A DNA stretch of 57,960 nucleotides from Gemmatimonadales bacterium (GCA_035637435.1 DASPXD010000166.1:1-57960); one strand, 5' to 3'. Positions 1 through 57,960 are shown, numbered from the stretch's first letter. Made by a program: numbers and translations. The notes: generated by a model not told the origin, from the sequence alone.

Positions 1-1634
<1,634 letters not shown>

Positions 1635-1687
1635 GCTCGCCCCTCAAGCAACGGTTGTGCCCAAAAAAGATGTCGAAATGACAGACT

Positions 1688-1810
1688 GGACGGTAAGGGA
1701 CGGTAAGGGACGGTAAGGGACGGTAAAAGACGGTACATGAAATGAGGAGGGACGGTGAGGTTAACCCTTACCGTCCCTTACCGTCGTCTTACCTACCGTC
1801 CCTTACCGTC
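1688..1810. repeat. Inverted arrays of a 10-nt phased tandem repeat (core GACGGTA / TACCGTC) forming a long potential hairpin
   Basis: Plus strand 1688-1736 reads GGACGGTAAG x3, then GGACGGTAAAAGACGGTAC. The central hairpin is GGGACGGTGAGG-TTAA-CCCTTACCGTCCC (1749-1777). Four TACCGTC copies in inverted orientation follow up to 1810. The element lies between the stop of the 1810-2247 gene and the clpB start. Confidence 0.9.
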
Positions 1811-2247
1811 TATTTCATTACGATCATCTTCTTCGTAAATCGCTTTCCATCGACGATCAGCTGATAGATGTAAACGCCGGACGCGGCTGGCGCACCCGTG
1901 TTGAGGACGTTCCCGTCCCAGTACGCGCTGAACGCGCACGGCGACGGGCCTGCGGTCCCGCAGGTGAGCTCGAGATCCGTGAGCGCTTCACCCGTGCCCT
2001 GAAGAATTGGCACTGCGACCAGCTGCGCCAGCACGTTGTAAATCTTGAGCGAGACCTTCGGCCGGTGACCATTGGCAAACAGATCGCCGTTCAGCGTGAA
2101 CGGGATCGTGGTCGCCGGATTGAACGGGTTCGGATAGTTCTGCTTGAGCTCGACCGGCGGTGGAGGGGTCGCTTGCCCCAGTCCATCTCCCGCCAGAAGC
2201 CCCCCGCCGAGCCCCCCTACCAGCACTGCCCAAGCGTACAGCTTCAT
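1810..2247 (-). CDS. Small secreted protein consisting essentially of a signal peptide plus a T9SS type-A (Por/FlgD-Ig-like) C-terminal sorting domain
   Basis: N-terminal signal MKLYAWAVLVGGLGGGLLAG. The sorting-domain motif is QNYPNPFNPATTIPFTL...VSLKIYNVLAQLV...SGVYIYQLIVDGKRFTKKMIVMK. An ATG start and a GAGGAG-like RBS lie upstream. Confidence 0.8.
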   Translation of the reverse strand: MKLYAWAVLVGGLGGGLLAGDGLGQATPPPPVELKQNYPNPFNPATTIPFTLNGDLFANGHRPKVSLKIYNVLAQLVAVPILQGTGEALTDLELTCGTAGPSPCAFSAYWDGNVLNTGAPAASGVYIYQLIVDGKRFTKKMIVMK

Positions 2248-2360
2248 CTCACCGACTCCTCTGCGAACGGAAAAGTTGCTTTAGACAGCTCTCCTTGTTG
2301 GTACAGGGCGCGAAGGTGACTGAAAGGCTAAGAAAACGTAGGAAGTGCCGGTCCATCCTG

Positions 2361-4220
2361 TCAAGCACGGAGAACCCGGGTATCTCCCTTACGGCTGGTG
2401 ATGCCGCGGCGGTCCGCCCACTCCAATAGCGGTATCAAGTACTTGCGCGTCAGGCCGAGGCGGTCCCGGAATTGTGCGGGTGTGGCGGCGCCCAGCTCCC
2501 GCAGCGTGTCCTCGACGGCCCGACGGAACTCCTCCAGCGCCTGTTTCTGTGCATAGCGCTCCTGATCGACGCGTTCGACCGACCCCTCACGCGCCAGATG
2601 CGCGAGCAACGCCGGCACCGACGGGTCGGAGAACTCGCGTTGCAATTCGGAGACCGTGGGCAACTGCCAGCGCGCCGCTGCCAGGCGCTGTGCCAGCCGT
2701 CCGCCCGCATCCCCAACCTGAGTCCTCCATCCAGGAGTGCGAACGACTGCCCCTCCCTCGGCCAACTCCCATGCCTGCTTCTTGACGCCGTGCTCCACGA
2801 GCAAGTCGAGGACGGCTGGAGGCGCGTTGACGGTGGCTCGCAGCGCCCCAAGCGGGAGTCCAGGATCGAGCGGATGTTGCTGGTGATGCACGGCGACCAC
2901 ACCCGCAAGGCGGTCGACCTCGGCCGTAATCACCCGTCGAGCGACGAGGTATTCCCCTACAGAGAGAACGGCTTTGCCGGTCGCCGTAATCGTGTCCGGG
3001 ATGTCAGCCGGGAGAATGCCAAGCCGAACGGCGATGCCCGCGACGCGCAAACCGGCGAGCCCCGCCTCATCGACGAAGCGCGCCAGCCGCTCGGCAGGCG
3101 GCTGTTCGACCGCAAGACCCCGCTCCGACGCGCGGGGCCGTTTGGGCGGGAAGGGATCGAGCACGACCCCTCCCCCAATCGTCGTCACGGGGGAAAAGCT
3201 CCGCACGACGAAGCGATCTCCCCCGCGGGCGACGATCGGATGCTCCAGCAGCAGCCGCGCGGTGCCCGTTTCTCCGGGCACGATCGCGCGCACCTGCGCC
3301 ACTCGACCCAGCACCTCGGCGGTGCCCAGGTGCACCCGAATCCTCGTGCGTACGGCGAGCGGCTTGCGCGCGGCAGGAAGCAGCTCCAGCGCGACGTCGA
3401 GCGTGCTGGTGGCGGCCCATCCGGGGCCCGTCACCGCGACGTCGCCGCGCTCTAGTTCGTCCTTGTCGACGCCGACCAGCGCGAGCGCGGTGCGGCGGCC
3501 GGGACCCGCTTGATCGGCATCGTGGCTGTGCACCTGGATCGAACGCACCCGGACTTCGCGGTCGAGTGGCAGCAGCCGCACGCTCTGGCCCGCGGCAACG
3601 GTTCCACTCCAGGTGGATCCCGTGACCACCGTTCCCGCGCCGGCCAACGCAAATACACGGTCGATTGGTAAGCGAAACAGATCATCTGCGGGCCGATCCG
3701 CGAGATCTGTGGCCACCTCCACCAACGCTTTCTTCAGATCTTCCAAACCCTCCGCCTTGAGCGCACTCACGGCGATCGGGAGTCCCCACCGCACCTTACT
3801 GCGCGAGAGGCGCTTCGCTACCTCGGTTCGGACCAGAGCGAGCCATTCGTCATCCACGAGGTCGCGCTTGGTGAGGACCGGAATGCCACGCCGCACGCCG
3901 AGCAGCTCGACGATGGCGAGATGCTCCTCGGTTTGCGGCATGATTCCTTCGTCGGCGGCGATGATGAGCAGGGCGACGTCGATGCCGGTCGCCCCCGCGA
4001 GCATGTTCTTGACGAACGCTTCGTGGCCGGGGACGTCAACGACGCTGGCCTGAATGCCGCCGGCAAGCGGCAGCGGAGCAAATCCGAGATCGATCGTGAT
4101 GCCGCGGCGCTTCTCTTCTTCCCAACGATCGGTATCGACGCCGGTGAGGGCCTTCACCAACGCCGTCTTACCGTGATCGATGTGGCCCGCGGTGCCGACT
4201 ACGAAGCGGCGGGTGTCCAC
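2361..4220 (-). CDS. selB: Selenocysteine-specific translation elongation factor SelB
   Basis: GTPase motifs are [42 protein letters not shown] and LTKRDL. At 619 aa it has the long C-terminal winged-helix extension typical of bacterial SelB. Confidence 0.9.
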
Positions 4221-4978
4221 GCACCACGCTCCCAGACGTCTATGGCGCTCGCTTTCGGCTCTCTCCCATTGCGTCCCGATTCATCGAGATGATGACGGAT
4301 GAAGCGCGCGATCAGGCGGCGATGGGCGGCGGCATGGGCCGTGTCCAGAGTGGGAAGCTCCGCCTGCTCGTCGTTCAGGGTCACCAGATCGCGATAGGCT
4401 TGCGGCGGCAGCTTCGTGGGCGGCTGGAGGCCGGCGCACTTGGCGCACAGGACTCCCCCCTCGGCGACGCTGAATGCAACGGTGCCGGACACCGCGTTGC
4501 CGTCGCGGACGCAGGCGTCGAGCTGCGGGGCGAAACCCAGCACGCCGACCAGCAGCCACAGCCACCGGACCGCGACCGCGTCGGCCTGTCGGGGCTCGGC
4601 GTTCACGAGGGCGTCGAGCCCGAGTATGAAGGCTTCGTAGGCGGCCGGCAGCGGTGCCGGCGGCGCCATCTTGAGCATCACCTCCGACAGGGCGGCGGCG
4701 CCCGCAAAGCGTCCCAGGTCGCCCGCCAGATCGCGGCGCAGCTGCACGACGTCGAAGGCCGCCAGCGTCTGCAGCTCCCGCGTCTCTTTGTGATACATCT
4801 GGGCGACGCCCTCGCTCAGCGTCTCGAGCGCCGCACCGAACGGGCTGCGCGGACGGAGCACGCCCTTGGCGATCGCGCTCTGCACGCCGTAGTCGCGCGT
4901 TGCCAGCCGCACGATCTTGGAGGTTTCGCTGTAGCGATAAGTGCGCAGGACGATGGCAGGCGTCGAAACGAGACTCAC
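4199..4978 (-). CDS. recO: DNA repair protein RecO
   Basis: VSLVSTPAIVLRTYRYSETSKIVRLATRDYGVQSAIAKGV... shows the OB-fold N-terminus. A Cys-rich zinc motif follows (LDACVRDG...VLCAKCAG). The start is trimmed to the GTG at 4978, which forms a GTGA overlap with the upstream stop. The longer ORF-track N-terminus is Arg-rich and overlaps the upstream gene. Confidence 0.85.
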   Translation of the reverse strand: MSLVSTPAIVLRTYRYSETSKIVRLATRDYGVQSAIAKGVLRPRSPFGAALETLSEGVAQMYHKETRELQTLAAFDVVQLRRDLAGDLGRFAGAAALSEVMLKMAPPAPLPAAYEAFILGLDALVNAEPRQADAVAVRWLWLLVGVLGFAPQLDACVRDGNAVSGTVAFSVAEGGVLCAKCAGLQPPTKLPPQAYRDLVTLNDEQAELPTLDTAHAAAHRRLIARFIRHHLDESGRNGREPKASAIDVWERGAWTPAAS

Positions 4979-5820
4979 GAGCCAAATATAGCCGATGCGA
5001 GCATCTCGAGGCCGTCGACCACGCGAGGGCCCGAACGGCTGAAGTACGATGATGCGTCGAGCAGATGCACGTGGCCGCCCAGGGCGCGCAGGTGCTGTTC
5101 GTGATGTGCTGCCTCGCGACGAGTCTCCTCCAGGTCGAAGCCACATGGCATGACCAAGACGATATTCGGCTCGAGTTTCTCCAACTCAGACCATTCCATG
5201 CGGTAGGACGGTTTCCGTGCCGTGCCCGCCAACAACGTCCCGCCCGCCGCATCGATCAGCTCCGGTACCCAATGTCCCGGCACGTAGGGCGGATCGAGCC
5301 ATTCAAGCGCCAAGACCCGCGGCCGCGGCAGACTCGCAACGCGCTCGCACACCGCAGCGATGCGACGCTCGAGACGCGCGATGAGCTCCTCGGCACCCTC
5401 ACTCACGCCGGTCGCGCAGCCAACTTCGCGGATGCTTGCGAAGATCGCCGCGAGATCGTGAGCATCGAGAGTGAGGACGCGAGCACCTTCAACTGCATCG
5501 AGGACCTGTCGCTCCGGCACCGCGCACACGTCGCAGATGCCCTGCGTCAACACGAGATCTGGTTTCAGCGCGGTGAGTCGTTCGACATCGACTTCGTACA
5601 CGCTGCCGTAATCGCGCATCGCCGTGCGAATCGCGACATCGATTTCGCCACTCGACAGACCCTCGAGATTCGTGCGCGGTCGCGAGAGCCGCGGCAGGCC
5701 GTTCACGCTCGGCGGATAATCGCAGCTGTGCGAGATCCCCAAGAGCCGGTCTTCGAGCCCTAACGCGCACACGATCTCCGTCGCGCTCGGGAGCAACGAC
5801 ACGATTCGCTCAGCGGGCAA
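4975..5820 (-). CDS. Periplasmic-binding-protein family (cobalamin/Fe-siderophore type, Peripla_BP_2) protein with no recognisable signal peptide
   Basis: MPAERIVSLLPSATEIVCALGLEDRLLGISHSCDYPP... is a BtuF/FecB-like fold signature. The N-terminus starts directly in the first beta strand, with no hydrophobic leader. Confidence 0.8.
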   Translation of the reverse strand: MPAERIVSLLPSATEIVCALGLEDRLLGISHSCDYPPSVNGLPRLSRPRTNLEGLSSGEIDVAIRTAMRDYGSVYEVDVERLTALKPDLVLTQGICDVCAVPERQVLDAVEGARVLTLDAHDLAAIFASIREVGCATGVSEGAEELIARLERRIAAVCERVASLPRPRVLALEWLDPPYVPGHWVPELIDAAGGTLLAGTARKPSYRMEWSELEKLEPNIVLVMPCGFDLEETRREAAHHEQHLRALGGHVHLLDASSYFSRSGPRVVDGLEMLASAIFGS

Positions 5821-7675
5821 CAGTAACTCGGCCGCCGAGCATGATCACACGACCTAGCGGGCGATATCCATTGATCTCTTGATGGTGATCGTCAAAGACG
5901 TTGTCGACTCGGCCAGACAGCGTGACATGCCCCAACGGATACTCGGCGGCGAGATTCACGCGCGTGTAGGGAGACATCGTGACGCGCTGCAGGCCGATGT
6001 CGTCTCGCTTCCCCACCCAGAGCGCACCGACGGTCACGCTCGCCCGGCCGATCGTCGCGAAGAGCTGCGGAGCCACGGTGTGCGCGGGCCGGCGAATCAG
6101 TGGCTTGCCCATGACGAACACGGGATCAGTCGAATCCGCTTGCTGCACGCGCGTGTGCAGGAACGTGTAGCTCAGCGAAATACGGATCCTGTTGGTGAGG
6201 TCGGCACCAAGCTTCGCTTCGATGCCGTTCGCAAGCGCCGCGCCCACGTTGGCGTAGTTCACGGAGTCCGGCCGCAGCCGGATCGACGAATACGCGATCA
6301 AGTCCCGGAACCGCTGGTCGAAATAAGTCACGGCAAGTGGCCCCCGCTCGGCTCCGATCTCCCAGCTAAAGGAGCGCTCCGGCTTGAGATGCGGATTGCC
6401 GCGTACGAACCCCTGCGCGAAGTTCTCGAAAAACGTGGGTTCCTTGAATCCGGTGCCGGTCGAGACTTTCAAGCGCGTGCCGTCGGTCAGTCTGTGGACG
6501 AGACCTACGCGATAGGTCCCGTGGCCCCCGAACTGTGAGTTGTCGTCCCAGCGGCCGCCGAGCGTGAGCGCCGTCGGCCCAAACTGGATCAGCGCCTGCG
6601 TCAAATAGCCGACGTTGTAGCGCTGCACGTGGACCGGGGGGTTCGGGAAGCTGCCGAACGAATCGCTGTATTCGCTCGTGCCGCGCTGCCGTTCATCTTC
6701 GTACTCCATGCCACTGATCACGCTAATCTTTTCATCACGCCACGTCACCAGGCCACCGATCGTTGATCTTCGCAGATAATCGCGACTCCAGAAGGTGCCG
6801 CTCTCGCCCGGCGAATCCGGCTCGTCGTTGTAAAACAGCCGCGCCTCGCGCACCGCGACGTTGACGCGAGCCTCGAGATGCTGTGCCACGAAGCGCCCCG
6901 CGCTCAGGCTGAGCAGCGGGCCACGCTCGGCCGAGCGCTGGTTGGAATCCGACGGGGCGCCGGTGAAGTCCGTAGGAAAGTGGTAGCGGTCATCGCCGTA
7001 GCGATACGTGACGCTCGCATCGGTGCGCGCATCAGGCTTGTAGGTGATGCGCCCGCTCGCGACCGTGTTGCGGTACTGATTGTTGTAGGGATAGAGCCCG
7101 TCGCTCGAGAATTGCGAGACGCGCGCGGAGTAGCCCACCACCGCGGTGCCCCCTCCCCCCGCGATGTCGAGCGCTCCGTCGGTCGAGCCGTAGGTACCGG
7201 CGCGCAGCTCGGCGCCGATCTGCGCCGGCCCTTTGCCCGAACGCGTGAAAACCTGCACGACGCCCGTCACAGCGTCGGAGCCATACAGCACGCTCACCGG
7301 CCCGTGCACGATCTCGATGCGATCGACGTTGTCGGTCGTGAGGTGCGCCAGGTCGATCGCCCCCCCGGCCTGATTGAGCGGTACGCCGTCGATCAGAATC
7401 TTGGTGTAATCGCTCTCGCCGCCGCGTATGAACAGCGACGTCTGCCCTCCGAAACTGCCCGTCCCGGCGATGTGCGCGCCCGGGACCGTTTCCAGCGCCT
7501 CGGCCGCGGTGCGAATGCCCTGAGCCACGAGGTCCGCTCCGCGCAGCACGGTCACGGCTGACGCCACAACGTCCGCCGGTACGGGCAGGCGCGTGGCCGT
7601 CACGACGAGCGGTTTGAGAACGACCGTGTCTTGCTGCGGCACGGCGAGGGCGAGCACGAGCAGCGCGACGTTCAT
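5810..7675 (-). CDS. TonB-dependent outer-membrane receptor (BtuB-like by operon context)
   Basis: Signal MNVALLVLALAVP, TonB-box/plug DTVVLKPLVVTATR...TVLRGADL...IRGGESDYTKILIDGVPLN, and a C-terminal beta-barrel ending ...GGRVTVAR. The start is set at ATG 7675 (ATGA overlap with the upstream stop). Confidence 0.88.
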   Translation of the reverse strand: MNVALLVLALAVPQQDTVVLKPLVVTATRLPVPADVVASAVTVLRGADLVAQGIRTAAEALETVPGAHIAGTGSFGGQTSLFIRGGESDYTKILIDGVPLNQAGGAIDLAHLTTDNVDRIEIVHGPVSVLYGSDAVTGVVQVFTRSGKGPAQIGAELRAGTYGSTDGALDIAGGGGTAVVGYSARVSQFSSDGLYPYNNQYRNTVASGRITYKPDARTDASVTYRYGDDRYHFPTDFTGAPSDSNQRSAERGPLLSLSAGRFVAQHLEARVNVAVREARLFYNDEPDSPGESGTFWSRDYLRRSTIGGLVTWRDEKISVISGMEYEDERQRGTSEYSDSFGSFPNPPVHVQRYNVGYLTQALIQFGPTALTLGGRWDDNSQFGGHGTYRVGLVHRLTDGTRLKVSTGTGFKEPTFFENFAQGFVRGNPHLKPERSFSWEIGAERGPLAVTYFDQRFRDLIAYSSIRLRPDSVNYANVGAALANGIEAKLGADLTNRIRISLSYTFLHTRVQQADSTDPVFVMGKPLIRRPAHTVAPQLFATIGRASVTVGALWVGKRDDIGLQRVTMSPYTRVNLAAEYPLGHVTLSGRVDNVFDDHHQEINGYRPLGRVIMLGGRVTVAR

Positions 7676-8466
7676 CCGTGGGATTCCTTCGGTTGGCGGA
7701 GGGGGATCATCTGAGGACGCCCATCGATCGTCTGCATCGAGACGGGCCACGAGAAGACGGTTTGCACCGTTGCTTGCGTCAGGACGTCGGCCGGGGCACC
7801 GGACGCCACCGGCCGGCCGCTCTCGAGCAGCAGCAGCGAATCGGCAAAGCGGGCGGCGAGGTTGAGGTCGTGCGTGATCATCAGGACGCCGAGGCGCTGC
7901 GTGTCGACGAGGCCGCGAATCAGCTCGAACAGCCCCATTTCGTGCTTCAGGTCGAGTGACATGCCGGGCTCATCGAGCACGAGCAGCTCCGGCTCCTGCG
8001 CGAGGGCGCGCGCCACCCGCACGCGCTGGTACTCGCCGCCCGATAACGTCCAGAGCCAGCGATCGGCGAGGTCTGTGACATCGCAGGCCGCGAGCGCGCG
8101 GTCGACGGCGGCATGGTCCTCCGCGCGCTCGCGGCCCCAGATCGAGAGGTGCGGATAACGGCCGAGCAGCACCGTCTCGCGCACGCGCTGCGGAAACAGG
8201 TTGTCCTCGCGCTGCGGCACCACGCCGACGATTCGCGCCAGCTCCTGCCGCGGCCAAGTCTGCGCCGGACGGCCGTCGATCTCAGCTCGTCCTTCGATGG
8301 GCGACAATGCACCAAGTGCGATGCGAACAAGTGTGGTCTTGCCGCTCCCGTTGGGGCCGAGCACGGCATGGAACTGTTTCGGTGCAATCGCCAGCGACAC
8401 TCCTCGCAACGCATCCCTGGTTGCGCCCGGGTAGCGATAGCGGACGACGTCGAGACGCAGCATCAT
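7672..8466 (-). CDS. ABC transporter ATP-binding protein (FecE/BtuD type)
   Basis: Walker A GPNGSGKTT, signature LSGGEYQRVRVARAL, Walker B LLVLDEPG. ATGA overlaps at both ends. Confidence 0.9.
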   Translation of the reverse strand: MMLRLDVVRYRYPGATRDALRGVSLAIAPKQFHAVLGPNGSGKTTLVRIALGALSPIEGRAEIDGRPAQTWPRQELARIVGVVPQREDNLFPQRVRETVLLGRYPHLSIWGRERAEDHAAVDRALAACDVTDLADRWLWTLSGGEYQRVRVARALAQEPELLVLDEPGMSLDLKHEMGLFELIRGLVDTQRLGVLMITHDLNLAARFADSLLLLESGRPVASGAPADVLTQATVQTVFSWPVSMQTIDGRPQMIPLRQPKESHG

Positions 8467-9404
8467 GCAATCGTCCAGCGCCGCAGCAGCAGTGCGAACA
8501 CGGGGACGCCGACGAGGGCAGTGACGACACCGACAGGCAGCTCGCGCGGCGCCACGACGGTGCGGGCCAGCGTGTCGGCAATCGCGAGGAGGGCCCCGCC
8601 GCCGATGAAGGCGGCCGGCAACAACGCGCGGTGACGATGGCCCCAGGTGAGGCGCGCGATATGCGGCACGACGAGCCCGACGAACCCGATGACGCCCGAT
8701 ACCGCCACCGCCGCGGCGGTGAGGAGCGAGGCGGCCAGGTAGACCCGCCGCTTGACCGCTTCGACGTCGGCGCCGAGGTAGCGCGCCGGCTCCTCACCGA
8801 GGGCGAGCAGATCGAGGGGACGGGACGCGGCGACCAGGATGGCGAGGGGGATCGGCGCGTAGAGCGCAACGAGCAATACGGAATCCCACGAAGCCGCTGA
8901 CAGCCCGCCCCACAGCCACAGGAACGCGTTGCGCAACTCGGCGGCATCGGCCAGCGAGACGATGGCGGTGGTGATGGCGGCCGCGAACGCGCCGATCGCG
9001 ACGCCCCCCAGCAGCAGGATGCGGGGATCCAGCGCCGCGCCGCCGATCAACCCCAGCCGGTAAACAAGGCCGAGCGCGGCGAGCGCACCGATAAAGGCAG
9101 CGATCGGCAGCGCCCAGGGACCTGACAGATGGAGCGCGATCGCCAGGACGGCGCCCAGTCCTGCCCCGCCCGACAGTCCCAGCAGAAAAGGATCCGCGAG
9201 CGGATTGCGGACCAGCGCCTGGAGGGCCGCGCCGGCAACGCCCAGCGACCCGCCGACGAGAAAGGCGAGCAGCGCGCGCGGGGCGCGCAGATTCCACACG
9301 ATATCGGAGCGCAGCAGCTCGTTGAGCGGCACGGCGGCGGGCCCGAGCACCACGCTCGCAATGAGGGCCAGAACAGCGACGACCAACAGCAGCGTCCATT
9401 TCAT
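8463..9404 (-). CDS. ABC transporter permease (FecCD/BtuC family)
   Basis: MKWTLLLVVAVLALIASVVLGPAAVPL... is multi-TM and ends with the FecCD-type C-terminus ...PVGVVTALVGVPVFALLLRR. The start is trimmed to ATG 9404 (ATGA overlap). The ORF-track N-terminal 111 aa are Arg-rich and overlap the upstream gene. Confidence 0.88.
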   Translation of the reverse strand: MKWTLLLVVAVLALIASVVLGPAAVPLNELLRSDIVWNLRAPRALLAFLVGGSLGVAGAALQALVRNPLADPFLLGLSGGAGLGAVLAIALHLSGPWALPIAAFIGALAALGLVYRLGLIGGAALDPRILLLGGVAIGAFAAAITTAIVSLADAAELRNAFLWLWGGLSAASWDSVLLVALYAPIPLAILVAASRPLDLLALGEEPARYLGADVEAVKRRVYLAASLLTAAAVAVSGVIGFVGLVVPHIARLTWGHRHRALLPAAFIGGGALLAIADTLARTVVAPRELPVGVVTALVGVPVFALLLRRWTIA

Positions 9405-10231
9405 CGGGACGCCGTTCCGCCCAACCGCACCCGCAGCGCGCGTACAGCCTCCCCCGATCGCGGCCCGGGGCGGCCAAACAACGACCCCGGCAGCAGCAGG
9501 AAATGGCCCTCGCGCACCGCGCGCACTGCCCGCCATTCCTGTCTTTTGGCGAACGCCGGCATCGCGCCGGAATCGGACAGCACGGCGATCCACTGGGGAT
9601 CGCGGGCGGCGATCGTCTCGAGCGAGACCTGCGCGGAGGGTGCGGCGATGTCGCTGAAGACGTTGCGCGCACCGGCAAGCGCAGCGAGCTGATCCAGATA
9701 GCTGCCGTGGCCGATCGTGATTGGAGGGTTGTCCCACACGACGTACGCGATGGAGGCGGTAGGAGGCGGTAGGGGGCGGTAGGAGAAGCTGTCCATCGCC
9801 GCGGCGAGGGATTCCGCGCGCGCATCGAGGCCGGTCAGCCGCCCCAGGGTCCGCGTTGCCGGACCGAGATCTTCCAACCGGTTGAGATCGAGCAGTACCG
9901 TCCGAATCCCGATGCGCTCGAGCTGCTTCGCGGCCGCGACGTTGGGCCCGGAGTTATACAGGACGACGAGATCGGGCTTCCGTGCCGCCACCGCCTCGAT
10001 GTTCGGCGGCATCCCGTCGCCGATGCTTGGCACGGCGAGTGCCGCGGGCGGATAGTCGCACCATGTGGTACGCCCCACGAGACGATCACCGGCACCGATG
10101 GCAAACAGGATCTCGGTGAACGAGGGCAGCAGGGACACGATGCGTTGGGCCGTCCGGCCGTCAGGCCGTCGGGCCGTCCCATGACAGCCGAGAAAAATGA
10201 GGAGAACAACGCAGAGACGTCGAAGCACCAT
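9401..10231 (-). CDS. Periplasmic substrate-binding (lipo)protein, BtuF/FecB-like
   Basis: Lipoprotein-like leader MVLRRLCVVLLIFLGCHG, then IVSLLPSFTEILFAIGAGDRLVGRTTWCDYPP. It is the first gene downstream of the cobalamin riboswitch. The start is set at ATG 10231. Confidence 0.85.
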   Translation of the reverse strand: MVLRRLCVVLLIFLGCHGTARRPDGRTAQRIVSLLPSFTEILFAIGAGDRLVGRTTWCDYPPAALAVPSIGDGMPPNIEAVAARKPDLVVLYNSGPNVAAAKQLERIGIRTVLLDLNRLEDLGPATRTLGRLTGLDARAESLAAAMDSFSYRPLPPPTASIAYVVWDNPPITIGHGSYLDQLAALAGARNVFSDIAAPSAQVSLETIAARDPQWIAVLSDSGAMPAFAKRQEWRAVRAVREGHFLLLPGSLFGRPGPRSGEAVRALRVRLGGTASR

Positions 10232-10235
10232 CCCT

Positions 10236-10402
10236 CCCGCGAGGGAATTGCGTGGTGGCGCGAACGAAGACGTCTCCTGGCTCCGGGCGAACCGGCTCGC
10301 CTTCCCGGGTTTCCCCAGTGGCATTGAGCCGATGACAACTGCCCGTTACAGTGGCGGGGCCGCGCCGGACTCACACCGGCTTCCGTATCCCCGTTCGCGA
10401 AA
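10236..10402 (-). promoter_or_regulatory. Cobalamin (AdoCbl/B12) riboswitch
   Basis: The minus strand reads ...GGGGATACGGAAGCCGGTGTGAGTCCGGCGCGGCCCCGCCACTGTAACGGGCAG...GCCACTGGGGAAACCCGGGAAGGCGAGCC...GAGCCAGGAGACGTC.... This matches the conserved core GGAA..GGTG..A.TCC...C.G.CCCGCCACTGT, the GCCACTG box and the AGCCAGGAGAC B12-box region. The final TCCCTCGCGGGAGGG hairpin would sequester the GGGAGGG RBS directly before ATG 10231. Confidence 0.85.
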
Positions 10403-10409
10403 TGGACGA

Positions 10410-11309
10410 CTAGGTCAGTCTAGGCTCGGTCGGTCGCTTGCGCAATGCCCAGATCAACGCGACCACCATGCCGGCCGCGAGGATCGCAATGACGTACGGC
10501 AGCAACGTCTGCGCACGGAACGCACCCGCCGGCAGCCGAATCTCCACGTTGTCGCCCGGCGCGAGCGGGCCCGCGCGGTACGCCGCGAAGTGGCGCTGCT
10601 CGATCTCCTGCACGCCCAGCCTTTCCAGTTTTGGCGCCGTGACCGCCGCCGCCGTGTCTTCCACGAGCAGATTCAGCTCGACCGTCGGCTGATCGATCGG
10701 AATCACCAGCGCGCGCGTGCCCACTGGGAGCGAGTAGCCGTAGCTGAGCTGCTTCACCGGGCCCGGGGGGATCGGCCCCAGCACGATGACGCTGTCGTGG
10801 CGGAACTGCATCGCGTCGGGCGAGATGTCGCCCTGCCCGCCGCGGAACTGCCCGACTCGCGCGGGGACGCGTCCCGCCCAGGTCGGCTCGAGCGTGTCCT
10901 TGGTGACGCGCGTCGTCTGCCCCGTGTTCTCGAGCTCCAGGATCTCCAGCACTTCGCGCGTGCCGTCTTCCCGAGCCGCCGCCACCGTCCCGAGCCGCCG
11001 CGCCAGCCGGATCGGTGGCCCCTTGGTGGTCGTGGAAAACGTGACGATGTCTTCGACGTGCGTGGCCGGGCGGCCGAGAACATTCAGCGGTAACGAGAAA
11101 TACGCGAGGCTGTCGTACCAGGCACTGACGACGTACGCGCCGGCGCTGTCGGCGTTCCGCAACAGCATGCGGTAGCGGCCGTGGGCGTCACTGCGGACGG
11201 AGTCGATCGGCCCGCCCTGCTCACGCGTGACCCGGTGCAGCACGACCCATGCGTTGGACAGGGGGACGGTGTCGCGGCCACCGCGCAGCACGCGACCGCT
11301 GACGCTCAC
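10410..11309 (-). CDS. Hypothetical protein with carboxypeptidase-regulatory-like N-terminal domain and C-terminal TM anchor
   Basis: VSVSGRVLRGGRDTVPLSNAWVVLHRV...DAHGRYRM is a CarboxypepD_reg-like beta-sandwich signature. The C-terminal TM is LLPYVIAILAAGMVVALIWAL. The true start is uncertain because a signal-peptide-like stretch continues in frame upstream of the GTG at 11309 (see findings). Confidence 0.65.
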   Translation of the reverse strand: MSVSGRVLRGGRDTVPLSNAWVVLHRVTREQGGPIDSVRSDAHGRYRMLLRNADSAGAYVVSAWYDSLAYFSLPLNVLGRPATHVEDIVTFSTTTKGPPIRLARRLGTVAAAREDGTREVLEILELENTGQTTRVTKDTLEPTWAGRVPARVGQFRGGQGDISPDAMQFRHDSVIVLGPIPPGPVKQLSYGYSLPVGTRALVIPIDQPTVELNLLVEDTAAAVTAPKLERLGVQEIEQRHFAAYRAGPLAPGDNVEIRLPAGAFRAQTLLPYVIAILAAGMVVALIWALRKRPTEPRLT

Positions 11310-11355
11310 CGTTTGAGAGAAGAGCGCAGCCGGAACGCACGTCAGCAGCAGCAGG

Positions 11356-11883
11356 CTACGGAATAAACTTGCCGAAATCTTCGGGATCGAGGTTCTGGAG
11401 GTATGACTTCAGCGTGTCGGCATCGAGCGGACCGGCGCCGGAGCCCGGCTGGATCGCGCCTTCACTCGTGTCGACGGAGGTCAGCTCGAGCAGCGTCTCG
11501 CTGGTCAGGATCGGCGCCTTGAGGCGCAGCGCCAGCGCAATCGAGTCGGACGGGCGGGCATCGATCTGAATCACGGTGTCACCGCGATAGATGTGCAGCT
11601 CGGCGAAGTAGGTGTTGTCCTTCACCTGCGTGATGATCACCTTGCGCAGCTCGGCGCCGAGGCCGACGATCACCTGCTTGAGCAGGTCGTGGGTGAGCGG
11701 GCGGGAGAATTTGACGCCGGCCAGCTCCATTGCGATCGCGCTCGCTTCCGCGGGACCGATCCAGATCGGCAAGACGCGCTGCCCCTCGTTTTCCTGGAGA
11801 ATCACCACCGGCGTGTTCGTCGTGCGATCCAGCCCGAGGTGAGCTACCCGAACCTGCAGCATGGCTCCCCCCGAGGAGGACAT
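11356..11883 (-). CDS. Bifunctional nuclease family protein (BFN/DUF151)
   Basis: MLQVRVAHLGLDRTTNTPVVILQENEGQRVLPIWIGPAEASAIAMELAGVKFSRPLTHDLL...IDARPSDSIALALR matches the DNase/RNase BFN domain. The start could be ATG 11883 or ATG 11862. Confidence 0.8.
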   Translation of the reverse strand: MSSSGGAMLQVRVAHLGLDRTTNTPVVILQENEGQRVLPIWIGPAEASAIAMELAGVKFSRPLTHDLLKQVIVGLGAELRKVIITQVKDNTYFAELHIYRGDTVIQIDARPSDSIALALRLKAPILTSETLLELTSVDTSEGAIQPGSGAGPLDADTLKSYLQNLDPEDFGKFIP

Positions 11884-14443
<2,560 letters not shown>

Positions 14444-14455
14444 GTTTTTGGTTCC

Positions 14456-16267
14456 CTAGAGTTTCAAATTACCGGAGCGCCGTCCCGCGGGCAACCGCGC
14501 ATCAGGATCGAGCAGTGTCAGATCGACCGCTTCGGCAAGTGCAAATCGCAAGATGTCGAGCGCAAGATCCGCGGAGCGTGCGGCGAGTGCTGCGTCCGCT
14601 GCTGCGCGCGCCTGCGCCGTCGTCACCTGTCGAATGAGCCACTTGATGAACGGCAGCGCCGGCGGCGCGACCGACAGGGTGTCGTAGCCGAGCCCAAGCA
14701 AAAGGAATGCCGAGAGCGGTTCCGAGGCCATTTCCCCGCACACGCTGGCCGGTTTGTTAGCGGCGCGCGACGCATCTGCCACCAGTTTGAGGAGCCGCAG
14801 CACACTCGGATCGTGTGGCGTAAACCGGTCGGCCAGGCGGGCGTTCCCACGGTCCACGACCAGCGTGTACTGCGTCAGGTCATTGGTACCGACGCTGAGA
14901 AAGTCGCTGATCTCCGCCAGGCGATCGGCGAGCACGGCGGCGGCCGGCGTCTCGACCATGACGCCCAGCGGCACGCTCTTCGCCGCCGCGATGCCGTTCT
15001 TCTCGAGGCGCGCCGCTTCTTCGTGCATCATCTCGCGCGTGCGCTCGACTTCATCGAGCCGCGTCACGAGCGGAATCATGAGGTGCAGGTTCGTGGTGAC
15101 CGCGGCCCTGAGGACTGCGCGGATCTGCGTGCGGAAGATCTCCGGCTCGTCGAGGCAGACCCGGATCGCGCGCCATCCGAGGAACGGGTTCGCCTCCGGG
15201 GGACTCCGGAACGGCGCCGGGAACTTGTCGCCGCCGAGGTCGTAAGTCCGGATGACGACCGGCTGGCCGGCGAACGCTTCGCCAACATGGCGGAAATAGT
15301 TGGTCTGGGTCTCTTCATCCGGCAGCTCACTGTGTCCCGTAATCAGGAATTCGGTCCGCAGCAGTCCCACGCCTTCGGCGCCGTGCACCTTGGCGGGCGC
15401 GACCTCGTCTGGCAGGTCCACGTTGCCGCGCAGCGCGATGCGCACGCCATCCACGGTGACGGACGGCTGCGTGACCGCTTCCTCGAGACGTGCGGACAGC
15501 TCGCGCCGGCTCGCATCCCTGCGCTCGGCTTCCTCGATCTCCTCGGGAGTCGGGTTGAGGAGCACCGTGCCCTGCGTGCCGTCGAGGATGGCCTTCGTGC
15601 CCGCGGGAATGCGCGCGACCGCCCCGCGCAGGCCGAAGATCGCCGGGATGCCGATCGAGTGGGCCAGGATCGCCGCGTGAGACGTGCGCGTTCCCTCTTC
15701 ACTGATCAAACCCACGACGTGGGCTCGGTCGAGCTGCACCGTGAGGCCGGGGGACAGCTCCCGGGCGACGAGAATCGACGGCTCCGACAGGCTCTCCCAG
15801 ACATCCGATGCGCCGCGCTTGTGCATGAGGTGCTGAATGACGCGGATCGCCACACCCGTCACATCGGCGAGCCGCTCCTTGAGGAGCGGGTTGCCCGCCG
15901 CGGTCCAGAGATCGCGCACCTCGAGCGTTTTGAACTCAAAGGCCTTCTCGGCGGTGAAATGGTTCTCGCGAATCAGCTCGGCGACGCCACCGATGAAGTC
16001 CTTGTCGTCGAGCATCAGCAGCTGGGCATCGAAGATGCGCGCCTCGTCCACACCGGCGCGGGCCTCGGCGCGGGCGCGCAGCTCATTGAGCTGCTCCCGC
16101 ACATCCTTGAGCGCCGCCCGCAGCCGCCGCACCTCCTTTTCGACCTGGGTGCGCGGGACCACGCGATGTGGGACCTCGGGCAGCGCCCAGCGGACCGTCA
16201 CCGTCGGCCCCATCGCGATGCCGGGCGAGACGCCGATGCCTTTCAGCAGCCGGTCGGCGGGACTCAC
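14456..16267 (-). CDS. ptsI: Phosphoenolpyruvate-protein phosphotransferase (PTS Enzyme I)
   Basis: VSPADRLLKGIGVSPGIAMGP..., the active-site region GLISEEGTRTSHAAILAHSIGIPA, and the C-terminal PEP-utilising domain ...FLSVGTNDLTQYTL. The start is GTG 16267 (GTGA overlap with the ptsH stop). The ORF-track upstream extension is Arg-rich and overlaps ptsH. Confidence 0.9.
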   Translation of the reverse strand: MSPADRLLKGIGVSPGIAMGPTVTVRWALPEVPHRVVPRTQVEKEVRRLRAALKDVREQLNELRARAEARAGVDEARIFDAQLLMLDDKDFIGGVAELIRENHFTAEKAFEFKTLEVRDLWTAAGNPLLKERLADVTGVAIRVIQHLMHKRGASDVWESLSEPSILVARELSPGLTVQLDRAHVVGLISEEGTRTSHAAILAHSIGIPAIFGLRGAVARIPAGTKAILDGTQGTVLLNPTPEEIEEAERRDASRRELSARLEEAVTQPSVTVDGVRIALRGNVDLPDEVAPAKVHGAEGVGLLRTEFLITGHSELPDEETQTNYFRHVGEAFAGQPVVIRTYDLGGDKFPAPFRSPPEANPFLGWRAIRVCLDEPEIFRTQIRAVLRAAVTTNLHLMIPLVTRLDEVERTREMMHEEAARLEKNGIAAAKSVPLGVMVETPAAAVLADRLAEISDFLSVGTNDLTQYTLVVDRGNARLADRFTPHDPSVLRLLKLVADASRAANKPASVCGEMASEPLSAFLLLGLGYDTLSVAPPALPFIKWLIRQVTTAQARAAADAALAARSADLALDILRFALAEAVDLTLLDPDARLPAGRRSGNLKL

Positions 16268-16572
16268 GCGTCTTCCTTTTCCTTGGCTTCCGGCTTCAGA
16301 TGCATCTCGTGAAAGCCCGCGGCGACGAGCTCGAGCAGCGCGGCCATCGCCTGCTCCGCATCCTCGCCATCCGTCTTGATGTGAATCGACGAGCCGCACT
16401 CCGCCGCCAGGGTCATCATCCCCAGGATGCTCTTGCCGTTCACGACGACGCCGTCTTTGTGGACTTCGACGGCGGACTGGAACTTGCTCGCCGCCTTCAC
16501 GAACTCCGCTCCCGGCCGCACGTGCATGCCGAGCGGGTTCACGATCTGGGCGTCGCGCTCGATTACGGCCAT
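16264..16572 (-). CDS. ptsH: Phosphocarrier protein HPr
   Basis: MAVIERDAQIVNPLGMHVRPGAEFVKAA...VNGKSILGMMTLAA has the His-15 region (GMHVRP) and the Ser-46 region (GKSILGMM). Confidence 0.88.
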   Translation of the reverse strand: MAVIERDAQIVNPLGMHVRPGAEFVKAASKFQSAVEVHKDGVVVNGKSILGMMTLAAECGSSIHIKTDGEDAEQAMAALLELVAAGFHEMHLKPEAKEKEDA

Positions 16573-17300
16573 AGCAGCCCGATGATGAGCGCGACGGCCG
16601 AGATTCCGAGGGCGAGTCGCAGGCCATTGAGGCGATCACCGCGCCAGCGCAGCCCCAGGAAGCTCAGCGCGGCCACGATCGCCAGCGCGACGCGGGCCCA
16701 GGGGTCGAACGGCCCGGAGAGATACGCGGCGGTCAGCGGCAGGGCGGCGCCGACCGCGAACCCCATCGCGGGACTGAGGAGAGCGCCCGCTTTCTGCAGC
16801 ACCGGGTGATGCAGGGCGACGCTGACCCGGGTCCCGTGGGTCCAACCGGCGTGCAGCGCCCACCAGCGCAGGGCGACGTGACCGACGTTGTAGACGATCA
16901 GGAACGCCCCCACCGCGATCCAACCGGCACCGAGGGCGATCGCCGCCATCGTGAGACCGGACAGCAACGGCAGCCAGCCGGCCCAGACCAGGCGGTCGCC
17001 GAGCGAGCCGAGCGGGCCGCACAGGGCCTCGCGCAGCCGCTCGATCTGATCGGGCGCGGCGCCGTCATGCTCGGCGCGCGCGGCGGCGCCGATCGCCAGG
17101 CCGACGAGATAGGGGTGCGCGTTGAAGAAGTGCGCGCCGCGGGCCACGGCCGCGCGATACTTGCCGTCGGCGAGGTCGCGCAGCAGCGGTTCCTCCGCCA
17201 CGCCCACGCCCACGCCGAGCATGCGCTCGTAGTTGTACGAGCCCTGCACGGCAAACAGCCGCAGCAACGCCCGGGCGAGGGCGGCGTTCACCGCAGCCAT
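16563..17300 (-). CDS. PTS mannose/fructose/sorbose family EIID component
   Basis: MAAVNAALARALLRLFAVQGSYNYERMLGVGVGVAEEPLLRDL...FFNAHPYLVGLAIGA is the EIID signature. The start is set at ATG 17300. The longer ORF-track N-terminus is an Arg-rich frame overlapping EIIC. Confidence 0.82.
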   Translation of the reverse strand: MAAVNAALARALLRLFAVQGSYNYERMLGVGVGVAEEPLLRDLADGKYRAAVARGAHFFNAHPYLVGLAIGAAARAEHDGAAPDQIERLREALCGPLGSLGDRLVWAGWLPLLSGLTMAAIALGAGWIAVGAFLIVYNVGHVALRWWALHAGWTHGTRVSVALHHPVLQKAGALLSPAMGFAVGAALPLTAAYLSGPFDPWARVALAIVAALSFLGLRWRGDRLNGLRLALGISAVALIIGLLWP

Positions 17301-17974
17301 ATCGTCGCCACGATGCCGGCGCCCAGACCGGCGGCAAACCACGCCAGTATCGGCCCGCGACCCACCAGGCGCAGCGTGCCGGCGGCGCCCGCGGCCAACG
17401 CGGTCGCCACGGCCGCGACGGCCAGCAGCACCGCGCCGCGCTCGGACAGCACAACGCCGAGGAGCGGCCGCGCCAACCACGCGAGGAGGAGCCCCACGCT
17501 CGTCACGAGCGCGGCGCGCAGGGCGTCGCGCAGCAACCCACCGACGTGCAGCCGCACGAGCGCTTGCGGGTCGCCCGATTCGAGCGTCAATGACGCCGCA
17601 TGCACGATCCGCGAGTTCACGCGCCTGAGCACGTTGATCGTGACGCCGCCGAGCAGCCCGGTGACCAGCCCTACCAGCGCGCCGAGGCCGAGGCCGAGGA
17701 CACCGGATGAGGCGTGCGCCGTCGCAACCGCGGCGACCGTCGCCGGTCCGTATTCCGGATAGCGGACCGCGCCGACGGGCAGGATGTCGTACTGCAGCAG
17801 CTCGAAGACGACGCCCAGCTTGAGGCCCGTGGGGATGTCGCCCAGGATCGCCCCGGCGATCGTCCCGGCAACCAGGGGACGCGCGATCATCATTTGCGGC
17901 AGGCTGACGAGGTCCACGCCGACGAGCGTTCCCCACACGAGCAGCGCGATCAGGAGCTCGATGGGGAGGTTCAC
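17288..17974 (-). CDS. PTS mannose/fructose/sorbose family EIIC component
   Basis: MNLPIELLIALLVWGTLVGVDLVSLPQMMIARPLVAGTIAGAILGD... is a multi-TM EIIC-Man pattern. Confidence 0.82.
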   Translation of the reverse strand: MNLPIELLIALLVWGTLVGVDLVSLPQMMIARPLVAGTIAGAILGDIPTGLKLGVVFELLQYDILPVGAVRYPEYGPATVAAVATAHASSGVLGLGLGALVGLVTGLLGGVTINVLRRVNSRIVHAASLTLESGDPQALVRLHVGGLLRDALRAALVTSVGLLLAWLARPLLGVVLSERGAVLLAVAAVATALAAGAAGTLRLVGRGPILAWFAAGLGAGIVATIWLR

Positions 17975-18444
17975 GTGAAATCCCCGACGGGTACCGCGCG
18001 CGCGGTCGGCACATCCTGGGCGGTGACTTCGACGCCGCGCGCGGCCAGCTGTTTCAGCTTGGCGGCCTCATCGTCGGTCAAATACACGAAGCGCAGCCGC
18101 TCTTTGCGGCCGGTGCGGTGGTGGATGCCGCCCACATTGAGCCGGCGCACTTGTGGCGCGCGCCCGGCGAGCGCGACGGCGGTTTCGATGTCGCCCACCA
18201 GCAGAATGCCGACGCGGGAGTCGGACTCCCAACCGGGCAGCTGGGACGCCGCTTGCTCGACCGATGCGAAGATCACCTCGATTTGCTGCGGCACACCCAT
18301 GCGGTAGAGGTCCTGTTCCCAATCGCTGCCGCTCACTTCGTCATCGACGAGCACGATGAACGAGACGTCGAGGGGCTGCCCCCAGCCCACTACCACCTGG
18401 CCGTGGATCAGCCGGTCGTCGATGCGGTACAGCGCGAGCGTCAT
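17971..18444 (-). CDS. PTS mannose family EIIB component
   Basis: MTLALYRIDDRLIHGQVVVGWGQ... is the phospho-His motif RIDDRLIHGQV of PTS_IIB_sorbose. Confidence 0.85.
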   Translation of the reverse strand: MTLALYRIDDRLIHGQVVVGWGQPLDVSFIVLVDDEVSGSDWEQDLYRMGVPQQIEVIFASVEQAASQLPGWESDSRVGILLVGDIETAVALAGRAPQVRRLNVGGIHHRTGRKERLRFVYLTDDEAAKLKQLAARGVEVTAQDVPTARAVPVGDFT

Positions 18445-18821
18445 GCGGCGGTGACGCGAATGGCCTTGGCACCGGCGTCCACGGCACGGCGCGCGGCTTC
18501 CGCCGGCGGGATGTCACGGTGAAAGACGAAGTCGAGCAGCATGGCGAGATTCACACCCGTCACCACGGCGATGTCGGCGTGCTGCTTCGCATAGCGCAGC
18601 GAGCTGGTGAGACAGGATCCGCCCGGAAGATCCACGAACAGCACCGCCGGGCCCTCGCCCACCGCCTGGCGCAGCCGTTCCGCGAGCGCCTCGGTGCCGC
18701 AGCCCTCATTCGACACCGGCGTGAGCGCAGCTTCGATCCCCGTGATGGCCGTAACGGCACTGACCAGCGCCTGCGCGACGGCGGCGTGCGAGACGATGAC
18801 CCCGCGGAGGCTGCTACTCAT
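18441..18821 (-). CDS. PTS mannose family EIIA component
   Basis: GVIVSHAAVAQALVSAV...LFVDLPGGSC...VVTGVNLAMLLD follows the EIIA-Man pattern (tHG..a, DlxGGSp, GvNLpMlle). Confidence 0.8.
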   Translation of the reverse strand: MSSSLRGVIVSHAAVAQALVSAVTAITGIEAALTPVSNEGCGTEALAERLRQAVGEGPAVLFVDLPGGSCLTSSLRYAKQHADIAVVTGVNLAMLLDFVFHRDIPPAEAARRAVDAGAKAIRVTAA

Positions 18822-19779
18822 AGTCTTCCTCGAGATAGTGCTGCAGCTCGCCCTTCTCTCGCATGCGCCGAATGAGCCTTTCGTTGAATGCGTGCGCCGA
18901 GTCCACGCCGCTGTAGCGGAGCAGATGGTTCATCGCCACGACTTCGCAGATCACGGTGAGGTTCTTGCCGGGATTAAGCGGCACCGTCACCAGCGGCAGC
19001 GCGACGTCCAGCAGCTCCGTCTCCTGGAGGTCGAGCCCGGTGCGGTCGTACTCGCGGGAGTTGTCCCAGTCTTCGAGCTGCACCACGACTTCGATGCGCT
19101 TTTGCTGGCGCACGGACCGGATGCCGAACAGCGCGTTGATGTCGATCAATCCCACGCCGCGGATTTCCATGTAGTGCCGCGAGATCTCGTGCCCGCGCCC
19201 GATGAGCACGTCGTTGCCCTGGCGCGTCACGTGCACGACGTCGTCCGCGACCAGCCGGTGGCCCCGCTCGACCAGATCGAGCACGCACTCGCTCTTGCCG
19301 ATTCCCGACCGGCCGCGAAACAGCAGCCCCACGCCGAACACGTCGGCGAGGGATCCGTGCACCGTCGTGCGCGGCGCGAAGGCGTCGTCGAGAAACGGCT
19401 TCAGGCGACGGTAGAACTCTGCCGTCTTGAGGCGGGTGCGGATGATCGGTATGCCCTTTTCGCGCGCCACCGCCAGGAGGTCGTCCGGCGCTTCCTGGGC
19501 CTTGGTGATGATGACGCACGGGAGCGCATACGACAGAAACGTCTCGATCGATTTGCGCCGCGTCTTCGCGTCGAGCGAGGTGAGATACGTAATCTCCGTC
19601 TCGCCGAGAATATGAATGCGGTCGGTGCCGACGAAGCGCGCGGTGTAGCCCGCCAGCACGAGGCCCGGGCTCGACGCCTCGGGCGACTTGATCTCCCGAT
19701 CGAGCCCGACGTCGGCCGTGAGCAGCTCGAGTTGCAGCGGATCGCCCTTGCGGGCGAGCAGATCGCCGACCTTGATCAC
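18814..19779 (-). CDS. hprK: HPr kinase/phosphorylase
   Basis: VHGSLADVFGVGLLFRGRSGIGKSECVLDLVERGHRLVADDVV has the P-loop GxSGIGKSE and the HprK signature. Confidence 0.9.
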   Translation of the reverse strand: MIKVGDLLARKGDPLQLELLTADVGLDREIKSPEASSPGLVLAGYTARFVGTDRIHILGETEITYLTSLDAKTRRKSIETFLSYALPCVIITKAQEAPDDLLAVAREKGIPIIRTRLKTAEFYRRLKPFLDDAFAPRTTVHGSLADVFGVGLLFRGRSGIGKSECVLDLVERGHRLVADDVVHVTRQGNDVLIGRGHEISRHYMEIRGVGLIDINALFGIRSVRQQKRIEVVVQLEDWDNSREYDRTGLDLQETELLDVALPLVTVPLNPGKNLTVICEVVAMNHLLRYSGVDSAHAFNERLIRRMREKGELQHYLEEDYE

Positions 19780-20102
19780 CGGACCCCTGAGGGCTTGGAG
19801 CGCGCGGTCTGGCGGCGTGCGCGCGGCGTTTGCTTCTCATCGAGCAGCTGCCGCTTCACCCGGGCGATCGCGGCGTCGAGCGCCGAGCGATGATCGTCTC
19901 CTTGCGCCTTCGCCACGTGGATGCGGCCGCGCGGCACATGCACCGCGATCTCCACCCCCGCCTCGCCATGGTCTTCGGTGAAGATCACCTGCGCATGATG
20001 CGGGCGCCGCACGAGCTTGGCCACCTTGTCCACCAGCTCCCGCGTATGGGCGCGCAGGTCGTGGTCAATTTGGGTATGGCGTGCGGTGATCGTGATGCGC
20101 AT
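19776..20102 (-). CDS. hpf: Ribosome hibernation promoting factor (short HPF/RaiA family)
   Basis: MRITITARHTQIDHDLRAHTRELVDKVAKL...IAVHVPRGRIHVAKAQGDDHRSALDAAIARVKRQL is the sigma-54-modulation/HPF fold pattern. Confidence 0.85.
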   Translation of the reverse strand: MRITITARHTQIDHDLRAHTRELVDKVAKLVRRPHHAQVIFTEDHGEAGVEIAVHVPRGRIHVAKAQGDDHRSALDAAIARVKRQLLDEKQTPRARRQTARSKPSGVR

Positions 20103-20105
20103 GAC

Positions 20106-21230
20106 TCAACTCTCGCTTTCTCGCCTGGCAATGGTCTGTTCGATATGGGTGATGGTGGCGCGCGCGGCCGCATCCCACGACAGGCCTTCGGCGAAGCTGC
20201 GTGCCGCGCGCCCCAGCCGCTCCACCAGGCCGGGATCGTTCGCCAGCGCCAGGATGCGATTGGCCAGCGCCGCAGCGTCGCCGTGCGGCACCAGATACCC
20301 CGTCACGCCATCACGGACGGACTCGCGCAACCCGTCGCTGTCCGAGGCCAGCGCCGGCGTTCCGCAGGCCGCCGCTTCGACGTTCGTGATACCCCACCCT
20401 TCCTTCGGACTCGGGAAAACGACTGCCCAGGCACGGCGCAATAAGCGACGTTTCTCCTCTTCCGGCACAAACCCCAGGAATCGAACCGCGGCTGCCAAGC
20501 CGAGTTGTCTTGCAAGCCGTTCCAGACGAGGCCGGTCATCGCCCTGCCCGCAGATGTCCAGCGTAATGTCCGCGCGTGACTCACGCGCTGCGGCAATCGC
20601 CCGGAGCGCCAGCTCCACTCCTTTATAACGCTTCAATCGGCCCAGGTACAAGAACGTGGGGCGTGTCGCGCGCGGCGTTGCGGGGTCGGGTCGATACGCC
20701 TGGGAATCCACACCCGGATGAATGACGACCACCCGCTCCGCCGGGACGCCTCGCCGCACCAGGTCGTCCCGAGTGCTCTCTGAAATCGCATGAAATCCGG
20801 CCCTGCGATACACCCAGGGAATCGGCAGCTCCGCGGCCCACACGATCGCCGCCAGCGGGGCGCTCGCCTCCGCGAAGGCGGTCGTGCCGAAGAGGTGTGG
20901 CACGATCGCCACGAACGGCAGCCGGGTCAGCGTGGGAATGAAGAGCGGGACCTTGTTGATGTCCTCGATGACGACGTCGAACGGGCGCTGGCGCAGCGCG
21001 TGCCGCGCCGCCCCGCGCCCGCGCAACGCGAAGCTGTGCCTCCCCGCCACGCGCGTCACGTGGATCCCGTCCACGGTGGCGTGGGGTGCGCAGCCCGGCC
21101 AACCGCTGGCAACCAGCTCAATCTCATGACCCCACCCGGCGATCCGGCCGAACAGCTCGTGCAGATGGATTTCGGCGCCACCGGCCTGAGGATTTTCGCG
21201 GTCGTTCCAGTTGACGAGCAGGATCCTCAC
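20106..21230 (-). CDS. Glycosyltransferase family 4 (GT-B, GT1-type C-terminal domain)
   Basis: MRILLVNWNDRENPQAGGAEIHLHELFGRI...FPSPKEGWGITNVEAAACGTPALASD has the EX7E-type motif region. Confidence 0.8.
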   Translation of the reverse strand: MRILLVNWNDRENPQAGGAEIHLHELFGRIAGWGHEIELVASGWPGCAPHATVDGIHVTRVAGRHSFALRGRGAARHALRQRPFDVVIEDINKVPLFIPTLTRLPFVAIVPHLFGTTAFAEASAPLAAIVWAAELPIPWVYRRAGFHAISESTRDDLVRRGVPAERVVVIHPGVDSQAYRPDPATPRATRPTFLYLGRLKRYKGVELALRAIAAARESRADITLDICGQGDDRPRLERLARQLGLAAAVRFLGFVPEEEKRRLLRRAWAVVFPSPKEGWGITNVEAAACGTPALASDSDGLRESVRDGVTGYLVPHGDAAALANRILALANDPGLVERLGRAARSFAEGLSWDAAARATITHIEQTIARRESES

Positions 21231-21640
21231 AGCGCGCCAGTCTCGCGCGCCACGGCGTCGAGCACGCCGTTGATGAACGCCGGCGCCCGCGCACCGGCAA
21301 ACCAGTGAGCCAGTTTCACCGCCTCATCGATGACCACGCGGGACGGCGTCGCTGCCTCGTCCAGCTCCGCGAGGGCGAGCCGCAGGATGTTGCGTTCGAT
21401 CACGCCGACGCGCTCCAGCCGCCAGTGCTCCACGGCGTCCGCGATGCGGCGGTCGAACTCGGGCCTCCCGGCCACCGCCTTGGCGGCGAGATCCGCGCCG
21501 CGGTCGTAGCCCTGGGGTGCCCGGCCGTAGATCGCCGCAACCCGGGCGACGACCGCCTCGATGCTCGGCTCGCCCGACAATTCCCAAGCGTAGAGGAGCT
21601 GGAGGGCGCGCGCCCGCGCCTTAGTCTCGGGGCGCTGCAC
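21227..21640 (-). CDS. nusB: Transcription antitermination factor NusB
   Basis: ARARALQLLYAWELSG...ERNILRLALAELD...VVIDEAVKLAHWF. It occupies the classical position after ribH. Confidence 0.88.
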   Translation of the reverse strand: MQRPETKARARALQLLYAWELSGEPSIEAVVARVAAIYGRAPQGYDRGADLAAKAVAGRPEFDRRIADAVEHWRLERVGVIERNILRLALAELDEAATPSRVVIDEAVKLAHWFAGARAPAFINGVLDAVARETGAL

Positions 21641-22100
21641 CGAGCCGCTCGAGCGCGTCGGCGGTTTCGAGCGCCGCCTGCACCGCCTCGGCGCCCTTAC
21701 TCACCCGGGCCAGCGCCTGAACGTCCGTATCCGTGGTCAGCACCCCGAAGCCGACCGCAATGCGATGCGCGAGGGCGACGTTGCCCAGCCCGCGCGCCGC
21801 TTCACCCGCCACGTACTCGAAATGCGGCGTCTCGCCCCGGATCACGCACCCCAGCGCCACGATGGCGTCGAAGCGTGCGCTTGCCGCCGCCGCCTCCGCG
21901 ACCACCGGGAGCTCGAACGCGCCGGGCACCCACGTCACTTCCACGTGGCTGTCCGCGATCCCGCCCTGACGCAACGCCTCCCGGGCGCTGCCCAAGAGTT
22001 TGCTCGTGATGTGTTCATGAAAGCGGCTGACGACGATCGCCACGCGCCGCTGGCTGTTGGACGTGCGCGCGGCGGATGGAGGGGGAGCCTTGTGTGGCAC
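21621..22100 (-). CDS. ribH: 6,7-dimethyl-8-ribityllumazine synthase
   Basis: RVAIVVSRFHEHITSKLLGSAREAL...VPGAFELPVVAEAAA...DAIVALGCVIRGETPHFEYV. The start is set at GTG 22100, 2 nt after the ribBA stop. The remaining ORF-track N-terminus overlaps ribBA in an Arg-rich frame. Confidence 0.9.
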   Translation of the reverse strand: MPHKAPPPSAARTSNSQRRVAIVVSRFHEHITSKLLGSAREALRQGGIADSHVEVTWVPGAFELPVVAEAAAASARFDAIVALGCVIRGETPHFEYVAGEAARGLGNVALAHRIAVGFGVLTTDTDVQALARVSKGAEAVQAALETADALERLGAAPRD

Positions 22101-22102
22101 GA

Positions 22103-23308
22103 TCAGTGGGTGAGGAAGTGGCCGAGCTTGTCCCGCTTGACGTCGAGATAGGCGCGATTCTCGTCGGAGGGCGCGGGCACGATCGGCAACCGCTCGACGA
22201 TCTCGAGCCCATAGCCCTCGAGGCCGATCAGCTTCATCGGATTGTTCGTCAGGACGCGGATGGACGACAGGCCGAGGTCGAGCAGGATCTGCGCGCCGAT
22301 GCCGTAGTTCCGGAGGTCCGGCTTGAATCCCAACTTTTCGTTCGCCTCGACGGTATCGTGCCCCTGATCCTGGAGCTCGTAGGCCTTGAGCTTGTTGAGC
22401 AGCCCGATGCCCCTTCCTTCTTGGTCGAGGTAGACGACGACGCCGGCGCCCTGCTCGGCGATCATCCGCATGGCACTGTGCAGCTGCCAGCCGCAGTCGC
22501 AGCGTGCCGAGCCGAAGACGTCGCCGGTCAGGCACTTGGAGTGCATTCGCACCAGGACCTGCTGCTTCCCCGCCACGTCGCCGTAGACGAGCGCCACGTG
22601 CTCCGCGTCATCCACGTCGTTGCGATAGCCGATGATCCGGAATTCGCCGAACGGCGTGGGCAGCCGCGCGTCGGCGATGCGATGCACGAGCCGCTCGTGC
22701 TTCAGCCGGTAGGCGACGAGCTGCGCGACCGTGATGAACGTCAGGCCGTGCTGCTGCGCGAACCGCTCGAGATCGGGGCGGCGCGCCATCGATCCGTCGG
22801 GATTGAGGATCTCGCAGATGACGCCGGCGGGATACAGGCCGGCCAGCCGTGCCAGATCGATGCTGGCTTCGGTCTGCCCGACGCGCTGTAACACGCCGCC
22901 AGGACGCGCCCGCAGCGGGAAGACATGGCCGGGGCGCCGCAGATCGCTGGGCACCGTCGACGGGTCGATCGCCACGCGGATCGTCGCGGCACGATCGGCC
23001 GCCGAGATCCCGGTCGTGACGCCGAAGCGCGTCGCGGCGTCGATGCTGATCGTGAATGCCGTCTCGTGCGACTCGTTGTTGTGCTCGGTCATCTGCGGCA
23101 GGCCGAGCGCCTGGCACCGCGCCGGCGTGAGCGGCATGCAGATGAGCCCACGGGCGTGCGTCGCCATGAAGTTGACCATCGCGGGCGTCACCTTCTCGGC
23201 CGCGCCGATCAAATCGCCCTCGTTCTCGCGCCGCTCGTCATCAGCCACGATGACGAGCTTGCCGGCGCGGATATCCGCAATCGCCTGTTCTACCGCTTCG
23301 AACGACAT
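22103..23308 (-). CDS. ribBA: Bifunctional 3,4-dihydroxy-2-butanone-4-phosphate synthase / GTP cyclohydrolase II
   Basis: VIVADDERRENEGDLIGAAE (DHBP synthase) and VRMHSKCLTGDVFGSARCDCGWQL...YLDQEGRGIGLLNKLKAY (GCH II). Confidence 0.93.
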   Translation of the reverse strand: MSFEAVEQAIADIRAGKLVIVADDERRENEGDLIGAAEKVTPAMVNFMATHARGLICMPLTPARCQALGLPQMTEHNNESHETAFTISIDAATRFGVTTGISAADRAATIRVAIDPSTVPSDLRRPGHVFPLRARPGGVLQRVGQTEASIDLARLAGLYPAGVICEILNPDGSMARRPDLERFAQQHGLTFITVAQLVAYRLKHERLVHRIADARLPTPFGEFRIIGYRNDVDDAEHVALVYGDVAGKQQVLVRMHSKCLTGDVFGSARCDCGWQLHSAMRMIAEQGAGVVVYLDQEGRGIGLLNKLKAYELQDQGHDTVEANEKLGFKPDLRNYGIGAQILLDLGLSSIRVLTNNPMKLIGLEGYGLEIVERLPIVPAPSDENRAYLDVKRDKLGHFLTH

Positions 23309-23898
23309 AGCTCCCTCACGTATTTTCCCAGCACGTCAGCCTCGACGTGCACTCGATCACCGGATTTGAGCCGCCCCAACGTCGTATGCTCGCGCGTGAA
23401 CGGCACGAGCGACACCTGCACCACGCCGCCGCTGGGCAACGCGTTCACCGTCAGGCTTACCCCGTCCACCGCGATCGCGCCGTGCAGAATCGTCGTTTCG
23501 GCGACTTCGGCCGGCACGCGAACATCGATGAGCAGGGCGTCGTCATGTGACGCCACTCGCTCGACGGTTCCAACGCCGTCCACGTGCCCCTGGACGATAT
23601 GCCCACCCATCAGATCCGCAGCCCGCACCGCGCGCTCCAAATTCACGGGAGCGCCTTTCTGCCATTCTCCGATCAACGTCCGTCCGAGCGTCGTCTGGAT
23701 CGCATGCACTGTGAAGGCGCCCTTCACAACCTTCTCGACGGTCAGGCAGGCGCCATTCACCGCGATGCTCTCGCCCTTCTTCAAGCCACGGTAGGGAGCG
23801 CGGATCCGCAGTACCCGTCCCCCGTCCCCCGTCCCGCTTCCCCCGTTCGAGGAAACGGACTCGATGCGCCCTACTGCGCTTACGATTCCGGTAAACAT
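23290..23898 (-). CDS. ribE: Riboflavin synthase alpha chain
   Basis: MFTGIVSAVGRIES...GESIAVNGACLTV...GGHIVQGHVDGVG...GAIAVDGVSLTV shows the two lumazine-binding repeats. Confidence 0.92.
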   Translation of the reverse strand: MFTGIVSAVGRIESVSSNGGSGTGDGGRVLRIRAPYRGLKKGESIAVNGACLTVEKVVKGAFTVHAIQTTLGRTLIGEWQKGAPVNLERAVRAADLMGGHIVQGHVDGVGTVERVASHDDALLIDVRVPAEVAETTILHGAIAVDGVSLTVNALPSGGVVQVSLVPFTREHTTLGRLKSGDRVHVEADVLGKYVRELCRSKR

Positions 23899-24983
23899 AG
23901 CCGTCGATCCAAGACCAATAATGTATCAGAGCCCAGCGGGCGCCGCTCCACGGCGACCCAGCGCGGCGCGTCGGCGAGCGGAAATGCCGGAACGCCTGGG
24001 AAAGCGGGCACTCCCCCTTCACCGAGCCACACCGGCGCCTGCACCCAGTACAACCGGTCCACGAGCCCCTCGGCGAGGAGCTTCGTGCCGAGGGCGCCGC
24101 CTCCTTCACATAACAACGACTGGATCCCGGCGAGGCGGAGCTGGGCGAACGCCTGTTCCAGCGTCTCGGGCCGGAAGACGCGGACACCGTTCCCTTCGAG
24201 CACGGAGACGTTGGCCGCCGGGGCTTCGGGCGACGACACGACCCAGGTCGGCACTTCGCGCGCCGTCTGCACCAGCGACACGCCCGAGTTCAACATGGCG
24301 CGGCGGTCGAACACGATCCGCACGGGCGGCTTGCGCGGCGTCAGGCCGCGCGCGGTGAGCTGCGGATTGTCGGTGAGGGCGGTCGTGCCCCCGACGGCGA
24401 TGGCGTCGAAGCCCGCGCGCAACCAGTGGACGTGGTCGCGCGCCTCGGGACCCGAGATCCACTGCGAGCGCCCGCCCGCATCGGCGATACGGCCGTCGAT
24501 CGACGTCGCCAGCTTCAGCGCGACGAACGGGCGGTCAGTTTGGAGGCGGGTAAAGAGGAAAGGAGCGTTCTGCGCGGCGGCCTGCTCCGCACACGCCCCG
24601 AGACTGGTTTCGATTCCCGCGCGCTTCAGGACTTCGATGCCGCCGCGCGCCTCGGGATCGGGATCCCGCACGGCCGCGACGACGCGGCGCACACCGGCGG
24701 CGCGGATCGCATCAGTGCAAGGCGGCGTCTTCCCGTGATGCGCGCACGGCTCGAGCGTGACGACCAGCGTCGCGCCACGAGCCTCGTCGCCGGCCGCATG
24801 TAGCGCGGCGAGCTCAGCGTGCGGTCCACCGTATTCGGCGTGCCAGCCCTCCGCGACCGCCTCATCGCCGCGCAACACCACGGCACCCACGAGCGGGTTG
24901 GGGGAGACGCGGCCCCAGCCGCGCCACGCGAGCTCGAGCGCGCGACGCATGGCCGCCAGCTCCCGCTCGTTATCTCTCTTCAA
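23880..24983 (-). CDS. ribD: Bifunctional diaminohydroxyphosphoribosylaminopyrimidine deaminase / 5-amino-6-(5-phosphoribosylamino)uracil reductase
   Basis: NPLVGAVVL...HAELAAL...TLEPCAHHGKTPPCTDAI (CDA zinc motif), followed by the reductase domain ...LLCEGGGALG. Confidence 0.92.
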   Translation of the reverse strand: MKRDNERELAAMRRALELAWRGWGRVSPNPLVGAVVLRGDEAVAEGWHAEYGGPHAELAALHAAGDEARGATLVVTLEPCAHHGKTPPCTDAIRAAGVRRVVAAVRDPDPEARGGIEVLKRAGIETSLGACAEQAAAQNAPFLFTRLQTDRPFVALKLATSIDGRIADAGGRSQWISGPEARDHVHWLRAGFDAIAVGGTTALTDNPQLTARGLTPRKPPVRIVFDRRAMLNSGVSLVQTAREVPTWVVSSPEAPAANVSVLEGNGVRVFRPETLEQAFAQLRLAGIQSLLCEGGGALGTKLLAEGLVDRLYWVQAPVWLGEGGVPAFPGVPAFPLADAPRWVAVERRPLGSDTLLVLDRRLCLPES

Positions 24984-26001
24984 AGCGCACCGCGGGCCCT
25001 CCCCTAATCGCCGGCCGGATCTCGCCGATGACCCACGCCGGCACCTGCACGCGTTCAGCCGCTTGAATCGTCGTCTCGACGTTATCGCGCGCGACGACCG
25101 CGATCATGCCGACTCCCAGATTGAAGACGCGCCGCATCTCATCCCGGCTCACCTGCCCCGCGCGCATCAGCACACGGAACAGCGGCGGCCACGGCCAGCT
25201 GCCGGCATCGACCACGGCATCCGTACCAGCCGGCAGCACGCGCACGAGGTTCCCCGGGATTCCGCCGCCGGTGATATGGGCGAGGGCGTGCACGTCGCCG
25301 AGCACCGGGCGCAGCGCGGCCGCGTAGCTGCGATGCACCGCGAGCAGCACCTGCCCCACCGTTTGCTCCGTCTCCGGGAACGGGGCGTCAACGCGAAGCT
25401 TCATCGATTCGAAGATGATCTTGCGGGCCAGCGTGTAACCGTTGGTGTGCAGTCCTGTCGACCCATATCCGATGAGCTGGTCACCGGCCGTCACGCGATC
25501 GCCATGGAGCGCCTTGTCCTCTTCCACCACGCCGACGATCGAGCCGGCCAGGTCGTAGTGTCCCGGCTGGTAGAGATCCGGCAGCTGCGCCGTCTCTCCT
25601 CCCGCGAGCGTCATGTCGTGTGCCCGGCAGCCGCGTGCCACGCCGGCGACGATCTGGGCGGCGATTTCGGGGACCAGGTTTCCGGTCGCGATGTAATCCA
25701 GGAAGGCGAGCGGCGTGGCGCCGTGCACCAGGATGTCGTTGACCGAGTGATTGACGAGATCTTCGCCGACGGTGTCGTGGATCCCGGCGGCCACGGCGAC
25801 GAGCACCTTGGTCCCCACACCGTCGGTGGACATGACGAGGACAGGCTTCTGGTAACCGTCCGGCACGCGGACCATGCCGCCGAACCCACCGACCTTGCCA
25901 CGCGCGAGCGGTGTCCGCGTGGCGCGCACCAGCTCGGCGATCCGCCGTTTCGCCTCCTCAGCGGTATCGAGCTTGACGCCGGCGGCCGCGTATTTGCTCA
26001 C
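24970..26001 (-). CDS. purM: Phosphoribosylformylglycinamidine cyclo-ligase (AIR synthetase)
   Basis: YAAAGVKLDTAEEAKRRI...STDGVGTKVLVA...VGEDLVNHSVNDILVHGATPLAFLDY. Confidence 0.93.
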   Translation of the reverse strand: MSKYAAAGVKLDTAEEAKRRIAELVRATRTPLARGKVGGFGGMVRVPDGYQKPVLVMSTDGVGTKVLVAVAAGIHDTVGEDLVNHSVNDILVHGATPLAFLDYIATGNLVPEIAAQIVAGVARGCRAHDMTLAGGETAQLPDLYQPGHYDLAGSIVGVVEEDKALHGDRVTAGDQLIGYGSTGLHTNGYTLARKIIFESMKLRVDAPFPETEQTVGQVLLAVHRSYAAALRPVLGDVHALAHITGGGIPGNLVRVLPAGTDAVVDAGSWPWPPLFRVLMRAGQVSRDEMRRVFNLGVGMIAVVARDNVETTIQAAERVQVPAWVIGEIRPAIRGGPAVRFEER

Positions 26002-26915
26002 TCCTCACCATCCAGGGAAAAGTGCACCAGGTCACGGAAGGCTTTCACGCGGCCGCGCACCTCCTGCAGCGTGATGTTCTCCAGGCGCTGGACGCCGAAC
26101 GCTTCCACGGCGAGCGACCCCATCGCCGATCCGTAGACCATCGCGCGACGCAGGTTGGGGAACGTGAGGTCGCCCGTCCGCGCCACGTGCGCCATGAACC
26201 CGCCCGCGAACGCGTCGCCCGCTCCCGTCGGATCGAAGACTTGCTGCAGCGGGTAGGCCGGCACCTTGAACGTCGTGTCGGGGTCCACGAGCAGTGCGCC
26301 ATGCTCTCCCTGCTTGATTACCACCATCTTCGGCCCGCGGCCGAGGATCCAGTGCGCGGCGCGATAGACGTTCCAGTCGCCCGAGAGCTCGCGCGCCTCG
26401 GAGTCGTTCACCATCAGGATATCGATGTGGCGCAGCAGCTCCAGCAGGAGGTCCTTCTTGCCCTGAATCCAGTAGTTCATCGTGTCGCAGGCCACGAGCT
26501 GCGGCTGTTTCACCTGATCGAGCACGTTGAGCTGCAGCTCGGGGTCGATGTTCCCCAGGAACACGAACTTCGCGTCCCGGAACTTGTCCGGAATCCGCGG
26601 CTGAAATGAGGCGAAGACGCCGAGCCGCGTCTCCAGCGTTTCGCGCGAGTTGAGATCGTAGGAATAGCGGGCCTTCCAGCGGAACGACTCGCCCTGTTGC
26701 CGCTCGACGCCCGCCAGGTCCACCCCGCGAGCCGCCAGCTTCTTCAAATGCGCTTCCGGGAAGTCGCTGCCGACGACGCCGACGACCTGGACCGGATGGA
26801 GCACGGCGCCGGCCATCGCGAAAAACACCGCTGCCCCGCCGAGTGCGTCGGCGGTCTCGCCGAAGGGAGTGATGACGGAATCGAGGGCAATCGAGCCGAC
26901 GACGAGTAAACCCAC
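25998..26915 (-). CDS. PfkB-family carbohydrate/nucleoside kinase
   Basis: LLVVGSIALDSVITPFGE...GGAAVFFAMAG...DPTGAGDAFAGGF is the PfkB signature 2. The start is set at GTG 26915, 1 nt after the argS stop. Confidence 0.82.
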   Translation of the reverse strand: MGLLVVGSIALDSVITPFGETADALGGAAVFFAMAGAVLHPVQVVGVVGSDFPEAHLKKLAARGVDLAGVERQQGESFRWKARYSYDLNSRETLETRLGVFASFQPRIPDKFRDAKFVFLGNIDPELQLNVLDQVKQPQLVACDTMNYWIQGKKDLLLELLRHIDILMVNDSEARELSGDWNVYRAAHWILGRGPKMVVIKQGEHGALLVDPDTTFKVPAYPLQQVFDPTGAGDAFAGGFMAHVARTGDLTFPNLRRAMVYGSAMGSLAVEAFGVQRLENITLQEVRGRVKAFRDLVHFSLDGEE

Positions 26916-26916
26916 G

Positions 26917-28560
26917 CTACATCCGTTCCGGGGCGCGAATCCCCAAGAGGGTGAGGCCGTTCGCCAACACCTGCTTGACGGCACGCGCGAGCACCAGCCG
27001 GGCGGCCTCCTCCGGCTCGCCCAGCACGCGGTACTTGTGATACCATGCGTGCGCGATCCGGGCCAGCCCCTCGAGATATCCCGTGATGCGGTGCGGCTCG
27101 CGCGCCGCGGCGGCGCCCGCCACCATCGCGGGAAAGTCCGCCAGCTCCTTGATGAGATCAGCTTCCTCGGGCTGCGTGAGGACGCTGAGGTCCGTCCCCT
27201 CTGACCGCACGCCGGCCGGGTCCCGCCCCGCGACGCGGAAGATCCCGATCATGCGTGCATGCGCCATCTGCACGTAGAACACCGGATTCTCGTCCGTCTG
27301 GCTCTTGGCGAGATCGACGTCGAACACGAAATGCGTCTCGCCGCGGCGCATAAGATAGAAGTAGCGCACGGCATCGCGCCCGACCTCTTCGACCAGGTCG
27401 CGGACCGTCATGTAGCTGCCGGCGCGCTTCGAGAGCTTCACCTCTTCCCCGCCGCGCATCACCGTCACCATCTGATGGAGCACGTACTCCGGATATCCCT
27501 GCGGGATACCCATCTCGAGCGCCTGGAGGCCGATCCGCACGCGCGCGACGGTACCATGATGGTCGGAACCTTGCACGTTGATGGCGTGACGGAATCCGCG
27601 GTCCCACTTCGTCACGTGATAGGCGACGTCGGGCAGGAAGTAGGTGTAGTCGCTCCCCTTCTCCGCACTCTTGCGCATCACGCGGTCCTTGTCGTCGCCG
27701 AAATCAGTGGTCCGGAGCCAGAGCGCGCCGTCCTGCTCGTAGGTGTGGCCCGCGGCGACCAGCCGCCGCATCGTCTCGTCCACTTTGCCGCTCGTGTAGA
27801 GCGACGACTCGAGGAAATAGACGTCGAACTTCACGCCGAATGCCTGAAGATCGCGGTCCTGCTCGGCGCGCAGCTCCTGGACGGCAAAGCGACGCACGGC
27901 GTCGAGATCCGCCGCGTCGCGATCCCGCGGGTTCGCGGCGACATAGCGCTCGGCGATCTCGCGGATGTACTCGCCCTGATAGCCCTGCTCGGGGATCTCG
28001 GCGGGGAAACCGCGCGCCTGGCGCACGCGGGCCTGCACGCTGCGCGCCAGGTTCATGATCTGGCCGCCGGCGTCGTTGTAGTAGAACTCGCGGCTGACCT
28101 TCCACCCGGTCCACTCGAGCAGCGCCGCGATGGCGTCGCCCAGGGCCGCCTGCCGGCCATGGCCGACGTGCAGGGGGCCGGTCGGGTTCGCGGATACGAA
28201 CTCGACGTTGATCGGCGCGCCATGTCCGACGTCGCTCTTTCCATAATCACCACCCGCCGCCAGGATCTTGGGGAGTGCGCTGACAACCTGCGCGTCGGCC
28301 AGAAAGAAGTTGATGAAGCCGGGCCCCGCGATCTCCGTCTTGCGCACCAGACCGGACGGCAGCTCGAGCCCGGCGACCAGGCGCTCCGCGACGGCGCGCG
28401 GCTTCTGGCCGAGCGTCTTGGCGAGCGTCAATGCCAGGTTGGTGGCGACGTCGCCGTGCGTCGGATCGCGCGGGCGCTCGAGCGCGACCTCGACATCGGA
28501 CGCGCCCAGTCGTGACGCCGCTTGCGCCAGCGCCGTACGGATCGTCTCGTGAGCCGTCAC
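26917..28560 (-). CDS. argS: Arginine--tRNA ligase
   Basis: VEFVSANPTGPLHVGHGRQAALGD (HIGH region), ...KLSKRAGSYMTVRDL (KMSK-like), and the C-terminal anticodon-binding DALR domain. The GTG start forms a GTGA overlap with the upstream stop. Confidence 0.93.
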   Translation of the reverse strand: MTAHETIRTALAQAASRLGASDVEVALERPRDPTHGDVATNLALTLAKTLGQKPRAVAERLVAGLELPSGLVRKTEIAGPGFINFFLADAQVVSALPKILAAGGDYGKSDVGHGAPINVEFVSANPTGPLHVGHGRQAALGDAIAALLEWTGWKVSREFYYNDAGGQIMNLARSVQARVRQARGFPAEIPEQGYQGEYIREIAERYVAANPRDRDAADLDAVRRFAVQELRAEQDRDLQAFGVKFDVYFLESSLYTSGKVDETMRRLVAAGHTYEQDGALWLRTTDFGDDKDRVMRKSAEKGSDYTYFLPDVAYHVTKWDRGFRHAINVQGSDHHGTVARVRIGLQALEMGIPQGYPEYVLHQMVTVMRGGEEVKLSKRAGSYMTVRDLVEEVGRDAVRYFYLMRRGETHFVFDVDLAKSQTDENPVFYVQMAHARMIGIFRVAGRDPAGVRSEGTDLSVLTQPEEADLIKELADFPAMVAGAAAAREPHRITGYLEGLARIAHAWYHKYRVLGEPEEAARLVLARAVKQVLANGLTLLGIRAPERM

Positions 28561-28853
28561 TTGTCGGAGCTGGTGTCTTTCTTCTTCGGCTGCGGCTCAG
28601 CGGGCTTCTCGGTCTTCGCCGTCTTTTCGGCTTGCGCCGCCGTATTGTCCGCCTTTTCCGTTGTGCCCGCAGGCCGTTTGTAGTCGGTCGCGTAGAACCC
28701 GGAGCCCTTAAAATGGACGCCGGCGCCGCCCGAGATCAGCCGCTCCGCGCGCTCGCCGCACACCGGGCACTTCGCGTGGCGCCTACTCGTGATGCGGGGG
28801 AACGTTTTCTCGAACAGGTGCCCGTTCGGGCACTTGTACTCGTAGGTCGGCAT
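28557..28853 (-). CDS. FmdB-family zinc-ribbon protein
   Basis: MPTYEYKCPNGHLFEKTF...AKCPVCGERAERLIS is the CxxC...CxxC zinc-ribbon motif of the FmdB/CxxC_CxxC_SSSS family. A Lys/Ala-rich tail follows. Confidence 0.8.
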   Translation of the reverse strand: MPTYEYKCPNGHLFEKTFPRITSRRHAKCPVCGERAERLISGGAGVHFKGSGFYATDYKRPAGTTEKADNTAAQAEKTAKTEKPAEPQPKKKDTSSDK

Positions 28854-28860
28854 CTTGAGA

Positions 28861-29088
28861 TCAGTCCGGCTTCGACTTGCGCACGAACTGCAGCGCGCCG
28901 GACGGGCACCTCATCACCTGCGCCGCGACGACGTCGCCCGACTGTAGCTCCGGCCGGATCCACCGCTTGCGCTTGATGTCGAACACGTCGGGCAAACCCA
29001 TGACGCACACGCCCGAATGGATGCACACATCGGGATCGAAGGTGACGATGATGTCGTCGGACTCGTAGCTTTGGCGGCGCTTGGCCAT
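28861..29088 (-). CDS. Divergent 4Fe-4S mono-cluster (Fer4_19/DUF1271-like) protein
   Basis: IIVTFDPDVCIHSGVCVMGLPDVFDIKRKRWIRPE...VMRCPSGALQF has the Cys pattern C-x4-C ... CPSGAL characteristic of this family. Confidence 0.7.
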   Translation of the reverse strand: MAKRRQSYESDDIIVTFDPDVCIHSGVCVMGLPDVFDIKRKRWIRPELQSGDVVAAQVMRCPSGALQFVRKSKPD

Positions 29089-29167
29089 GACTCGAAACTA
29101 ACCGGGTTTGGTAGCCGGTGCTAATTTCGGGCCCCAGGAATGGCCGCGGGCCCGGTGTTGCCGATTC

Positions 29168-29371
29168 TCAACGCGGAGGCGTGGGTGCTGACGGTGGAGG
29201 CTGCGCCGCGCCCTGTTTGGCCCGATTGATTCGAATGATGCCGCGGATGATGAAGAACACGCCGAGGGCGTCGAACAGGATGCTCAGGATCGTGAAATCG
29301 CCACGGAATACTGAATCGCCCCGCACTAACCCGATCGCAATGAGCACTGCGCCCCAGAAGATGTCCCGCAC
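29168..29371 (-). CDS. Small two-TM membrane protein, function unknown
   Basis: MRDIFWGAVLIAIGLV...FTILSILFDALGVFFIIRGIIRI has two hydrophobic helices and a Pro-rich tail. No family was recognised. Confidence 0.5.
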   Translation of the reverse strand: MRDIFWGAVLIAIGLVRGDSVFRGDFTILSILFDALGVFFIIRGIIRINRAKQGAAQPPPSAPTPPR

Positions 29372-29428
29372 GATCGCCTCCCTGGTTGGCTCGTATGACC
29401 TGGTGTGTGCGCGACACCAATGTAGCGC

Positions 29429-29821
29429 CTAGCCCTCGCTTCGCGTGAGCCGCAGCTCGGCCCACGCGACTTCGCGGGCTTCAATGACCGTCCGGACCTG
29501 GCGTTCGCGCGCGGTGAGGGCCGCGCCGCCGGTCTTCACCTCCAGGAACACGACCCGCCGCAGCTCACCCGCGGCGAGCCCGTCGAAGACGACGAGATCG
29601 ACCGGGCTGCCAAGAAACCGCGCATCCTTGGGATTGAAGCCGAATTCGGGGAGATACGGCACCAGCTGTTCGTGCACCTTGCCGGCGGTGACCGCCAGGC
29701 TGCGTTGCACGGCGTTCTCGCGAATCGCCGCGCTATAGCGCGCCTTCCACACCAGGAAATAGAGCCAGGCGATCACGATGCCGATGGCGATGCCGAGCAA
29801 CAGGTCGAGCCGGCTGGTCAC
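29429..29821 (-). CDS. Membrane-anchored PD-(D/E)xK nuclease, archaeal Holliday-junction-resolvase-related (Endonuc_Holl-like)
   Basis: N-terminal TM LDLLLGIAIGIVIAWLYFLVW. The nuclease motif follows: ...FLGSPVDLVVFDG...RVVFLEVKTGGAALTARERQVR, i.e. PVD...(E)VK. Confidence 0.65.
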   Translation of the reverse strand: MTSRLDLLLGIAIGIVIAWLYFLVWKARYSAAIRENAVQRSLAVTAGKVHEQLVPYLPEFGFNPKDARFLGSPVDLVVFDGLAAGELRRVVFLEVKTGGAALTARERQVRTVIEAREVAWAELRLTRSEG

Positions 29822-29833
29822 GATGACTCCTCT

Positions 29834-30253
29834 TCATGCCTGTACCCGCTTCCGCGGCAGCCAGTGTTGCACTGGCGGGGCAAAGCTCGCCAGAGCGAGG
29901 ACGCCGGCCAACACAATAACGGCATCGTAGCTGGCGCGTTGCCAGTAGTCGCCACCCAGATGCAGCCACAGGCCGAATTCGTCAAACGTGAGTCCGAGTC
30001 CGATGCCATAAGTCACGGCCGCGCCGGGGGCAGGCGCCGCCGGCCGGGGGTCAAACAGGAGGTACGCCCCCACGCCGGCAAGCAGGAAGATGCCGTAATT
30101 GAGATGATGGACGTGGGTGCCGTACACATGCAAGTAAAAGCCCGCCATGCGGCGGGCACGCATCAGATAACTGACGACTCGAGCGGCGACGAAAGTCAGC
30201 AGGAAGCTGAGCAGCGCGAGCCGTGCCAGCGGGCGGGTATTTGTCGGGAGCAT
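29834..30253 (-). CDS. Integral membrane protein (about 4 TM), function unknown
   Basis: LARLALLSFLLTFVAARVV...HVHHLNYGIFLLAGVGAYLLF...YGIGLGLTFDEFGLWLHL...AVIVLAGVLALASF. Confidence 0.55.
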   Translation of the reverse strand: MLPTNTRPLARLALLSFLLTFVAARVVSYLMRARRMAGFYLHVYGTHVHHLNYGIFLLAGVGAYLLFDPRPAAPAPGAAVTYGIGLGLTFDEFGLWLHLGGDYWQRASYDAVIVLAGVLALASFAPPVQHWLPRKRVQA

Positions 30254-30273
30254 ACGCTCCCTGTAGACCCTGG

Positions 30274-30891
30274 CTACCGCCTGTGCGTCAACCGGCCGGC
30301 CACGTAGCCTAGACCTGCGCCTAACGCGGCACCCACTGCGGCACCCCCCGCGGTCAAGCCCGTACAGCTGCGGTTCTGCGCCGGTTCAATCGGGACCGGT
30401 TGGGTCTTGCACGCCTCGTGCAGCGCCCAGCCTCCAGCGACCCCGAAGAAGACGGCCCCGATCACCGCTCCGGCCATCCGGTAATCGTCCGGTTGAGCAC
30501 GCTGCGTCGGGAGAACGCCGAGGGACTGAGCGCGCGTGGCCCCCCTGGGCTGGTTGCGGCCAATCAGGTACCCGGCGACACCGCCTACGCCGGCTGCGAT
30601 GAGTCCAGCCCGCCTTGTGGCGCCACCGCAGCGATTCAGGATGATGTCGCCCTGCGTATCGTTGCAGGTGGTCGCCGTATAGCCTGCGAACAGGACACCG
30701 AGCGCGAACGCACCGAAAACGGCTCCGTCGACTCGGTAATCGTTGAACCGGGGCGCTCCGCTGTCGGTCGGGCTCTCCCAACGATGCTCGAAACGAGCCC
30801 ATTCACTAGTCTCGAGGTATTGTGCTGCTGCGAGAGCCGGGAGGGTCAATCCAGCCATTATGACGACTGAACCAACAGCAACCAAACGCAT
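30274..30891 (-). CDS. Secreted glycine-zipper repeat protein, function unknown
   Basis: Signal MRLVAVGSVVIMAGLTLPALAAAQ, then three Gly-zipper-like segments (GAVFGAFALGVLFAG; AAGVGGVAGYLIG; GAVIGAVFFGVAGG; AAVGAALGAGLGYVAG). Confidence 0.6.
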   Translation of the reverse strand: MRLVAVGSVVIMAGLTLPALAAAQYLETSEWARFEHRWESPTDSGAPRFNDYRVDGAVFGAFALGVLFAGYTATTCNDTQGDIILNRCGGATRRAGLIAAGVGGVAGYLIGRNQPRGATRAQSLGVLPTQRAQPDDYRMAGAVIGAVFFGVAGGWALHEACKTQPVPIEPAQNRSCTGLTAGGAAVGAALGAGLGYVAGRLTHRR

Positions 30892-30900
30892 AAGATGGCC

Positions 30901-31316
30901 TCAGACCGGAGATAGCTCTTGTACCGTTGTTTCGGCCGGGAGGGTCCGCCGCCGTCGGGTCAGGACTCGCACGAGGAAGGCATACAGCAGCACCACTGGC
31001 AGGAACAGAACGAGGCGCTGCGAATCCACCGGCTTCAGCCCGCGCAACATGATCAACACGATGATCGCGTAGAAGAGAAGCGTCTGAATCAGCCAGCGCC
31101 GCGCCAGGAAAAACCGCAGCACCTTGAGGATCCAGGCGCCGCCCAGGCCGCTCAGCGCGCCCATGAGCACGACACGCAGGCTGCCGCCGAATGTGAACGA
31201 CGGGGGCGCACCCGAGAGGACCGCGATCCCCCGCATCGCCAGCCGCCCACCGATCCCCAGCACCACCGCTCCGACGCCGGCCCCGATCAGCGAGTACCGG
31301 AGCCAGTCCCGCCAAT

Positions 31317-31329
<13 letters not shown>
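30901..31329 (-). CDS. Integral membrane protein (about 4 TM), function unknown
   Basis: MLRLNWRDWLRYSLIGAGVGAVVLGIGG...VVLMGALSGLGGAWIL...LLFYAIIVLIML...LVLFLPVVLLYAFLV. The start is trimmed to ATG 31329. The ORF-track N-terminal 138 aa are Arg/His-rich and overlap the upstream gene. Confidence 0.6.
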
Positions 31330-32171
<842 letters not shown>

Positions 32172-32208
32172 GGCAGCACCTTCCAACCTTCCAACCTTCC
32201 CACCCATT

Positions 32209-33060
32209 TCAGAATTCCAAGTTCTTCAAATAGTTATAGCTCGCCGCGATGTCCTGGAACGGCTGCGGCGGCTGGTCGTGCTCGACGAAGAAATGCTTGA
32301 TGCCCGCCTGATCCTGCTTCGCAAAGATTCTCTTCCAGTCGATCTTCCCCTGCCCCACGTCCGCCATTTTGTGTTCGGGCGCGCCGGCCGAGTCTTTCAC
32401 GTGCACCAGTGGCACCCTGCCGGGCCAGCGGGCGAAATACGTCAGCGGGTCCTGGCCGGCCTTGGTGATCCAGTAGAGGTCGATCTCGAGCTGCACGAGC
32501 TTGGGATCGGTGGTCTGCAGCAGGATGTCGTAGGGGACCTGCCCCTCCATCTTCGGGAATTCGAAATCGTGGTTGTGGTAGGCGAACTGCACGCCGGCGT
32601 CGTGTGCCGCCTGCGCGGCGCGATTGAACTCAGCGGCGACCTGCTTCCAACCATCCAGCGTCATGCGTTTCTCTTGCGGGATCCACGGCATGACGATGTA
32701 TTCGTGCCCGATCGCATGCGCGGCGTCGAGTGACGCCTTCCACGCATCCGGGGAGATGTCCCCAACGTGTGTCGACGGCGCCGAGAGTCCGTGCCGGTCG
32801 AGGATCGCGCGCACATCCGCCGGTGAGTGATTGAAGTAGCCGGCGAACTCGACTTCCTTGTACCCGATCTCCGCCACGCGCGCCAGCGTGCCCTCGAAAT
32901 CGGCTTTCATCTGATCGCGTACGGTGTAGAGCTGAAGGCCAACTTTATCGAGACGTGCGGCGCGCGGCGCGCGGGGTATTCCCGAACACGCAATCGCGAC
33001 GCCGGCACCAGTCACGGTCTGAACGAATTCCCGGCGATCCATCCTGCCTCCTCGCGTCAT
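32209..33060 (-). CDS. Tat-exported xylose-isomerase-like TIM-barrel protein (sugar phosphate isomerase/epimerase family)
   Basis: Leader MTRGGRMDRREFVQTVTGAGVAIACSG, then ...VGLQLYTVRD...GYKEVEFAGY...YIVMPW...FAYHNHDFEF...LEIDLYW...HVKD. ATG 33060 forms an ATGA overlap with the GMC gene stop. Confidence 0.82.
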   Translation of the reverse strand: MTRGGRMDRREFVQTVTGAGVAIACSGIPRAPRAARLDKVGLQLYTVRDQMKADFEGTLARVAEIGYKEVEFAGYFNHSPADVRAILDRHGLSAPSTHVGDISPDAWKASLDAAHAIGHEYIVMPWIPQEKRMTLDGWKQVAAEFNRAAQAAHDAGVQFAYHNHDFEFPKMEGQVPYDILLQTTDPKLVQLEIDLYWITKAGQDPLTYFARWPGRVPLVHVKDSAGAPEHKMADVGQGKIDWKRIFAKQDQAGIKHFFVEHDQPPQPFQDIAASYNYLKNLEF

Positions 33061-34724
33061 AGCTCGTGTCGTTTCATCGCGTCGACGGCGAAGGCCGCCG
33101 CACGCGCGGTGAGTGCCATATAGGTAATCGATGGATTCTGACACGCCGTCGACGCCATGCAGGCGCCGTCGGTGACGAACAGATTCGGGACATCCCAGCA
33201 TTGATTGTGCGCGTTGAGGACCGACGTCTTGGGATCCTTCCCCATGCGCGCGGTGCCCATCTCGTGGATCACGAGGCCCGGCGGGTTGTCGCTGGTAAAC
33301 GGCTGAATCTCGTGGGCGCCCGCCTCGGCGAGCATCTCGGCGGCCGTGATCGACATGTCGTGGACCAGCGCCTTCTCATTCTCGCCGTACGCGCAGCTGA
33401 TGCGGGCGACGGGAATGCCCCAGGCGTCCACCTTGTTCTTGTCGATCTCGACGACGTTCTCCTCTTTCGGCAGCATTTCGCCGAAGCCGTAGAAGCTGAA
33501 GCCCCAGGGACCGGGACGGCGGAGTGATTTCTTGAAGTCGGCCCCGAACCCCGTCTGCTCGGCGCCACGCCCCCAATCGGACCGCCCGCCGCCACCCTGG
33601 AAGCCGTAGCCACGGAGGAACTTGGACTTGGCGCCTCCCCCGACGTTGCGGAAGCGCGGCACGTAGATCCCATTGGGGCGATTCCCGATCGAGTCGCGGT
33701 CGGCAGGCCCGTCGACCCGGCCGCTGGCGCCACCCCCCATGATGTGATCCATCAGGTTCTTCCCGACCTGGCCGCTCGAATTCGCAAAGCCGCTCCCCGA
33801 GTTCAGGAGGATCCGTGCCGACTCGATCGTGGACGCGCACAGGAAGATGATGCGCGCCTGGAATTCGAGCGCGTGTTTCGTCTGCCCGTCGATCACGCGC
33901 ACGCCCGTCGCGCGGCCGCGCCGCTTGTCGTAGGTGATGCTGTGAACGACGCTAAAAGGGCGAAGCGTCAGCCGGCCGGTCGCCTGCGCCGCCGGCAGGG
34001 TCGCGTTGACGCTCGAGAAGTACGAGCGTGTGATGCAGCCGCGGTGGCACGGCCCACAGTAGTGGCACGGCGCCCGGCCGTTATGCGCCTCGGTGAGCAC
34101 CGCGCAGCGGCCGATCGTGACCATCCGTTCGCCCGGCCAGGCGCGCCCGACGGCATCGCGCACCGTCTGCTCGACACAATTCAGCGCCATCGGCTTGAGG
34201 AACTTCCCGTCGGGAAGCTGCGGCAGGCCTTCCGCCTGCCCGCTGATGCCGACGAACGTCTCGACGTAATCGTACCAGGGCGCGATGTCGGCGTAGCGAA
34301 TCGGCCAGTCGACGCCGATGCCTTCGCGCGCGTTGGCCTCGAAGTCGAGGTCGCTCCAGCGATAGACCTGCCGGCCCCACATGATCGAGCGCCCGCCGAC
34401 CTGGCGGCCGCGAATCCACGTGAACGGCTTGTCGGGAGGGGTGGTGTAGGGGTTTTCGAGGTCGTTGACGAAGAATTTGTAGGCCATCTCGTCGCAGGCG
34501 TAGCACTGCTGCTGGATCGACTGTTCACGGGACAGGCGCTTGCGATCGCCCATGCCGCGGAACTTCATCTCCCACATCGGGACGTGCTCGACGTAGTCGG
34601 TCTCGGGATTGATCGGCCGGCCCGCCTCGAGCACGAGCGTCTGCAGGCCGCGCTCGGTCAGTTCCTTCGCCGCCCAGCCGCCCGACATCCCGGAGCCGAT
34701 CACAATGGCGTCGTAGGTTTTCAT
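33057..34724 (-). CDS. GMC-family FAD-dependent oxidoreductase (no own signal peptide)
   Basis: MKTYDAIVIGSGMSGGWAAKELTERGLQTLVLEAG is the FAD GxGxxG fold. The GMC C-terminal region is ...HEMGTARMG...NLFVTDGA. ATG 34724 forms an ATGA overlap with the upstream stop. Confidence 0.88.
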   Translation of the reverse strand: MKTYDAIVIGSGMSGGWAAKELTERGLQTLVLEAGRPINPETDYVEHVPMWEMKFRGMGDRKRLSREQSIQQQCYACDEMAYKFFVNDLENPYTTPPDKPFTWIRGRQVGGRSIMWGRQVYRWSDLDFEANAREGIGVDWPIRYADIAPWYDYVETFVGISGQAEGLPQLPDGKFLKPMALNCVEQTVRDAVGRAWPGERMVTIGRCAVLTEAHNGRAPCHYCGPCHRGCITRSYFSSVNATLPAAQATGRLTLRPFSVVHSITYDKRRGRATGVRVIDGQTKHALEFQARIIFLCASTIESARILLNSGSGFANSSGQVGKNLMDHIMGGGASGRVDGPADRDSIGNRPNGIYVPRFRNVGGGAKSKFLRGYGFQGGGGRSDWGRGAEQTGFGADFKKSLRRPGPWGFSFYGFGEMLPKEENVVEIDKNKVDAWGIPVARISCAYGENEKALVHDMSITAAEMLAEAGAHEIQPFTSDNPPGLVIHEMGTARMGKDPKTSVLNAHNQCWDVPNLFVTDGACMASTACQNPSITYMALTARAAAFAVDAMKRHEL

Positions 34725-35272
34725 TGGTCGAGAGGGTAGCAGGGTTCGTAGCGGCCCGGCACGACCCGGAAATGCTGCTCGGTGGTCGCGCCGACTTCGG
34801 ACGTGTAATAGCCGGTCAGGGTCAGCCACTTCATGCCCTGGAAGAAATTCTTCGAGGTATCAGCCTTGGTATCGCGCAGTCTCGCCAGCTCCGCATCGAG
34901 ATCGGTGAGGATCTGGGTCTGCTGCTCGGGGCTGCAGGCGATGAAGTCCTTGACGAACAGGGCGCGCGAGCGCTCGTCGACGTTCGCGAGCCCAGCGGTA
35001 AACGTCTGGCGGTGCTCCTCATCCCCCCAATCGGCAAGCATGACGTCGATGAACGCCGGCACGCCCGCGTCGCGCGCACCCGGCGTGTCGGTCTTGGGAA
35101 TGATCAGCTCGGCGATGGTGGCGACAGTTTCACTCTGGTGGGGGCTCAACGCACGCAGTTCTCCAACGCGGACTCGCTTGTGAACGGCGCGCCCGACCGC
35201 CAAGAGCTTATCGGGTAGCGCGGCCGTCCCGGCGAGCAGGAGCAGTACTTCGCGCCGGTTCATCGAGTGCAT
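34721..35272 (-). CDS. Gluconate 2-dehydrogenase subunit-3-family small subunit with Tat leader
   Basis: MHSMNRREVLLLLAGTAALP is a twin-arginine leader. Its size, and its position directly upstream of a leaderless GMC oxidoreductase, are typical of the small Tat-targeting subunit. Confidence 0.75.
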   Translation of the reverse strand: MHSMNRREVLLLLAGTAALPDKLLAVGRAVHKRVRVGELRALSPHQSETVATIAELIIPKTDTPGARDAGVPAFIDVMLADWGDEEHRQTFTAGLANVDERSRALFVKDFIACSPEQQTQILTDLDAELARLRDTKADTSKNFFQGMKWLTLTGYYTSEVGATTEQHFRVVPGRYEPCYPLDQ

Positions 35273-35323
35273 CCTCTCGAGGAGTTGCCGTAAGTTGGCA
35301 CCCCGCCGGGGGGGACCGCTAGG

Positions 35324-36079
35324 CTAGCGGCGTTGCTGCGCGAACAACCAGCGGACGAATTCGTCGGACCCGTACGCCGCGTCCCACGAGTTGTGGTTCA
35401 GGCCGAGCAGCTCCGTGTAGCGGACATCGACCCCTGCCGCTTTCAACGCGGTCGCGGGCTCACGTGAGCCATTCACATTGACGACTTGGTCGACCTCGCC
35501 ATGGAAGATCCAAATTGAAACCTTCGCGAGGCGCTGCGCCAAACTCGACATGACCGCGGCGCTATCACCCGGGACGACGGGAACCGAGCCGCGGAACTGC
35601 GGGAAGTCCCGCACCCAGCCGCAGATCGGCACGATCGCCGCGAATAACTCGGGATGCCGGTAGGCGATGTACCACGTCCCGTGTCCGCCCATCGAGAGGC
35701 CGGTGAGATAGACGCGATTCAGATCGACGTGGAATTCGCGCAGCGTCTGCTGCAGCGCGGCGACAGCCATGTCGGCCGGAGTCCCGACCCACTGCGAATC
35801 GGGCGGCGCCTGCGGGAAGACCACGATCGCGGGATAGCGCGCCGGATTCTGCCGAATCGCGGGGCCGAGGCCGACGTTGGTCTGCAAGAGACCGTCGTTG
35901 CCCCGCTCCCCTGCTCCATGCAGGAAGAGAATTGCGGGCCAGCTTGGCTTCGTTTGATAGTCGGCCGGCACGTAGACCTGATAGTGATACGCGCGGCCGG
36001 CGACTGTGACGTTGCGGTCGAGAAACCCCGTTTGTACCTGTTGGAGCGAAGCGGCAATCCCGAGCAGCAGGAAGAGCAT
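35324..36079 (-). CDS. Alpha/beta-hydrolase esterase/peptidase (phospholipase-carboxylesterase / PHB-depolymerase-like)
   Basis: WPAILFLHGAGERGNDG...VYLTGLSMGGHGTW (GxSxG nucleophile elbow)...IFHGEVDQVV...LNHNSWD. The N-terminus is short and hydrophobic. Confidence 0.78.
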   Translation of the reverse strand: MLFLLLGIAASLQQVQTGFLDRNVTVAGRAYHYQVYVPADYQTKPSWPAILFLHGAGERGNDGLLQTNVGLGPAIRQNPARYPAIVVFPQAPPDSQWVGTPADMAVAALQQTLREFHVDLNRVYLTGLSMGGHGTWYIAYRHPELFAAIVPICGWVRDFPQFRGSVPVVPGDSAAVMSSLAQRLAKVSIWIFHGEVDQVVNVNGSREPATALKAAGVDVRYTELLGLNHNSWDAAYGSDEFVRWLFAQQRR

Positions 36080-36102
36080 AGTAAACCCCCGTCATCAAGA
36101 AC

Positions 36103-36429
36103 CTACCAGGGCGGCGGCGTGCCGGGTTGATCGGCCAGGCTCCTGCGCCGATCGAGCGCTCTCAGCAAGCGGTCGACGCCAAACACCAGCAGCTCGTAGA
36201 AACCAAATACCAGCATGATCAGCAGCGTGCCCAACACAACCGAGAAAGGCATCGGCAGATCATTCTTGATGAGCTCCTTCTTATGATTCTCGAAATCGGC
36301 GATGTACTCCTTCAACGTGAGGCTTTGTCCCCGCGCCGCGTCGCTCGCCATGCTCTTGCCCACCGCGTAGCCCACGACGCAACCCAGCACCAACGCAACG
36401 ATCAGGCGTGCGACGATCTTCCGTGCCAT
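36103..36429 (-). CDS. Small two-TM membrane protein, function unknown
   Basis: MARKIVARLIVALVLGCVVGYAV...SVVLGTLLIMLVFGFYELLVFGV. The start is trimmed to ATG 36429. Confidence 0.5.
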   Translation of the reverse strand: MARKIVARLIVALVLGCVVGYAVGKSMASDAARGQSLTLKEYIADFENHKKELIKNDLPMPFSVVLGTLLIMLVFGFYELLVFGVDRLLRALDRRRSLADQPGTPPPW

Positions 36430-36471
36430 CGATCCTCCGGTGATTGGGCTGGCGGCGAGCGGGTCCATCAG

Positions 36472-37991
<1,520 letters not shown>

Positions 37992-37995
<4 letters not shown>

Positions 37996-39017
37996 GACTC
38001 GGCGAGCACCGAGCGGGCGAAGGCGACATCCTGTTTGGACCCGATGATGAGCGGCGTGCGCTGGTGCAACGCCGTGGGTTTGATGTCGAGAATGTCGCCG
38101 CGCCCGTCGGTCGCCGCGCCTCCCGCCTGCTCCACGACGAACGCGAGCGGCGCCGCTTCGTACAGCAACCGCAGCTTGCCCTGCGGCGACATCGTGTCGG
38201 CGGGATAGAGAAAGACGCCGCCTGACATCAGGTTGCGGTGAATGTCGGCGACGAGCGAGCCGATATAGCGCGCATTCTTCGCCTCGACCTTCCCGCCGTC
38301 GCCGTTCTTGAACGCCCCCACGACGCGCTGGATACCGGGCGCCCACTTGTTCCAGTGACTCTCGTTCACGCTGTAGTACTGGCCGACGTCCGGCGAGCGG
38401 ATGTCGGGATGCGACAGCAGAAACTCGCCGATCGTGGGATCGAGCGTGAAGCCATGCACGCCCTGGCCCGTCGTGTACACGAGCATCGTGCTGGAACCAT
38501 AGAGGATGTAGCCGGCGGCGACCTGCGCGCGCCCTTTTTGGAGACAGTCGGCGAGCGAGCCGGGGCCCTTCTTGGTGGCGGTGCGGCGATGAATCGAAAA
38601 GATCGTACCGATCGAGCCGTTGACGCCGATGTTGGTCGAGCCGTCGAGCGGATCGTACATGAGGACGTATTTGCCCCCGCGGCGGTCCTCGCGCACCTGC
38701 ACGGGGATGGGGTGCTCGTCTTCCTCTGACGCGACGACGCACACCCGCCCCGTGTGCTCGACGCTGTGGCGCACCGTCTCGTTGGCGAACACATCCAGCT
38801 TCTGCTGCACCTCGCCCTGGACGTTGATCGCGCCGAATTCGCCGAGGATGTCGGTGAGGCCGGCGCGGCGCACCTGGCGGGAGATGATCTTGGCGGCGAG
38901 ACAGAGGTCGTACAGCAGGTTCGACAACTCCCCCGTGGCTTCGGGGTGGAGCCGTTCCTGCTCCATGATGAAGCGTTCAATCGTGATGACGGACGTCGGT
39001 GATTGCGAGCGTGCCAT
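37992..39017 (-). CDS. fbp: Fructose-1,6-bisphosphatase class 1
   Basis: [28 protein letters not shown]...ASEEDEH...[22 protein letters not shown]...[21 protein letters not shown]. The start is set at ATG 39017. Confidence 0.9.
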
Positions 39018-41166
39018 GACTCGAGACGGTGAAGGTGATCGTGCCCCGCTCATCGGTGCGGAGGACGGTGACGCCGTGCGCGCGCAGCCGGGCGAGCGTC
39101 TCCGCTGCGGGATGCCCGTAGCGGTTCTTGGCCCCCACGCTGATCACGGCCTCCGCCGGCCGCAGCTCATCGAGCCAGCGGTCCGAGGTGGCACCGCGTG
39201 ACCCGTGATGCCCCACCTTGAGCAGCGTCACGTGGCCGACCTGCCCCGCCAGATGCGCCTCCGTCGGCATCCCCGCATCCCCCGCCAACAGCAGGCGCGT
39301 CGCTCCATAGGTCACGAGCAGCACGACCGACTCTTCATTGATATCGGTCTGGCTCCCCGCCCAGGCCGAGTCCGGACTCAACACCTCGACGGTGACGCCA
39401 TCCAGCTCGAGCCGGTCACCGCGTCGTGCCGCGCGCCACTCTGCGCCGTCGCTCTCCACTGCGGCGAGGAAGCCGAGATATCCGGCGTCGGGCACCGGCT
39501 CTCCCGGCTCGAGCACGAAGGCGGGGTCGAACGCGTCGAGCACCGCCGGCAAACCGCCGAAGTGATCGAGATGCGCGTGAGTGGCCACGACACCCGCAAG
39601 CTGCGACGCGCCGTGACTACGCAAGAACGGCACCACGACGCGGCGCCCCGCATCTCCCTGTGGCCCGCGCGGGCCACCATCGATCAGCAGCCACCGGCCG
39701 GCCGGACTGCGCAATGCGACGGCGTCTCCCTGACCGACGTCCAGGAAACTTACGGTGAGGCAGCGGCAATCTGAAAGGCGGGTAAAGGCGGCAAAAACCG
39801 CCGTGAGTGACAGGACAGCCGCGATGAGCGAGGCGCGCGCCGCGATCACCCAGCGGCGGCGCGGCGAATTCCACAACCACCACGCCACCGCGAGGACTCC
39901 CAGCCACATCGCGGCGGCGCGCGGGCCGGCAATCATGATGAAATGCCCGCCCGGGAGCGCCGCCGCCGCTCTCGCCACCACATCGAGTAGCGCCAGGCAC
40001 AACCCCGCACCGGCCGCCAGCCAGCTCGACGAGACGAGCAGCGCCACCATCAGGCCCGGCACCGCGAGGCCAGCCAGCGGAATGGCGGCAAGATTGGCCA
40101 ACACACCGATGGGTGCGACCGTGCCGAAGGTGTATGCCGTGATCGGTGCGGTGAACAGCGTCGCGGCCGCCGCGGGAGCCAGGAGCCGCACGACCTTGCC
40201 ATGGCGTTCCGTGGCGCGGCCCGCCCAGATCACCGCGGCTACCGCCGCCACCGAGAGCCAGGCACCGACCGATTGCACCGACCACGGATCGCCGAACATG
40301 ACGCACAACGCCGCGAGCGCGACGAGCCCCCGGGGCGCGACGACGCGCTGGCGCAGCTTCGCGATGTCCAGCATGGCGAGCATCACCGCCGACCGTGTCG
40401 CGGGCGCGGGAAACCCGAGCAGCCAGACGTAGGCGAGCATGACGAATGTGGCCGCCACGAAGCGCGGCCGCGCGCCCAGCCGCAGCCGCACCAGCACGAC
40501 ATTGAGCCAGGCCGCAAAGAAGGCGACGTGCAATCCCGAAATCGAGAGCAGGTGCGCCAACCCGGAGCGCGTGTAGCGCTCGCGCAGCTCGGCGGGGAGC
40601 TCGGCACGGCGCGCGATCACCAGCGCGTCGACGAGCGGCGCCTGTGCGCCGAAGAGGCGCCTGCTGCGCTCAGCGACGCGGTCGCGCAGCGCACCTCGAC
40701 CACGCCGCACGGCGTCGAGCTGACGCACGCGCCGGGCGACGAGAATACCGCCTCTCGCGTCCGGCAGGAATCGGCCCGCGACAACCCAGGTTGTGCCACC
40801 GTGGGCTGGATGACCGTCAGGCCAGCGAACAGTCAGTGCGCCGCGGCAGGGACCTGCGCGCACGACACCTTCGGTGACGCCACCGCTTGCGGGCACCGGG
40901 TCGGTCAGTTGAATGACTGCGGAGTGGGTTTGGAGGCTGGTCCAATGCCCCGCGCAGGACGCACCGCGCTCTCTCCGCGCGGCCCCTCCCCACATGGCAC
41001 CAGCGACGAGCATCAACCCACAAGCGGTGGCGAGGGGAGCCCGGCGGACGAGCAGCGCAGCTCCCATGAGCACGGGAAGGACCACTCCCCACTCCCCACG
41101 CCCCGAGAGCACGGCCGAAAGGCCGAGTCCGAATGCGATGCTGAGATACAGGATCGGCGGGCGCAC
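38977..41166 (-). CDS. comEC: DNA internalization-related competence protein ComEC/Rec2
   Basis: Multi-TM competence domain (...[19 protein letters not shown]...) plus a C-terminal metallo-beta-lactamase domain ([10 protein letters not shown]...[10 protein letters not shown]...VGHHGS). Confidence 0.88.
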
Positions 41167-41178
41167 CGCCGACCTACG

Positions 41179-41463
41179 CTACAGTTGCGTCGGTTTTGCG
41201 CCGCAGCGCGGTGCGGCCGCGACCTTCCGAAAACCTTCGAGGAGGGCGACGTCGAGCTTGGCCTTTTCCTGGTCGCTGGCCAGCGTCAGCTCGGTGAGAA
41301 TCTCTCCCTGGCGGGTGGAGACGTAGTGCGGGGAGAGGCGATTGAGCGCGTAGACGATCACGTCGCTGTGACAGGTATCGCAGCCGCAGAACTTCGGGAA
41401 CCCCTCGCGCAGGCTCTGATACTCCCGCTCCACGACCTCCAGCGCCACGTTCGTTACGGCCAC
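41179..41463 (-). CDS. Late competence development protein ComFB family
   Basis: NVALEVVEREYQSLREGFPKFCGCDTCHSDVIVYALNRLSPHYV has the CxC..C motif and a length typical of ComFB. Confidence 0.72.
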   Translation of the reverse strand: MAVTNVALEVVEREYQSLREGFPKFCGCDTCHSDVIVYALNRLSPHYVSTRQGEILTELTLASDQEKAKLDVALLEGFRKVAAAPRCGAKPTQL

Positions 41464-42791
41464 GCGACCTCACCCCCCTGCCTCGCGGGAACGGCAACGT
41501 CCTCAACGGGCCAGGCGGTGAACGTCGAGCCGGTCGTGCCGGTGAAGCGCACGCGCCGATACTTCCCGATCCACTCCGCCGGTCCATCGAGCAGGGCAAT
41601 CTTGTTCGTCCGCGTCCGGGCCTGCAGCAAGTCACCGCGCTTGGCGGGACGCTCGACCAGCACCTCGTGCGTCGTGCCGACGAGGCCGATGTTCTTCTGC
41701 CTGGCGACCCGCCGCACCGCGCCGATGAGCCGGCCGATGCGCTCGGTCTTGATCTCTTCCGGCACATGATCCTTGATCCGCACCGCGGGCGTGCCGTCGC
41801 GCACTGAGTACTTAAACGTGTAGGCATCGTCGTACGCTACTTCTTCCACCAAAGACAACGTTTCCTGGAACTCATCCTCGGTTTCACCCGGAAATCCGAC
41901 GATGATGTCCGTCGACAGCGCGAGACCGGCCACGGCCGCTCGCAGCGCGGCCACCACGTCGAGATACCGCTCGCGGTCGTAGCGGCGCAGCATGCGCTTG
42001 AGCGTGCGCGAGCTGCCGCTTTGCACGGGCAGATGCACGTGCTCGCACACGGCGGGCGTCTCCGCCATGGCCGCAAGCACCCGTGGGGTGAAATCCGTGG
42101 GATAGGGCGAGGTAAAGCGCAGACGCCGAATGCCGTCCACGGTACCGACCGCGCGCAGCAGATCGGCGAAGTCGTGCTCGCCGTCGTGATAGCTGTGGAC
42201 CGTCTGCCCAAGGAGCGTGACCTCGGTGGTGCCCACATCCACGAGCCGCCTGACTTCTCCCACCACGTCGGCCAACTTGCGGCTGCGCTCCGGGCCACGC
42301 GTCATCGGAACGATGCAGAAGGTGCACCGATAATCGCAGCCGCGTTGCACCGTCACGAACGCCGAGATCGGATTGTCCCGGACCGGCGGTACGTCTTCGT
42401 AGTGCTCCCAGGCCTTGAACGCCACCTCGGCGGCACGCTCGCCCTCGCGCGCCCGCGCGATCAGCTCGGGCAGCCCGCGGTAGCCATCAGGCCCGATGAC
42501 GAGATCCACCTGAGGCACGCGCTCCAGGAGCTTGGGACCGAGGCGCTGCGCCATGCAGCCCACCACGCCGAGCACGTCACCGGGACGCTTGTAGCCCTTC
42601 AGCTCCCCCATCCGTCCCAGCACGCGCTGCTCGGCGTGATCGCGGACCGCGCACGTATTCACCAGCAGCACGTCGGCCTCGGCCGGATCGTCGGTGCGCA
42701 CGTAGCCCTCGCGTCGCAGGACGCCGAGCATCAGCTCGGAATCCGAGACGTTCATCTGGCAGCCGTAGGTCTCGATGTACACGCGCGGCAT
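41454..42791 (-). CDS. miaB: tRNA-2-methylthio-N6-dimethylallyladenosine synthase
   Basis: MPRVYIETYGCQMNVSDSE...NTCAVRDHAEQ...VQRGCDYRCTFCIVP (radical-SAM CxxxCxxC)...TRAM C-terminus. The start is set at ATG 42791. Confidence 0.9.
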   Translation of the reverse strand: MPRVYIETYGCQMNVSDSELMLGVLRREGYVRTDDPAEADVLLVNTCAVRDHAEQRVLGRMGELKGYKRPGDVLGVVGCMAQRLGPKLLERVPQVDLVIGPDGYRGLPELIARAREGERAAEVAFKAWEHYEDVPPVRDNPISAFVTVQRGCDYRCTFCIVPMTRGPERSRKLADVVGEVRRLVDVGTTEVTLLGQTVHSYHDGEHDFADLLRAVGTVDGIRRLRFTSPYPTDFTPRVLAAMAETPAVCEHVHLPVQSGSSRTLKRMLRRYDRERYLDVVAALRAAVAGLALSTDIIVGFPGETEDEFQETLSLVEEVAYDDAYTFKYSVRDGTPAVRIKDHVPEEIKTERIGRLIGAVRRVARQKNIGLVGTTHEVLVERPAKRGDLLQARTRTNKIALLDGPAEWIGKYRRVRFTGTTGSTFTAWPVEDVAVPARQGGEVAWP

Positions 42792-42793
42792 GG

Positions 42794-44026
42794 TCAGTTG
42801 ACGATGACCTCGAAGCGGGGGCGTCCGTCCCACCGGTCGGTATCAAGATAGACGCTCAGGTAATCCTGCGTCATCACCTCGACGTGACCCTTCTGGCGGC
42901 CGCTGACGACGCCATCCGCCGTCTGCCCTCGGCGGTACTCACGATAGGCCGCGGCTTTCGCCTCGCCCAGCTCGCGCAGCTCGCGCGCCCGCGCGCGAAT
43001 GACCTCGGGGCGCAGCTGCCCGGACAGCTTCGCCGCCGGTGCATCCGGCCGGACTGAGAACGGGAAGACGTGGAGATATGTAAAAGGCAAGGCGTGTAAC
43101 AGCGTGAGCGAGGCGTGATGATCGTCTTCTGCTTCACCGGGGAACCCCGCAATCACGTCGGCGCCGAGTCCGAACACCGGGAGGCGTTCCGCGAGCCACT
43201 CTATCCGCCCGCGGTATGACTCCGCCGTGTACCAATGCCGGCCCATGCGCTTCAGCACGTGGTTCGAGCCCGACTGCAGCGGTGCGTGCAGATGCGCCGC
43301 CAGCTGCCGAGGGGCCTCGATCAGGAGGCGCGCGAGGGTGTCGTCGACCTCGGTGGCTTCGACACTGGATAAACGGAAACGAACGGAGGGAACGGCAGCT
43401 ATCAAATGATCCAGAAGCTCGCCGAGTGACGACCCGTCCCCCTTCCCCCGTCCCCCTTCCCCGCCGTAAGTCCCGATATGCACGCCCGTGAGCACAATCT
43501 CCGCGTGCTGCTCGGCCAGCGCCCGCGCTTCCCCGACCAGGTCCGCGACCGGCCGCGACCGGTTGTTGCCCCGTGCGAGCGTCGTCGCACAGAACGTGCA
43601 GTGCTCGTCGCAGCCATCCTGGATTTTCAAAAGGGCCCGTTGGCGGGCGGTGGGGTGTAGGGGCGCAGCATGCTGCGCCCCTACACGAACCGGTCCGTTC
43701 AATCCTGCCGCACGCAGCACCATCGTCGGATCCGCGTTCGCCACCACGGCGCGTACGCCCGGCAACGCGGCGATCGCGCCGTCGTCCAACGCCGCGGCGC
43801 ACCCCATCACGATCGTTTCCGCGTGAGCGGTCTTCGCGACGTGCCGCACGAAGCGGCGCAGCTTTACTTCGCTTTCACTGGTGACGGTGCAGGAATTGAT
43901 GACGGCGAGATCGGCGAGCGCGGGATCATCCACGACGACGGCGCCACGCGTGTCGAACGCCTGGCGCACACGCTCGGTGTCGTACTGGTTGGCTTTGCAC
44001 CCGAAGGTGTGAAAGTAAACGTTCAC
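42794..44026 (-). CDS. mtaB: MiaB-like methylthiotransferase (MtaB-type)
   Basis: VNVYFHTFGCKANQYDTE...NSCTVTSESE...IQDGCDEHCTFCATT.... The start is set at GTG 44026 (GTGA overlap with the upstream stop). The symbol is tentative, since the RimO/MtaB/MiaB-like paralogue assignment needs alignment. Confidence 0.8.
   Translation of the reverse strand: MNVYFHTFGCKANQYDTERVRQAFDTRGAVVVDDPALADLAVINSCTVTSESEVKLRRFVRHVAKTAHAETIVMGCAAALDDGAIAALPGVRAVVANADPTMVLRAAGLNGPVRVGAQHAAPLHPTARQRALLKIQDGCDEHCTFCATTLARGNNRSRPVADLVGEARALAEQHAEIVLTGVHIGTYGGEGGRGKGDGSSLGELLDHLIAAVPSVRFRLSSVEATEVDDTLARLLIEAPRQLAAHLHAPLQSGSNHVLKRMGRHWYTAESYRGRIEWLAERLPVFGLGADVIAGFPGEAEDDHHASLTLLHALPFTYLHVFPFSVRPDAPAAKLSGQLRPEVIRARARELRELGEAKAAAYREYRRGQTADGVVSGRQKGHVEVMTQDYLSVYLDTDRWDGRPRFEVIVN
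43655..43686. repeat. Perfect 32-nt palindrome inside the mtaB coding sequence
   Basis: GTGTAGGGGCGCAGCATGCTGCGCCCCTACAC is its own reverse complement. It encodes RVGAQHAAPLH in the linker before the radical-SAM Cys motif. Confidence 0.95.
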
Positions 44027-45129
44027 GGCCGCACGGTCAGCCCCAGCAGGAACGTCCACACACGCTCGCTGAGCCCGTCGCCTTTGCGTTCGAGCCGCTC
44101 GAGGCCGAGATCGAGCCGCCCGCGGCCGCCGGAGAACTGGCGCCCGAGCCCCGCGGAGTATCCGAACTCGGTCGGTGTCTTGCCGACGCCGAAGGCGAGC
44201 TGCCCGCCGCGCACGCCGAAGCGCAACACCGATCCGGCCGGGCCGACCTCCGCTCCAGCGGACCAGTTGAACGTATCGTGCGCGTTCGGCCCTGCCCCGG
44301 CCCACTTCTGCCATGCCACAGACCCCGCGATCCCCGCCTGCGCGCCGGCCCGCCACAGAACGCCGGCGCCGTAGGACATCGGCAGATCATTCTCCGCGAC
44401 CGTGCGCCCGCTGATATCGGCGCGGAGCTTGGAGTCGGAGCGGAACCAGCCGGCGAGCCGCAAGTCGTGCTGCACATCCAGCAGCGCACTGACGGAACCG
44501 CCGGCGCCGCCGTACGCCACTTCGTCCCGCGCGCTCGAGGTGCGGTAGTTCACGGTGTCGGCGAAGCGACGCGTGGCAATGACCCGGGAGGACCCGGTGA
44601 TCAAGTGAAACCCCAGCCCCAGCGCCAGACGACTGAGACGCGTGGCGGCGGCGACCCGCAAATCGCTGACCGCGCCGTCGCTCGTGATCTCATCGGTGAT
44701 CGGCTGGGGGACGCCGCGCAGGTCGATCGTGTCGTGGGTGATCACGCCGAATGTGCGGTCGAGATACGTCGCGAAACCGCCGCCGATCACGATGCGCCGG
44801 GTCAGTGGTCCGGTGATGACGAGCGCGGGAAAGCGGGTGCCGCGCAGGGTCGAGCTGGTGCCGCCGCCGTCGATCGACCGCCACGAGGTGCCGCTCGTGA
44901 CCCCGGCACTCATGCGGCGCACGTCGGCGAGCGATGCCTCGATCAGCGGCGAGAAGGCGTCGAAGGGGGCGAACGCACCACCCGTGCTCCGTGCCCGGAC
45001 GCTCTCCGATTTCCCGGGCGTGCCGAGGCCACGAATCCCGAATTGCGAGTCCTGAGCGGTCAAGCGGTTCGGCCCTTCGGCGGTTAGCAAGATAGCCGCC
45101 AGGACGCCGACTCTAACCGCCGTATTCAT
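44023..45129 (-). CDS. Putative outer-membrane beta-barrel protein, function unknown
   Basis: Signal MNTAVRVGVLAAILLTAEG. Alternating beta-strand-like sequence rich in G/S/T/R/aromatics follows, with the C-terminal strand ...WTFLLGLTVRP. Confidence 0.6.
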   Translation of the reverse strand: MNTAVRVGVLAAILLTAEGPNRLTAQDSQFGIRGLGTPGKSESVRARSTGGAFAPFDAFSPLIEASLADVRRMSAGVTSGTSWRSIDGGGTSSTLRGTRFPALVITGPLTRRIVIGGGFATYLDRTFGVITHDTIDLRGVPQPITDEITSDGAVSDLRVAAATRLSRLALGLGFHLITGSSRVIATRRFADTVNYRTSSARDEVAYGGAGGSVSALLDVQHDLRLAGWFRSDSKLRADISGRTVAENDLPMSYGAGVLWRAGAQAGIAGSVAWQKWAGAGPNAHDTFNWSAGAEVGPAGSVLRFGVRGGQLAFGVGKTPTEFGYSAGLGRQFSGGRGRLDLGLERLERKGDGLSERVWTFLLGLTVRP

Positions 45130-46430
45130 GGTGCACCAAACGGGAAGCGCTTCACGTACGTCACCTGCAGCGCCGGCCGGAGCGCCGGGTTGCGCGACGA
45201 ATAGAACCGGATCTCGGTAAAGGACGCCGCCTCCGGCGACTGATTAAGGAAAAACGCGGTGGGCCGGGTCGTATCGGCGACCCAGGTGCGCACCATGTTG
45301 GTGAGCTCGATGCGCACCGTGTCGGCGAAACCGGTATGGATGACGACGTGCGCCCAGTCCGACGTCGCCGTGCTGAGCGGCGATTTGCCGCCGAGATCGG
45401 TCAGCAGGGGACGCGCCAGGATTCCGAACGAGTCGATCGGCGTTCCCTGCACCGTGTCCACCGGCACGAGGATCGCCGTCGCCCGCACGACATCGATGCT
45501 GTCATGCAGGAATTTCGGTATCGCGACACGCAGCAGGCTGCGCATCGAGGGAATTCCGCCGACCGTAAGATTGGAGTCGAGCGGCGCGGTTGGAGGATTG
45601 AATACGAAGCTGTCAAAACTTGGCGCTCGTGCAGAAGAGTCGTGCGCCACGCTGTCCGGCGCCGGCAACGTATCCGGAACGCTGTAATGATAGAACCACT
45701 TTATGACTGCGCCGTTGGTGACCGATTCATTCGTCCCGATGCCGATGCTCGCCAAAGAATCGGCAGCGACTTCCACGCCGAAGGCAAGCTTCCCCGAATC
45801 TGGTACGCTGAACGGCGCCTGCAGAGTGTCGAGCGAGAAGTAGACGAGCACGGCGGAGTCACTCCGCGCGATCTGCACGATGTGACCCGCGGAGTCGGTA
45901 CGGATCGTGTCGCCCCAGATCCGGATCGTCGCCGTATCACCGATCGCGGGACCGGCGAGAATCGCGGACACATTCACGGTATCCACGGCCGCTGCGCTGA
46001 AATACGGATCGAGACCCGCGAAATCGGACGTGCTGTCGACGGTGAGCGGCAGCTGGAACAGCCGGAGTCGCAGATTCGTCGCGTTCTTGTCGCGCCGCAC
46101 GATCGACAGCCGCAGCCGCGCCGAATCGATCGCGATCGGGACCGTCGTCGTATCCGTCCCTCTGGGCTGCACGCGCGTGATCATCGCTCGCAGCAGGAAG
46201 AACGGGCGGCTCTGCACGCCCGGCAGGTCTGCCGCTGCCGCCGCCGCCGCGTGAAAACCGGCGACGTAGCCGCTGAACGACGAGTCCCGCTCGATGATGT
46301 CGGTGAAAATCGTGTCGTGAATCTCGATCTGTCCGCCCGGACAGAAGTTGGGACAGTCGCCGGGCGCCGTCGGCTCTTCGGTACAGGCCGCCGCCGCAAG
46401 CAGGAACAGCCAGGCAAGTCGCCGTGTCAC
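45126..46430 (-). CDS. Putative lipoprotein, function unknown
   Basis: Lipobox MTRRLAWLFLLAAAAC. No family was recognised. Both ends overlap neighbouring genes by 4 nt. Confidence 0.6.
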   Translation of the reverse strand: MTRRLAWLFLLAAAACTEEPTAPGDCPNFCPGGQIEIHDTIFTDIIERDSSFSGYVAGFHAAAAAAADLPGVQSRPFFLLRAMITRVQPRGTDTTTVPIAIDSARLRLSIVRRDKNATNLRLRLFQLPLTVDSTSDFAGLDPYFSAAAVDTVNVSAILAGPAIGDTATIRIWGDTIRTDSAGHIVQIARSDSAVLVYFSLDTLQAPFSVPDSGKLAFGVEVAADSLASIGIGTNESVTNGAVIKWFYHYSVPDTLPAPDSVAHDSSARAPSFDSFVFNPPTAPLDSNLTVGGIPSMRSLLRVAIPKFLHDSIDVVRATAILVPVDTVQGTPIDSFGILARPLLTDLGGKSPLSTATSDWAHVVIHTGFADTVRIELTNMVRTWVADTTRPTAFFLNQSPEAASFTEIRFYSSRNPALRPALQVTYVKRFPFGAP

Positions 46431-46813
46431 CGGTCCAGCGTCTCCTTCGTGAAGGCATCAGGCAGCAGCGCGGCGAGCGTCCAGCGCCGCTCCGCTGACG
46501 GTCCGACCGCGATCACTTCCAGATCCAGGCCGAACTCCGCCAGCAACTGACGGCAGGCGCCACAGGGTGCCGCCGGAGGATCCACGTCGGTGGTCACGAC
46601 GACGCGCTTCAGCTTGCGCGCCCCGGCCACGACCGCCGCCCCAAGCGCCATTCGCTCGGCACAGATCGTCAGCCCGTACGAGGCGCTTTCGACGTTGCAG
46701 CCGACGTAAATCTTCCCATCCGCCGCCTCGATCGCGGCACCGACGTGAAAGTCGCTGTAGGGCGCCCACGCATGGCGCATCGCTTCGCGCGCTTGCCGCA
46801 CCAGCTCCTTCAT
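46427..46813 (-). CDS. cdd: Cytidine deaminase
   Basis: APYSDFHVGAAIEAADGKIYVGCNVESASYGLTICAERMALGAAV...PCGACRQLLAEF has the zinc ligands C-A-E ... PCGxCRQ. The start is set at ATG 46813 (ATGA overlap). Confidence 0.9.
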   Translation of the reverse strand: MKELVRQAREAMRHAWAPYSDFHVGAAIEAADGKIYVGCNVESASYGLTICAERMALGAAVVAGARKLKRVVVTTDVDPPAAPCGACRQLLAEFGLDLEVIAVGPSAERRWTLAALLPDAFTKETLDR

Positions 46814-47994
46814 GCCGTCACATCGCGCAGAAACGACGTCCCGGCCGCCAGCGCCGGCAGGCCGAAATACTCGGCCACCGTCTGCCCCATGTCGGCGAAC
46901 GTGCGGCGCGTGCCTAGCGGCACCGGATTCACTTTCGGTCCCAGGACGAGCAGCGGCACGACTTCGCGCGAATGATCGGTCGACGGCGTCGTCGGATCGT
47001 TGCCGTGATCCGCGGTGAGCATCACGAGATCGTCCGGCCGCAACCGCGCGAGGAGCCGCGGGATCCACGCATCCAGCTCGTGGAGACCCTCGTGAAACCC
47101 CGGCACGTCATTGCGGTGCCCCCACGTCTGGTCGAATTCGATCACGTTCACGAACACGAATCCCGTGTCGAGCGCTTCGAGCGCCTGTTCGATGCGCCGG
47201 TAGGCGTCGCGATTCGTCGCCGTATGCTCGCTGCTGATATTCCGCCCCGCGAACAGGTCGTCCACCTTGCCGATGCCGATGCGCACGACCCCCGCATCGG
47301 CCATCACATCCAGCAGCGTCGTTCCGGTCGGCGCAATCGAAAAATCCTTGCGATGGGGCGTCCGCCGGTAGTCCCCGGCGCGGCCTGCGAACGGCCGCGC
47401 GATCACACGGCTGACCGCGTGCTCACCCATCAGCATCTCGCGCGCGACTGCGCACGCCCGATACAGCTCCGCCAGCGGCACCGTCGCTTCGTGCGCCGCG
47501 ATCTGAAACACCGAGTCCGCGGAAGTATAGACGATCCACTTGCCGGTCCGTTGATGCTCCGCCCCGAGCTCGTCGATGATCGCGGTCCCGGACGCCGCCT
47601 TGTTGCCGAGCCACCCACGTCCCGTGCGCCGCGCGAAGTCGTCCAGCAGGGAAACAGGAAATCCGCTGGGGTAGGTTCGAAACGCATCCTCCAGCAGCAC
47701 CCCGCAGATTTCCCAATGCCCGGTCGTACTGTCTTTTCCCGCCGACGCCGGCCGCGCGACGCCGTGCGCCGCGGTCGGGCTGACGCTGGAGCTGAATCCC
47801 GCGATCCCGGATCCTTCCCGGCACTTTCCCAGCCCCAGCTGCTCGAGATTGGGAAGCTTCAGACCGCCAACTGCACGAGCCACGTTTCCCAGCGTGTCCG
47901 ATCCGGCATCGCCGTACGCGGCCGTATCCGGCGCAGGCCCGCTGCCCAGCCCATCCAGCACGATGATTGCTGCTCGGCCAGTCCCGTATTTCAC
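46810..47994 (-). CDS. deoB: Phosphopentomutase
   Basis: RAAIIVLDGLGSGPAPD...GKDSTTGHWE...FVNVIEFDQTWGHRND...LTADHGNDPT. The start is set at GTG 47994 (GTGA overlap with the alr stop). Confidence 0.9.
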   Translation of the reverse strand: MKYGTGRAAIIVLDGLGSGPAPDTAAYGDAGSDTLGNVARAVGGLKLPNLEQLGLGKCREGSGIAGFSSSVSPTAAHGVARPASAGKDSTTGHWEICGVLLEDAFRTYPSGFPVSLLDDFARRTGRGWLGNKAASGTAIIDELGAEHQRTGKWIVYTSADSVFQIAAHEATVPLAELYRACAVAREMLMGEHAVSRVIARPFAGRAGDYRRTPHRKDFSIAPTGTTLLDVMADAGVVRIGIGKVDDLFAGRNISSEHTATNRDAYRRIEQALEALDTGFVFVNVIEFDQTWGHRNDVPGFHEGLHELDAWIPRLLARLRPDDLVMLTADHGNDPTTPSTDHSREVVPLLVLGPKVNPVPLGTRRTFADMGQTVAEYFGLPALAAGTSFLRDVTA

Positions 47995-49067
47995 AGCGGG
48001 AGCCGTGGCAGCCGCGCGCCGAGTCCCGTCAGAAATTCGTGCGGCACTTCGCCGCTCCAGCCCGCGAACTCTTCCAGCGTGATGCGCTGCTTCGCTTCTT
48101 CGCCGACAAACGTGGCGACGTCGCCCACCTGCACCTCGAGCGGTCCCGTCTCGACGAGCGTCATGTCCATCTGCACCACGCCGACGATCGGACAACGCTT
48201 GCCGCGCAACAGCACCTGACCTTTGCCCTCGACCCCCGCGTCACGCCGAATGCCGTCGCCGTAGCCGATGCGCAGCGTCGCGACCACGGTATCACGGGCA
48301 GCGACCCAGCTCGCGTTGTAGCTGACGCTTTCGCCGCTGCGGATCCGCCGGACGCTGACCACCCGCGCCCGCACGCTGACGACCGGACGCGGCGCCGGCA
48401 GGCCCGCGGCGGCGACGCCGCCGTAGAGGAATATCCCCGGCCGCACCAGGTCGAACGCGAACTGCTTGCCGCGCAGTGCGGCCGCACTGTTCGCGACGTG
48501 CAACATGGCCGGCGGGCGTGGCAACCGGCCGACGGCAGTCAGGAATCGCTCCAGCTGCCGCTCGGCCGAGCCGTCGCTGCGCTCGGCGGAGTGGAAGTGG
48601 GTATAGCACCCCTGGAACGAGAGCGTGTCGACGGCCTCGCCCAGTTCATCCACCTCGTCCCAGCGCACCCCGGCGCGGCCCATTCCCGTATCGATCTCGA
48701 CGTGGAAGGCCCGGTCGCTGCGCGTGGTCCACTCGAGCACGCTGCCCCCGTCGCCGAGCGCCGGCGTCAACTGATGACGCTCGTACTCGTCGAACCGCTT
48801 CGCGCGTGCGGGCATGAAGACGAGAATCGGCCGCGTGATGCCGGCCGCACGCAGCTCGACACCCTCTTCGATCGTCGCCACGCCGTAGCCCCAGGGATCG
48901 AGCTGCTCGAGGGCCTTACATACCAGGGCGGCTCCGACCCCGTACGCGTTGGCCTTGACGACAGGGAGGAGCCGTGTGCCTGCTATCTTTGCTACCGTTC
49001 GGGCGTTGTCGACGAGGGCTTCCACGTCCACTTCCACCCAGGCCTCGCCGCTCGTTGACACGCTCAC
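47991..49067 (-). CDS. alr: Alanine racemase
   Basis: AWVEVDVEALVDNARTV...LLPVVKANAYGVGA has the PLP lysine motif VVKANAYG. The start is uncertain: GTG 49067, GTG 49061 or ATG 49106. ATG 49106 would overlap the divergent mazG start. Confidence 0.88.
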   Translation of the reverse strand: MSVSTSGEAWVEVDVEALVDNARTVAKIAGTRLLPVVKANAYGVGAALVCKALEQLDPWGYGVATIEEGVELRAAGITRPILVFMPARAKRFDEYERHQLTPALGDGGSVLEWTTRSDRAFHVEIDTGMGRAGVRWDEVDELGEAVDTLSFQGCYTHFHSAERSDGSAERQLERFLTAVGRLPRPPAMLHVANSAAALRGKQFAFDLVRPGIFLYGGVAAAGLPAPRPVVSVRARVVSVRRIRSGESVSYNASWVAARDTVVATLRIGYGDGIRRDAGVEGKGQVLLRGKRCPIVGVVQMDMTLVETGPLEVQVGDVATFVGEEAKQRITLEEFAGWSGEVPHEFLTGLGARLPRLPL

Positions 49068-49100
49068 AGGCGCGCGTATGATACCCGGCCCGGAGGCTAA

Positions 49101-49871
49101 ATGCAAGGCGATTCAGCGCTTGGACGTGCTCTGGGACTCGTGCGCGAACTGCGGCAACGTTGCCCGTGGGACCGCGCGCAGAGCCCGCAAACGCTCCGTC
49201 CCTATCTGGTCGAAGAAGCGCTCGAGCTCGATCACGCGATCCAAACCGACGATCCCGAGGCGATGCGCGACGAGCTGGGCGACCTGCTGCTGCATCTCGC
49301 GTTTCAGATCGTCATCGGCGAAGAGCGCTCGCAGTTCAACGCCGAAGTCGTCACGCGGACGCTGGAAGAAAAGATGTGGCGCCGGCATCCGAATCTCTTC
49401 GGCGACGGGCGCATCAGCACGAGTGATCATGCGGGGTGGGAGCTCGTCAAGCGGCGTGAGCCACGCAGCGGCGGGAAGCGCGGTACACTGGTGGGACTGC
49501 CCCCGACGCTTCCGCCCCTGGTCATGGCCTATCGGCTGCAGGAGCGAGCCGCCGGCATCGGATTCGATTGGCCGGATGCGAACGGTCCGATGGCGAAGGT
49601 GAAAGAGGAAGTCGCTGAGCTCGAAAAGGAACAAGGAACGGGGCGGCGGGAGCAGGTTGAGGAAGAGCTGGGCGATCTGCTATTTGCGGCTGTGAACCTT
49701 GCCCGCAAACTTGGCATCGAAGCCGGTCAGGCGCTCGAGCGTGCCAATCTCAAGTTCATGCAGCGATTCGAGAAGCTGGAGAAGCTCGCCGAAGAACGCG
49801 GATTGGAAATGGGACGGGCCAGTCTCGAGGAGCTGGATGGATTGTGGAACGAGGTCAAGAAGGCGCGCTAA
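49101..49871 (+). CDS. mazG: Nucleoside triphosphate pyrophosphohydrolase MazG
   Basis: LVRELRQRCPWDRAQSPQTLRPYLVEEALELDHAI...ELGDLLLHLAF, with a second MazG repeat ...EEELGDLLFAAVNLAR. It is the only convincing plus-strand gene. Confidence 0.9.
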   Translation: MQGDSALGRALGLVRELRQRCPWDRAQSPQTLRPYLVEEALELDHAIQTDDPEAMRDELGDLLLHLAFQIVIGEERSQFNAEVVTRTLEEKMWRRHPNLFGDGRISTSDHAGWELVKRREPRSGGKRGTLVGLPPTLPPLVMAYRLQERAAGIGFDWPDANGPMAKVKEEVAELEKEQGTGRREQVEEELGDLLFAAVNLARKLGIEAGQALERANLKFMQRFEKLEKLAEERGLEMGRASLEELDGLWNEVKKAR

Positions 49872-50335
49872 TTCGCTTTCAGCACGGCCTCGATGAAGCT
49901 CAGAGTCTTGGTTTCGACCCAGGATGCGGACACGGCGGTAATGCCGATCGTGCCGAGACGGTCTCCCGTGGCGGTGGGCGGCCGGCCTTTCCAGGGGGCG
50001 TGCTTGACCTCGCGCTGTACGACGATGCCGTGGCGGGGGTCGTAGCGAAAGATGAGGGCGGAGGCGAGCCCGGCTCGCGGCGTGAAGGAGAGGGCCACGC
50101 TGGGGTACGCGTCGTCTCGCTCGATGTGCTCCCGCACCGACGCATCATGCCCGGCGTCCTTGAGCTCGGCCATGATCGCGTCGAGGACGGGACGTACGAG
50201 CGAATGCAGCCGCTCCCCGCACATCCGCCGATCCGCCTGATCCTGCGGCGTTTTGTCCGCCGGCTCCACCCTTGCCGCTCGCTCGGCGTAGGCCCGCAGC
50301 AGCGCCTGCAGCCTGGCCTTGTATTCCTCAGTCAC
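49868..50335 (-). CDS. Hypothetical protein
   Basis: The ORF has a coding-like composition but no family was recognised. The start is trimmed to GTG 50335, preceded by AAGGAAGGGG. Its stop overlaps the mazG stop (convergent). Confidence 0.5.
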   Translation of the reverse strand: MTEEYKARLQALLRAYAERAARVEPADKTPQDQADRRMCGERLHSLVRPVLDAIMAELKDAGHDASVREHIERDDAYPSVALSFTPRAGLASALIFRYDPRHGIVVQREVKHAPWKGRPPTATGDRLGTIGITAVSASWVETKTLSFIEAVLKAN

Positions 50336-50433
50336 GGTCCCGTTTCCCCTTCCTTTTCGTAGCCGCCACCGCGATCGCTCTCTCAGTTGATCAACGATAA
50401 ATATGCGGAAGCTCGAACTGAAAGGCATACAGA

Positions 50434-50958
50434 TCAGCGACCGTCCGTCCGAACCGCGGCATAGACATACTGGTCACGAACCTGCCCGGCCTTGATTGCG
50501 CTCGAGCGCAGCACTCCTTCCTGCACGTACCCGGCCTTCTCGAGAACTCGGACCGAAGCGGCGTTATCGGTAAACGGCAATGCAAAGACGCGCAGCAGAT
50601 CGAGAGAGGAAAAGGCGTAGTGCGTTGCGGCGCGCACCGCAGCCGTCATGATGCCCCGGCCCCAGTACGTACGCCCGAGCCAGTACCCAATCTCGGCCCC
50701 GCAACGCTCGATGTCCTCTCCCCGGCGCAGGCCGATCCCACCGACGGGCTCATCCGCGACCACAATCGCGAAGTTGGTAGGCGGCGTCTGAGCAGCCACG
50801 GAGCGGATGTACGCAGCAGCGTCAGCCGCACGATAGGGGTGAGGAAAGCGATCCCGCAGGTTGAGCCAGACATCGCGGTCGTTGGCGTGTCGCGTGATGA
50901 GCGCCGCATCCGACGCGCGCCACGGGCGCAACAGGCAGACTCCGCACTGGAGCTCCAT
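50434..50958 (-). CDS. GNAT-family N-acetyltransferase (RimJ/RimL-like)
   Basis: LRPWRASDAAALITRHAND...FAIVVADEPVGGIGL...IGYWLGRTYWGRGIMTAAV...ALPFTDNAASVRVLEKAGY. Confidence 0.82.
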   Translation of the reverse strand: MELQCGVCLLRPWRASDAALITRHANDRDVWLNLRDRFPHPYRAADAAAYIRSVAAQTPPTNFAIVVADEPVGGIGLRRGEDIERCGAEIGYWLGRTYWGRGIMTAAVRAATHYAFSSLDLLRVFALPFTDNAASVRVLEKAGYVQEGVLRSSAIKAGQVRDQYVYAAVRTDGR

Positions 50959-50967
50959 GGCGTCAGA

Positions 50968-51996
50968 TCAGTGTCGCAACTGCGCGAGGGCGTCGGCGAT
51001 GGCGACCAGCTTGTGATCGTTGACGGCCTCCACCACCCTGTACCAGTCGTGATCGACCGTCGTCGGGTACATGGCGCCGAGGATCGCGCCGGCAATCGAG
51101 GCTACGGAATCACTGTCTCCACCAATGTTCGCGGCCAGGAGAATCGCTTCTTGCGCCGACTGCATGAGCGTACCAAGTCCCAGAGCCAACGGCACGATCG
51201 TCAATGGCTGGTTCGGAAAGCAAAGCGCGGCTATCTCCGCGGCTCGAAGTGCGGGCAGGCGCCGCAGATTCTGATGCACGGTGCGGACCGCGTCCCCGAA
51301 CGCGGCGGCGGTAGGACCGCGCCACCGACGCTCGGCAGCGGCCGCAGCACGCTCGGCAAACTCCAGAACCTCGTGTGGAGAAGCCTCATCAATCGCAGCC
51401 GAGACGGCAGCGGCCGTGGCAGCCGCGGCCGCGACGGCGAGCGACCCGCCATGCGTCGAAACCGACGCTTCACGAGCGCCGTTCAGCAGGTCCTCCGCGC
51501 GGCGCGACGTATAGAAGATGCCCACCGGCGCCACACGAATTGCGGCGCCGCAGCCGTCATGGTTCGTTGCAATCCGCGCGGGATCGGCGGCCTGGTGAAA
51601 TTCCCAGAGGGATTTGAGACCCGGATGCACACACTTCGTACAGCGGAGCAGCTCACGACCGACGCTCACGTGCGATACGCTGCGATCGGTCACGATGGCA
51701 CGCGCGACGGCAATGGTGCGTTCGGTGTCGTCCGTCGTTTCACCGATCCGCCATTCGTGCTTCGCGTTCCCCGCGTACCGGGGGATGACCGACCCGGGAG
51801 TGCCTTCGAAACCGCGGAGGCCGTGGGGATACCAGTGCAGCACATCCTCATGCGACAGCATCTCGGTTTGCTTGCCGATGGCGTCGCCGGTAGCGATGCC
51901 CGCGAGGCAGCCGAGGATACGATCAGCTAGAGTCACCCTCCCCGGGATGTTCGTCCTAGTTGTGGACGTCAAAGTGAAACACAACTCGCTTGACAT
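50968..51996 (-). CDS. ADP-ribosylglycohydrolase family protein
   Basis: DRILGCLAGIATGDAIGKQTE...ETTDDTERT...NIGGDSDSVASIAGAILGAMY matches the ARH/DraG family motifs. The start is uncertain (ATG 51996 or GTG 51936). Confidence 0.8.
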   Translation of the reverse strand: MSSELCFTLTSTTRTNIPGRVTLADRILGCLAGIATGDAIGKQTEMLSHEDVLHWYPHGLRGFEGTPGSVIPRYAGNAKHEWRIGETTDDTERTIAVARAIVTDRSVSHVSVGRELLRCTKCVHPGLKSLWEFHQAADPARIATNHDGCGAAIRVAPVGIFYTSRRAEDLLNGAREASVSTHGGSLAVAAAAATAAAVSAAIDEASPHEVLEFAERAAAAAERRWRGPTAAAFGDAVRTVHQNLRRLPALRAAEIAALCFPNQPLTIVPLALGLGTLMQSAQEAILLAANIGGDSDSVASIAGAILGAMYPTTVDHDWYRVVEAVNDHKLVAIADALAQLRH

Positions 51997-52330
51997 TCCT
52001 TGGCGGACTCGAACCGTCAGAGCCGGTCATGATTTCAATCTCCGCGTAATCCAACCCGACGAATCCGGCGGTCGGTTGGTAAACGAACGTCGCGACCCAG
52101 TTGGTCTCCGCATTGCGGCGGATCTCACTAATGGTGTAATGCTTCGGCTGGATTGAAATCCTTGCGCTCTCTTCATCCCCGCCCACGATTGGATATTGGT
52201 ACGCTTGCGCGTTCGTCAACGAGACGCTGACGGTGTCGACCGAGCCTGGCTCCTTACAGCCTTGAATCTGGAAGACGACAGGTAGCAGACCGACGAGTGC
52301 GACTCGGATAAGGAAACGTATGCCTTTCAT
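51956..52330 (-). CDS. Small lipoprotein, function unknown
   Basis: MKGIRFLIRVALVGLLPVVFQIQGC is a lipobox. The start is trimmed to ATG 52330. Confidence 0.55.
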   Translation of the reverse strand: MKGIRFLIRVALVGLLPVVFQIQGCKEPGSVDTVSVSLTNAQAYQYPIVGGDEESARISIQPKHYTISEIRRNAETNWVATFVYQPTAGFVGLDYAEIEIMTGSDGSSPPRNVKRVVFHFDVHN

Positions 52331-52370
52331 GTGACGCCCGTTCGCTAAGAAAAAGTAGTCATTTACGGCA

Positions 52371-52736
52371 TCAGGAAGGTGGTCGGTTCGCGTGCCCGGA
52401 TTTACGAAATTGCCCGCCAACGAGGGCGCCCGCAGTGAAGCCCACAGCCCCTATCAAAGCGCCGCCCGCTATCGTGGCACCAATGGGATTAGGGGACTCC
52501 GACATGCCCTCAAACCACATCGCGCCCGCTATTCCTAGGCCGATCCCACCAATCACGCCACCCTCGAGCCAGTATGTGCGGGGGATCGCTGCGGCGGTCA
52601 AAAGGCTGTTGACGGGCACGGCAACGGACGGTGGCGGAAATGCAGCGGCTGCGTACGCCGGCACGGGCGCGAGTCTCTGGCTGGCCAGTGAGGACGGAAG
52701 CAGCAACGCTGCAGAAGCCAGAAGTATTCTGTACAT
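52371..52736 (-). CDS. Secreted glycine-zipper protein, function unknown
   Basis: Signal MYRILLASAALLLPSSLASQ, then GGVIGGIGLGIAGAMW and GGALIGAVGFTAGALVGG. An AGGAGG RBS lies upstream. Confidence 0.6.
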   Translation of the reverse strand: MYRILLASAALLLPSSLASQRLAPVPAYAAAAFPPPSVAVPVNSLLTAAAIPRTYWLEGGVIGGIGLGIAGAMWFEGMSESPNPIGATIAGGALIGAVGFTAGALVGGQFRKSGHANRPPS

Positions 52737-52744
52737 GTTCGCCT

Positions 52745-52771
52745 CCTAACGTTTGCGCCTAGACAGCGCGC
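52745..52771 (-). repeat. attC-like 3' half-site downstream of the DUF2007 ORF
   Basis: Gene sense: GCGCGCTGTCTAGGCGCAAACGTTAGGA. This is homologous to the 3' arm at 53078-53105 (GCCGCAGCCTAGGCGCACCTCGTTAGAC). No convincing RYYYAAC partner was found. Confidence 0.3.
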
Positions 52772-53071
52772 TCAACCAATTAACAAGTTGCCACAAAGCA
52801 CCAGAAGCAACGCTACCAGCGCCAAGAGTACGAGGTTCCAGATCCGTCGAGCTGAAGGCTGAACGACCGACGCCGCGGCCGTGGGCACGAGATCGCGTAC
52901 GATCTCTCGAGCCCGCGCAAAGTCTGCGCTAGAAACGAGAACTCTAACGGGAACGAACGGGAGTGCGGCGCCGGACTCGTCATTGAGGACGATATCGATG
53001 CCCTCGGCGGCCAACGCAAGCCGAACACTTTCGATCAGCACGCGATCTGTACTCTGCAGAACGACATTCAT
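52772..53071 (-). CDS. DUF2007-like (putative signal-transducing) domain protein with C-terminal TM
   Basis: MNVVLQSTDRVLIESVRLALAAEGIDIVLNDES...VLVSSADFARAREIV, then the TM IWNLVLLALVALLLVLCGNLLIG. Confidence 0.65.
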   Translation of the reverse strand: MNVVLQSTDRVLIESVRLALAAEGIDIVLNDESGAALPFVPVRVLVSSADFARAREIVRDLVPTAAASVVQPSARRIWNLVLLALVALLLVLCGNLLIG

Positions 53072-53077
53072 CGCGCT

Positions 53078-53277
53078 GTCTAACGAGGTGCGCCTAGGCT
53101 GCGGCGCCTAACGTCAGAGAGTTCCAGGAGCGACTCGCGGTCACGCATCAAGTCGCCGGGCCCAATCAAGGTGACTCCCTCGGCAACGAGCCACTCATAG
53201 ATCCGACGCCGGGCCGGGGCATGGTGAACCCGGATGGGTACACCGTGTGACGCGGCCACTCCGCGCGCCCTTAGGCA
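53078..53277 (-). repeat. Composite or over-long attC-like region (R''-like GCCTAAG at 53277-53271; R' GTTAGAC at 53084-53078; internal GTTAGGC at 53112-53106)
   Basis: Gene sense 5' end: GCCTAAG-G-GCGCGC.... 3' end: ...GCCGCAGCCTAGGCGC-ACCTC-GTTAGAC. This has the same box architecture as the better copies, but the boxes are about 200 nt apart. Confidence 0.3.
53080..53259 (-). CDS. Possible 59-aa ORF (below the ORF-track cutoff), function unknown
   Basis: GTG 53259 to TAG 53080: VAASHGVPIRVHHAPARRRIYEWLVAEGVTLIGPGDLMRDRESLLELSDVRRRSLGAPR. The layout loosely resembles a Cys-less glutaredoxin/ArsC-like beta-alpha-beta N-terminus. Its C-terminus reads through repeat sequence and there is no good RBS. 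Confidence 0.25.
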   Translation of the reverse strand: MAASHGVPIRVHHAPARRRIYEWLVAEGVTLIGPGDLMRDRESLLELSDVRRRSLGAPR

Positions 53278-53591
53278 GCGCTCACAGCCGGACCAGGTAT
53301 GATCACCCCGCGAGGCATCGGGTGAATCTCGACTCGGAACCCCGCTCCCGCTTTTACCGTTGGATCATCGGCCGCAAAGGAGCGCACCGCCGCGTCGTCT
53401 GCAAACTGGACGATGCCGATCCCGTAAGCACCCGCAGGATCCCCGACGGGCCCAAATGCGACCACGTTCCCCTTGCTCATCCAATCTCTCCAGTACGCTG
53501 CATGATCGTGCATGAGCCTCGCCTCAGCCTGCGACATATCCTGTGGGAAGGTTGGACGCGGCGGAATGAGCTTGCAGAAGAATGTTTTCAT
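53271..53591 (-). CDS. YciI-family protein
   Basis: MKTFFCKLIPPRPTF...MHDHAAYWRDWMSKGNVVAFGPVGDP...DDPTVKAG follows the YCII/DGPF-like pattern. The stop TAA lies inside a GCCTAAG box. Confidence 0.72.
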   Translation of the reverse strand: MKTFFCKLIPPRPTFPQDMSQAEARLMHDHAAYWRDWMSKGNVVAFGPVGDPAGAYGIGIVQFADDAAVRSFAADDPTVKAGAGFRVEIHPMPRGVIIPGPAVSAA

Positions 53592-53606
53592 GGAGGTGTT
53601 GTTGTG

Positions 53607-53721
53607 TGTTAACTGCGGCGCGAGCTCAAAGTGTTCACAAACGGAAGATTACTACAGAAAGACGGCGCCGTCAGCTTCAAGCGCGTGTCAGGCCCTGAAG
53701 GTGTGGTGCCGCTTGTTAGGC
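53607..53721 (-). repeat. attC-like site (115 nt) downstream of the DinB ORF
   Basis: Gene sense: GCCTAACAAGCGG...GCCTGACACGCGCTTGAAGCTGACGGCGCC...GAGCTCGCGCCGCAGTTAACA. The DinB stop TAA lies inside the GCCTAAC box. The arms pair as TT[G]AA[G]CTG[A]CGGCGC / GCGCCGCAGTTAA, with unpaired bases on the 5' arm. The 3' core box is non-canonical (GTTAACA). Confidence 0.5.
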
Positions 53722-54228
53722 AGACCTCGCTTGGACTTCTTCCGAGGTCATGCCATAGAGCGGGGGCGTGGGGACGTTCAGAAGGCCGAGCATCAGATAG
53801 ATCTGGCCACGGTGGTGGGCTTCGTGCTCGACCATGGCCCGCAACCACTTCCAGGTGGTGATCGGGGTGCCGGCTGGGGTGAGGCATTTCCGTTCAAGGT
53901 CCGCGTCCGTCAGCGTCCCGAAAATCGCCAGCGATTCAAGCCCCAGACGATCTAGGAAAGCCACAACCGCCTCGAAGCCCTCCGCCAGGTGGCGGCCGCA
54001 TCCCGCGTACCGGCTGGGGCGTCCCGCCACGGTCTCTGCGTACATGTAGCGCTCGATGGTAGCGAGATGCCGCACGAGGTCGCCGAAGGTGAACTTGCCA
54101 GGATGCGGGCTCCACTCGATTTGGTCCGGAGGAATACAAGCCACGACGCGGCGCGTACGGGCGCGGATGGTTCGCCAATAGTCGAGGAAAGATCCGATCG
54201 AGCGAATTTCCATTGGTTCAGTGCTCAT
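53716..54228 (-). CDS. DinB-family (DinB_2 / metal-dependent four-helix bundle) protein
   Basis: FGDLVRHLATIERYM...MVEHEAHHRGQIYLMLGLL shows the His triad pattern. Confidence 0.8.
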   Translation of the reverse strand: MSTEPMEIRSIGSFLDYWRTIRARTRRVVACIPPDQIEWSPHPGKFTFGDLVRHLATIERYMYAETVAGRPSRYAGCGRHLAEGFEAVVAFLDRLGLESLAIFGTLTDADLERKCLTPAGTPITTWKWLRAMVEHEAHHRGQIYLMLGLLNVPTPPLYGMTSEEVQARSA

Positions 54229-54311
54229 TGTGAACCATACAGCCGATTAGGCGACCGTCCTGCCGCATCGGTCGGTCCATGATAAGTCCGAGACCCTTTA
54301 CCCGACCATCC

Positions 54312-55559
54312 TCAGTCGGGCGCGTGCCAATAGAACGACTGGCGCGCACGGAACAGCGTCTCACCGCGCGTATTGGTGAGCGTGACCAAGGCGTCCAGAA
54401 CCGGCGCGTCGAGGCGGCTCGTGACCGAGCGTGACGGGAATTGGCCCTCGATCGTGACGACGATGCCGACGCGCTCGAACTCGCAGCGCAGGTGTACCGC
54501 AGCCGGGCTAATCCGTGCATCTGCACACCCCACTTCATCCCGTGTCCCGATCCGCGAGAACGTGACAAAGGGCTGCGGACGCAGCGTCAGGCGGGTGAAG
54601 CGCCGATCGGAGACCGTGAACTTGTAGCTCGGCTCGTAGTACCCCTCGGCTTCCGACTGGAGGGGCCGAGGCGGTGGCGGTGGGGGCTCTGGCGGCGGTG
54701 ACTCGGTCGGTTGGGTGACCACAGTCGCTGGGGCCGGGAGGCGCATAATCACGAACGCCGCGGCGCCCACGAGCGCCAGGAGTCCGGCTCCAACGATGAC
54801 TGTGCGGCGACGTCCACGTATAGTCACCCACACGCGTTGTAACATTTCTCTGAGATGTCGCAGGATCGCCTGAAGGCGTTGCACGACGGCGAGCCTCGGC
54901 GCGACCTCATGCGTCGGAGCCATGTCCGCCGATGGCGCGACAGGGCTTGGGCCTGGTGAAAAGTCGGGCGGCGGAGGTACGACCCGCCGCGGTGGAACCG
55001 GGGGAGGCGGATGCGGAACGACACCGCGAGGAGGAACGACAGCACGGGCCGTGGGGGCAGCCGGGCGTGGAGCGGCCGCTGCGTGAGGCCTGACGAGTCT
55101 GACGTACCCCGGTTTCCGGGTGAGGCGGGACCAGACAGCGAGCAGCAGCGCCGCGCCCAACGCCCCGGCGGCGTCCGGTACGAGATCCCGCAGGCGGCAA
55201 TGTCCCCGCCCCGTCATGGTCATGCCCTCGGCGATCTCGACGAGGGCTCCCACGAGCAGCGTGGCGAGGAGCGCCCAGACGGGGCGCGCGTCAGACCTCC
55301 CGAACTGCACCCACGACATCCAGTAGAAGCCGGCGAACAGCGCGATGTACGCGTAGTTGTGCAGCGAGAGGACGAGCACCTGCATCGTGGGAAGGAGCTG
55401 CTCGCACTTCGGGACATGCACGTGGAAGTGGGTTTGCGCGGGAAAGTAGAGGAGCCCGAGCACCACGAATGCGGCATAGGCCCAGCGCTTGCCGCGCAGG
55501 GCGAGAAGAACGAGGAGAGCGAGGACGCCCGCACCGACGCGAACGGCGAGAGGTGACAT
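54312..55559 (-). CDS. Membrane protein: N-terminal multi-TM region (tentatively VanZ-like), Pro-rich linker, second TM and a C-terminal domain of unknown function
   Basis: LALLVLLAL..., HNYAYIALFAGFYWMSW, LLATLLVGALVEIAEG, RDLVPDAAGALGAALLLAVW. A linker follows (AAPRPAAPTARAVVPPRGVVPHPPPPVPPRRVVPPPP), then the TM VIVGAGLLALVGAAAFVI. The VanZ assignment is a weak pattern match. Confidence 0.6.
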   Translation of the reverse strand: MSPLAVRVGAGVLALLVLLALRGKRWAYAAFVVLGLLYFPAQTHFHVHVPKCEQLLPTMQVLVLSLHNYAYIALFAGFYWMSWVQFGRSDARPVWALLATLLVGALVEIAEGMTMTGRGHCRLRDLVPDAAGALGAALLLAVWSRLTRKPGYVRLVRPHAAAAPRPAAPTARAVVPPRGVVPHPPPPVPPRRVVPPPPDFSPGPSPVAPSADMAPTHEVAPRLAVVQRLQAILRHLREMLQRVWVTIRGRRRTVIVGAGLLALVGAAAFVIMRLPAPATVVTQPTESPPPEPPPPPPRPLQSEAEGYYEPSYKFTVSDRRFTRLTLRPQPFVTFSRIGTRDEVGCADARISPAAVHLRCEFERVGIVVTIEGQFPSRSVTSRLDAPVLDALVTLTNTRGETLFRARQSFYWHAPD

Positions 55560-55571
55560 GTGCCGAGACGC

Positions 55572-55681
55572 TGCCTGACGACGTTGGCCTAAGCTAAGGG
55601 GTCACGCCTCGCCAGCCAACCGTTCGGCAGCTTCAGGTGCGTGTAGGGAGGAATGTCATGCGAAATGAGGCGCGTGTTAGG
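55572..55681 (-). repeat. Degenerate attC-like site forming an apparently ORF-less cassette
   Basis: Gene sense: GCCTAACACGCGCCTCA...CACCTGAAGCTGCCGAACGG...CTTAGCTTAGGCCAACGTC-GTCAGGC. The 5' box is canonical. The 3' box is GTCAGGC (T to C), with an alternative CTTAGGC 14 nt earlier. Confidence 0.4.
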
Positions 55682-55742
55682 CGGCGCGCCCTTCCTTTTA
55701 GACGCTCGAGGGAGCCAAAACGTACACAATGAGAATCGGGCT

Positions 55743-55806
55743 GCCTAACGGATCGCGCGTAAGCTGCGGCGCGCTGAAGAAAAAGGGCGTCAAGCGCTTG
55801 TTAGGC
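55743..55806 (-). repeat. attC-like site (64 nt)
   Basis: Gene sense: GCCTAAC-AA-GCGCTTGACGCCCTTTTTCTTCAGCGCGCCGCAGCTTAC-GCGC-GATCC-GTTAGGC. The terminal boxes are perfectly complementary. The stop TGA of the 55790-56224 ORF lies inside the element. Confidence 0.65.
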
Positions 55807-56224
55807 GCCGGCACAACGCGCTCGTCGATTGCGCGCCAAGACTACCCTTGGAATACGCGCGCCACTTCGTGTCCGTGCCGTCCAGCTGTCCCGTGCTCGA
55901 CGTCGTGCTGTCGCCCGGAAGGAGCAGCGTTTTCCTGGTGTCGAAAGCATTCAGCACACGTTGACGTAGACCTCGACAGTCGACTTCAACTTGTTCCACA
56001 CGGTACTCGGCTCTAAACTCGGGCCCGTGCCGATCAAAATCCCAACGCAACCAGACTACAAAGGAGCCATCCCGGCGTCCGACCGCGGCGGTGTCCAAAT
56101 CGACCGTCTCGCCTTCAGTGGTGAGCAGCCGCACCCAGTGGCGAGATGTGGCGACCTGGCAGGGAGCCATCGATGGAGCAAGGATAGAAGTGAGCAGAAC
56201 AACCAGGCTTACCTCAGTTTTCAT
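55790..56224 (-). CDS. Small secreted protein, function unknown
   Basis: Signal MKTEVSLVVLLTSILAPSMAPCQ. The layout resembles surface-adhesin-E-like small proteins, which is a weak guess. The last residues (RRLTSA) are encoded by the attC-like element. Confidence 0.55.
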   Translation of the reverse strand: MKTEVSLVVLLTSILAPSMAPCQVATSRHWVRLLTTEGETVDLDTAAVGRRDGSFVVWLRWDFDRHGPEFRAEYRVEQVEVDCRGLRQRVLNAFDTRKTLLLPGDSTTSSTGQLDGTDTKWRAYSKGSLGAQSTSALCRRLTSA

Positions 56225-56252
56225 GTGCCACCCGGATGATGTTTACAGCGCG

Positions 56253-56341
56253 GTCCAACGGATCGCGCTTAAGCCGCGGCGCGCTGGTGAACGATTCATT
56301 CCTTAATGTAGCGCGCCAGCAGCTTCAAGCGCTTGTTAGGC
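56253..56341 (-). repeat. attC-like site (89 nt), best-formed copy
   Basis: Gene sense: GCCTAAC-AA-GCGCTT[G]AAGCTGC[T]GGCGCGCT-ACATTAAGGAATGAATCGTTCACC-AGCGCGCCGCGGCTTAAGCGC-GATCC-GTTGGAC. It has a long imperfect stem with two unpaired bases (G and T) on the 5' arm. It starts 9 nt after the stop at 56351 and ends 28 nt before ATG 56224. Confidence 0.7.
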
Positions 56342-56350
56342 CGCCGGCCC

Positions 56351-57082
56351 TCATTGAGTCGGGTAGACCGCTGCAACTCGGCCCAAGGTATCAAGAAACG
56401 TCAGCTGCGAAGTGCCGAGCGTATCTACTGATAATCTGATCCTGACCTTGCCCTTGTCATCTCGTAACTCGAGCGCGACGATGCCGTTCGAACTACCGAG
56501 AAACGCACGCAAGTGCCCTGACGCAGCGACATCCTGTCGAATGTATTCCCGACGCAAGGAGTCACGCGTCGGACCTGGCGGAGTCGCCCCCACTTGCTGC
56601 CCCAAGACCGCGAGCGCCTCAGCATCTGCCGCTGTCCCGGTGGGGCGATCCCAAATCCGCAGTCCCGCTGACCTCCGCGTGCCGTCATCCAGATACTGCA
56701 GCGCCACGACTTGATTCTGTTTCCATTGATCGAAAGAGAGATGGCCGAACGCTGTGCTCGTATCTCGTGGCCCGCCTGAGCTACCTCGATAGATGAGACC
56801 ACCCACCTCGTCGCCCGCCTGGTTGTAGAAAAGCATTCCGGCGCTGCCCGCGCGCCCACGCGTTTTAGGGTATTCCCTACCAGCCACCGTGATTCCGGGA
56901 AGACGCGACCCGTTCGCCAGCACGAGCGCGAGGTGCCCAGCCGAATCCACAATGTTCAGCCGTTCGACGGACAGAACCGTTGGCTGCTGGGGTCTGAAAC
57001 CACTCAGCAGGAGCGTGGCAAGAGCGAAGAACATGACCAGGTTGGTGGCGAAGCTCCATTTGATGATTGTGTGACTGGGCAT
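56351..57082 (-). CDS. N-terminally membrane-anchored protein, function unknown
   Basis: TM FATNLVMFFALATLLLSGF, then internally similar segments (LNIVDSAGHLALVLANGS... / GIVALELRDDKGKVRIRLSVD...). No family was recognised. Confidence 0.55.
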   Translation of the reverse strand: MPSHTIIKWSFATNLVMFFALATLLLSGFRPQQPTVLSVERLNIVDSAGHLALVLANGSRLPGITVAGREYPKTRGRAGSAGMLFYNQAGDEVGGLIYRGSSGGPRDTSTAFGHLSFDQWKQNQVVALQYLDDGTRRSAGLRIWDRPTGTAADAEALAVLGQQVGATPPGPTRDSLRREYIRQDVAASGHLRAFLGSSNGIVALELRDDKGKVRIRLSVDTLGTSQLTFLDTLGRVAAVYPTQ

Positions 57083-57223
57083 TTTGGCCGACCTCCAAGA
57101 ACACGGGAGTGTCTCGCATTCGTCTAAAGGCGATATGTTCGCCGGAACGATGGGTGATATTCGGAGGTTTCAGAGGCTGCCATGTTGTTGCAGACGCGCG
57201 ACACTCTTCACGAAGGACCGGAT

Positions 57224-57745
57224 CTACACAGCGCCCTGCGATGCCTCACGAAGCGCGAAAACGAGCTTCGGAACCGGCAGTTCAGCGTCTAGACGCAGGA
57301 TTCGACTGGACCGCTGAGACAGCCAGCGCTCGTGCAGCGCCCGGCTGCGACCTGTAAAGTCCGGGTCATCGTAACGCTCTGCCCACACTATGAACGCGGG
57401 ATTGACTGAGCCAAAGCGAGCCATGTCGCGGGCACGAAGCCGACCAATGCGCACCGGCGTTGGCGCGGTGAGAAAGACGATCAGATCCCATCCGTCTTCG
57501 ACCTGGCGACCCCATTCAACCAGCGAGCCGGAAACCACGACGTCGGTGCTTTCGCGGATCCCGTCAACCAGCAACGCGAGCCGCTCCGCCTTAGGGCGTT
57601 TTAATTGGAAGGGGGGCGATGTTGGGAGCCAATAGAAATCGTCGAGATCGAGCCATTGGGCGCCCGTGGCCTCAGCAAAGGCTTTGCCAAGCGTGGAAGT
57701 ACCGGTGCCCGATGCGCCGGTGATATGAACACGCAGGACCGTCAA
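57224..57745 (-). CDS. P-loop NTPase, adenylate-kinase/topology-modulation-like, with atypical Walker A
   Basis: TVLRVHITGASGTGTSTLGKAFAE...WLDLDDFYW.... The Walker-A position normally occupied by GK[ST] reads GTST. The start is set at TTG 57745, 16 nt after the attC-like core box. The ORF-track start at 57817 would read through that element. Confidence 0.65.
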   Translation of the reverse strand: MTVLRVHITGASGTGTSTLGKAFAEATGAQWLDLDDFYWLPTSPPFQLKRPKAERLALLVDGIRESTDVVVSGSLVEWGRQVEDGWDLIVFLTAPTPVRIGRLRARDMARFGSVNPAFIVWAERYDDPDFTGRSRALHERWLSQRSSRILRLDAELPVPKLVFALREASQGAV

Positions 57746-57760
57746 ACCTCGCGAGACGCT

Positions 57761-57862
57761 GCCTAACGGCCACCAACTCACCGACCCTTCCCCCAAATGA
57801 GAAGCACGTACCGACAATTCACCAGATTCGATGACATCTGCGTGGGTGGAATCCAGTTAAGC
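57761..57862 (-). repeat. attC-like site (102 nt)
   Basis: Gene sense: GCTTAAC-TGGATT-CCACCC...GGTGG-CC-GTTAGGC. The boxes fit RYYYAAC / GTTRRRY and the inner arms pair CCACC/GGTGG. The spacer asymmetry is opposite to the other copies, so the orientation is uncertain. Confidence 0.45.
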
Positions 57863-57960
57863 CCAACAAGACTGTCGCCGTGCGTGCGGGCGTCGCTGAG
57901 TTTAGCATGACATTCCTGCACGGCCTGCTGTTGGATCTCTCGATAATGGCGCCACTGCAC
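57778..57960 (-). CDS. C-terminal fragment of an unidentified ORF entering from the right edge
   Basis: The open frame ...QWRHYREIQQQAVQECHAKLSDARTHGDSLVGLNWIPP... continues about 28 codons into the attC-like element before its TGA. The leading codon at the window edge is not a verified start. An alternative frame stops at the TAA near 57909. Confidence 0.3.
   Translation of the reverse strand: MQWRHYREIQQQAVQECHAKLSDARTHGDSLVGLNWIPPTQMSSNLVNCRYVLLIWGKGR

Follow-up and report, generated by a model that had tools for sequence, protein, structure and literature searches.

Introduction

Integrons have been recorded in Gemmatimonadota (PMC8618304; PMC9024848), among them a large integron on a replicon of Gemmatirosa kalamazoonensis KBS708 noted in the IntegronFinder 2.0 paper (PMC9024848). 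[quoted passage not shown] The first extrahelical base of described attC sites is "almost exclusively" G, and a G-to-C change at an extrahelical base is tolerated experimentally, with a 1.2- to 2.7-fold effect (PMC2727003).

In this study, we analysed a window of 57,960 nucleotides from a Gemmatimonadales bacterium (GCA_035637435.1, DASPXD010000166.1), the right end of which had been interpreted, in a sequence-only reading, as an integron-type gene-cassette array. Our results indicate, with a probability of about 0.9, that the segment at 52.7-57.96 kb belongs to a sedentary chromosomal integron of a soil Gemmatimonadales bacterium, as the distal, oldest and partly eroded end of its cassette array. 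This is a gene-capture system of known kind, and the accompanying suggestion that an integron in Gemmatimonadota would be poorly documented does not hold, since such integrons are already on record.

Results

The search for attC sites was carried out with a covariance model (R1) built here from 110 related sites, all of them outside the window, which is specific for this family rather than a generic attC model; the elements listed in the sequence-only reading were scored with R1 and folded as DNA. Within the window, R1 gave three significant matches, each at an ORF end on the minus strand, and no significant match in positions 1-52 kb even with filters off. Likewise, eight of the nine GCYTAAC motifs in the 58-kb window lie within 53106-57862 (shuffle mean, 3.9 per whole window). 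The array has a G+C content of 0.60-0.63, compared with 0.64-0.71 elsewhere, and is flanked by 50 kb of housekeeping chromosome. The ORF list and the gene maps of the window and of contig L001, which continues it to the right, agree with the earlier description of the cassette ORFs as short and co-oriented, all being on the minus strand, and the sequence bears out that their stop codons lie in or beside the GCCTAAC box. Gene order within the window is the same in all near-identical contigs. Pfam and domain searches found no recognised resistance genes in the array.

All features of the array are on the minus strand and are described here in gene sense, from the right edge of the window. The first is the 3' part of a small membrane-protein ORF (57778-57960), the last ORF of a cassette starting past the window edge; its frame extends in L001 to about position 4404, after an attC site at L001 4296-4385. 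The element proposed behind this ORF, 57862-57761, gave no R1 match and a fold z of -0.04, and is mostly coding, as its GCTTAAC falls within the ORF ending at 57778. Its likeness to an R' end is limited to CCGTTAGGC (57769-57761), an R' remnant with the cassette junction G|TT at 57767|57766, the remainder of the attC having been lost. This remnant is complementary to the R'' GCCTAAC at 56341-56335, in agreement with the cassette rule. The cassette in between (56259-57766) carries two ORFs and its own terminal attC. One ORF (about 57745-57224) has a Pfam match to the P-loop domain AAA_18 and the other (57082-56351) encodes an unknown protein of 243 aa; neither the sequence nor R1 reveals an attC between them. 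The terminal attC (56253-56341) is intact, with R'' GCCTAAC, R' GTTGGAC and two bulged bases on the 5' arm of the coding strand. It is matched over its full length by R1 (77.7 bits, E 2e-19), and folds as DNA with -22.5 kcal/mol for the bottom strand (z -2.9) and -25.3 kcal/mol for the top strand.

The next cassette ORF (55790-56224) encodes an Adhesin_E-like lipoprotein of 144 aa (Pfam PF16747, 27.1 bits), and its TGA stop falls within the following attC (55743-55806). This site, GCCTAAC...GTTAGGC, is only 64 nt long and internally deleted. Its R boxes and proximal L stem remain, but the distal stem and loop are missing; it folds weakly (z -1.3) and scores 43.2 bits with R1 (E 1e-9). The spacer behind it (55683-55748), which lies between two attC-type elements and contains no ORF of at least 50 aa, may be an empty or eroded cassette. 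It is followed by an interrupted attC 5' arm (55620-55682), consisting of GCCTAACACGCGCCT, a 31-nt insert and then CTGAAGCTGCCGAACGG, with the 3' arm absent. The element proposed here, 55681-55572, scored 11.6 bits with R1 (E 0.67) with a fold z of +0.7, and its attC likeness is confined to this 5' arm (55682-55668 and 55636-55620), its 3' part (55617-55573) being the leader of the gene that follows.

The gene for a 415-aa membrane protein, together with a conserved 45-nt leader (55617-55573), occupies 54312-55617 and represents a former cassette. No attC follows it here; its homologues are flanked by attC sites in contigs L114 (1676-1777 and 1-63) and L088. L118, L114 and L050 share the conserved leader, which accompanies the 415-aa gene in other contigs. 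Although this protein had been called VanZ-like, its Pfam score of 15.7 bits is below the cut-off of 30.1; the other identities proposed, namely the AAA_18 P-loop protein, DinB_2, YCII and DUF2007, were all recovered by Pfam. The DinB-family cassette ORF (53716-54228; DinB_2, 74 bits) has its TAA stop inside GCCTAAC, and a copy in L035, 93% identical, has its attC intact and is followed by a cassette other than that in the window. In the window, the attC behind DinB (53607-53721) is eroded. A stray R'' start (53721-53705) precedes a second R''-L'' arm beginning GCCTGAC (53693-53664), the 5' arm is interrupted, and the L' arm is truncated at 53608, without R'. The fold z is +0.75, and R1 gives only a local match (53679-53609, 29.2 bits, E 8e-6).

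The YciI-like cassette ORF (53271-53591; Pfam YCII, 46.8 bits) is followed by a degenerate long attC of repeat family D1 (53078-53276), which scores only 8.1 bits with R1; its 5' arm (53276-53251) has decayed, and its L'-R' arm, GGCGCCGCAGCCTAGGCGCACCTCGTTAGAC (53108-53078), is good. Behind the DUF2007 cassette ORF (52772-53071; Pfam DUF2007), a homologue of which, 70% identical, lies in the array of L125, there is an L'-R' remnant ending in GTTAGGA (52743-52771). This is the last recognisable attC trace and the visible distal limit of the array. The half-sites previously noticed in this region are thus real one-arm remnants, 53108-53078 (with the degenerate arm 53276-53251) and 52771-52743. 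Beyond this limit, two small co-oriented ORFs of 121 and 124 aa (51956-52736), without attC, gave no Pfam match and no homologue among the compared loci; they could represent fossil cassettes of the array terminus or belong to the flank.

Taken together, two or three of the five attC elements originally listed are recognisable, namely 56341-56253, 55806-55743 and, as the fragment 53679-53609, a part of the third, and 55681-55572 and 57862-57761 are not. Both boxes are present in 56341-56253 and 55806-55743, and the remaining window elements retain a single one. Folding as DNA gave a similarly divided result: 56341-56253 folds, 55806-55743 does so weakly, and the other three have z values of -0.04 to +0.75. 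Because 56341-56253 is the sole attC of the window that still folds like intact sites, most of the segment may be inert. The majority of its cassettes have probably lost their mobility.

L001 is 99.96% identical to window positions 50001-57960 over the 7,960 bases compared, and adds 4,478 bp. This extension contains nine attC sites of 46.6-104.8 bits, each behind a short ORF, eight of them at 74.8-104.8 bits and the remaining one at 46.6; attC scores drop toward the distal end of the array. Two of the extension sites were folded, with z values of -5.1 and -6.4. Among the L001 cassettes is a HicA/HicB-like toxin-antitoxin pair. Window and L001 together hold 11 to 12 attC sites without intI, which formally agrees with the definition of a CALIN as two or more attC sites lacking a nearby intI, but the array runs off the contig end. 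As had been noted from the sequence, the window contains no tyrosine recombinase that tblastn could detect, and intI is also absent from the 4.5-kb extension. A metagenome scan starting at the first L001 cassette did not reach an integrase, and neither the intI nor the attI of this genome was recovered; the repeated attC sites are points at which assemblies break.

The same attC family is found in arrays of over 100 soil Gemmatimonadales MAGs, and two of its sites are on a 1.9-Mb Acidobacteriota contig. Each site consists of R'' GCCTAAC, a short spacer, L'' with two bulges, a variable loop, L', the spacer GATCC and R' G|TTAGGC; among the 110 external sites, the boxes are GCCTAAC in 91 and GTTAGGC in 82. 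The hairpin is supported by covariation across these sites, with 97.2% of cells paired and compensatory changes in 10 of 25 pairs, a result matched by none of 500 shuffles. The same arms carry loops of three length classes (about 90, 102 and 141 nt). The bulges, at alignment columns 17 and 25, are on the coding-strand AAC arm, i.e. opposite AAC in the complement; the stem between them is 6 bp (AAGCTG), and on the bottom strand a G directly follows AAC. The geometry of the family is therefore canonical by the criteria of PMC5027507 and PMC2727003. The identity of the extrahelical bases departs from the usual first G and last T, which are typical but not strictly defining: on the bottom strand, all 110 sites have C as the first base, and the last base varies (C in 52 sites, T in 45, G in 8, A in 5). 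Stable hairpins directly behind stop codons could also be intrinsic terminators or regulatory RNA hairpins conserved at gene ends. We consider this very improbable, since no T-run follows the stem, Rfam gave no match, and the RYYYAAC/GTTRRRY boxes, the asymmetric bulges and the link between the R'' of one cassette and the R' of the preceding one play no part in termination.

Integron integrases lie beside the same attC family in relatives. Ten related contigs have an intI match, comprising five full ORFs, which score 377-445 bits against TIGR02249 (cut-off, 265), and five partial or broken matches, cut by the contig end or split. One of these IntI proteins aligned over its full length, including the IntI-specific segment, to VchIntIA (PDB 2a3v), and a Gemmatimonadales MAG IntI shares 54.9% identity over its full length with annotated IntI1. 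In all ten contigs the attC sites are downstream of intI on the same strand, and in all ten loci intI is co-oriented with the cassettes, its 3' end toward them. All related contigs extending to the proximal end carry intI; in two relatives (L119 and L017), the match beside the array is split over several frames. In four relatives, candidate attI sites, so called for their sequence resemblance (GTCYAA-N5-GTTAGGC), are found 100-250 nt past the intI stop, where an attI between intI and the first cassette would be expected; the window contains no such site.

Cassettes of the family are mostly 400-800 bp long. Of 354 cassettes, which group into 342 clusters, 299 have their longest ORF on the attC top strand. 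At the protein level, the DUF2314 cassette of L001 is 98-100% identical in six metagenome contigs; in these, five different neighbours lie upstream of it and three downstream, and its identity stops at CGTTAG|GC or |AC, i.e. inside GTTAGGC. Neighbours differ in four of five homologous cassette pairs on each side, and the DinB and 415-aa cassettes are found in other arrays with intact attC sites. Furthermore, the R'' of a cassette fits the R' of the preceding one better than its own R' in 64 versus 26 cases in the MAG family and in 58 versus 4 in G. kalamazoonensis, which is the expected outcome of a G|TT crossover. The junction polymorphism proposed as a check was thus found, in that cassettes of the extension and of relatives change neighbours at the GTT junction. 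Judging from contigs of different strains or samples, cassettes in the array extension and in relatives appear to behave as mobile units, and their sharing in varied contexts points to recent recombination in the population.

These data also bear on two other explanations. The elements are imperfect intergenic palindromes, highly repeated in the lineage, and might belong to a generic REP/MITE family that is unrelated to integrons and intergenic by chance. This explanation is effectively refuted. Such a family was expected to be scattered genome-wide, but the other 52 kb of the window contain no copy; the copies form one-strand arrays at roughly 400-800-bp spacing behind co-oriented ORFs and adjoin integron integrases, and whole ORF-plus-repeat units swap neighbours at GTT. 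An unlikely but more serious explanation is that the array is a CALIN or a dead integron, severed from a working integrase, whose cassettes are frozen remnants kept as ordinary chromosomal genes. The lack of intI in the window and the 4.5-kb extension, the erosion of most window attC sites and the split intI matches of L119 and L017, which suggest pseudogenes beside arrays, are what it would predict. However, the extension sites are strong, both in score and, for the two folded, in structure; extension cassettes recur nearly unchanged in differing metagenome contexts, as expected from recent recombination; and no related contig with the proximal end lacks intI.

Discussion

The interpretation of the segment as an integron-type cassette array is supported by the R1 matches, the continuation of the array in L001, the intI genes beside the same attC family in relatives and the changes of cassette neighbours. 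The unit is a cassette made up of TTRRRY from the previous crossover, one or two ORFs and a terminal attC. By analogy with studied integrons, the complement of the coding strand would fold into an imperfect hairpin. The IntI tyrosine recombinase would cut this bottom strand between A and C of 5'-AAC, and cassettes would be excised as circles and re-inserted at attI. In this family, intI precedes the array on the same strand and points toward attI and the cassettes; from this arrangement, the intI of the source genome is predicted to be a minus-strand gene to the right of the window, past at least nine further cassettes. The window sites, far from attI, have been worn by deletions, insertions and arm loss.

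More tentatively, and with somewhat less than even confidence, we speculate that soil Gemmatimonadales are a group with large sedentary integrons of one design, characterised by a co-oriented class-1-like intI, three attC length classes and an invariable first-base C, and that their arrays are perhaps a major host reservoir of the soil cassette pool, one that has so far gone undescribed, perhaps exchanging cassettes with other phyla, given the two sites on the Acidobacteriota contig.

Among known systems, the integron of the cultured G. kalamazoonensis KBS708 (NZ_CP007129.1, the 1.1-Mb replicon "plasmid 1") belongs to the same order. Its IntI and the MAG IntI of contig L024 share 61% identity, and its intI is followed by 81 attC-type sites on the same strand over about 45 kb. 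The attC design is shared, with RYYYAAC, a G bulge, a 6-bp stem, a second bulge and GTTRRRY, and the first coding-strand bulge is G in 80 of the 81 sites. In contrast, the arm sequences differ (GAATC-GTTGCAGCTG in KBS708 against AA-GCGCTTGAAGCTG in the MAG family), which is why R1 gives only 21-41 bits on the KBS708 sites. The spacers are of the classical 5 and 6 nt in KBS708 but of 2 and 5 nt in the window family, and the KBS708 array is on a secondary replicon, whereas that of the window is flanked by housekeeping chromosome.

The Vibrio cholerae superintegron, which has VCR attC sites and is the type of the sedentary chromosomal integron, is likewise large and made up of small ORFs, most of them unknown, with attC sites highly homogeneous within the lineage and with toxin-antitoxin cassettes, like the HicA/HicB-like pair of L001. 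Its recombination is structure-specific and uses the bottom strand, as we infer for the Gemmatimonadales family. However, intI is divergent from the cassettes in Vibrio and co-oriented with them in the Gemmatimonadales family, and the extrahelical bases are G, T and T in VCR (PMC2727003) but first C and second C or T in the Gemmatimonadales family. The "atypical" or reverse integrons of the Treponema denticola type (PMC3607928) are from a different phylum; the Gemmatimonadales IntI shares 55% identity with that of class 1 (IntI1). Class 1 mobile integrons (IntI1, attI1 and attC sites such as that of aadA7) resemble the Gemmatimonadales family in their IntI (54.9% identity), in the core GTTAGGC common to both and in the attI-like inverted box pair ending in GTTAGGC in Gemmatimonadales relatives. 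Unlike class 1 integrons, which are mobile and short and carry resistance genes and a divergent intI, the array of the window is chromosomal and long, carries no recognised resistance genes, and belongs to a family with a co-oriented intI.

Results

From 57960 down to about 52740, the ORF list and Pfam searches of the window give minus-strand genes that are short, co-oriented and unrelated in function. Pfam families among the cassette products are AAA_18, an Adhesin_E-like lipoprotein, DinB_2, YCII and DUF2007, and three products belong to no Pfam family. The 58-kb window has nine copies of the motif GCYTAAC (shuffle mean for the whole window, 3.9), eight of them within 53106-57862, and G+C is 0.60-0.63 in the array versus 0.64-0.71 in the rest of the window. 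An Rfam scan of 50-58 kb gave chance-level matches only and no attC family, and PADLOC found no convincing defence system among the cassette proteins, its sole match being a 26-residue P-loop. The VanZ-like call in the sequence-only reading for the 415-aa protein came down to a match below threshold and was dropped. L118, L114 and L050 all keep a 45-nt leader, GGCTGGCGAGGCGTGACCCCTTAGCTTAGGCCAACGTCGTCAGGC (window 55573-55617), ahead of the 415-aa gene regardless of context; this leader may act as a promoter or as a 5'-UTR element that moves within the cassette.

Look-up of a 243-aa ORF returned four contigs. The ENA contig L001 (16 kb) was compared with the window over 7,960 bases (50001-57960), where identity is 99.96%, and goes 4,478 bp past the window's right edge. 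Within this extension there are nine short single ORFs or pairs of ORFs, and a well conserved repeat, about 90-139 nt long, comes after each of them: GCCTAAC-A(A/T)-GCGCTTGAAGCTGNCGGCGCGC ... GCGCGCCGCAGCTTAAGCGC-GATCC-GTTAGGC. The extension carries the array on, and therefore the window holds only one end of a longer array. One L001 cassette (737-1165) encodes a HicB-like/HicA toxin-antitoxin pair, HicA scoring above the cut-off (41.6 bits) and the HicB-like protein below it (22.9 bits); large chromosomal integrons are typically stabilised by such pairs. L001 1-111, comprising the last 20 nt of a DUF2314 ORF and an attC at the contig start, recurs 600 bp later at 599-706, either as a tandem cassette duplicate or as an assembly artefact at a repeat.

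On the other side, the co-oriented minus-strand run goes on past the last attC trace (49868-52736), with 121-aa and 124-aa ORFs, an ADP-ribosylglycohydrolase, a GNAT acetyltransferase and a 155/186-aa ORF. A homologue of the GNAT protein (36% aa) lies within the array of L058, and these ORFs may be fossil cassettes. At the array boundary, only the adjacent ADP-ribosylglycohydrolase (50968-51996) is common to L055, where a homologue with 80% aa identity likewise adjoins the array. In the stretch compared, L055 1741-3565, the next gene matches window 35336-36025 instead, and L055 therefore lacks, or has rearranged, about 15 kb of the window (36-51 kb); synteny of the boundary with this locus is weak evidence.

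A 3' arm pattern scanned against one genome per species matched at least 119 stretches. Among the matches listed, nearly all were in soil Gemmatimonadales/Gemmatimonadetes MAGs, with exact matches often reaching eight or nine per 6-8 kb. A two-arm search gave 396 full attC sites in three length classes of about 90, 102 and 141 nt, which are discrete and have arms in common, the 141-nt class being set apart by compensatory GC/CG swaps in the three innermost stem pairs. The proposed structure combines an R box of 7 bp with an L stem of 18 bp in which two single bases bulge out. In an alignment of 110 sites (A1, from L005-L123, excluding the window and its near-identical contigs), 97.2% of cells pair and 10 of 25 pairs show compensatory changes, and no shuffled or slid control came near this.

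The family-specific covariance model R1, which differs from the generic IntegronFinder model, was run over the whole window with filters off. Where a covariance-model check had been proposed with the attC model, R1 gave three significant matches, all on the minus strand and at ORF ends: a full-length attC at 56341-56253 (77.7 bits, E 2e-19), an attC with an internal deletion at 55806-55743 (43.2 bits, E 1e-9), and a local match to a fragment lacking the outer box R' (GTTRRRY) at 53679-53609 (29.2 bits, E 8e-6). These three stand from the earlier list of elements; the others gave no significant match, and on 1-52 kb there was nothing better than E 0.2. DNA folding agreed with R1. Two L001 sites folded at about -30 kcal/mol (z -5.1 and -6.4) and the bottom strand of window 56253-56341 at -22.5 kcal/mol (z -2.9); the remaining window elements folded no better than shuffles.

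Close reading indicates that the weak results arise because arms are interrupted or lost. Inserts of about 25-30 nt break the 5' arms at 55682 and 53721, R' is missing from the site after DinB, and the sites after YciI and DUF2007 retain mainly the L'-R' arm. The element first placed at 55681-55572 (R1 11.6 bits, E 0.67) has an attC-like but interrupted 5' arm, and its 3' half is instead the leader travelling with the 415-aa gene. The supposed attC at 57862-57761 was rejected, having no R1 match and a fold no better than shuffles; only CCGTTAGGC survives, at 57769-57761. R1 scores drop along the array from the L001 part toward the far end of the window, a trend consistent with the erosion of attI-distant sites.

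In six metagenome contigs the DUF2314 cassette from the start of L001 recurs at 98-100% protein identity; it has five distinct neighbours upstream and three downstream. Identity starts at ...C GTTAGGC GTCGGCC ATG upstream and stops at ...GATCCGTTAG downstream, followed by GC-AGATG, AC-GGCAC or GC-AGCGC depending on the next cassette. Cassette polymorphism at the GTT junction, as proposed from the sequence, is thus seen, with identity breaking inside GTTAGGC. The window DinB cassette is also found in L035 (93% nucleotide identity), there with an intact 102-nt attC and another downstream cassette. The 415-aa gene lacks an attC in the window; in L114 and L088 it has attC sites on either side. Clustering of the 354 cassettes from all loci gave 342 clusters, and neighbours of homologous pairs differed in 4/5 cases on each side. 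The outer box R'' (RYYYAAC) was closer to R' of the preceding site than to its own R' in 64 cases versus 26, a signature of crossover at G|TT. From these comparisons we infer that cassettes of this array have probably recombined.

Two contigs carry altered sites beside the DUF2314 cassette: an inverted attC upstream of it (L126 63-152, minus strand, 103 bits) and a truncated attC, TAAGCGCGATCCGTTAGGC, immediately before it (L124, about 1995-2020). This suggests inversion or deletion between attC sites. The same attC family occurs in a 1.9-Mb contig assigned to Acidobacteriota (L008 989-1099 and 1716-1851) and in bins of several other phyla (L043, L069, L072 and L103); cassette exchange between phyla, mis-binning or a combination of the two could account for this.

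By tblastn, with an IntI1 query and the outcome checked against annotated intI1 genes, NCBIfam and PDB, no IntI was found in the window, and IntI-like genes were found in ten of the loci compared. Five full ORFs scored 377-445 bits against NCBIfam TIGR02249 'integron integrase' (cut-off 265). One relative's IntI aligns end to end with VchIntIA (PDB 2a3v, E 6e-82), including the IntI-specific segment ...KYPNAGREWGWQWVFP... and RRHH, and is also 54.9% identical to annotated class 1 IntI1. In 10/10 loci the attC sites lie downstream of the intI 3' end on the same strand. GTCYAA-N5-GTTAGGC, between the intI stop and the first cassette in four relatives, is a plausible attI simple site, judged by sequence.

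The overlapping contigs L001-L004 end within attC repeats before reaching intI, and none of the 45 loci returned when metagenomes were scanned with the first L001 cassette had an integrase. This genome's own intI and attI were not recovered, because assemblies break in attC repeats, and the array may therefore be dead or integrase-less in this strain. In two relatives the intI matches are split over several frames. The split matches, L119 6419-7312 (adjoining nine or more attC) and L017 4290-5174 (adjoining three), are candidate pseudogenes or sequencing errors.

The best plasmid-database match of a MAG IntI (61% identity) is the 1.1-Mb replicon of Gemmatirosa kalamazoonensis KBS708, whose record in the plasmid collection (NZ_CP007129.1) has no annotation. 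In the region of about 790.8-856.8 kb (L169 and L170), intI is directly followed, on its own strand, by 81 attC-type sites; these span about 45 kb and have a median spacing of 524 bp. G is the first coding-strand bulge in 80/81 of them, and R'' was closer to the preceding R' in 58 cases versus 4.

Discussion

The window segment represents the eroded distal end of a genuine integron cassette array. The integron-type array proposed by the sequence-only reading is upheld, since its attC family adjoins intI in relatives and its cassettes swap neighbours at GTT. A real chromosomal integron is thereby located in a soil order that is abundant and rarely cultured, one attC family is common to more than 100 MAG species, and part of the highly diverse pool of soil cassettes can be assigned to a host. 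The window itself carries a modest message, being the worn-out far end of a known element type; its main use is in annotation, where the ORFs at the array are accessory cassettes, not core genes. The large integron of G. kalamazoonensis was already noted in the IntegronFinder 2.0 paper (PMC9024848), and Gemmatimonadota appear in a review's list of integron-bearing phyla (PMC8618304); the literature searched held no detailed description of this attC family.

In described attC sites, the extrahelical bases of the bottom strand are found on the arm that faces the 5'-AAC of this strand, the first and last being separated by a 6-bp stem (PMC5027507), and G usually follows this AAC (PMC2727003). Here the bulges are on the AAC arm of the coding strand with AAGCTG between them, and the complement reads GCCTAAC-G-GATC. 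Therefore the bottom strand is the complement of the coding strand, the same as in classical cassettes. On this strand the first bulged base is C in 110/110 sites, and the last is C in 52, T in 45, G in 8 and A in 5. The first extrahelical base of described sites is 'almost exclusively a G', and published mutagenesis found that G-to-C costs only 1.2- to 2.7-fold (PMC2727003); thus, C is a variant and not an obstacle, and this family is a natural test case for integrase reading of extrahelical bases.

In the loci of this attC family that have an intI match, intI is co-oriented with the cassettes and not divergent, an arrangement that corresponds to the 'atypical' orientation known from Treponema (PMC3607928). 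The sites of the G. kalamazoonensis replicon have the same attC design as the Gemmatimonadales MAG family.
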